DNA of 37,690 nucleotides from positions 1 through 37,690 of the forward strand of contig JAJBBL010000052.1 in the NCBI GenBank assembly GCA_020532365.1. The letters are read 5' to 3'. Numbering within the stretch: position 1 is the stretch's first letter; each line of letters opens with the position of its first letter. Positions 1 to 37,690 of this stretch are shown here, piece after piece. The DNA comes from Candidatus Cloacimonadota bacterium (GTDB lineage: Bacteria > Cloacimonadota > Cloacimonadia > Cloacimonadales > JAJBBL01). The notes beneath the pieces were generated by a model that saw only the letters and a list, made by a program, of their open reading frames with translations, was not told where the DNA came from and searched no databases. The position numbers and the translations under genes were made by a program.

Positions 1-62
1 TACTTTAGTTCTGGATTTTGAGTTGATATATCCTGCAGTAGAGTCGTAAAATTGTTCTTCAT
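1..62 (-). CDS. 5' end of an unidentified gene running off the left edge (about 20 codons visible: MKNNFTTLLQDISTQNPELK)
   Basis: ATG is the complement of 60-62. It is preceded by AGAGGAAG (complement of 67-74), and the frame stays open to position 1. Too short to name. Confidence 0.35.
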   Translation of the reverse strand, partial: MKNNFTTLLQDISTQNPELK

Positions 63-408
63 AATACTTCCTCTTTTTTTCTATTACACTCTAAATGTAA
101 CGCAAGAAACATTCCAATTGAGCGGTTTTGCTGAAGATTGTTGATAAAAGTGGCTGAAGAGCTCCAATGGTATGCCGAATTTTACAGTAGTTACTCTATT
201 GAAAGTCAAGGCGGCTCATAGCAGCCTACGAGTATGCTCCTTACTTGTCCCTTAGATGAGGGTTGCTAAAATCGAGTTATTGACTATCTTATTTGGTGGA
301 ATGATTTGAGAGAAGTTTTGCTTATATAGCTCTTTCAAGCATAAAAAGCTTGACTGGAATCGTGATATTTCAATAGTCAAAAGATAACTAAACGGAGGTA
401 GTACCAGA

Positions 409-867
409 ATGGATAAAGAAAAGATTAAAGAGTTGATTGACATAGCAATTGAGAGAGAAGAAGAGTCTTACGAGTTTTACTCAAACGTTGCGACTGTTCT
501 GGAAAATCCATCATTGAAGCAATTATTCACTGAACTGGCTAATGAGGAGATAGGACACAAGAATTTCTTACTCAATATTTTAGAAAAACCAGATGCTCAC
601 GTTGTTATTAACGCTCCAAAGATTGACTATAAGTTGGCTGAGCAGGTAGAGCTACCGAAGCTTTCAATGAGTATGAAGCCAGCAGAAGCTATTGCTTTGG
701 CGATGAAGAAAGAGTTGCAAGCTGCGGAATTTTATCAAGAATTAGCAGCCAATATGTCTGATGAGAACTTAAAAGCATCTGCTATTAGTCTTGCCAATAT
801 GGAGTTAGCTCATAAAACCAAACTTGAGAAGGCATACGTAGACATAGCCTATATAGAAGCATTTTAA
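409..867 (+). CDS. Stand-alone ferritin-like diiron protein (rubrerythrin family, no rubredoxin domain)
   Basis: The 152-aa ORF has a GGAGG ribosome-binding site upstream. It shows the four-helix diiron ligand pattern E...ExxH...E...ExxH (EREEESYEFY, NEEIGH, KKELQAAEFY, NMELAH). Confidence 0.8.
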   Translation: MDKEKIKELIDIAIEREEESYEFYSNVATVLENPSLKQLFTELANEEIGHKNFLLNILEKPDAHVVINAPKIDYKLAEQVELPKLSMSMKPAEAIALAMKKELQAAEFYQELAANMSDENLKASAISLANMELAHKTKLEKAYVDIAYIEAF

Positions 868-879
868 TAAATTAGCTGT

Positions 880-974
880 CGAGAGGATGGGACTGGTGTC
901 TCAGCTGGTCTGCAAAATCAGTAGCGGGCGGATAAAACCGTCTGTGGCAGGTTCGATTCCTGCCCTCTCAGCCA
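880..974 (+). tRNA. Atypical 95-nt class-II / tRNA-Sec-like tRNA with anticodon GCA (Cys codons UGC/UGU)
   Basis: Hand fold. Acceptor 880-886 CGAGAGG pairs with 964-970 CCTCTCA (6 Watson-Crick pairs plus a C1/A72 mismatch). G971 is the discriminator and CCA is encoded at 972-974. D arm: (T)GGGAC 888-893, loop TGGT, GTCTC(A) 898-903. Anticodon stem GCTGGT 904-909 pairs with ATCAGT 917-922; the loop is CTGCAAA 910-916 with GCA at 912-914. Variable arm is 923-946 (stem CGGGCGG/CCGTCTG, loop ATAAAA). T arm: GCAGG, loop TTCGATT, CCTGC (947-963). Confidence 0.8.
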
Positions 975-1027
975 GTTTTGTCCTTAAACCGATCCAATCA
1001 TAGAAGAAATAAAATCGGAGGCTAATA

Positions 1028-1444
1028 ATGAAGGTAGAACATTATACAGAGACCCTATTAGAAGACGTTACTGTTGAAGGTTCTAAGGGTTGTAAAATCA
1101 GATGGCTAATCTCGCAAAAGGATATGGCCCCTAATTTTGCTACAAGAATGTTTGAGGTAGCCCCTGGTGGGTTTACTCCATATCATACACACAATTTTGA
1201 GCATGAGGTTTACGTTTTAGAAGGAGAAGGGGTATTTGTTACAGAAGAAAAAGAATATCCTTTCAAAGCGGGCTATGTTCTCTACGCTGATCCAGGGATG
1301 AAACATCAGTTTAGAAACGCGGGCGACTCGACACTTAAATTCTTATGCATCGTTCCTATAGAGAATCCAAATCCTATTATAAAAGAGGAAAAAGAGGCTG
1401 AAAACCTTAACCCGTTTGCATCAGAAGAGGTTAATGACTGTTAG
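1028..1444 (+). CDS. Cupin-domain protein
   Basis: Both cupin motifs are present: PGGFTPYHTHNFEHEVYVLEGEG and GYVLYADPGMKHQFRNAG. GGAGG lies 6 nt upstream of the ATG. Confidence 0.8.
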   Translation: MKVEHYTETLLEDVTVEGSKGCKIRWLISQKDMAPNFATRMFEVAPGGFTPYHTHNFEHEVYVLEGEGVFVTEEKEYPFKAGYVLYADPGMKHQFRNAGDSTLKFLCIVPIENPNPIIKEEKEAENLNPFASEEVNDC

Positions 1445-1488
1445 TCAAGCTTTGGTATTAAATAAACAAACTAATAAGAGGTAAAGAA

Positions 1489-2559
1489 ATGGACAAAGAT
1501 TTAAAGAAGTTTTTTACTGATCTGGTAGATGCGCCAAGTCCGTCAGGGTATGAACAGCCTGCACAAGATGTATACCGTGCGTTTGTTAAGCCTTACGCTG
1601 ATGAAGTTAAGACTGATGTACACGGCAACGTAATTGCCCTCCGCAAAGGTAAAGGGAAGCTTAGAATGATGATCTCTGGGCACGTTGACGAGATCGGCTT
1701 TATGGTTAACTATATTGATAATGACGGATTTTTATACGTCAAACCAGTAGGTGGAATTGATCCCGGTTTGTTACCAGGCTTGAGAGTTAACGTCTACGGA
1801 CATAAAGGGGTGGTCAGAGGTGTCTTTGGTAAAAAGGCTATCCATATGATGGCTCCGGATGAGCGAGAAAGGGTAGCAAAGCTTCACGACTTATGGATCG
1901 ATATCGGCGCCCCTAACAAAAAAGAGGCTGAAAAAAGAGTCGCTATCGGTAATGTAGTAACCTTCTCACCAGGGATGGAAAAGCTCTATAAAGACGTAGT
2001 TATGACCAAAGCGACCGATAATAAGGTTGGAGTGTTTGTTGCGGGTACTGTTCTAAAACACCTGGCGAATGAAGATATTCAAGCTAACCTTTATTCTGTA
2101 TCATCCGTCCAGGAAGAGATCGGAATCAGAGGTGCGAGAACGAGTGCTTACGGAATAGACCCACACGTTGCTATAGCTATTGACGTTACATTCACCTCGG
2201 ATCATCCAGGTACAGACAAAAAACGTTACGGTGATATAGCCATCGGTAAGGGACCTGTAGTGGCAGTTGGACCTAACATCAACCCGAAAGTATTTGAGCT
2301 GGTCAAAGAGGCTGCAACGAATACTAAAATTGAATACCAAATTCAGGTAGAGTCGGGAGCTACAGGGACTGACGCTAATGTTATACAGGTAAATAAGAGT
2401 GGTGTCGCAACTGGTCTGGTTTCAATTCCGAACAGGTATATGCATTCACCGAATGAGGTTATTTCGCTTAAAGATCTCGACGATACGGCATTGCTTATCG
2501 CTGAGTTTGTTAGACTTATCGACGATAATACCGACTTCATACCGAAAGGTAAGATCTGA
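1489..2559 (+). CDS. M42 family metallopeptidase (FrvX/YpdE/endoglucanase-like aminopeptidase)
   Basis: 356 aa with SGHVDEIGF, ATDNKVG and VQEEIGIRGA metal-ligand motifs and a typical N-terminal PSPSGYE. AAGAGGT ribosome-binding site upstream. Confidence 0.85.
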   Translation: MDKDLKKFFTDLVDAPSPSGYEQPAQDVYRAFVKPYADEVKTDVHGNVIALRKGKGKLRMMISGHVDEIGFMVNYIDNDGFLYVKPVGGIDPGLLPGLRVNVYGHKGVVRGVFGKKAIHMMAPDERERVAKLHDLWIDIGAPNKKEAEKRVAIGNVVTFSPGMEKLYKDVVMTKATDNKVGVFVAGTVLKHLANEDIQANLYSVSSVQEEIGIRGARTSAYGIDPHVAIAIDVTFTSDHPGTDKKRYGDIAIGKGPVVAVGPNINPKVFELVKEAATNTKIEYQIQVESGATGTDANVIQVNKSGVATGLVSIPNRYMHSPNEVISLKDLDDTALLIAEFVRLIDDNTDFIPKGKI

Positions 2560-2565
2560 TAGCAC

Positions 2566-3339
2566 TTGATGATACAAGTCGAAAAACTAACAAAGACTTT
2601 CAAAAATAAAAAAGGGGAAGCGTTTAAGGCGGTAGATAACTTTTCGTTTACTGCTAAGAAAGGTGAAATAGTATCACTGTTAGGGGTGAACGGAGCTGGC
2701 AAAACAACTATGCTCCGGATGCTATCAACAATCCTAAAGCCTGACAGTGGCGACGCTTACCTCAATGGATATAGTATCAGAAGAGAACCCGGTAAGGTTA
2801 GAAGCGTTATCGGGTTTCTTTCTGGTGATACAGGACTATACGGGAGACTTACACCTCGCGAAATATTAACCTATTTTGGAAGACTCTACGACGTTCCCGA
2901 CCCAGTTATAAAAGAACGTATCGCTGAAATGGCGGAACTGTTAGATATGAACGAATTTTTGGATAGAAAAGTGGACGTGCTCTCTACCGGGATGAAACAA
3001 AAAGTGTCGATCAGTAGATCTATTATTCACGACCCACCCATTATGATTTTTGACGAACCTACCTCAGGTTTAGACATCCTTACCGCTCGGACTATCGTCT
3101 CCTTTATAAATAAATGCAAAGAGGATGGAAAGTGTATCCTCTTTTCGACACACGTGATGAGAGAGACTGAACGTATCGCCGATAAAGTTGAAATGATTCA
3201 TAAAGGGGCTGCTGTGGCAAGTGGGTCTTTGGAGGAGTTACGTTTAGATACTGGTTTCACCGACCTAGACGACATTTTTGTCCATTACGTTAACAAAGAA
3301 AATATCCTGAACGAAGAGATTAGAGAGAATGAGTTTTAG
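2566..3339 (+). CDS. ABC transporter ATP-binding protein (NatA/ABC-2 type)
   Basis: Walker A GVNGAGKTT, signature LSTGMKQKV, Walker B IMIFDEPTSGLD. The start is TTG 2566 or the adjacent ATG 2569. Confidence 0.9.
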   Translation: MMIQVEKLTKTFKNKKGEAFKAVDNFSFTAKKGEIVSLLGVNGAGKTTMLRMLSTILKPDSGDAYLNGYSIRREPGKVRSVIGFLSGDTGLYGRLTPREILTYFGRLYDVPDPVIKERIAEMAELLDMNEFLDRKVDVLSTGMKQKVSISRSIIHDPPIMIFDEPTSGLDILTARTIVSFINKCKEDGKCILFSTHVMRETERIADKVEMIHKGAAVASGSLEELRLDTGFTDLDDIFVHYVNKENILNEEIRENEF

Positions 3340-5356
3340 TAAAGTCCTGGTCGTTTTTCGTAAAGAGATGCTCGATCTGTTACGAGATAAAAGAACGATA
3401 TTCTCTTCGATAGTTTTACCAATTATTCTTTATCCCATCTTGATGATCGGGTTTAACTCCTTGATGTCCCGCCAGACTATTAAATTAGAAGAGCAAGAGG
3501 TTATCGTTTATGTCCTCGATAATGTTGAGAATGAAAACTCTTACTTTTTCTTAGAGAACCTCAGAGAGACTAAAGGGATCCAGATTTATCAACAGACTGA
3601 AGCTTACCAGATGCTCTTCGACGAAAAGATCCTGCAGGCTATCATAACGCTCGATGAAGAGCCTTTAGATAATGAATATGAGCAGCTTAAGGTAACTATT
3701 ACCTATAGCGCTGTGGATGAAAAAAGTGAGCTTGCCTATAATCAAACTACTAAGTTTATTCGTGGACTTAGAGAGCAATTGGTGGGGAAGAGGCTGCAAG
3801 CTATTAATATCTCGGAAAATGTCCTGAAGGTAATCGAGGTGGTCGATGATGATATTGCCACTGGCGAACAGACCTTAGGGCTGATCCTTTCAAAAATATT
3901 ACCCTATTTCTTGATTATTATATCTATTAGTGGTGCCGCTACCGCTGCAGTTGACCTCGTTGCTGGAGAGAAAGAACGTAAGACGTTGGAGACTATACTC
4001 GTCAGCGCTGCTAAAAGGAATGAGCTTGTCTTTGGTAAGTTTCTGTCGGTCATAACGATTTCAATTGTCACCGTAGTGTTAAACCTGCTCAGTATCTTCT
4101 TCTCGTTCAGACATATTATGTCGCAAGCGGCACTTGATACCGTTCCGATTAGTATACCCATCGGCAATATTCTGTTGATTATGAGTATAATGCTACCGAT
4201 GATTATCCTGTTTGGCTCGGTGATTTTCTCACTTTCGACCTATTCGAGGAATATGAAAGAGTGCTATAGTTATACCCAGCCGATAATGATAGTGGCTATG
4301 CTACTCTCTCTGATTGCGGCGTTACCCGCTTTTGAGACTACTTTTGGGCTCACCCTGATACCTGTTATTAACGTCTCATTGCTAACGAAAGATATTATGC
4401 TCGGTGACCTCAATATTTACCATTATTTAGCGACGCTACTGTCGACTTGTATCCTGGTGGCTATTGCGATTTTCATATCTATCAGACTGTTCAATAAAGA
4501 AGGTGTGCTTTTTAGAACCGTTGAAGAAGGATCAATAGTCAAAGATAAAAAGGGTAGATTCAACCCGCTTAACCCCTCTTTTGCGTTCTTGTTCTTCCTG
4601 TTTATTGTCCTGCTCTTCTACTATTTAGCAATAAGCTGGCAGACCGAAAACTTGGAAGTTGGATTAATCAAAACCCTTCTACTCCTTGTCTTGCTACCTA
4701 CTATACTCGTTATTAAATTCGGCAAACTTAGCTTGAAAGAGACTTTGAGCATAAGATGGACTAATCCGCTTAACTATCTGCTCGTGTTACTGATTTCAGT
4801 ACCCTTTTTCGTGATAGTAACCCATATAGCTCAACTAATTAACTTTATATACCCCTTCCCTGAGAGCTATTTAGAAATGTTCCAAAATATGGTACTGTTT
4901 GAAGGGAAAGGGGCGTGGTACACCTTCTTTATAGTAGCCTTACTGCCCGGTATAGCTGAGGAAGTAATGTTTAGAGGCTACTTTATTCAAGCTTTCAAGA
5001 GCAAGAATATCTGGATTAGTATCGTTGTCAGTGCGGTACTGTTTTCCCTACTACACCTCGATATCTTTAGGTTTATACCGGTAGCTCTGCTCGGTATTTG
5101 GCTCGGCTACTTGTTAGTCAAAACAAAGAGTATTTTTGCCCCTATGTTAGCCCATATAGCTCACAACGGGTTAGCACTTGTCGTCAGTAATATTGGGGAT
5201 AAAATACCCTTCTTTGAGCTAATGGTCAAAGATGACAATCTGGCCTGGTGGACTATTTTACCAGCTTTAGCGCTTGCCTATGTGTTAGTAATTCTCTTTA
5301 ATAAACTGAATAAAGGTAGTGAAGAGTTCGCCACGGAAAGAGTTGTTGAGAGATGA
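3329..5356 (+). CDS. Fusion protein: ABC-2 (NatB-like) permease followed by a CPBP/CAAX-type intramembrane glutamic protease
   Basis: It overlaps the ATPase gene by 11 nt. The N-terminal roughly 400 aa is a multi-TM ABC-2 permease with a large first loop. The C-terminal part has CPBP motifs GIAEEVMFRGY, LFSLLHL and AHIAHNG. Confidence 0.8.
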   Translation: MSFSKVLVVFRKEMLDLLRDKRTIFSSIVLPIILYPILMIGFNSLMSRQTIKLEEQEVIVYVLDNVENENSYFFLENLRETKGIQIYQQTEAYQMLFDEKILQAIITLDEEPLDNEYEQLKVTITYSAVDEKSELAYNQTTKFIRGLREQLVGKRLQAINISENVLKVIEVVDDDIATGEQTLGLILSKILPYFLIIISISGAATAAVDLVAGEKERKTLETILVSAAKRNELVFGKFLSVITISIVTVVLNLLSIFFSFRHIMSQAALDTVPISIPIGNILLIMSIMLPMIILFGSVIFSLSTYSRNMKECYSYTQPIMIVAMLLSLIAALPAFETTFGLTLIPVINVSLLTKDIMLGDLNIYHYLATLLSTCILVAIAIFISIRLFNKEGVLFRTVEEGSIVKDKKGRFNPLNPSFAFLFFLFIVLLFYYLAISWQTENLEVGLIKTLLLLVLLPTILVIKFGKLSLKETLSIRWTNPLNYLLVLLISVPFFVIVTHIAQLINFIYPFPESYLEMFQNMVLFEGKGAWYTFFIVALLPGIAEEVMFRGYFIQAFKSKNIWISIVVSAVLFSLLHLDIFRFIPVALLGIWLGYLLVKTKSIFAPMLAHIAHNGLALVVSNIGDKIPFFELMVKDDNLAWWTILPALALAYVLVILFNKLNKGSEEFATERVVER

Positions 5357-5382
5357 GTCTCTATTAACCCTTTTTGTGAACT

Positions 5383-6135
5383 ATGAAATCAAAACAGAGT
5401 AAGACTAACTATCATCAAACTGAAGGGATTGTCCTCAGAAGACAAGTCTACAAAGAGACCTCTCTGCTCTGCCACTGCCTTACCAGAGATTATGGAATCA
5501 TTACTATTATTGCTACCGGGGCAGTTAAAGAACAAAGCCAGTTTACCGGCCTACTCGAGCCATTCAATCAACTATCGTTAGACCTGTATAAAACAGCGAG
5601 ATCTGAAATATTTAACCTTAAATCGGCCGGGTTGATAAAGATACACTCAGAAAAGAGTAACTATAAAACAACGCTGCTTATGAGTGCAGCTGTCGAACTT
5701 TTCTTGCAAATTGACTTCACTGACGGTGATTCAGAAGATACCTATCTCCTTCTGAAAAACTACTTTGTCTTCCTGAAAGACTCCCCTTACAATCAATTTC
5801 TACTCTTTATTAGACTCGCCTTACGGACCTTGCAGTATATCGGAATACCCTTGGAACTATGCTGTCACAAGTGTGGGAATAGTGAAGTGATCTACTTTGC
5901 GCCACAAGAGGATGCTTTTTTATGTGAGAACTGCACCGATAGACGGATGAGCGACTTTTTACTCTCTATCGATAGAGATGCTGTAGCTTCCCTTAGAAAC
6001 GTCTATAACTTGAAAAATGAAGACCCAGATCACACGAGTGAGGCTATAGTGCTCGACTTCAAAAAAATCTTGTTGACACATCTCGAAAATCACTTTAATA
6101 AGCGGTTCTATTTAAAAAGCTTAGAGGATTATTGA
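5383..6135 (+). CDS. recO: DNA repair protein RecO
   Basis: 250 aa with an N-terminal OB-fold-like segment (TEGIVLRRQVYKETSLL) and a CxxC...CxxC zinc finger (CHKCGN...CENC). Size is typical of RecO. Confidence 0.7.
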   Translation: MKSKQSKTNYHQTEGIVLRRQVYKETSLLCHCLTRDYGIITIIATGAVKEQSQFTGLLEPFNQLSLDLYKTARSEIFNLKSAGLIKIHSEKSNYKTTLLMSAAVELFLQIDFTDGDSEDTYLLLKNYFVFLKDSPYNQFLLFIRLALRTLQYIGIPLELCCHKCGNSEVIYFAPQEDAFLCENCTDRRMSDFLLSIDRDAVASLRNVYNLKNEDPDHTSEAIVLDFKKILLTHLENHFNKRFYLKSLEDY

Positions 6136-6138
6136 AGA

Positions 6139-7494
6139 ATGAGTCTGTTAGAGAATAAGGGAAATGATTTCGCTTCATACAAAAGCGATGAGGTCAATCT
6201 TAAAGATAGACTGGTAAAACAGCTACCTTCAAAAGATGTTGAAATGCTTGTTAATGCCGGTAAATTAGCCCAAAATATGGGGGTTAAATGCTACCTCGTC
6301 GGAGGGACTGTGAGAGACTTAGTGCTTAAGAAAAGATGCTATGACATCGATCTTACAGTTGATGGGGATGGATTGGCATTTGCTGAACAATTTACAAAGT
6401 TCTATGGCAAAAGAATGAAATCGTTTGCTCAGTTTGGGACTGCATTTGTAGTGCTTAAAACAGGTAAGAAAATCGATATCTCAACATCGAGAACTGAAGT
6501 TTATACCTCGCCAGGAAGCTTGCCAAAAGTTAAATACGGAGAGATAGAGTATGACTTGTATCGACGTGATTTTACCATAAATAGTATGGCTATTAGCGTT
6601 AACCCTGAAGATTTTGGCCGTCTGCTCGACTTTCATTCAGGAGTCAAAGATCTGAAAGCCAAAGTTATAAGAATACTTAACGACCAGAGCTTTGAAGACG
6701 ATCCCCTTAGAGTGCTTAGAGCCATTAGATTTGAGCAAAGATTAGGTTTCGACATAGAGAATAGAACAAAAGAACTGATGATGAAGAGCATAGAGTCTAA
6801 CTGCCTTAAAACTGTCTCGGCTGAAAGAGTTTATACAGAACTAATCGTCTCGACTAATAAAGGGGATGCTGCTAAATTTATTACCAGGTTGAGTGAGTTA
6901 GGTATACTGAGACAAATACATAAGTCTCTCTATTTCGACGAGTTAAAAGCAGAGCAGGCTAAAGAGCTAAGTAAGCTCCTTGAATGGTTTGTTAAAGAGT
7001 ATCCTCAAGACAAAATAGAGAAATGGTATCCTTTCCACTTAATCCTGTTTTCCGGACTCCCTAAAGACATGCAGACCTCCATTGCGAAACAGTTGACTTA
7101 CCCCAGTAACTTTATCAAAAGTATCAGTAAAATTAAGCTGTTTCTTGATAAAATAGATAGTGGCGAACTGAAAGATAGTACAGATGGAGAGTTAGCCCTT
7201 AAGTTATCTGGTCTACGGATAGAGGATGTCTTATACCTGTTAGCCGTCGTCAAAGACGATGAGCTAAAAAGTAGATTACGACACTATTTGACTCACTCCC
7301 GATCAGTCTCTCTTAGTATCAACGGTCACGATCTATTAATGATGGGTGTTACGCTTGGTGCGCTTATAGGGAGTATATTGCAAACATTGAAGATACAGAA
7401 GATAGATGGCAAGATTTCCAATAGGGAAGATGAGCTTGAACTTGCCAAAAAGATGGTAGATGACGACTCAGATTCAGCTACTAACTTAGAATAA
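6139..7494 (+). CDS. tRNA nucleotidyltransferase / poly(A) polymerase family protein (CCA-adding type)
   Basis: PolyA_pol head motif LVGGTVRDLVL..YDIDL, RRDFTINSMA, and DPLRVLRAIRF. It starts 4 nt after the recO stop. Confidence 0.8.
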   Translation: MSLLENKGNDFASYKSDEVNLKDRLVKQLPSKDVEMLVNAGKLAQNMGVKCYLVGGTVRDLVLKKRCYDIDLTVDGDGLAFAEQFTKFYGKRMKSFAQFGTAFVVLKTGKKIDISTSRTEVYTSPGSLPKVKYGEIEYDLYRRDFTINSMAISVNPEDFGRLLDFHSGVKDLKAKVIRILNDQSFEDDPLRVLRAIRFEQRLGFDIENRTKELMMKSIESNCLKTVSAERVYTELIVSTNKGDAAKFITRLSELGILRQIHKSLYFDELKAEQAKELSKLLEWFVKEYPQDKIEKWYPFHLILFSGLPKDMQTSIAKQLTYPSNFIKSISKIKLFLDKIDSGELKDSTDGELALKLSGLRIEDVLYLLAVVKDDELKSRLRHYLTHSRSVSLSINGHDLLMMGVTLGALIGSILQTLKIQKIDGKISNREDELELAKKMVDDDSDSATNLE

Positions 7495-7519
7495 TTATGC
7501 TTATATTTGATGCTTTTCG

Positions 7520-7550
7520 TTGACATAATGATGACTACATTTTTTATATC
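7520..7550 (+). promoter_or_regulatory. Candidate sigma70-type promoter for the MsbA-like gene
   Basis: Perfect TTGACA at 7520-7525. A T/A-rich -10 candidate (TTTATA/TATATC) lies 17-19 nt downstream. It sits in the only gap over 60 nt in this part of the plus-strand gene string. Confidence 0.3.
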
Positions 7551-7576
7551 GAAAAACGAATAGGAATTGCCCTCAG

Positions 7577-9466
7577 ATGAAGAACTTGTTAAGAATATAT
7601 AAGATAATGTTACGCCACTATGGCTACTTAATAGCTGGTCTTTTCTTTATGATCGGTTATGCAATATTTAGTGGAGCCAGCGTAACTATGGCAGTTCCGT
7701 TTTTTGATAACGTTTTTGCTCCGGTAAAAGGTGAGATTATATACACGACTTTTAGCGGCCTGTTTGGAGCTCTTAAAGGGGTTAGTGTTGACTTTTTAGC
7801 TGGGCGGAGCTTAATTTCGTTAGTAGAGCTTAATAATCTGACTCCACTTTTAGAACAGTTTCGCTTTATCTTGGATCACACGGACCCGATGTTAGTGTTA
7901 AAAGGTGTTGCGGTTGCAATATTCTTAGCGATATTCATCAAAAATACGTTTTACTACTTAAACAGGCTTATGTTTGCCAACCTCAACGGCCGTACAATAG
8001 TCGATATCCGTAATAAGATTATGAGTAACTATCTCAACCAATCGCTCCGATATTTCACTACTAACCGAGTAGGTGATTCTTTAGTTAGAATGGTAAATGA
8101 CGTTGAGATAGTGAGTAATCTCTTTATTAAGTCGATCTTTGAAGCGGTTAGAGATATCATACTTGTCTTCGTCTTTATGCGGATTGCAATCTATCTTAAT
8201 TTGAGACTCTTCTTGTTAAGCCTCATAATACTCCCCATTACTACGGTGCTTATAGCTAATATAGGTACTAAGATAAAGAAGTATGCACGTCGGATCCAAG
8301 TTCAGTTCTCTGACATATATTCTAAGGTGGAAGAACTTTTGACTAACATTAAGGTAGTGAAAGCTTTTGGAAAAGAGGAGGCTGAATACGAGAACTTCAA
8401 AAAGATTAACCAAAAGTTCTTCAAGTTTTGGCGTAAGTCTGAGATCTACTCGAGCTTTAGCGTCCCCATCTCTGAGCTAAATGGTACAATAACAGGCATC
8501 ATAATACTTCTTATAGGTGGGCGAGAGGTGGTCTTGGCAACTTCAGCTTTCACCTTGGGTGAGTTCAGTGCTTTCCTGTTTGCCATCTTCTCAATGCTCC
8601 ATCCCATAAAGACAATCTCAAAGACGTATACCGATATTAAAAAAGCGATGGTCTCTTTGAACAGAATCTCTGAAGTGATGTTTAATGAATCGGATATGCC
8701 GGAATCGCCTAACCCGCAAGCGCTGGAAAAGTTTAGCGATAAGATTGAATTTGATCAAGTTGACTTCAGTTATTGCCCCGGTCTAAAGGTGATTAAAGGA
8801 GTTACATTTACCATCAATAAAGGGGAGAAAGTAGCTGTAGTGGGTAGCAGCGGCTCAGGTAAAACTACTTTAGCCAATTTACTTCTGAGACTTTATGACG
8901 TAGACACCGGTGAAATAAGAGTTGACGGCATTCCAATAAAAGAGATTAAATACAGTGACTTGAGAAAACTCTTCGGGGTGGTCACACAAGAATCACTCCT
9001 TTTTACCGATACAGTTGCAGCTAATATCAAGTTCGGTACCAATAAAGAGGTAACCGATGAGGAGATAGCTCGAGCATGTGAAACGGCTTATGCTGACGAG
9101 TTTATAGAGCTCTTACCAGACAAATATGATGAGCTCCTTTACTCCAAAGGGGGTACACTGTCCGGAGGACAAAAGCAAAGACTCTGTATAGCCCGAGCAA
9201 TTGTTGGCGATCCCCCAATACTCGTCTTGGATGAAGCTACGAGTTCCTTGGATACAGAAGCTGAAAGAAGGGTGCAAGATGCCATAGAACAGGCAACAAA
9301 GAGTAGAACGGTCTTTATTATCGCTCATAGATTGTCGACGATCCTCTCATCTGACAAAATATTGGTTATGCAAGAGGGTGAGTTGATTGCCTCAGGCAAA
9401 CACATAGAGCTATTAGAGAGTTGCCCACGTTATAAGACTCTCTACGATTTACAGTTTAACGTATGA
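7577..9466 (+). CDS. ABC exporter, fused permease/ATPase (MsbA/lipid-A-exporter-like)
   Basis: 629 aa with an N-terminal 6-TM domain. Walker A GSSGSGKTT, signature LSGGQKQRL, Walker B ILVLDEATSSLD, H-loop IIAHRLST. Confidence 0.9.
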   Translation: MKNLLRIYKIMLRHYGYLIAGLFFMIGYAIFSGASVTMAVPFFDNVFAPVKGEIIYTTFSGLFGALKGVSVDFLAGRSLISLVELNNLTPLLEQFRFILDHTDPMLVLKGVAVAIFLAIFIKNTFYYLNRLMFANLNGRTIVDIRNKIMSNYLNQSLRYFTTNRVGDSLVRMVNDVEIVSNLFIKSIFEAVRDIILVFVFMRIAIYLNLRLFLLSLIILPITTVLIANIGTKIKKYARRIQVQFSDIYSKVEELLTNIKVVKAFGKEEAEYENFKKINQKFFKFWRKSEIYSSFSVPISELNGTITGIIILLIGGREVVLATSAFTLGEFSAFLFAIFSMLHPIKTISKTYTDIKKAMVSLNRISEVMFNESDMPESPNPQALEKFSDKIEFDQVDFSYCPGLKVIKGVTFTINKGEKVAVVGSSGSGKTTLANLLLRLYDVDTGEIRVDGIPIKEIKYSDLRKLFGVVTQESLLFTDTVAANIKFGTNKEVTDEEIARACETAYADEFIELLPDKYDELLYSKGGTLSGGQKQRLCIARAIVGDPPILVLDEATSSLDTEAERRVQDAIEQATKSRTVFIIAHRLSTILSSDKILVMQEGELIASGKHIELLESCPRYKTLYDLQFNV

Positions 9467-9491
9467 AAAATAATATAAATAGGTGGTTTGA

Positions 9492-11108
9492 ATGGCGAAA
9501 CATATATTCGTGATCGGTGGTGTAGTTTCTTCCTTAGGCAAAGGGATAGCAGCCTCTTCAATAGGGCTTCTGCCCAAGAAAATGAATTATAAAGTCGGTA
9601 TGCTAAAATTAGATCCATATCTAAATGTCGACCCTGGTAGAATGAGCCCTTTTCAGCACGGCGAGGTGTTTGTCACCGACGATGGAGCAGAGACCGATTT
9701 AGATTTAGGCCATTACGAACGGTTTATCGGTGAATCTCTAACCAAAGACTCTAACGCCACTGCTGGAAAAATCTATGAAAGAGTGCTCCAGAGAGAGAAG
9801 AATGGCGAGTATGACGGTAAAACAGTACAAGTTATACCACACGTCACAAACGAGATTAAACATACGATTCAGAAGCTTGATGATAGATATGATATTGTGA
9901 TTACTGAGATAGGTGGAACTGTCGGCGATATTGAAAGTCTCCCTTTTTTAGAGGCGATACGTCAATTCAGAATGGAAGTAGGGATTAAAAACTCCCTATT
10001 CGTCTTCCTAACCTATGTCCCTTACATAAGGGCAGCTGGCGAGTTAAAAACAAAGCCAACTCAGCATAGCGCATATAAACTACGAGAAATAGGTATTCAG
10101 CCAGATATACTTATTTGTAGATCTGAAAAGCCGTTTGGCGATGAAATAGCTCAAAAGATTTCGTTGTTTACTAACGTTCCGAGAGATCACGTGTTTAATG
10201 CCAACAATGTTGACTGTATATATGAAGTGCCGGTTAACTTTTGGAAAGAGAAGATGCATCAACCGATCTGTCAACACCTTGAGTTAGAGCAGTGTGAGAT
10301 TGACTTATCAGACTGGGAGGCGCTCGCGCATTCGGTAATGAACCCTGAGAGAGAGGTCAATATAGCTCTTTGTGGAAAGTATGTAGAGCATCAAGATGCA
10401 TATAAAAGTGTTTGGCAGGCGCTGATTCACTCCTCTACTGTATTCTTAGCAAAACTAAATTTGAAAATGATCGATACCGAAAAAATAAACACTCCGGAGC
10501 TCATTGAAAGAGAGCTTGAAGGTATGGATGGCATTCTGATACCTGGTGGTTTCGGAAGTCGCGGAATAGATGGTAAGATAGAGGTAGCTAAGTACGCCAG
10601 AGAGAATAAAATACCGTTTTTTGGTATCTGTCTCGGACTTCAGATAGCCACAATCGAGTTTATCAGGAATGTAGGGGGGCTACTCCAAGCATATAGCACA
10701 GAGTTCGATCCCAACACCCCTGACCCTGTCATCGATCTTATTGCTGCTAATAAGAATAAAGGAAGGTCAAACGGTGCTATGAGATTAGGCGCATATCCCT
10801 GCCAAATAGAGAAAGGGACACTGGCAGAAAAGATATACCAGTCTAACGAAATATCTGAAAGACATCGGCATCGTTATGAGTTTAACAATGAGTATCGGGA
10901 GTTACTAACCTCAAAAGGTATGACAGTTTCCGGCACATACAGTAACGGCTCATTGGTGGAGATTGTTGAGATTCCCGACCATCCATTCTATATAGCAGTT
11001 CAATTTCACCCTGAATTTAAATCACGACCCGATTTTCCACACCCGATTTTCACTCATTTTATTGAAGCTTCATTAAATAACAGTACTTCTAAACAAAGTC
11101 AAAAATAA
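9492..11108 (+). CDS. pyrG: CTP synthase
   Basis: GGVVSSLGKGI, KLDPYLNVDPG.MSP.QHGEVFVTDDGAETDLDLGHYERF, and a glutaminase domain GICLGLQ...HRHRYEF. Confidence 0.95.
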   Translation: MAKHIFVIGGVVSSLGKGIAASSIGLLPKKMNYKVGMLKLDPYLNVDPGRMSPFQHGEVFVTDDGAETDLDLGHYERFIGESLTKDSNATAGKIYERVLQREKNGEYDGKTVQVIPHVTNEIKHTIQKLDDRYDIVITEIGGTVGDIESLPFLEAIRQFRMEVGIKNSLFVFLTYVPYIRAAGELKTKPTQHSAYKLREIGIQPDILICRSEKPFGDEIAQKISLFTNVPRDHVFNANNVDCIYEVPVNFWKEKMHQPICQHLELEQCEIDLSDWEALAHSVMNPEREVNIALCGKYVEHQDAYKSVWQALIHSSTVFLAKLNLKMIDTEKINTPELIERELEGMDGILIPGGFGSRGIDGKIEVAKYARENKIPFFGICLGLQIATIEFIRNVGGLLQAYSTEFDPNTPDPVIDLIAANKNKGRSNGAMRLGAYPCQIEKGTLAEKIYQSNEISERHRHRYEFNNEYRELLTSKGMTVSGTYSNGSLVEIVEIPDHPFYIAVQFHPEFKSRPDFPHPIFTHFIEASLNNSTSKQSQK

Positions 11109-11128
11109 ATCAACGAGGGGGTTTTTGT

Positions 11129-11440
11129 ATGTTAAGCAAACTATTAGGTGCAGGTGCCAAGTATTATTTAAACAAGAAGATTAAAGGTATTGGTGAGATT
11201 AGCGAGCTTCTTTTGGACACCCCTAAGAAGCAGCTCTCTTTAACAGCCTATCTTAAGGGTGAAGAAGAGCCGCTCTCACTTTTTGTACACAGTTATGAAG
11301 TTTATGCCGTAAAAGGGAAGAACTACCTGAAAATCAACAGTTTTAGTTCAACAAAGGAGTGGCTTGACTTAGCGGTTAAGAAGTGGGCTGTAGAGTTGAA
11401 ATTCTCTATACCGCCTATAATTGCTGCGCTTCTGAGATGA
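11129..11440 (+). CDS. Hypothetical protein (103 aa)
   Basis: The ORF has GAGGGGG upstream and fits the tight co-directional spacing. I recognise no motif. Confidence 0.5.
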   Translation: MLSKLLGAGAKYYLNKKIKGIGEISELLLDTPKKQLSLTAYLKGEEEPLSLFVHSYEVYAVKGKNYLKINSFSSTKEWLDLAVKKWAVELKFSIPPIIAALLR

Positions 11441-11537
11441 TTTTCTAAGTAATAGTGATGAAAAGACTTGTTTTTTGAAGGTTTTGAACCTATATTTAAG
11501 TTTATAGTGTATAAATTAACGAAATAAAGAGGTGATT

Positions 11538-12035
11538 ATGAAAAAGGAACAATTATTAGAAGCTATAAAAAAGGCGATGAGAGCAGAACTTGATAGTGTT
11601 AACCTTTATCAATCAGCGTTAAACGCTTCGGATGACCAAGAGGTAAAAGACTTCTTTCAAGAGCGTGTCGACGAGGAAAAGAGACATTACAATTATCTTT
11701 TGAACTATTACAAGGAAATTGAAAGTGATAAGAAACTGACCGACCTTGGTGATATTTTTAGTGAACCGGAAGCTGAGACTATTTTTAGCGAAGGCTTCTT
11801 GAGGAGAATAGGGGAGAAGCAAGTCCTTTTCTCAGCTATATCGACTGCAGTGCTCTTAGAAAAAGAGGCGTTACAACACTACAAAAACCTTGCTCAAGAT
11901 ACAGATGAGCAAGAGTTAAAAGATTTCTTCTCACATATGGGTAGCTGGGAGACTCAGCACTATATGGACGTTCTTAAAATCCAACAAGAGGCTGAAAAGT
12001 TCTACTGGGAAATCAATGACTTTGAGCCATTCTAA
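11538..12035 (+). CDS. Stand-alone ferritin-like diiron protein (rubrerythrin family), paralog of 409-867
   Basis: Same E...ExxH...E...ExxH pattern (RAELDSVNLY, DEEKRH, LEKEALQHY, SWETQH). I prefer ATG 11538 (AAAGAGGTG 4 nt upstream) over the track's GTG at 11532. Confidence 0.8.
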   Translation: MKKEQLLEAIKKAMRAELDSVNLYQSALNASDDQEVKDFFQERVDEEKRHYNYLLNYYKEIESDKKLTDLGDIFSEPEAETIFSEGFLRRIGEKQVLFSAISTAVLLEKEALQHYKNLAQDTDEQELKDFFSHMGSWETQHYMDVLKIQQEAEKFYWEINDFEPF

Positions 12036-12085
12036 ACTATATTAGATAAAGGGTTTAGACTTACGTTAAACATTGAGAAAACGTT

Positions 12086-12122
12086 AAGGACACTTCAATA
12101 CATGTGAGGTGTCCTTTTATTC
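12086..12122 (+). terminator. Rho-independent terminator closing the long plus-strand gene string
   Basis: The stem AAGGACACTTCA (12086-12097) pairs with TGAGGTGTCCTT (12105-12116). That is 12 bp with one G-U and a 7-nt loop, followed by TTATT. Confidence 0.6.
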
Positions 12123-12172
12123 TTGGCTTAGAACGGTAACAAGCAGGACTAAATTTTGGGTGAGGTTAAAAA

Positions 12173-13537
12173 TTGGACGAACAAAATAAAGCGATACTGA
12201 CGACAGGTAACATAGCAAAGCAATTGTTATTGCTTACTTTACCGATGATTGTTGGACAGGTCAGTATAGTAATCTTCAATATCACAGACACATTTTTCAT
12301 AAGTCGGTTAGGGGAAGAGCAGCTTGCTGCTATCTCTTTCACCTTCCCAGTAGTTACCGTTATCAACAGTTTTGCAGCTGGTATAGGGATTGGTGCAGGG
12401 GCGTTGATAGCCCGTTATTTGGGAGAGGGGAATATGTATAAGGTTCGCCGTTTGACTACCGACACCTTAATACTCGGCTTCTTTTTCATCCTATTGCTCT
12501 CAATCATTGGTGTTTTGACGATCAAGCCAATGTTCAGGATGCTTGGAGCCACTGAAAGTGTACTCGTATACATTGAAGATTATATGTCGATTTGGTATTA
12601 TGGCTCGTTTATAGTAGTGCTGACTATGATCAGCAACAACATTCAAAGGGCTTTAGGTGATACTAAAACGCCGGGCATCATTATGCTCGTTTCTGCTCTA
12701 TTAAATGCAATATTTGACCCACTTCTTATCTTTGGGATCTGGTTCTTTCCTCGAATGGAGATGAAAGGGGCAGCTTTGACGACAGTCCTATCAAGAATAA
12801 TAGTAGCTATTATGGCTATTTATATTCTTGGATATAAACGCAAATTGATTGTCCTTAAACGGGTTAAACTGAAAGAGCTTTTTGCCTCTTGGCGTGAAGT
12901 ATTGCACATCGGGATCCCCTCTGCCTCCATTAGATTGGCGCTACCTATAGGTTCCGGAATTGTTACAAGGTTACTCAGTACGAGTGGTCAACTCGTAGTG
13001 GCCGGCTTTGGAGTGGCTACCAGAATAGAGTTTTTTGCCTTAGCGCCAATAACAGCCTTATCGTCAGTAATGAGTCCTTTTGTAGGACAGAACTTAGGGG
13101 CTGGCAAACTATCACGAGTCCGCAAAGGGCGTGTAATTAGCCAAAACATCTCTTTGATTATTGGTGGGAGCATTGCGGTTCTATTGTGGATTTTTGCTCG
13201 ACCTTTGGCTCTTTTATTCAATGATAATCCAGCTGTCGTAGAAACAATAGTACAGTATCTACGTATAGTTCCGATAGCATACGGTTTAGCGGGGATATTA
13301 CAGATTAGCTCAACCATTCTCAACGTTCTTAAAATGCCTTATTTATCATCGGGGTTGATGGGGATGCATATATTCCTAATCTATGTACCTTTAGCTCTTA
13401 TCTCTCATAGATTTTTTGGTGGAACAGGAGTTTTTGCCTCACTGGCGATATCTTATATAGTAGCGGGGTTGATAGCGCTTAGCTTGGTGAGAAAGAAGAT
13501 AGGTGAATTAGAAGTTACGTCTAAAAAGATGACATAA
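12173..13537 (+). CDS. MATE family efflux transporter
   Basis: 454 aa, about 12 TM helices, typical MATE N-terminus (LLLLTLPMIVGQVSIVIFNITDTFFISRLGEEQLAAI). TTG start. Confidence 0.85.
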   Translation: MDEQNKAILTTGNIAKQLLLLTLPMIVGQVSIVIFNITDTFFISRLGEEQLAAISFTFPVVTVINSFAAGIGIGAGALIARYLGEGNMYKVRRLTTDTLILGFFFILLLSIIGVLTIKPMFRMLGATESVLVYIEDYMSIWYYGSFIVVLTMISNNIQRALGDTKTPGIIMLVSALLNAIFDPLLIFGIWFFPRMEMKGAALTTVLSRIIVAIMAIYILGYKRKLIVLKRVKLKELFASWREVLHIGIPSASIRLALPIGSGIVTRLLSTSGQLVVAGFGVATRIEFFALAPITALSSVMSPFVGQNLGAGKLSRVRKGRVISQNISLIIGGSIAVLLWIFARPLALLFNDNPAVVETIVQYLRIVPIAYGLAGILQISSTILNVLKMPYLSSGLMGMHIFLIYVPLALISHRFFGGTGVFASLAISYIVAGLIALSLVRKKIGELEVTSKKMT

Positions 13538-13578
13538 AAGCATAAAGCCGTTTATCGACTTAACTAAAAGTAGGTTTC

Positions 13579-14217
13579 TTAAACACCTCGTTTGTCGGGT
13601 GACCATACTATCTTGTGGAGTTGTATGTGTAGTCTAACGTTTAACCTATCTCTTACAATCCATTCGGCTAATTGGTCAGGCTTTAATCTACCATAAACTG
13701 GTGAGAAGTGTATTTTGGTGGTATTGATGGTGTGTTTTGCAATAAAGTTTTTCGCAAATTGATAGTCAGTATAGTCACTTAGGACAAACTTAAGTTCGTC
13801 CTGGGGATTTATATGTAAGAGATTTTCTATAAGAAAAGATTGCTCTTCGCCACTTCCGGGACACTTCACATCGACTATTTTGACCACATAATTAGGCACA
13901 TTTTGAAGGTTTTGAGAGCCATTTGTCTCAATGAGTATATTATTGCCATAAGAATGTAAAGCTTCAAATAGAGGGTATATACTCTCTTGTAAGAGTGGTT
14001 CGCCACCAGTAATCTCAACCAGATTGACAGGTCTGTATTGTTCTATTGTTTTTATGATTTGCTCAATACTTGTTTTGGTCCCTTCCTCATAGCTGTATAC
14101 GGTATCACAATATGAGCATCTTAAGTTACAGCCGGTGAAGCGGATGAAAATACAGGGGAGCCCTTGATAGGTAGATTCTCCTTGAACGCTCAAGAAGATT
14201 TCAGATAGGTTGATCAT
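13579..14217 (-). CDS. queE: 7-carboxy-7-deazaguanine synthase (radical SAM)
   Basis: EIFLSVQGESTYQGLPCIFIRFTGCNLRCSYCDT matches the short QueE type with the CxxxCxxC cluster. Its ATG overlaps the upstream stop (ATGA at 14214-14217). Confidence 0.85.
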   Translation of the reverse strand: MINLSEIFLSVQGESTYQGLPCIFIRFTGCNLRCSYCDTVYSYEEGTKTSIEQIIKTIEQYRPVNLVEITGGEPLLQESIYPLFEALHSYGNNILIETNGSQNLQNVPNYVVKIVDVKCPGSGEEQSFLIENLLHINPQDELKFVLSDYTDYQFAKNFIAKHTINTTKIHFSPVYGRLKPDQLAEWIVRDRLNVRLHIQLHKIVWSPDKRGV

Positions 14218-15431
14218 CCTTGGAAGGGGAGATAAGGTAGTGTTTTATGGTATCCTAAGATACTGTCAATTCTATCAATGATTTTCTCAGGGTGTCCTTT
14301 GACAAAGCGTTCAGTCCCTTCTTTGGTGTAGGTATAATAGTCATCCTTCTCTATTGAAAAATGCTCTAAATATTTCAATTGTCCGTAAATTGGAACCCCT
14401 TGCCACATAAAGAAGATAATATCGTCAGGTGTTATCTTAAGTATGTTCGAGTAAGGGTCTTTAGCTTTAGCTTTAACAAGGAGGATGTTTTCATTGTTTT
14501 TCTCTTGTAGGGCGTATTTTTCTTTGTCGAGAAAGAGCGCTTTTGCCGAGTGACTGCTAATCATTTTATACAGTGTTTTCGCTGGGATGTGTGGCGCCTT
14601 TTGGTGGGCATAAGATATTTCTGAAAGCAAATTTATCGAGCCTGAGAGTGTTGAGTCAGTTCCAATAACGACGTTGACCCCTATGCTTAAACAAGTGTCA
14701 ATATCTAATGTCTGACCAATCAGGGCGTAGTTTGAAAAAGGGCACCAACAGACAGATGCACCGGTATCAGCACACATATGTAACTCTCGTTTTGTTAGTG
14801 AGATACCGTGTATAATGAGAGTATTTGGTTTAAGTAAACCAATCTCATAAAGTTTACTAAATTCTCCCTTAGTAGTTTCATCTAATCCCTCACCGAGGTG
14901 TACGATAAAGGGCATCTCACCTTTCGATGCCTCCATCTCTTGAAGCGGCTCTTCGCCCCCCCAGAAATTACCAAGGGTAATTGAGTGTAGTTGGCGATAT
15001 TTGCGGAGCACTTCGATAGGGAAGAGGTCGTAATATTCATCTTGTTGGATTGGTGCGTGATCTTGAACAACACCAACCCCTGAAAAAATATTTTTATAAC
15101 CACCAAGTAGAGCTAAAAGCGGACCGTTCTCTTTAAGGAAGCTCATCGGGATGCTATTGACAAACACTTTATCACGCTCTTTTACAGAGGGTGATAGCTT
15201 CATATCTTTCACCCAGATATTGGCGTTTGGATAGAGGCTTGAGTTCCTGGCGGGTGGATACCAGTTGCCGATCAGGTGATCGTGAGCGTTGATGAAAGGG
15301 AAGTAAGCAAACGCTTTCTCTACTGAGAGTTTACTTGTCGAGCTATTGAGAAAAGGGCTACTTATCTCAATTTCTCTTAAAGAACTCTCTTTTTCATCGC
15401 CCAAAACAACCTGGTCGACAACTATTTTCAT
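14214..15431 (-). CDS. Amidohydrolase-superfamily deaminase-like protein (COG0402, SsnA/MtaD/chlorohydrolase type)
   Basis: Metal and catalytic motifs appear in order: INAHDHL (HxH), VHLGEG (HxxE), IHGISL, CPFSN, IGTDS. Confidence 0.75.
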   Translation of the reverse strand: MKIVVDQVVLGDEKESSLREIEISSPFLNSSTSKLSVEKAFAYFPFINAHDHLIGNWYPPARNSSLYPNANIWVKDMKLSPSVKERDKVFVNSIPMSFLKENGPLLALLGGYKNIFSGVGVVQDHAPIQQDEYYDLFPIEVLRKYRQLHSITLGNFWGGEEPLQEMEASKGEMPFIVHLGEGLDETTKGEFSKLYEIGLLKPNTLIIHGISLTKRELHMCADTGASVCWCPFSNYALIGQTLDIDTCLSIGVNVVIGTDSTLSGSINLLSEISYAHQKAPHIPAKTLYKMISSHSAKALFLDKEKYALQEKNNENILLVKAKAKDPYSNILKITPDDIIFFMWQGVPIYGQLKYLEHFSIEKDDYYTYTKEGTERFVKGHPEKIIDRIDSILGYHKTLPYLPFQG

Positions 15432-15437
15432 GTTGTT

Positions 15438-16625
15438 TTACTCTTTTAATTGAAACTTTTTAGTAAGCTTTGGTAAGATCTCAAAAATGTCCCCTACAAT
15501 TCCTAAATCGGCCGCTTTAAAGATAGGGGCATCAGGATCCTTATTGATGGCGATAATATAGTCAGAAGACTGCATTCCTGCCAAATGCTGGATAGCACCT
15601 GAGATACCACAAGCTACGTAAACGCGTGGCTTGATTGTCTTCCCTGTTTGACCGACTTGGTGAGGATAGCTGACCCATTCGGCGTCGACAGCTGCTCGAG
15701 AAGCTCCTACAGCAGCTCCCAAGACTTTAGCTAATTCCTCAATCATCGCGAAATTCTTCTTCTCTTTAAGGCCACGGCCACCAGATATTACCAGGTTAGC
15801 CTCAGCAATGTTGAGTGTTTGAGTCTCGTCATGCTCAAAGCTGATATACTTAGTTTTATTATCATATTTACTAAGGTCTATCGTTTCGTTAATAACGGTG
15901 CCAGTTCTCTCATTGTCTTTTGGCAGGGGGTCCATCACTTTATGTCTAACTGTAGCCATTTGTGGTCTATGGTTAGGGGTGAGGATTGTTGCCATAATGT
16001 TGCCGCCAAAGGCTGGTCGGGTCTGAAGCAGGTTACCGTTCTCCTCATCGATGGCAAGGCCTGTACAGTCGGCTGTAAGTCCTGTATGCAACTCTACAGC
16101 TACTCGAGGGATAAAAGATCTCCCGATAACAGTGGCACCGGCTAAGATTATTTCAGGTTTGTATTTCTCGGAAATTTCTGTGAGAACTTTTGTATAAAGT
16201 TGATCGTTAAAATGCTCTAATTCAGGCTGATCAACGGCGATAACTTTATCAGCACCATAAGCGATAAGCTCTTTAGCTAACCCTTCAACGTTATGTCCAA
16301 TCAGCACAGCAGACAGCTCCACCTCTTTAACAGCGGCAAGCTCACTACCTTTACCAAGAAGCTCGAGAACTACCGGTGCTAAGTTTCCATCACGCTGCTC
16401 AGCAAAGACCCAGATTCCTTTATAATCGTCTTTATTAACGGCTACCTGTTGGTCTTTTCTTATAAAAATAGCATCAAAAGGGCAGGCGCTTACACAAGCA
16501 CCGCAAAGAGTACACTTATCGGCGATAATTTCAGCAGTTTTATTTTCAATTACTATGGCATCATATGCACAAGCTTTTAGGCATAGGCCACAGCCAACAC
16601 ATTTACTTACAATGACTTCAATCAT
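15438..16625 (-). CDS. etfA: Electron transfer flavoprotein alpha subunit with an N-terminal 2x[4Fe-4S] ferredoxin domain (FixB/CarE-like)
   Basis: CVGCGLCLKAC...CTLCGACVSACP is followed by EtfA domains (LAGATVIGRSF, VISGGRG, PHQVGQTGKTIKPRVYVACGISGAIQHLAGM). I prefer ATG 16625 (GGAGA 5 nt upstream) over the track's TTG at 16637. Confidence 0.85.
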   Translation of the reverse strand: MIEVIVSKCVGCGLCLKACAYDAIVIENKTAEIIADKCTLCGACVSACPFDAIFIRKDQQVAVNKDDYKGIWVFAEQRDGNLAPVVLELLGKGSELAAVKEVELSAVLIGHNVEGLAKELIAYGADKVIAVDQPELEHFNDQLYTKVLTEISEKYKPEIILAGATVIGRSFIPRVAVELHTGLTADCTGLAIDEENGNLLQTRPAFGGNIMATILTPNHRPQMATVRHKVMDPLPKDNERTGTVINETIDLSKYDNKTKYISFEHDETQTLNIAEANLVISGGRGLKEKKNFAMIEELAKVLGAAVGASRAAVDAEWVSYPHQVGQTGKTIKPRVYVACGISGAIQHLAGMQSSDYIIAINKDPDAPIFKAADLGIVGDIFEILPKLTKKFQLKE

Positions 16626-16706
16626 TAATATCTCCAACTAATTTATCTTTTCTTTATTCATCTTGATCTTTAGATTCATTTACATAGCACAAGATATAGT
16701 GCCCCT

Positions 16707-16734
16707 AAATTATGTATTGATTGTAGGTTGTCAA
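16707..16734 (-). promoter_or_regulatory. Candidate promoter for the etfA-amidohydrolase-queE unit
   Basis: On the minus strand, TTGACA (16734-16729), a 16-nt spacer, then TAATTT (16712-16707). It lies about 75 nt upstream of the ATG. Confidence 0.3.
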
Positions 16735-16966
16735 TGAAAATCAACTCAACACATTCGCAACCCGCAATAAAAGTATCCACTCTGTTTAATTTGGATGATA
16801 TTTTTTGTAGTTTAACTCACTATAATTAGTAGCTAATGCAAGGTGTTTTATCGGCTCTTATTTTAATGATTTTTATGCACGTTAAGTAGAACTTTGTCAT
16901 CATTTTGTTACAAAAGTTCACCGATTCACGTAAACCATTGTACAGCATAGTGATGTAAGGAGAGTG

Positions 16967-17017
16967 TTAGGAGAATAGTCGTAGGCGGCCCTGACCCGCC
17001 TACGACTATTCTCCTAA
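16967..17017. repeat. Perfect 22-bp-stem inverted repeat with a 7-nt loop
   Basis: TTAGGAGAATAGTCGTAGGCGG, loop CCCTGAC, CCGCCTACGACTATTCTCCTAA; every position pairs. The core is GC-rich (GTAGGCGG...CCGCCTAC) in an AT-rich, ORF-free spacer. Confidence 0.9.
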
Positions 17018-17222
17018 TATTCCTATAGGATGAAGGGAAAATTAAGTCTGTTTTAAGCCGACAATTTTGCTCTTTATTTCGGTGTTGTTTTAACGTGAAA
17101 GACAGAGGTATTTAGCGTGGTTTTTAATGGGGTGGTATTTTGGTAGTGTTGCTTCCAAATTATCTCAATAGGTTGGCAAAGATGTTTGGTTAATATTAGA
17201 AGTTATTGCTGAAAGTGGATAA

Positions 17223-18137
17223 CTAATCTTCTTTTTTCTTATTCCTGGGGTGTGCTTGCTGATATGTTTTAATGAGGTCGCTATTTGAGATATGAGTATA
17301 GACCTCTGTTGTAGAGGGGTTATTGTGTCCCATCATTTGTTGGATAGCTCTCAAATCAGCCCCTCTGGAAAGGAGGTGGGTGGCAAAAGAGTGTCTTATT
17401 GCGTGAGGCGAATATCCATTTGTTCGAGCTATCAAATTGATGTACCTTCTCAAAATCACCCTTATTTCTGAAGGCTCTAAAGGTTGCCCACTCTTAGAGA
17501 GGAAAACAGAGTCGTCACTCAGCTCCGTGAGGAACTGATGTCTAATATCGAGGTAGTGGTGCAGTGATTCCAAAGCGTATTTACCTATGGGTATGACTCT
17601 TGTTTTATTTCCTTTACCGTGCACTCTAATGTATTTAGCGGTCATAGAAATGTCTTTCATATGACATCCTGCGACTTCAGAGATACGTAGTCCGGAGGAA
17701 TACATCAGTTCTAAAATAGCTCTATTTCTTACTCCAAACTTGGAGCTGAGGTCTGGTATTTTAAGGAGCTGGCTCATCTCTTTTTCCGTAAAGTATTTCG
17801 GTAATTTTTTCTCAACTTTGGGAAGGGCGAGATTATAGAGCGGATTTTTCTCAATGTATCCACGTTTCAGGGCGTACTTAAAGAAGTTTCTAAAGACCGT
17901 AGTTTTACGTGACAGAGTTCTATTTGTTCTTTTATTGAGGCTAAGTTCTTGAAGGTAGTCCCTGATCATCAGCTTGTTTACACCATTAAGGTTCACTTCT
18001 CCGTCGGGAAAGTATTTTGAAATGTATTCAAAGAGAAGTTCTAAGTCGCTGATATATGCTCTGATGGTATGTTGTGATGCTTGAGAGGCAACTAATTGTG
18101 CTTTATATTCTTGAATAATAGTGTTTAGCATCATCAA
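17223..18137 (-). CDS. Tyrosine recombinase, XerC/XerD family
   Basis: N-terminal SAM-like core-binding domain (TIRAYISDLELLFEY). Catalytic residues in SGLRISEV, HAIRHSFATHL and GHNNPSTTEVYTH. Confidence 0.85.
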   Translation of the reverse strand: MMMLNTIIQEYKAQLVASQASQHTIRAYISDLELLFEYISKYFPDGEVNLNGVNKLMIRDYLQELSLNKRTNRTLSRKTTVFRNFFKYALKRGYIEKNPLYNLALPKVEKKLPKYFTEKEMSQLLKIPDLSSKFGVRNRAILELMYSSGLRISEVAGCHMKDISMTAKYIRVHGKGNKTRVIPIGKYALESLHHYLDIRHQFLTELSDDSVFLSKSGQPLEPSEIRVILRRYINLIARTNGYSPHAIRHSFATHLLSRGADLRAIQQMMGHNNPSTTEVYTHISNSDLIKTYQQAHPRNKKKED

Positions 18138-18335
18138 CCTCCTCTGCGGTAATACTATTTTATTTTGAATTACGCTGTAGAGATGTCAACAAGAATATTG
18201 TTGTTCTTCAGTCAAATAGGGTAGAGGTTGACCTCTCGCATCAGATTATTTTTCATGTTTAACAACGTCGCTCTTGACAAAGTAGACTTAGAATTAAATA
18301 CTGGAATCCTTATCAAAACAAAGGAGAAATCATCG

Positions 18336-19340
18336 TTGGCAAGAAAGAAAAACAAAAGGATGCCCCACGAGCCAATCGTGGAATATATGCGGAGAGACCA
18401 GACGTCCATCGACGTTAATCTAACCGTTCAAGAAGCTCTCGATTACATAAGAAATAACGTTGAAAATGACCGCATCGTTTATTTTTATATCGTAGATGAA
18501 ATCAAAACTTTGTTGGGTGTCGTATCAACAAGAAAACTGTTAACTTCTCCGTTAGACGTTCAATTGAAAGACATAATGGATACCCAAATCAAGACTATTC
18601 CACTCGATGCTAATGTTATGGACGTATGGACTGAATTTATCGTTCACAAATATTTAGCTATGCCTGTTGTTGACGGGATGGGTAGACTTATTGGTGTAGT
18701 AGATATCAATATGTTTACCGATAGTGTTGGGGATGTCTTAGAGCGTGATAAAACTGATGAAGTTTTCGAGCTTATTGGATACAAACTATCAGAGGTAGAA
18801 AACGCTTCCGTGTTCAGAATCTTTCGTTTCCGTTTCCCTTGGCTTTTGGCCACAATTACAAGCGGTATTCTCTGTGCACTGATGGCGAGTAGGTTTGAGC
18901 TTGTTCTTTCTAAGAGCATCATCTTATCCTTCTTCCTGACCTTAGTCTTAGGTCTTGGAGAGAGTGTTAGTACTCAGTCTATGACAGTAACTATTCAGAC
19001 TTTGCGTAATATTCAACCGACTTTAGCGGGGTATTTCCAATCTCTTTTTAAGGAGCTTAGAACAGGTATTCTGCTTGGTTTAGCAAGTGGGTTAACAGTA
19101 GCGACAGCGATAGTTATTTGGCAAGGCTTTGCCTTAGGCTTTTTCCCAGGTATAACCATTGGGATCAGTATCTTCTTAAATATATCTGCCGCTTGTGTGA
19201 TCGGGTTGAGCGTACCTTACTTCCTTCACCTAATGAAACTCGACTTAAGAATTGCTTCTGGACCGCTAACACTCGGCTTAGCTGACCTTTTTACAGTGCT
19301 CAGTTATATGACAGTTGCACTAATCATCTTAGGTCATTAA
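18336..19340 (+). CDS. mgtE: MgtE-like divalent-cation transporter (CBS pair plus MgtE membrane domain, no MgtE N-domain)
   Basis: CBS-pair region (VVSTRKLL..., AMPVVDGMGRLIGVVDI) is followed by a 5-TM MgtE-type domain. The start is uncertain. TTG 18336 has AAGGAG 9 nt upstream; the alternatives are ATG 18360 and the track's 18228. Confidence 0.7.
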   Translation: MARKKNKRMPHEPIVEYMRRDQTSIDVNLTVQEALDYIRNNVENDRIVYFYIVDEIKTLLGVVSTRKLLTSPLDVQLKDIMDTQIKTIPLDANVMDVWTEFIVHKYLAMPVVDGMGRLIGVVDINMFTDSVGDVLERDKTDEVFELIGYKLSEVENASVFRIFRFRFPWLLATITSGILCALMASRFELVLSKSIILSFFLTLVLGLGESVSTQSMTVTIQTLRNIQPTLAGYFQSLFKELRTGILLGLASGLTVATAIVIWQGFALGFFPGITIGISIFLNISAACVIGLSVPYFLHLMKLDLRIASGPLTLGLADLFTVLSYMTVALIILGH

Positions 19341-19341
19341 A

Positions 19342-19950
19342 TCAGTAAAACAAATCAGTTTTGATAAGCTTGTAGGAGATCATTCCGGAACTTTGAATAC
19401 TACTTAAGTATTCCTCGCCGTTATCTTTGGCATCGGATGAAATTATCAGAGTGATCTCCTTCAAGTACTCAGTAGAGAGTATTTCAAAGTTAAGCTCTGT
19501 TAGGTTATATTTTAGTCTATCAAAGTTCTGATAGCTGGTCACAACCTCAAAGAAATCTTTTAGTTTAATCTCTTGCAGAGGGGTGTTTTCCACAGTCTTT
19601 TCTGCGATATAGGAGTAGGCGTCTATAAGCCCTCTAATCCCTAATTTAGTGCCGCCAAAATAGCGGGTTACAACTAAAGCACAGTTAGTCAGCTCATATT
19701 TAAGCATTGCACCATGTATTGGTTTTCCAGCCGTACCAGAGGGTTCTCCGGCATCTGAATAATGAAAAGTTTCCCCTTTGATTCCGACTATATAAGCCCA
19801 GCAGTTGTGAGTGGCTGTTTTATGCTCTTCACTCACTTTTGAGATGAACTCTTTGGCTTCGTCCATCGAAGAGACATACTCGATACTCCCTATAAACCGA
19901 GATTTTCTAATATGCTCTTCGAAAGTAGCGCTTTTTGCTGGAGCAAACAT
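19342..19950 (-). CDS. yigZ: YigZ / IMPACT (UPF0029) family protein
   Basis: IRKSRFIG, ATHNCWAY, YSDAGEPSGTAGKPI and VVVTRYFGGTKLG are the hallmarks of YigZ. Confidence 0.8.
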   Translation of the reverse strand: MFAPAKSATFEEHIRKSRFIGSIEYVSSMDEAKEFISKVSEEHKTATHNCWAYIVGIKGETFHYSDAGEPSGTAGKPIHGAMLKYELTNCALVVTRYFGGTKLGIRGLIDAYSYIAEKTVENTPLQEIKLKDFFEVVTSYQNFDRLKYNLTELNFEILSTEYLKEITLIISSDAKDNGEEYLSSIQSSGMISYKLIKTDLFY

Positions 19951-19958
19951 TTTATAAT

Positions 19959-22900
19959 CTAAACCTCAGTCTGGTCGACTTTTCTTTTCTCTTCAGCCTG
20001 ATGAAGGTAATGCCAGACGTATTCAGTGGCGATGTTTACCTCGTCGCTAAGCTCATTCGAAGAGAGGGGAAGCTTAATCTTTTCACTGTCCAACACTTTA
20101 GAGGGCATGGCTTTTAGAAAGAACTTCTCTGTCTTTGCTAACCAAACAGAAGGTTCTGTCTTTTCTATAGTTATCAGCCCTGATTCGTAGAGTATTTGTA
20201 GCAGTGTGGGGAAGATGGGTGACTTTTCTGGATTATAATAGTGGTTTAATCTATTATCGTCAGATAAAGATGTTCCCTCCATTTTCAGGTAGCTCGGCTT
20301 CGGTAGAATTAGGTCAGCCGGGTAGTCATCTGTGTAGTGTGTATCTATAGCGACGGTGTAGTTACCCTTTTCCACATCTAACTTTTGGATAAGTCTTTCA
20401 CCACAGTTAAGCACAAAGGTGTTTTCGAGTGGGAGTTCTGGATTAAACTCTATGTCTAAGAGTCTAAGGGCGTTGATGTTTGACCAGTCTGAAGTCTCCA
20501 ATACCCCTGAGCCTTGTCCAAAATCGCAAACACTTAAGGCTAAGCTCCAGATGTCATAAATCTCTTTCTCACTAATCTTATTTCGGTTGTAGATAAACAC
20601 CGTTTTCTGTGGAAGAGTAAAGGGAGCGTTAGTCAGATTAGAGATTTGAGCAGAAATAGCTGTATCATCGCCACTGAGTGCAAACTGTTTCATCTCTTGC
20701 AAGACACTGCTAAGATTATCTGTTTTAAAAAGATGGTTAGCAAACTTATTAAACTTCTTGTCGTTTTTGTTGATTAGAGTCATCTTTTTACCTTTAAGCT
20801 GCTGTGAACGACAGAGTACTCTAATTGTTTGACTTGTCTCACCTACAATAACGATATGCTCGGCGTCTTTGATTGATTTAAAAGAGAGATTGTTGGCATA
20901 TTCAGACAAAAAGTCGTCGGTAAATATTTTTTCACAGGTGGTAGTGGACAGTTTAACGTCCAATCTTTCAGCTATTTCTTTCATAAGCAATAGCTCTTCA
21001 TTGGTGTTGTGAGGTGATACGGTAACGACTTTATTTTTAGCTTTATCCAACTTATCCTTTAGAATGGAAGCAGCTCTACGCCAATCAATTTTAGCCCATC
21101 CATATTCAGTTTTAAGCATAGGCTCGTTAACACGGTAGTCGTGATGAAGCACTTCCCAACCAAACTTTCCATAGAAACAGATGTTTTTAAGATTAAAGTC
21201 TAACGTCTCAGGGTGTGTTATATAGGCAATATTGCCTAAAGATAAGCGGATTGATATCTTGCAACCGGTGCCACAGAACCCACAATTTTGGTCGACAACT
21301 GTATCTTCGAGAGGATACATCTTAATGACAGTGTTATTTTCAGTCAAAGCACCCGTAGGGCATACAGTTACACATTTACCGCACGATTCACAAGCTGTTT
21401 TCGTTAAGCTTTCACCAAATTCAGGCTTCACAACGGTCACAAAACCACGGTTAATATATCCCAAGACTCCGGGTCCTTGTATCTCCGAACAGGTTCTTAC
21501 ACAGAGCCCACAGTCTATACACTTGTTGGCGTCCCTAAGGATAAAGGGGTGTGAAATATCTTCAAAGTATTGGTTTTTAGTTCCAAAGAAGAGGGTATCA
21601 CCAACATCGTAGTCGGTAGCGTAGTCACGCAATGAACAGCGGTAATTCACCATACAGCCGCACTCTAAACAGCGTTCCGCTTCCTTTATCGCCTCATCTT
21701 CTGAAAAACCTATTTCGACCTCTTCAAAGTTATCTATCCTCATCTCAGCATCAAGCTCAGGCATTTGTACCCTATCCTCTTTTCTGAAGGTGGAGTACCA
21801 GAATTTTTCAGTCTCTTTCAGACTCTTAGCTTTACGGGATTGGAAAGGCTTTTTCGGTCTTAATTTATCATTAATACAGCCGTTCTGAAGGAAAACAGCA
21901 ATATTTTCAGCAGCTCTTCTACCGTCTGCAATTGCCTCTATGGCAGTTGAAGGACCGAGGCGGAAATCACCACCAGCAAATACGTTTTTCAGGCCTGTGA
22001 AGAGAAGCTCCTCGTCAACTTCAACTGTCGACCAGCGTGAGATAGGTATATTTTTTCCATCAATCCGATTGCTTGGGTCTGAAAATAGTTCGACTTCTGG
22101 TACTTGTGAAATAGCAGCGATAACTGTATCAAACAGTTCAATCTCATATTCACCGGTTGGCTCTGGCCTCTGTCTACCACTTGAGTCTGGAGCGCCAAGC
22201 CTCATTTTCTCGATCCTAACAGATCTTATACCCTTCTCATCTCCGATGTACTCTACAGGGCTGGATAGTATGTGTAATTTTATTCCTTCCTCTTCAGCGG
22301 CGACAATTTCGTAAGGTTCAGCGGGCATTTCTTTCCTGGTACGTCTGTAGATAATAGTCACCTCAGCACCGAGTCTCCTTGCAGTTCTGGCACAGTCTAT
22401 AGCAGTGTTACCACCACCTATCACGGCAACTTTCTTACCAGTTTTAATCTCTTTCCCAAGCATTATATCTTTCAGATAGTCAACGCCAAGGTATGAGCCT
22501 GGTAAGTCGGAGCCTTTGACGTGCATTGGTACTGCTTTTTGAGCACCTATAGCAAGATATACCGCATCATATTTATTCGATAGCTCTGGTAGAGTAAAAT
22601 CTTTCCCTAAAATCTTCTCAGTCTCGATTACCATCCCGTTAGAACACATCAGCTCTATCTCTCTTTCGAGAATTTCCTTTGGCAACCTGTACTCTGGGAT
22701 ACCGTAATATAGCCAGCCGCCTGGCTTTGGAGACGCTTCAAAAACAGTGACTTCATAACCCTTTTGAGAGAGATAGTATCCGCAAGTTAAACCTGAAGGG
22801 CCTGCACCGACAATAGCGATGTGTTTCCCTTTTAGGTCATCTTGAGGGTGTACATAAGACCAGTAGTCGTTCAGATCAGAGTCGGCAGCGTATCTTTTAA

Positions 22901-23399
22901 GCTGTCTTATAGCAATAGGCTCGTCGACTATTGTACGACGACATTCTTTTTCACAAAAAGCGGGGCATACCCTTCCTATTGAGAGTGGCATAGGCAGTGT
23001 ATCTTTAATGACTTTGACCGCTTCGTGTTGCTGATTATTGGCAATGAGGGCTACATATGACTGTACATCCACTTGACCCGGACAGGCCAATTTACAAGGT
23101 GCTTCACAGTCGGCATAGTGGTCAGAGAGCAGTAGTTCTAAAGCCATCCTTCTTGCATTATGTATCTCTTCGGAGTCGGTTGTTATAACCATATTAGGTT
23201 CGATAGTGGTGCCACAAGAGGTTACAAAACCTTTTTTCCCTTCGACTTTTACTGAGCAGACCCAGCAAGAACCGTAAGGCTTCAACTCTTCATCGTGGCA
23301 GAGGGTAGGTATTTTAATTCCATACTCTTTAGCAACTTCAAGGATAGTCATCCCTTTACGTGCTTCTATTTCTTTACCGTTAAGTGTAATCTTTATCAT
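19959..23399 (-). CDS. Large multidomain Fe-S flavoprotein: NuoG-type 2Fe-2S, GltD/NfnB/SfrB-like NAD(P)H-FAD module, 4Fe-4S clusters and a truncated molybdopterin-oxidoreductase-like domain
   Basis: CHDEELKPYGSCWVCSV (2Fe-2S); CKLACPG...CPAFCEKEC (GltD Fe-S); IAIVGAGPSGL and VAVIGGGNTAIDCA (two Rossmann folds). Then HPFILRDANKCIDCGLCVRTC, CESCGKCVTVCPTGAL and NCGFCGTGC (Mop 4Fe-4S). The start is moved to ATG 23399 (AAAGAGG upstream), which removes the 23-nt overlap with the upstream gene. Confidence 0.8.
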   Translation of the reverse strand: MIKITLNGKEIEARKGMTILEVAKEYGIKIPTLCHDEELKPYGSCWVCSVKVEGKKGFVTSCGTTIEPNMVITTDSEEIHNARRMALELLLSDHYADCEAPCKLACPGQVDVQSYVALIANNQQHEAVKVIKDTLPMPLSIGRVCPAFCEKECRRTIVDEPIAIRQLKRYAADSDLNDYWSYVHPQDDLKGKHIAIVGAGPSGLTCGYYLSQKGYEVTVFEASPKPGGWLYYGIPEYRLPKEILEREIELMCSNGMVIETEKILGKDFTLPELSNKYDAVYLAIGAQKAVPMHVKGSDLPGSYLGVDYLKDIMLGKEIKTGKKVAVIGGGNTAIDCARTARRLGAEVTIIYRRTRKEMPAEPYEIVAAEEEGIKLHILSSPVEYIGDEKGIRSVRIEKMRLGAPDSSGRQRPEPTGEYEIELFDTVIAAISQVPEVELFSDPSNRIDGKNIPISRWSTVEVDEELLFTGLKNVFAGGDFRLGPSTAIEAIADGRRAAENIAVFLQNGCINDKLRPKKPFQSRKAKSLKETEKFWYSTFRKEDRVQMPELDAEMRIDNFEEVEIGFSEDEAIKEAERCLECGCMVNYRCSLRDYATDYDVGDTLFFGTKNQYFEDISHPFILRDANKCIDCGLCVRTCSEIQGPGVLGYINRGFVTVVKPEFGESLTKTACESCGKCVTVCPTGALTENNTVIKMYPLEDTVVDQNCGFCGTGCKISIRLSLGNIAYITHPETLDFNLKNICFYGKFGWEVLHHDYRVNEPMLKTEYGWAKIDWRRAASILKDKLDKAKNKVVTVSPHNTNEELLLMKEIAERLDVKLSTTTCEKIFTDDFLSEYANNLSFKSIKDAEHIVIVGETSQTIRVLCRSQQLKGKKMTLINKNDKKFNKFANHLFKTDNLSSVLQEMKQFALSGDDTAISAQISNLTNAPFTLPQKTVFIYNRNKISEKEIYDIWSLALSVCDFGQGSGVLETSDWSNINALRLLDIEFNPELPLENTFVLNCGERLIQKLDVEKGNYTVAIDTHYTDDYPADLILPKPSYLKMEGTSLSDDNRLNHYYNPEKSPIFPTLLQILYESGLITIEKTEPSVWLAKTEKFFLKAMPSKVLDSEKIKLPLSSNELSDEVNIATEYVWHYLHQAEEKRKVDQTEV

Positions 23400-23412
23400 T
23401 ATTTTGCCTCTT

Positions 23413-25185
23413 TTACTGTTTAGTGATTGCCGCAAACTTACAGGACTCGTAACAGATTCCGCACTTGATACACATATCTTGATTTATAATGTGTACTTCA
23501 CGCGCTTTGCCGTCAATTGCGTTAGTGGGGCATTTTCTGGCGCAAACTGTGCAACCGATACATTTATCGGGTAAAATATTGTATTCAACCAGGTTGGTGC
23601 AGACACCGGCAGGACACCTTTGGTCGAGAATATGTGTAAGATACTCATCCTTAAAATAACGTAGAGTAGTCAGCACTGGGTTTGGTGCAGATTGACCTAA
23701 GCCACATAGCGACCCTTTCTTTATATTGTTAGAAAGGCTCTCTAAAAGGTCAATATCGCTCATTTTACCTTTGCCTTCACATATTTTGGTCAGTATTTCC
23801 AGCATCCTTTTAGTGCCTACTCTACAGAAGGTGCATTTGCCGCACGATTCATTTTGAGTAAAGTTAAGGAAAAACTTGGCCACATCAACTATACAAGTGG
23901 TTTCATCCATTACAACTAATCCACCAGACCCCATTATAGCCCCTTTGTCGACAAGAGAATCATAGTCAACCGGTGTGTCGAGTAAAGACTCGGGCAAACA
24001 GCCCCCTGAAGGGCCACCTAATTGCACAGCTTTGAGAGGGCTGTCAGTTTTCATTCCACCGCCAACTTCGTAAATCACTTCACGGAGTGTAGTACCCATT
24101 GGAACCTCTATTAGCCCACTATTTTTGATTTTGCCAGCTAAAGCAAACACCTTTGTTCCTTTGCTCTCTTCAGTGCCATACTTAGCAAACTCTTCACTGC
24201 CGTTAAGGATAATCCAAGCTACATTGGCAAGCGTTTCAACATTATTGATATTTGTCGGGTTGCCCCAGAGTCCGGACTCTGATGGATATGGTGGTCTAAC
24301 GTTTGGCATCCCTCTTTTACCTTCAATTGAGGCCATCAGAGCAGTCTCTTCACCGCATACAAATGCGCCTGCGCCTTCCTTTATATGGAGGGTGAAACTG
24401 AAAGGGGTATTCAGTATGTTTTTGCCTATAAATCCAGCTTTCTCAGCTTTATCAATAGCAATTTTAAGGTGCTCTATAGCAAGTGGGTATTCAGCCCTTA
24501 CGTAGATATACCCTTCATCGGCACCAATCGCATAAGCTGCTATAAGCATCCCTTCAATAACGCTGTGAGGGTCAGCCTCCAACACGCTTCTGTCCATAAA
24601 AGCACCCGGATCACCTTCATCGGCGTTACAGACTACAAATTTTTTATCCCCTTTGGCTATATGAGCAAACTCCCATTTCTTACCAGTAGAGAATCCAGCA
24701 CCGCCACGCCCCCTAAGCCCAGACGCTTTCATTTCTTCTATAACCTGTATTGGCTTCATTTTAAGAAGTGTTTTCTCAAGTGCTTTATAACCATTTCTGT
24801 TCAGATAGTCGTCTAAAGAGGTAGGTTCTATAATACCGACATTTCTGAGGACGATTCTCTTCTGTTTTGAGTAGTTTTGGTTCTCGATACCGGTCTTAGC
24901 AGAATTCAGTATTACGTTTTTGGTTATAGGGCTGTTATCTAAGTAAGCCTCTATGATTCCATTGACCTCTTCCGGCGTAACGTTGCCATACAGGGTGTAC
25001 AGCCCTTTCTCGTCGAGTATTTCTACCAAAGGTTCGACAGAGCAATACCCAAAGCAACCAACCTCTTTCAGTTCGGCTTTGCCGCTCTTAACTGCATCAG
25101 ATTCCTTCAATGCTTCCAGTACTTGATTAGCCCCAGCTGCTAACCCGCAGCTTCCTAATCCGACTTTAACTGTTAATCTTGCCAA
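23413..25185 (-). CDS. NuoF/HydB-like NADH-binding FMN Fe-S subunit, with N-terminal thioredoxin-like 2Fe-2S and C-terminal 2x[4Fe-4S] domains
   Basis: GLRGRGGAGFSTGKKWEF (FMN/NADH site), ESCGKCTFCRVG (N3 cluster), CIGCTVCARKCP...CIKCGICYESC. TTG start with AAGGAG upstream. Confidence 0.9.
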   Translation of the reverse strand: MARLTVKVGLGSCGLAAGANQVLEALKESDAVKSGKAELKEVGCFGYCSVEPLVEILDEKGLYTLYGNVTPEEVNGIIEAYLDNSPITKNVILNSAKTGIENQNYSKQKRIVLRNVGIIEPTSLDDYLNRNGYKALEKTLLKMKPIQVIEEMKASGLRGRGGAGFSTGKKWEFAHIAKGDKKFVVCNADEGDPGAFMDRSVLEADPHSVIEGMLIAAYAIGADEGYIYVRAEYPLAIEHLKIAIDKAEKAGFIGKNILNTPFSFTLHIKEGAGAFVCGEETALMASIEGKRGMPNVRPPYPSESGLWGNPTNINNVETLANVAWIILNGSEEFAKYGTEESKGTKVFALAGKIKNSGLIEVPMGTTLREVIYEVGGGMKTDSPLKAVQLGGPSGGCLPESLLDTPVDYDSLVDKGAIMGSGGLVVMDETTCIVDVAKFFLNFTQNESCGKCTFCRVGTKRMLEILTKICEGKGKMSDIDLLESLSNNIKKGSLCGLGQSAPNPVLTTLRYFKDEYLTHILDQRCPAGVCTNLVEYNILPDKCIGCTVCARKCPTNAIDGKAREVHIINQDMCIKCGICYESCKFAAITKQ

Positions 25186-25231
25186 AATGTTCTCCTTTGT
25201 CCAAACTTGGCTTTAAAAATTATTTATATGC

Positions 25232-25687
25232 TTAATAGCTCGCCAATATCTCTGAAATCTTCTGTGGATCGAGCTTACCGTATGTCGTATTGTCTATCAT
25301 AATAACAGGCGCAAGACTGCAGCAGCCGAGACAGGCTACTTCAAATAGAGTGAATTTATTATCGGCAGTAGTGTCTTCACCCTCTTCTAAATCGAGTTCG
25401 TTCCTAAGAGTTGTCAAGATCAAGTCTGCATTTGAGACGTGACAAGCTGTTCCTTTACAAATTCTGATAGTGTGTTTTCCTTGTGGCTTTAGACGGAAAA
25501 CAGTGTAAAAGGTGGCTACACCAAAGATATCGGCTACTCCGATACCTGAAATATCTGAAACCATTTTCATAGTCTCTTTTGAGAGGTATCCCTCAAGCTC
25601 CTGAATCTCCTGCAACATAGGTATAAGTGACCCATTAACGAACTCATACTTAAAGATAATTCGTTCAAGTTGTTTTCTTAAATCCAT
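25232..25687 (-). CDS. NuoE/HydC-like thioredoxin-fold 2Fe-2S subunit
   Basis: 151 aa with CKGTACHV...ACLGCCSLAP cluster ligands. Confidence 0.9.
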   Translation of the reverse strand: MDLRKQLERIIFKYEFVNGSLIPMLQEIQELEGYLSKETMKMVSDISGIGVADIFGVATFYTVFRLKPQGKHTIRICKGTACHVSNADLILTTLRNELDLEEGEDTTADNKFTLFEVACLGCCSLAPVIMIDNTTYGKLDPQKISEILASY

Positions 25688-25708
25688 AATTAGACCTTTC
25701 CATTTTAC

Positions 25709-27616
25709 TTAATCGTTTGTTTCATTTAATAGTGTTTGCCAACGCTCGAACAGCTCTTCATACTCCATATGGATTTCGCTCTGCTCTTCTGATATTTTCT
25801 GGAACTCATCTACAGTCAAAGACTTTGATTTTTCGGTTAGCTCCTGATCCAGTTGGCTTAAACGTTCATCAAGTTGACTCAACCTCTTTTCAGTCTCATC
25901 AATTTCTCGAACTATTTTATACGACGTCTTTCTATTCTTCTGCTTATTCTCTTTATATTGCTTAATCTTCTGTTCTTTAGCTTCCTTTTCAGGGAGGTCA
26001 ACCGGCTCCTCTTCCAAGTATTTACCGACAAGTAGGTAGTCTGAATAATTACCTGCAAATTTACGGATCTTATGCCCATCAAAGATGAAGATGAAGTCTA
26101 CTGTACGGTCTAAAAAATACCGGTCGTGTGAGACTACTAAGAGGCATCCTTGGAAGCTATCGAGGTAATCTTCTAATATTTCTAATGTCTTGATATCAAA
26201 GTCGTTAGTTGGTTCATCCAAGATGATAAAGTTAGCTCCAAACATTAACGATTTCAAAAGGAATAATCTTTTTCTTTCACCACCGGAGAGGGTATGAATC
26301 TTACGTTGCTGCTCCTTAGGGGGGAAATTAAATCTATTGAGGATGTCTTTGACTGACAGTAACTTGCCTGTCTCTGTTTTGATTAGCTCGGCGTTTTCTT
26401 TAATGAAGTCGGCTACTGATATGTTTTCATCGATCTCCTGTTGTTCTTGCTGGAAGAAAGAGAAGTGAGTGTTGAGTCCTTTTTTAACGTTACCGGAATC
26501 AGGCTTAAGTTGCTCTGTCATAATTTTCAGAAGAGTAGTCTTGCCCGTACCGTTCTTACCTATAATTCCAATCCTTTCATTCTTTTGGAAGTGGTGTGAA
26601 AAGTTTTCAAACAGTAAGTGTTCATAACTCTTGGACACCTCTTGTACCTCTAAAATACTTTTACCCATTCGGAGTACTGGGAAGCTCATAATGATTTGCT
26701 TGTCCTCTGTTAGATAAGATTTATCTAATAGCTCCATAACTCGATCGACATGATCTTTAGGCTTAGATGTCCTCGCTTTAGCACCCCTTGAGAGCCATTT
26801 CAACTCTTTCCTTAGAATGGCGAGCCTGGACTCCTCTTTTTTCTGCATTTCATTGTATTGTAGCTCTTTAGCCTGTAAATAGTCGGAGTAAGTGCCTGTA
26901 TAGAAGCGGATGTTTCCCTCTTCTATCTCAGCGATACGGGTACTCACTGTGTCTAAGAAATATCTATCGTGAGTGATAAAGATAATGGTTCCTACATATT
27001 TAATCAAGTATTCTTGTAGCCACTCTATAGTGTCTGTGTCGAGGTGGTTGGTAGGCTCGTCGAGTAGGAGTAGATCGGGGGTAGTAGCCAAGACGCGAGC
27101 TAATTCAAGTCTTCTTTTTTGTCCACCAGAGAGGGTAGACACTTTCGTATTATAGTCATCAAAACCTAATTTATTTAGAATAGCGTGCGCTTTTTGTTCT
27201 AAAGACCAAAGTTCTTTCCGCTCGATTTGTTCAGTTAGTTTTTGTTGCTCTTTAAAAAGCTGGTCTGTATAATTGAAGGAGAGAGCTGTTGAGACCTGAA
27301 AGTATTTGTGTAGTAACATAAAGTCAGGGTCATCACTGAGATAGATGTGATCAAACAGTGTATGATTAGGGTCTATATCAAATTCTTGAGGGAGATAGCC
27401 TATTCGTAGACCACGCTGGGTGGCTACTCTACCAGAGTCAACTACCTCGAAGTCAGCAATGATTTTCAACAGAGTTGACTTTCCGCATCCGTTATCTCCG
27501 ATCAGTCCTACTTTTTCACCATAATGTAGGCCGAAGGTAACTTGGTCAAGGATGACTCTCTCGCCAAATTTTTTACTAATTGTTTCTACTGATAATACGT
27601 TCACTTTCTCTCTCAA
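25709..27616 (-). CDS. ABC-F family ATPase (Uup/YbiT-like; no membrane domain)
   Basis: Two ABC cassettes (GDNGCGKST / LSGGQKRRL / LLLLDEPTNHLD and GKNGTGKTT / LSGGERKRL / FIILDEPTNDFD) and a charged C-terminal coiled coil. Confidence 0.9.
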   Translation of the reverse strand: MREKVNVLSVETISKKFGERVILDQVTFGLHYGEKVGLIGDNGCGKSTLLKIIADFEVVDSGRVATQRGLRIGYLPQEFDIDPNHTLFDHIYLSDDPDFMLLHKYFQVSTALSFNYTDQLFKEQQKLTEQIERKELWSLEQKAHAILNKLGFDDYNTKVSTLSGGQKRRLELARVLATTPDLLLLDEPTNHLDTDTIEWLQEYLIKYVGTIIFITHDRYFLDTVSTRIAEIEEGNIRFYTGTYSDYLQAKELQYNEMQKKEESRLAILRKELKWLSRGAKARTSKPKDHVDRVMELLDKSYLTEDKQIIMSFPVLRMGKSILEVQEVSKSYEHLLFENFSHHFQKNERIGIIGKNGTGKTTLLKIMTEQLKPDSGNVKKGLNTHFSFFQQEQQEIDENISVADFIKENAELIKTETGKLLSVKDILNRFNFPPKEQQRKIHTLSGGERKRLFLLKSLMFGANFIILDEPTNDFDIKTLEILEDYLDSFQGCLLVVSHDRYFLDRTVDFIFIFDGHKIRKFAGNYSDYLLVGKYLEEEPVDLPEKEAKEQKIKQYKENKQKNRKTSYKIVREIDETEKRLSQLDERLSQLDQELTEKSKSLTVDEFQKISEEQSEIHMEYEELFERWQTLLNETND

Positions 27617-27765
27617 TTTGTCGCCAAATAATGGTTGGATTATTATGTGTTATGAAGTTTAATGCAAGGAAATTGTCTATAAAAATCTAACTATTAGCTT
27701 ATTTTAGGGGGTATTAACGACATCAAATCAGCTATAGAATAAAAGGGGCTGAGCTAATTATGTAG

Positions 27766-27793
27766 TTGACAATTTAACCGTGTGACTTATCCT
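27766..27793 (+). promoter_or_regulatory. Candidate promoter for the MscS-like gene
   Basis: TTGACA at 27766-27771, a 16-nt spacer, then TATCCT at 27788-27793. It lies about 40 nt upstream of the start codon. Confidence 0.3.
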
Positions 27794-27834
27794 TTCATCT
27801 AAAGTTTAATGAACTTATGGGAGGGATAGGGGAG

Positions 27835-29838
27835 ATGCGGTACTTTTTAACTATCTTGTTACTCTTTAGCCTAAACTATCTAAATATTGATGCGATTAAC
27901 GCCCAAGAAATTGACGAGTCGATAGACCACTACGTTATCTATAACGGTAAACAGCTGTTTGAGATTACAGAGAACTTGGCAAACTTAACACCTCCACAAA
28001 GGGTGAGTAATATCTCTGAGAGATTACAAAAGATAACAGAGCCGTTTGACCAGAGAAAGCTGAAAGCTCTAACCTCTGAGTTTACCATTGATATCATTTA
28101 TGATACCCTCTTCATAATGTCAATTACACCTGAAGACGCCACTTCTTACGGTAAATCAAAGAATGAGACTGCTGAGGAATATATAAAAATAATAGGGGCT
28201 TCTCTTGATGAGCATCTCAATATCAAAACTATAGATAACCCTGCTGAAATTCTCACCTTTATTATCCAGCAAAGAGTTGTTATCCTAAAAGTTATCGCTG
28301 CTCTTGCCCTGCTGTTCTTACTCATAGTTGCCAATCATTATCTCTCGAAGCTTTTCACAAAACTCTACAAGTCTGCCCGAGAAAACAATAAAAAGAAGTT
28401 AAAACCTATTGTAATTAAAGGGTACGAGCTGATCAATACTGAGACTGTGATCTCGACAACACTTTTAATACTCCGAGGTATCCGGCTTTCGCTCCTTATT
28501 CTGCTCGTCTACTTCTTTTTTGCCATAGTCAACCATCTCTTCCCTTGGGCTAAGGCCTCCTCTTCTATCATAAAGAGCATTTTTCTAATTTTACTTACGG
28601 TTTCAATCACAGTTGTACTGTTTAGAGTTGTGAAAATCGGTATGGATATGCTTAAAAAGAGTGTTTTAAGAATGAAGGGGACGCTGATAGTTCCGCTTAG
28701 AATCAAAACAGTTAAGCTTTTGGATGAAGATCAAATTGTCACTTTAGTTCAGAAACTCATCTTTGGTTTACAGCTCTTAATCGAAATATTTATCATCTAT
28801 ATCACTATTCCAATTATATTCAGCTTCTTTGAGTTCTCTAAGTCCTGGGCAAGTATTCTTTTCGGCTACATTCTTAACCCTCTTAAATCTGCGTTCACCT
28901 CCTTCTTTGGCTATCTACCAAACCTCTTTTTTGTTGGGGTCATTATCTTTATCGTTCGCTACGTATTGAAGCTGATAAAGAACATTTTTAGAGAGTTAGA
29001 GCATGGTAATATTAAGATAACTAATTTCAAGCAGCAGTGGTCAGAGCCGACGTACAAAATAGTCAGAACACTTAACATAGCTTTTGCCTTTATCATTATT
29101 TTTCCATACCTACCAGGCTCACAGTCTGAAGCTTTCAAAGGAGTCTCACTCTTCTTGGGTGTACTCTTCTCGTTAGGCTCAACCGCAATAGTAGCCAATA
29201 TGATCTCAGGTATAGTGCTTACATACACAGACGCTTTTAATCTCGGCGACCGAATTAAGCTTGGTGAGAACATCGGGAATGTTATCGAAAAAACACTTAT
29301 TGTTACCCGAATCAAGACTAATAAGAATGTGATAATAACTATTCCAAACTCTGTCGTGCTCAGTAGCCATATCATTAACTACACAACCTCCTCTGCAGGG
29401 GAAGGGCTGATTATTGATGTTACTGTTCAATTTGGGTATGATGTCCCCTGGAGAAAGGTTAGAGACCTGCTTCTTAAAGCTGCTGATCTAACTGAAATAA
29501 TTGCTAAAGAACCCAAGCCCTTTGTGCTGCAAATCGATCTCGATGATGCTTATACTACTTATGAACTAAACTGCTATATCCATAGCTCAGATAAAATACC
29601 AATAATCCTATCTGAACTTAGACAAAATATCCAAGACGTGTTTCACGAAGCAGGACTCGAACTTGTGCTTCCAAAATATATCGCCCTTAGAGACGGCGCT
29701 CGAAAAGGTGTACCCAATGATTACCTCCCTAAAGAGTATCAAGCACCCGCTTTTGCAGTTAAAGTAGTTAATACCTTATCCAAAGCTGGGAAAAAGGGCA
29801 GTGAGGCTGAAAACACAGGTAAAGACAATATCGATTGA
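27835..29838 (+). CDS. Mechanosensitive ion channel family protein (MscS-like with a large N-terminal extracytoplasmic/TM extension)
   Basis: Signal-like N-terminus and multiple TM helices. MscS core: GVLFSLGSTAIVANMISGIVL...FNLGDRIKLGENIGNVIEKTLIVTRIKT..NVIITIPNS. I prefer ATG 27835 (GGGAGGGA upstream) over 27817. Confidence 0.85.
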   Translation: MRYFLTILLLFSLNYLNIDAINAQEIDESIDHYVIYNGKQLFEITENLANLTPPQRVSNISERLQKITEPFDQRKLKALTSEFTIDIIYDTLFIMSITPEDATSYGKSKNETAEEYIKIIGASLDEHLNIKTIDNPAEILTFIIQQRVVILKVIAALALLFLLIVANHYLSKLFTKLYKSARENNKKKLKPIVIKGYELINTETVISTTLLILRGIRLSLLILLVYFFFAIVNHLFPWAKASSSIIKSIFLILLTVSITVVLFRVVKIGMDMLKKSVLRMKGTLIVPLRIKTVKLLDEDQIVTLVQKLIFGLQLLIEIFIIYITIPIIFSFFEFSKSWASILFGYILNPLKSAFTSFFGYLPNLFFVGVIIFIVRYVLKLIKNIFRELEHGNIKITNFKQQWSEPTYKIVRTLNIAFAFIIIFPYLPGSQSEAFKGVSLFLGVLFSLGSTAIVANMISGIVLTYTDAFNLGDRIKLGENIGNVIEKTLIVTRIKTNKNVIITIPNSVVLSSHIINYTTSSAGEGLIIDVTVQFGYDVPWRKVRDLLLKAADLTEIIAKEPKPFVLQIDLDDAYTTYELNCYIHSSDKIPIILSELRQNIQDVFHEAGLELVLPKYIALRDGARKGVPNDYLPKEYQAPAFAVKVVNTLSKAGKKGSEAENTGKDNID

Positions 29839-30068
29839 TCTGTTTAAAAGAGACCTTTTGCGATAAATCGTCCAGCCTTAAAGGGAAATGATATTGACAT
29901 AATATCCCCCTCTTAATAAAAAGACACTACCCTGTTAATAGTTCTGATAGTGGAGCGTTATTAAAAGCTCGGCGTTTGCTGAGAGGGATAACAAGAGGCT
30001 TATACCAATTGAGCTAACACTATTAGATGTGTGTGTAAAATGATTAAAGGAGTGTTAGAGGTAAGCGT

Positions 30069-30314
30069 ATGGGTTTATTTTTGGAAAAGCTGGCTGACTT
30101 ATATATCCTGCTTTTAGTGATAAGGGCTGTGTTGTCTTGGTTCTCACCAGACCCCTATCATCCGTTATACCGGTTTCTAATTAACGTTACGGAGCCTGTT
30201 TTGTCACCATTACGCTCTATCTTACCTGATACAGGTATAGATTTCTCGCCACTTGTCGCTATACTGCTCATTCAAGTTGTAGTACGTAGCGTAATCAAGT
30301 TTGCCTTCATATAG
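30069..30314 (+). CDS. yggT: YggT family membrane protein
   Basis: 81 aa, two TM helices, IRAVLSWFSPDPYHP...TEPVLSPLR motif. Confidence 0.8.
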   Translation: MGLFLEKLADLYILLLVIRAVLSWFSPDPYHPLYRFLINVTEPVLSPLRSILPDTGIDFSPLVAILLIQVVVRSVIKFAFI

Positions 30315-30351
30315 GTGTATATTTTTCGCAAAGACATAGAAAGGGGGAAAG

Positions 30352-31182
30352 ATGGTAGATTACAGAAATGCAGTCATTGAGGCAGCCAAATACGTTAAAG
30401 AGAAAAGCGCTGGTTTCAAGCCCAAAATAGGCATAATCTTAGGCACAGGGCTTAGCTCCTTTACCGATAATCTAAACGATACGATTACGATAAACTATAA
30501 AGAGATACCAAACTTCCCAGTCTCAACCGCACCTTCTCATAAAGGTAACTTGATCCTCGGCCAATACGGTTCACAGAACGTTATCGCAATGCAAGGACGC
30601 TTTCACTATTATGAAGGGTACTCTATGGATAAGGTGACTTTTCCGATCAGGGTTATGAAAGAGCTTGGAGTGGAGCTAATAATAGTTACAAATGCTGCTG
30701 GTGGACTGAATCCTAAGTTAAAAGCTGGCTCTATTGTCTTGATAAAGGATCATATAAACCATATGGGAACCAACCCTTTGATAGGACCGAACGACGAGTA
30801 CTTTGGTGAACGCTTTCCAAGTATGAATGACCCTTACTCTAAACGATTAAGAGATAAGTTTCTTCAAATATCAGAAGAGAAAGGAATAGAGGTGACTGAA
30901 GGTGTTTACATAGGGGTAACAGGACCGAGTATAGAGACTGTTAGCGAGTGTCGCGCTTTCTTGTCCTGGGGAGCAGATGTAGTCGGTATGTCTACAGTTC
31001 CGGAGGTGATTGTATCCGTTCATTCAGGTATAGAGGTGTTAGGCATCTCAATAGTCACCAATATGAGTAATCTATACCACAATGAAGAGCATAGTCAACA
31101 GGAGATTCAAGATACCGCACAACGCTCTTACGACAATATAAATCGAATACTGGAAGTGTTCGTAGAAAAGGCATTTTTTTAA
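30352..31182 (+). CDS. punA: Purine nucleoside phosphorylase (trimeric PNP/MTAP family, PunA type)
   Basis: GIILGTGLS, HKGNLILG, GRFHYYEGY, VTNAAGGLN, ERFPSMNDPY, GPSIETVSECR, GADVVGMSTVPEV. Confidence 0.9.
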   Translation: MVDYRNAVIEAAKYVKEKSAGFKPKIGIILGTGLSSFTDNLNDTITINYKEIPNFPVSTAPSHKGNLILGQYGSQNVIAMQGRFHYYEGYSMDKVTFPIRVMKELGVELIIVTNAAGGLNPKLKAGSIVLIKDHINHMGTNPLIGPNDEYFGERFPSMNDPYSKRLRDKFLQISEEKGIEVTEGVYIGVTGPSIETVSECRAFLSWGADVVGMSTVPEVIVSVHSGIEVLGISIVTNMSNLYHNEEHSQQEIQDTAQRSYDNINRILEVFVEKAFF

Positions 31183-31201
31183 TAATATAAGGAGTATTAC
31201 A

Positions 31202-31600
31202 ATGGCAAAACCGACTTATAACAAAGTGAAGCTGAAACAGTTTGAAGAGGAGCTGCTACAAGAGCGTGAGGAAACAATGAAAGTTATCCGGGATATTAAC
31301 GCTATGCAGAGACGTGGAGTTAAAGATTCCGGTGGCGACTTGTCCTCATACTCTACTCATCAAGCTGATCAAGGCACTGATTCTGATACTCTTGAAAAAG
31401 AGGTTTTTCTACTCGAGAGTATGCAAGAAAAGCTACGCAATGTCAACTTAGCTTTAAACAGAATTTATGAAGGTAAGTTTGGCATCTGTGAGATGTGCCA
31501 TACAGAGATTGAAGAGGCTCGGCTAAAAGTCGTTCCTTACGCTAATATGTGTATCGATTGCAAGACAGAGGAAGAGAATAAACGTAATAAAAAAAGATGA
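31202..31600 (+). CDS. DksA/TraR family C4 zinc-finger protein
   Basis: A coiled-coil N-terminal region is followed by CEMCHTEIEEARLKVVPYANMCIDCK. Confidence 0.8.
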   Translation: MAKPTYNKVKLKQFEEELLQEREETMKVIRDINAMQRRGVKDSGGDLSSYSTHQADQGTDSDTLEKEVFLLESMQEKLRNVNLALNRIYEGKFGICEMCHTEIEEARLKVVPYANMCIDCKTEEENKRNKKR

Positions 31601-32109
31601 AGCGATATAGGTATCTATGGGTGAGTATACTGATTATACTCTTAGATCAAGCCACAAAGCTTCGAGTTAGACACTTTATGGAGTTAGGAGAATCGATCCC
31701 TATCATAGGTGATTTTTTCCGTTTGACTTATGTTACCAATACTGGGGCTGCCTTTAGTATGTCATTTGGTGACGGTCTTTTCAATAAGGTGTTTTTCTTA
31801 GTAGTCCCACTGGTAGCGGTTGTTATCCTGCTATTCTTAATGTATAAGGATAAGCAGGGTGGATTAATGCAAGTTGGCTATGCCCTCATATTAGGTGGAG
31901 CAATTGGTAATTACATAGATAGATTGGCTTATGGCTCGGTAGTGGACTTTTTAGATTTCGACTTCTTTGACATTATTATTGAGCGTTGGCCTGTGTTTAA
32001 TGTTGCTGACAGTGCAATTGTAGTGGCGTTTATTTTGCTATTAGTTGAGGTAATGATTCTTGAGCCATTAAAGTCGAAAAGGGTAGTAAAAGAGCTTACG
32101 CTATCATAA
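31597..32109 (+). CDS. lspA: Lipoprotein signal peptidase (signal peptidase II)
   Basis: TNTGAAFSM, GGAIGNYIDRL, VVDFLDF, FNVADSAI. It overlaps the previous gene by 4 nt. Confidence 0.9.
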   Translation: MKRYRYLWVSILIILLDQATKLRVRHFMELGESIPIIGDFFRLTYVTNTGAAFSMSFGDGLFNKVFFLVVPLVAVVILLFLMYKDKQGGLMQVGYALILGGAIGNYIDRLAYGSVVDFLDFDFFDIIIERWPVFNVADSAIVVAFILLLVEVMILEPLKSKRVVKELTLS

Positions 32110-32185
32110 GTTTGATAGGTTAGCACTATAGGTGGGATTAATCAAGTGAGTAATATTAGTCTAAACATTGGGAGGATGGATAGTT

Positions 32186-32482
32186 ATGAAGAACAAAAAC
32201 AAAGAGAGTACTCCTCAAAGTAACCCGTTTTTACAGAATTTAATGAAGTTATCTTTTGGAGCAGCACAGCATATGATTAAAGATTTTACACTATCGAGGT
32301 CGGTAAAGAAACTCGATCAGAACAACGAGCGATTTGATACTATTGAGAATGTGCTGATCAAATGTGAGATGAAGATTAATCAGCTTCAGAATGACATAGA
32401 TCGACTTAGGATTCAGTTGTTTTGGAGTAATGCTGTCATCATAGTTGCAGTTGTATTGATACTGTTTAAGCTATTGATTTAG
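32186..32482 (+). CDS. Hypothetical small tail-anchored protein (coiled coil plus C-terminal TM helix)
   Basis: ATG 32186 has GGGAGGATGG upstream. The C-terminal segment AVIIVAVVLILFKLLI is hydrophobic. No recognised family. Confidence 0.5.
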   Translation: MKNKNKESTPQSNPFLQNLMKLSFGAAQHMIKDFTLSRSVKKLDQNNERFDTIENVLIKCEMKINQLQNDIDRLRIQLFWSNAVIIVAVVLILFKLLI

Positions 32483-32908
32483 TTTAAGTTGAGCCTTGCT
32501 ATCTAAGTAATCTTCTACATATTCTTTTGCTCTGTCGGCTATCCATTTTTTGAACAGGATGCTCCACTCTTTTTGGGAGCGGGGATAGTCGATTAAGGCG
32601 CTTTGAAAGTTGACCATAGCTGTTTTAGGGTCTTTTTGTTTCAACAAAGAAGTCAGGTGTTCCTGTATTATTTCGGTCTCTTGATCGAGTGCAAAGTCTT
32701 CCATTAGGTCGACAATATCTGTGACTATGGGCTCAATCTTGATCAAGCTATCGTCTGTTTTCTGGAGGTGGTGCAGGTCTAAGGCAAATTTAACCACCTC
32801 TTTTTTCTTTGTATCGAAATAATATAGTATTTGGTCATCGATGCTGCTTAGAGCTTCAGCCAGTGTTTTCAATAAGTCTTTATCTTTCTTCATCATAGGT
32901 CCTTTCAA
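32471..32908 (-). CDS. Hypothetical acidic cytoplasmic protein (145 aa; loosely reminiscent of UPF0158-type proteins)
   Basis: It is the only long ORF in this interval and has coding-like composition. Its 3' end overlaps the convergent small gene by 12 nt. The family call is a weak recollection only. Confidence 0.5.
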   Translation of the reverse strand: MKGPMMKKDKDLLKTLAEALSSIDDQILYYFDTKKKEVVKFALDLHHLQKTDDSLIKIEPIVTDIVDLMEDFALDQETEIIQEHLTSLLKQKDPKTAMVNFQSALIDYPRSQKEWSILFKKWIADRAKEYVEDYLDSKAQLKLNQ

Positions 32909-33096
32909 GTCATTTTACGTCTAACTATTCCGATCTCATCAGACTTGGCAACCTCTTTTTTTATTCTCACCCCATATTTCAAGAAATGCTTTACAAATAT
33001 TCCGCTTATAATGAAGGTGAGTTATGAGTTTAAGAGTGTGCTTAATTTGTCGTATAGTGAAAATAACTCTATAAACTCGCTAAAAGAGAGGATAGA

Positions 33097-35103
33097 ATGG
33101 ATAAATTCAAGCTTTATGCCCCTTATAAGCCAACTGGTGACCAGCCACAGGCAATAGAGGAGTTAGTAGCAGGTATAGAAGAGAATCGACGTTTTCAAAC
33201 GCTTCTTGGTGTTACAGGCTCTGGTAAGACATTTACCATAGCCAACGTTATCGAGAGGACTAATAAGCCAACGCTGATTATCTCGCATAACAAAACGTTA
33301 GCTGCTCAGTTATATGGTGAGCTAAGGCAGTTTTTCCCTGATAATGCAGTAGAGTTTTTCATCAGCTATTATGATTACTATCAACCTGAAGCGTATGTCC
33401 CAATGAAGGATTTATATATTGAAAAAGACACCGATGTTAACGAGCAGATAGATAAGTTACGTCTAAGGGCTACTATGTCTTTAGCTGAACGGCGGGACAC
33501 GATAATTGTCGCCAGTGTCTCCTGTATTTATGGATTAGGAATACCTAAAGACTATAAGGAGGCATTGATTCCGCTAAGAGTAGGGGAGGAGATGGAGAGA
33601 GAGCTCTTTTTAGAAAAGCTTATCCATATCCACTATGGTCGCAACGATGTTGCTTTTGAAAGGGGTACCTTCCGTGTTCGTGGCGACATTATTGAGATAT
33701 ACCCAGCTTATATGGAGCACTCGATAAGGGTCGAGTTCTTTGGCGATATGATAGAGAAGATAACGAGAATAAACCCTATCAACAATCATATTATCGAAGA
33801 GGTAGATCGTTATGCAATATACCCCGCTAAGCACTTTATAACTACTAAAGAGAACTTAGAGCGAGCTATAGCGTCGATTGAAAAAGAGTTAGAGCAACAG
33901 ATCTATCTCTTTAATCAACAAAACAAGCTCGTTGAAGCGCAGAGGATAGAGCAACGCACCCGTTTCGATATCGAAATGATGAGAGAATTAAACTACTGCT
34001 CTGGCATCGAAAACTACTCCCGTCATATGAGCGGTGTGCCTGCAGGTCATCCACCTTTCTGTTTAATGGACTACTTTCCAGACGACTATTTGGTCATCAT
34101 TGACGAGTCACACGCTACTATACCACAAGTCAGAGCTATGTATGGTGGAGACTATTCAAGGAAGAAGAATCTCGTTGATTATGGTTTTAGACTACCTTCA
34201 GCTTATGATAATAGGCCTCTCACTTTTGATGAATTTGAAGAGCATCTACATCAAGCAATATTTGTCTCTGCAACACCGGGTGACTATGAGTTAGATAAGA
34301 CATCAGGTGTATTTGTAGAACAGGTGATTAGACCGACTGGACTTCCAGATCCAGAGATAGAGATCAGGCCAGTTTCTACACAAGTAGATGACCTATTAGA
34401 GGAGATACGGGTCAGAACTTTAGCGGGTGCTCAGCGGGAGAAGATTTTAGTCACTACTCTGACCAAGAAGATGGCTGAAGACTTAACCACTTATTTATCT
34501 GAGGCAGGCGTCAGAGTCAAGTATCTTCACAGTGACATTGACTCTTTAAAACGCTCTAAAATTATCCGAGAGCTCCGGTTAGATGAGTTTGACGTATTAG
34601 TTGGAATAAACCTATTAAGGGAAGGGTTAGACTTGCCAGAAGTCTCATTAGTAGCAATTTTTGACGCTGATAAAACAGGCTTTTTAAGGTCATCCCGTTC
34701 TTTAATTCAGACTTCAGGCCGAGCAGCTCGTAACATTAACGGCAAGGTGATTTTCTATGCAGACACAATTACTCCGGCTATCAAAACTACAATAGAGGAG
34801 ACTAAACGACGTCGTGAAAAGCAGTTAGCCTATAATATTGAATACAATATCACCCCTATGTCGATCAACAAATCGGTCGAAGAGATACTCGAATCTACCT
34901 ATGTAGCAGAGGGTTATCAAGAGTATACAACGAGCCGCAAGAGTGAAAAGAAAGATTTTGAAGCTTATTTCAAGCTCGAGTCGAGAGAGCAGATAATTGA
35001 GCTTTTAAAGAAGGAGATGAAAAAGGCTGCCGAACAATTACGCTTCGAAGAGGCGGCTGAGATTAGAGACCGCTTAATTGAGATGGAGAGCGTAATAAAA
35101 TAG
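33097..35103 (+). CDS. uvrB: Excinuclease ABC subunit B
   Basis: [39 protein letters not shown], and the C-terminal UVR motif [11 protein letters not shown]. Confidence 0.95.
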
Positions 35104-35107
35104 GCTA

Positions 35108-37690
35108 CTATTTACCCTGTTTGGTGAACCACTCACCTAAAATATTTCTAACCTCGATAGGTGACTCGACTTTAATTACTTTTGTCGGAATGATATCTTT
35201 GAAATACTCCCCATACTTTTTAGAGTAGAGGCGGCTATCCAAAATCAGCACAGCACCCTTATCACTCTGTTTTCTAATCAATCTACCGAATCCTTGTCTA
35301 AACTTAAGCATTGCGTTAGGGAGGGTAGAAAACTGAAAGGAGTTTTTACCATCTCGCTCTAATTTCTCGTGTAAAGCTTCCACTATCGGCTCTGAAGGGA
35401 CTTGGAACGGAAGTTTGAAGATGACTAAGAGTGACAATGAATCACCCGGCACATCAACCCCTTCCCAAAATGAACTTGTTCCTAACAGCACCCCTTTACC
35501 ATTTTCTTTAAACTCACTGATAGTGGTAGTACGGCTCGCCCCTTTACCTTGTGCCAAGAGGAGTATGTTATTCTGATACATATCATCGTTAATACTGTTA
35601 TAAACTTCATTTAAGTCACGGTATGAGGTGAAGAGGACGAGGCTACCCCCTTTATTCAGTTTTAGTGATTGTCGGAGCAGTTCAATACTCTGTTCAAGGT
35701 AATATTTATCGGATGGTTGTGGCAGGTAGCTGGTTGCAATAACTCTTGTTTGGAGGTCGTAATTAAACGGGGAGTGGATAATCATCTCTTGAACCTTTTT
35801 ATCTGTTATTACATCGAGCCCCATCCTTTGTTTAAAGTATTTAAAGTTATTTCTAAGTGACAGTGTTGCCGAAGAAAAGATAATGGTGTCTATCGCTCCA
35901 TAGAGTAACTTATTTAGTAAGTCTGAGACGTCTAAGGGGGCGTAGTTTAGTATACCGGTAGCGTTTTGTGTATCGCCGAAAGTGAACGAATTAGCCCAGA
36001 GCGCGTGGTTTTTAAAGTCTGCCTCTTTGAGTGTTGTAAGAGTTGCAGTCAGCTCAGCTGCAGTTTCCAAAACGCTGTTTAGTCGGTCTTGATGGTCATC
36101 GTAATCGGCTAAATGGTTACGGTCGACTCTGTTTAAGAATTTACTTAAAGATTCAACTTTTGCTTCCAAAACCTTCATCTCGTTAATCATCTGATCCAAG
36201 CTATCTCCGAGATCATTGCTTATCGCTTTATACCTCAATTTTCCATAGTTACCCTGTTTTTGGACTATTTCCCCTAAGTTTGCAAAGATATCAAAGAAAG
36301 ATAATTTATAGTCTTCCAAGAGCTCTGTTAAGCCTTTTATATCTGAGAAAAAAATCCCTTTCTTATCCTCTTGGATAAGCCCACTCTTTTGGATGTCAGC
36401 TCTGAGAGTGGGGAGGATGCCCGACTGCAGTTTTAACCGTTGATTGATATGGAACATTTGGTTAAAGAGGTTTCCAAAGTCGCTATACGCCAAAGAAGAA
36501 CCAAGGTAGTTAGGTGCCATATCGGGAAGGTTATGTGCCTCATCAATAATCAAGTAGTTATCCACTTCGGCATCAAACTTATCATTAATAACGTCGGTTA
36601 GCATTAGTGAGTGGTTAACTATGATCAGGCTGGAGGCTTGAGCTGCATTTCTTACTTTTCGGTAGTAGCAGTTTCGGTTATCCGGGCAGTTTTTACCGAA
36701 ACAGAAGTGTCTATCGGAAGATAGCCTCTTCCAGATAGCTGAGTAGTTTTTACGGATACTACTTCCAGACTCACGGTAGAAGGAGCTGTTTTCTGAAATA
36801 TCGCCTGTTTTAGTGTATCTTTGCCAAACGGGGAGGTAGACGTAGTTCTGTATTTCATAAGGGTTTAGGAGCATAACATATTGTCTACTCAGCTCTTTCC
36901 ATTTTCTCAGGCAGAGGTAGTTTTCTCTACCTTTGAGCATAGTGGCTTGGAACGGTAGATGAGTCGAGTTTTTGATGACCGGCAAGTCCTTATAGAAGAG
37001 CTGTTCTTGCAAGTTTTTGGTATTGGTTGAGACGTAGACTCTTTTCTCATTGAGGTAAGCAAACTTCAAAGCTGGCACGAGATAGGCGAGTGATTTGCCG
37101 ATACCGGTGCCTGCTTCTACGATCAAGTATTCTTTATTTTCAAAGGCGCTCTCAACCCCTTTTGCCATCTCTACTTGTCCTTCTCTATACTCATATTCAT
37201 CGATATGTTTGCAGAAAAGCCCCTCATTTTCAAAGCACTCATCAACGAAACTATCCTCAATCTCTTCTTTCTCGACCTCTTTCGCAATCACAGTCTCGGC
37301 ATACTCTATTTCGTCCTCAATAAACTCCGCATAGGGAGTATAGTCGTTACTATTTATTACATTATGTGATTTATTGAACCCGAGACTTGCCGCGTATGGT
37401 GACGCAAAGAGTTTCAGGTAGTCGTTAGCTTTGTTAGAGATTAGAGCGTATTTACGTTGATATCCGATGATTCTCTCTATATGATCAGGCATAGTGGCAC
37501 CTTGTTCAAGATTATTCGAGATTTCTAAGATGGTGTTGTTGAGCTCAAAAGGTATGTATTCAATAATAAAATCGGTCAGTTTATGGAAGATTTGGCCTGT
37601 TATTCTGGCGTCAGCGGTAGCTCTATGGTATTCTGTCTCTTCGAGTTGAAATCCAGTGGCAACAGTTTCCAATTTATGGTTATTTAGGAA
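35108..37690 (-). CDS. dinG: DinG-family ATP-dependent helicase with an N-terminal DnaQ-like 3'-5' exonuclease domain; 5' end lies beyond the window
   Basis: The frame is open to position 37690 (FLNNHK precedes the track's start). Exo III motif YHRATADA; helicase motifs EAGTGIGKS, DEAHNL and a C-terminal QGFGRLIR. Four cysteines (CLRKW...HFCFGKNCPDNRNC) fit the FeS-type XPD/DinG fold. Confidence 0.85.
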   Translation of the reverse strand, partial: FLNNHKLETVATGFQLEETEYHRATADARITGQIFHKLTDFIIEYIPFELNNTILEISNNLEQGATMPDHIERIIGYQRKYALISNKANDYLKLFASPYAASLGFNKSHNVINSNDYTPYAEFIEDEIEYAETVIAKEVEKEEIEDSFVDECFENEGLFCKHIDEYEYREGQVEMAKGVESAFENKEYLIVEAGTGIGKSLAYLVPALKFAYLNEKRVYVSTNTKNLQEQLFYKDLPVIKNSTHLPFQATMLKGRENYLCLRKWKELSRQYVMLLNPYEIQNYVYLPVWQRYTKTGDISENSSFYRESGSSIRKNYSAIWKRLSSDRHFCFGKNCPDNRNCYYRKVRNAAQASSLIIVNHSLMLTDVINDKFDAEVDNYLIIDEAHNLPDMAPNYLGSSLAYSDFGNLFNQMFHINQRLKLQSGILPTLRADIQKSGLIQEDKKGIFFSDIKGLTELLEDYKLSFFDIFANLGEIVQKQGNYGKLRYKAISNDLGDSLDQMINEMKVLEAKVESLSKFLNRVDRNHLADYDDHQDRLNSVLETAAELTATLTTLKEADFKNHALWANSFTFGDTQNATGILNYAPLDVSDLLNKLLYGAIDTIIFSSATLSLRNNFKYFKQRMGLDVITDKKVQEMIIHSPFNYDLQTRVIATSYLPQPSDKYYLEQSIELLRQSLKLNKGGSLVLFTSYRDLNEVYNSINDDMYQNNILLLAQGKGASRTTTISEFKENGKGVLLGTSSFWEGVDVPGDSLSLLVIFKLPFQVPSEPIVEALHEKLERDGKNSFQFSTLPNAMLKFRQGFGRLIRKQSDKGAVLILDSRLYSKKYGEYFKDIIPTKVIKVESPIEVRNILGEWFTKQGK

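Follow-up and report, generated by a model that had tools for sequence, protein, structure and literature searches.

A selenocysteine-type tRNA gene with a cysteine anticodon in Cloacimonadota and its candidate target codon in formate dehydrogenase

The window, by which we mean the whole 37,690-nt stretch of Candidatus Cloacimonadota DNA that was analysed, carries a 95-nt tRNA gene at positions 880–974 of the forward strand, on which all features described below also lie. The gene is flanked by a rubrerythrin-like gene (409–867, assigned by Pfam), which is a conserved upstream neighbour and is given for context only, and by a cupin gene. The cloverleaf is of the tRNASec type, with the anticodon GCA, G73 and an encoded CCA, as seen with ARAGORN, Rfam, folding and covariation. 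The 5′ strand of the acceptor stem occupies 880–886, where 881–886 pair with 964–969 and C880 is placed opposite A970. A single linker base, an invariant A in the ortholog alignment, forms the junction to the D stem at 887. The D arm (888–903) has a stem of 5–6 bp, GGGAC/GTCTC, formed by 888/889–893 with 898–902/903, a 4-nt TGGT loop and T888–A903 as a possible sixth pair. The anticodon arm (904–922) consists of a 6-bp stem (904–909/917–922) and the loop C-U-GCA-A-A, with the anticodon at 912–914. The long variable region (923–946) is composed of A923, an 8-bp stem (924–931/938–945) with three G–U pairs, a 6-nt loop and G946. It is followed by the T arm (947–963), GCAGG-TTCGATT-CCTGC, whose 5-bp stem is invariant in all orthologs, and by the 3′ strand of the acceptor stem (964–970), the discriminator G971 and CCA (972–974).

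A first-pass annotation of the window had listed the T arm, the D arm, the 6-bp anticodon stem, the CTGCAAA loop, G971, CCA and the length of 95 nt, and all of these were found again when 880–974 was read. The variable region was correctly given as 24 nt, but its stem is 8 bp long and not 7 bp as proposed. The 7+5 acceptor/T helix with a C1/A72 mismatch was also described correctly, and the features of Escherichia coli selC that had been given for comparison, namely 95 nt, the loop CTTCAAA and the T arm GCAGGTTCGACTCCTGT, were all verified.

The annotation had suggested a check with covariance models. ARAGORN reported one tRNA in the window, tRNACys(GCA) at 881–970. With Rfam, the single family above the gathering score was tRNASec (RF01852; 53.8 bits compared to 47, E = 2.8e-8), which outscored the general tRNA model within its clan. 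The minimum-free-energy fold was the cloverleaf itself (−40.8 kcal/mol, z = −3.4), and 0 of 200 shuffled sequences folded as well. The first anticodon base, G912, had been singled out for confirmation. The same 95 nt are present in two independent assemblies, an ENA contig and a JGI contig (L001, L003), and G34 is found in 14 other Cloacimonadota lineages, so G912 is not an assembly error.

Orthologs of the same length with a GCA anticodon, where bacterial tRNASec has UCA, were found in these 14 lineages, all in records labelled Cloacimonadota; together with the window this gives 15 examples, 13 of which came from a search pattern that required GCA. The mean column identity of the tRNA orthologs was 92%, compared to about 50–78% for the flanking proteins. 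In an alignment of 14 sequences, 98.6% of the cells were paired and compensatory changes occurred in three stems. Seven pairs had changed on both sides, compared to 0–2 when the partners were slid. Three compensatory pairs were located in the D arm, where the TGGT loop was invariant, and three pairs in the anticodon stem also showed compensatory changes. In the variable stem 97% of the cells were paired, with one-sided changes only, and the acceptor pair 3:70 varied between AU, GU and CG. Position 1:72 was C·A, A·G or A·A in all 14 aligned sequences. The idea that every GCA form is marked by a mismatch at 1:72 was weakened by the ortholog at locus L159, which has A1–U72. The terminal G73-C-C-A was invariant (14/14), and G73 is also present in L159. 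Two orthologs scored 58.3 bits (L076) and 52.8 bits (L015) with the Rfam tRNASec model. Thus, the Cloacimonadota tRNA is real, strongly conserved, built like a tRNASec and reads Cys codons.

The invariant G73 and the long variable arm with its 8-bp stem correspond to the identity set of SerRS, which predicts serylation. The determinant for SelA, a 6-bp D stem with a 4-nt loop, is represented by five conserved pairs and a sixth, 888:903, that is paired in 12 of 14 sequences and unpaired in the other two. The acceptor/T helix is 7/5 and not the 13-bp (8/5) helix of bacterial tRNASec. An alternative 8-bp acceptor reading through T879·G971, raised in the first-pass annotation, was rejected: a −1:73 pair is possible in no more than 7 of the 14 sequences, and G73-CCA is invariant. 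The same annotation saw the helix as a departure from selC. The 7+5 helix with one linker base fewer, in this phylum, matches the Cloacimonetes type of tRNASec as described in PMC5330540.

The label given by ARAGORN and the GCA anticodon, a strong CysRS identity element, would also fit an odd-shaped tRNACys, charged by CysRS through GCA and acting either as a general tRNACys or, like selC*, as a tRNA that inserts Cys at Sec sites via SelB. A class of tRNASec-like tRNACys is known, and many members were recovered in our genome scan (Nitrospirota, Bacillota and Deltaproteobacteria). Two selC*-like tRNAs from the scan are positioned directly after an fdhA gene with UGC, and the window tRNA shares with selC* a GCA or UCA anticodon on a tRNASec-like body. 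In contrast to the window tRNA and its relatives, all members of the selC* class have U73, the major CysRS determinant, and the U73 group of the scan formed a sequence cluster separate from the G73 Cloacimonadota tRNAs. The helix here is a plain 7/5 and not an 8/4 helix with a bulge, there is no cysS* or second selB nearby, and delivery of Cys to UGY by SelB would add nothing beyond what ordinary tRNACys provides. A cysteine tRNA is therefore improbable. The invariant G73 led us to reject an identity as selC* tRNACys (tRNA-ReC), and the 95-nt length, the 24-nt variable region and G73 one as canonical bacterial tRNACys (class I, about 74 nt, U73).

The first-pass annotation had stated that the window alone could not decide between the possible functions, which was borne out, and related loci were informative. 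In the window we found no sel gene, no SECIS-bearing UGY codon and no SECIS-like hairpin after UGY or UGA. In five lineages (L095, L039, L015/L158, L117 and L159), the ortholog is located directly upstream of selA, and in L007 one gene separates the tRNA from selA; linkage to selA, selB or selD is thus a property of these orthologous loci and not of the window. selB follows downstream in L095, L039 and L159. In L159, where selD, TusA and a Se/S-carrier gene adjoin the tRNA locus, the order is fdhA-rbr-tRNA-selA-selB. The rubrerythrin gene is next to the tRNA both here and in eight of the related loci (L076, L031, L115, L007, L112, L064, L044 and L159). In L028, the neighbouring fdhA is a remnant and the tRNA is still kept. 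Across the GCA lineages the Cloacimonadota SelA proteins are only 46–69% identical, and SelB retains the SelB-wing_3 domain, the winged helix that binds SECIS. The position directly upstream of selA in five lineages, together with the Rfam tRNASec assignment, supports the earlier suggestion of a selC relative with G34. A metagenome scan for family members without G34, which selected only loops of the form N-C-U-H-N-N-A, yielded a tRNA with the anticodon UCA (L146) at the head of a selC-selA-selB operon. It is identical to the window tRNA at 82 of 95 positions, and the GCA ortholog in L159 gives an equal figure. No match to the tRNA family with any anticodon was found in the viral contigs scanned.

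The fdhA gene, which encodes the NAD-linked formate dehydrogenase FdhA, adjoins the GCA tRNA in three lineages, and its Sec-site codon is UGC (L007, L159) or UGU (L158). All seven Cloacimonadota fdhA genes of the UGY type have a downstream hairpin with the loop GGUCU and G23/U24, at a spacing equal to that in E. coli fdhF, for which the E. coli sequence was verified. Two further fdhA genes of the phylum (L167, L168) have a true in-frame UGA, and the same hairpin lies downstream of it. The apical SECIS stem was 93.7% paired, and three pairs had changed on both sides at synonymous sites. A related fdhA without nearby sel genes (L160), our sole hairpin-free control, lacks the hairpin. When 309 kb of Cloacimonadota DNA was searched, UGY followed by such a hairpin singled out essentially only fdhA. 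A synonymous-recoding control was modest for each gene, since an apical stem of the observed length appeared in 4–17% of the recodings, and one fdhA gene in this control uses a different loop size. SelD was considered as a second target and rejected: in L159 the codon at the Cys/Sec site of SelD is UGC, but no hairpin follows (z = +0.9). The earlier proposal to inspect the Sec codon of selenoproteins thus gave UGC or UGU followed by a SECIS hairpin in FdhA of the relatives. Among the functions that had been listed, the insertion of Sec at UGC/UGU is favoured by this evidence from outside the window, the sel-linked orthologs and the UGY codons with SECIS in fdhA, and we found no support for tRNA-dependent Cys synthesis. 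Selenoprotein families often exchange Sec for Cys, and the SECIS can linger for a while after such a change.

Such leftover SECIS elements in genes that encode Cys forms of FdhA would be expected if the tRNA instead inserted Ser at Cys codons as a missense tRNA via EF-Tu, as allo-tRNAs are able to do, or if it were a regulatory or non-translational RNA. [quoted passage not shown] Against this, Ser at Cys codons throughout the proteome would harm the many Fe–S proteins encoded in the window, and, across the phylum, the tRNA holds the selC position beside selA, followed in three lineages by selB. Its T stem and D arm also resemble those of tRNASec, and the SECIS after UGY is maintained through compensatory synonymous changes. 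By analogy with initiator tRNA, the mostly unpaired 1:72 position would be expected to weaken the binding of EF-Tu. We consider a serine-inserting or non-translational role very improbable.

The close homologs of FdhA in the phylum are mostly of the UGA type (94 split compared to 35 full-length). In a crude neighbour-joining tree of these 129 homologs, the UGA and UGY types were interspersed with at least 11 state changes. Tenebribacter davisii and Cloacimonas sp. SDB are UGA-type examples. In the UGA-type lineages, no Sec-like tRNA was found within 7–10 kb of selA (L165–L167) or fdhA (L168), and none of the loci labelled Cloacimonadota showed a UCA tRNA. These observations could be explained if a single GCA tRNASec served both UGC/UGU as cognate codons and UGA as a near-cognate codon, with a G34·A mismatch, under the control of SelB and SECIS. 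The GCA tRNA would then be the only tRNASec of most Cloacimonadota, and the codon in FdhA would drift freely between UGA, UGC and UGU. The SECIS is alike in UGA- and UGY-type fdhA, eleven coordinated changes of anticodon and codon would be a large number, and a GCA tRNASec-like tRNA is reported to recode UGA with SelB and SECIS (Vargas-Rodriguez 2018, as summarised in PMC13582414 and PMC11415595). On the other hand, UGY is the codon in each of the three fdhA genes that neighbour a GCA tRNA, and the tRNA family includes a UCA member (L146). In addition, the tree is crude, and Sec-to-Cys codon changes are frequent in selenoproteins without a change in the tRNA. Thus, we hold the use of one tRNA for both UGA and UGY to be rather unlikely. 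If true, it would mean that large parts of the phylum have a context-dependent sense codon, read as Cys via EF-Tu and as Sec via SelB, and the usually unpaired 1:72 would help to keep the 12-bp tRNA off EF-Tu.

The best explanation, to which we assign a probability of about 0.6, is that the gene is a tRNASec of the Cloacimonetes type whose anticodon has changed to GCA and which inserts Sec at UGY codons followed by a SECIS in FdhA. We infer that the tRNA is charged, converted to Sec-tRNA and delivered by SelB, and we extend this to the organism of the window, whose sel genes are outside the window. SelA would convert Ser to Sec on the tRNA by way of the long D stem and 4-nt loop, with selenophosphate provided by SelD. 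SelB with its SECIS-binding winged-helix domain would then bring the Sec-tRNA to a UGC or UGU codon directly 5′ of the SECIS hairpin. The active-site codon of FdhA is the one candidate target identified. At other Cys codons, ordinary Cys-tRNA would be used via EF-Tu, assuming that a canonical tRNACys is present. During selenium shortage, the same fdhA codon would give a Cys form of FdhA, and truncation would be avoided.

Experimental proof that a sense codon is naturally recoded to Sec exists for a few strains only. If the Sec-insertion reading is right, a phylum that is abundant in anaerobic digesters and sediments has kept such recoding over long evolutionary time. Annotation pipelines give the label tRNACys to the tRNA and describe the enzyme as a Cys-type formate dehydrogenase, and for this reason searches limited to UGA would miss such selenoproteins. 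The selenium dependence of formate/CO2 metabolism in these communities would then be underestimated. The UGA- and UGY-type fdhA genes with one SECIS form a natural series for the co-change of anticodon and codon, and the compact 7/5 tRNA body, presumably accepted by SerRS, SelA and SelB, is of interest for selenoprotein engineering.

The literature mentioned in the first-pass annotation, on tRNASec variants with GCA, tRNASec-like tRNACys and allo-tRNAs, does appear in published papers, and our literature search found no paper that linked Cloacimonas to selenoproteins. The insertion of Sec at UGC/UGU by a tRNASec with a variant anticodon is documented in nature (PMC8124441, PMC11415595 and PMC10778597). 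Both this principle (Mukai 2016) and the 7/5 architecture are already published, and the Cloacimonadota case would add another member.

The closest known structure is the Cloacimonetes type tRNASec, with a 7+5 helix and one linker base, for which Santesmasses et al. 2017 (PMC5330540) cite Mukai 2016 and document 7/5 exceptions among tRNASec. By that description, the tRNA studied here shares the phylum, the 12-bp 7+5 helix and the missing linker base, and likewise carries G73, a long variable arm and a D arm with a stem of 6 bp and a loop of 4 nt; in its relatives the gene takes the place of selC beside selA, followed by selB wherever this is visible. L146, the UCA member, has C33 and pairs A1 with U72, whereas in the GCA members position 33 is U and 1:72 is mostly unpaired. 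E. coli selC, likewise 95 nt long, is almost identical to the window tRNA in the T arm and anticodon stem, and it shares G73-CCA, the long variable arm and the D arm of 6 bp and 4 nt. The two differ in the acceptor/T helix (8/5 in E. coli, 7/5 in the window tRNA), in the number of linker bases (two and one), in the anticodon (UCA and GCA) and in the length of the variable region (21 and 24 nt).

The tRNACys of the selC* class, with U73, is a CysRS substrate that inserts Cys at UGA through SelB (Mukai 2017, NAR, PMC5389517, and Vargas-Rodriguez 2018). It shares with the window tRNA the tRNASec-like shape, GCA, anaerobic hosts and a frequent position beside fdhA or sel genes, and two members (L084 and L016) likewise score as tRNASec in Rfam. 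In the delta-proteobacterial selC* tRNAs the helix is 8/4 and bulged, and dedicated selB* or cysS* genes are sometimes present, whereas here the helix is 7/5 with G73 and no such paralogs are nearby. The allo-tRNAs (Mukai 2017, NAR) are found by the same tRNASec covariance model and have a long variable arm and a tRNASec-like D arm; their discriminator is G73 or U73, and their anticodons are varied and include sense anticodons. Their helix is 8/4 or 9/3 and they are without sel linkage, whereas the Cloacimonadota tRNA is linked to selA, and in three lineages also to selB; its invariant 5-bp T stem and 7-bp acceptor stem led us to reject an allo-tRNA identity.

The closest functional parallel to the proposed reading is the tRNASec(GCA) of Aeromonas salmonicida, reported to recode a Cys codon of formate dehydrogenase to Sec (Mukai 2016, cited in PMC11415595, PMC10778597 and PMC8124441). 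As in Cloacimonadota, a tRNASec with a Cys anticodon is combined there with a UGY codon and a SECIS at the Sec site of formate dehydrogenase, and Aeromonas-type FdhA is about 56% identical to Cloacimonadota FdhA. The Aeromonas case belongs to another phylum and to a few strains, with Sec insertion established by experiment, whereas the Cloacimonadota GCA tRNAs extend over deep lineages and are known from sequence.

ARAGORN found a single tRNA in the 37.7-kb window, tRNA-Cys(GCA) at 881-970, and the only Rfam family over threshold was tRNA-Sec (RF01852; 53.8 bits, E=2.8e-8, gathering score 47). The full gene at 880-974 (+) reads CGAGAGG-A-TGGGAC-TGGT-GTCTCA-GCTGGT-CTGCAAA-ATCAGT-A-GCGGGCGG-ATAAAA-CCGTCTGT-G-GCAGG-TTCGATT-CCTGC-CCTCTCA-G-CCA. 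Its unconstrained minimum-free-energy fold was the cloverleaf drawn in the first-pass annotation (-40.8 kcal/mol, z=-3.4; none of 200 shuffles was as good), and that description stood except for the variable stem, which has 8 bp with three G-U pairs instead of 7. An assembly error at G912, the first anticodon base, was ruled out by the identical 95 nt in independent ENA and JGI contigs (L001 and L003). The gene was also a frequent stopping point of assemblers, as two of the four contigs carrying the window's cupin gene ended inside or just past it (L002 1-92; L004 1-84).

Orthologs were sought in one genome per GTDB species with the pattern TGGT-N12-YTGCAAA, a long gap and then the T loop, and the matches fell into two clear groups. 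Group A comprised 13 records labelled Cloacimonadota, each a 95-nt ortholog with no indels and an invariant G-CCA end. Group B, from Nitrospirota, Thermodesulfovibrionales, several Bacillota and Deltaproteobacteria, had a U-CCA end and matches the selC* tRNA-Cys class described in the literature. When the window tRNA and its Cloacimonadota orthologs were aligned (14 sequences), 98.6% of the cells were paired, and both sides had changed in seven pairs, which lay in the acceptor, D and anticodon stems, compared to 0-2 with the partners slid. The window (G+C about 40%) and the Group A locus L076 shared a common gene order with proteins 57-78% identical, which makes the window part of a Cloacimonadota chromosome. 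Mean column identity of the tRNA was 92% in the alignment while the neighbouring proteins had diverged to about 50-78% identity, which argues for strong selection on the tRNA. Position 1:72 was a C·A, A·G or A·A combination throughout the 14-sequence alignment and A-U in L159, a fifteenth lineage outside it. The alternative 8-bp acceptor raised at first pass was unsupported across the orthologs and was rejected.

None of the window genes besides the tRNA bears on selenium; they include rubrerythrin, cupin, M42 peptidase, ABC transporters, RecO, CCA-adding enzyme, CTP synthase, a NuoE/F-like cluster and UvrB. Among related loci, selA and then selB lay directly downstream of the tRNA in L095 and L039, selA lay downstream in L015 and L117, and in L007 it lay one gene further. 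Two contigs obtained for encoding FdhA, with no condition set on a tRNA, showed the orders nuoE...nuoF-fdhA-tRNA(GCA)-selA (L158, same chromosome as L015) and fdhA-rbr-tRNA(GCA)-selA-selB (L159, where selD, TusA and a Se/S-carrier gene are also adjacent). The GCA tRNA thus occupies the selC position, and with this position and the Rfam tRNA-Sec call the original reading of a selC relative with an altered anticodon proved largely right. The window's rbr-tRNA pair was the same pair as inside the L159 Sec gene cluster. SelA homologs were widespread in the phylum, and every organism label among the best 120 matches was a Cloacimonadota name.

The rubrerythrin gene at 409-867 (+), one of two rubrerythrin/ferritin-like paralogs in the window (the other at 11532-12035, +), preceded the tRNA as a conserved neighbour in at least nine lineages; in L159 its counterpart separates fdhA from the tRNA, and L167 has it with no tRNA following. 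The L028 lineage has lost the adjacent fdhA and kept the tRNA, with a frame-shifted N-terminal remnant of about 100 residues (6721-7013) between nuoF and the GCA tRNA (7350-7444). In L097, a tyrosine recombinase (2507-3508) that is 50% identical to the window's XerC/D-like integrase (17223-18137, -) stands 8 nt past the GCA tRNA, which may be a coincidence or may reflect use of the tRNA as an integration site. The window region 19959-25687 (-) holds together a NuoE-like gene, a NuoF-like gene and a 1158-residue fusion protein with 2Fe-2S, GltD-type flavoprotein, 4Fe-4S and partial molybdopterin domains, in which ...LSTTTCEKIF... replaces the FdhA active-site motif CAR-L-C/U-H. The fusion resembles a degenerate relative of the GltD-fused FdhA found in Aeromonas, Vibrio and Photobacterium, a type that was matched in the FdhA search.

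In the FdhA adjoining the tRNA, the selenocysteine position (motif CARL-C-HSSTVAGL) is encoded by an ordinary Cys codon, namely UGC in L007 (site and hairpin 2768-2827) and L159 (11054-11113) and UGU in L158 (11045-11104); UGC or UGU also occurs in four further Cloacimonadota fdhA genes (L161-L164). The suggestion that such a codon might be followed by a SECIS-like hairpin was borne out in all of these genes. The hairpin lies directly 3′ of the UGY codon and has the apical loop GGUCU, with G23/U24 at a codon distance equal to that of the E. coli fdhF SECIS, a reference that is 100% identical within fdhF in >5,400 genomes. The same hairpin followed a genuine in-frame UGA in two Cloacimonadota fdhA genes used as positive controls, L167 (309-368; reached via a SelA labelled Cloacimonas sp. 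SDB) and L168 (9986-10045; a Tenebribacter davisii contig). Across nine sequences the 7-bp apical stem was 93.7% paired, and both sides had changed in three pairs, every substitution being synonymous (for example, GUGGCC/GGCUGC versus GUUGCA/UGCAG). In 309 kb of Cloacimonadota DNA that were scanned, UGY plus hairpin occurred at six fdhA sites and in two weak antisense matches, and UGA plus hairpin in L167 and L168 only. L160, a related fdhA with sel genes absent nearby, has GGC-UUG and no hairpin. When the genes were recoded at random with synonymous codons, 4-17% of trials per gene gave an apical stem just as long, so the case rests on the combined evidence and not on any one gene. SelD of L159 has UGC at the Cys/Sec site, but a hairpin was looked for there and was absent. 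FdhA is the sole nameable target of the GCA tRNA.

Of the 129 closest FdhA homologs, the 94 of UGA type were split at the Sec site, whereas the 35 of UGY type were full length. Both types were interspersed, with at least 11 state changes needed on a crude NJ tree of these homologs, and the Cloacimonadota orthologs have UGA, UGC or UGU with the SECIS hairpin common to all. Co-variation of anticodon and codon is expected. The tRNA of the metagenomic contig L146 is identical to the window tRNA at 82/95 positions, as is the GCA ortholog L159, and has the anticodon UCA; both ARAGORN and Rfam (64.9 bits) call it tRNA-Sec, and it is the first gene of a selC-selA-selB operon whose SelA is as near to Cloacimonadota SelA proteins as those are to one another. 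In UGA-type lineages (L165-L168) no Sec-like tRNA was found in the 7-10 kb around selA or fdhA. The GCA tRNA may also read UGA, as is reported for a GCA tRNA-Sec-like tRNA-Cys (PMC13582414, PMC11415595).

The anticodon loop CCUCAAA, with C33 in place of the near-universal U, occurred in several mutually unrelated groups of tRNA-Sec(UCA) genes from metagenomes (L146 782-877; L147-L150, L155, L125, L133, L135, L136, L138, L141, L143, L153 and L156). They surfaced only via a metagenome search pattern offset by one base, and those tested (L146, L148 and L133) were tRNA-Sec by both ARAGORN and Rfam.

We favour insertion of Sec by the GCA tRNA at UGY in FdhA, with a probability of roughly 0.6. The tRNA has G73, a long variable arm and a tRNA-Sec-type D arm, and SelB in relatives keeps the SECIS-binding wing domain, with selB downstream of selA in three lineages. 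In the established bacterial Sec pathway, SerRS serylates the tRNA, which SelA then converts and SelB delivers (PMC7609411). By the same route SerRS would serylate the GCA tRNA, SelA would convert the seryl group to Sec, and SelB would bring it to the UGY codon marked by the SECIS, where it would compete with Cys-tRNA·EF-Tu, a separate normal tRNA-Cys being assumed. The design could be fail-safe, giving Cys-FdhA and not a truncated protein without selenium, and the unpaired or weakly paired 1:72 position may contribute to keeping this tRNA, which is canonical in length (12 bp), off EF-Tu. Charging by CysRS appears unlikely because G73 stands where U73 is universal.

The window tRNA departs from textbook selC (8/5 with UCA) in both respects, each with documented natural exceptions. 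Its architecture (7/5, one linker) is exactly that of the 'Cloacimonetes type tRNASec' with 12 bp (7+5) and one linker nucleotide fewer, for which Santesmasses et al. 2017 (PMC5330540) cite Mukai et al. 2016. The selC* tRNA-Cys (tRNA-ReC) class, defined by U73, was rejected for this G73 tRNA, as was the allo-tRNA class, defined by 8/4 or 9/3. Two Deltaproteobacteria MAGs do have tRNAs of the selC* tRNA-Cys type, tRNA-Sec-like with U73 and GCA and directly after an fdhA with a UGC Sec-site codon (L035, fdhA 83-2359 and tRNA 2415-2479; L062, fdhA 4412-1911 and tRNA 1872-1808, both -). According to PMC11415595, PMC8124441 and PMC10778597, Sec at UGC/UGU via tRNA-Sec anticodon variants is published, the demonstrated UGY case being formate dehydrogenase of Aeromonas salmonicida. 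Novelty may lie in the breadth (15 lineages with SelA proteins only 46-69% identical) and perhaps also in the coexistence, within a single phylum, of UGA-type and UGY-type fdhA sharing the same SECIS. The finding is thus real and its initial interpretation mostly correct, and compared to these known systems it is interesting but not unprecedented.
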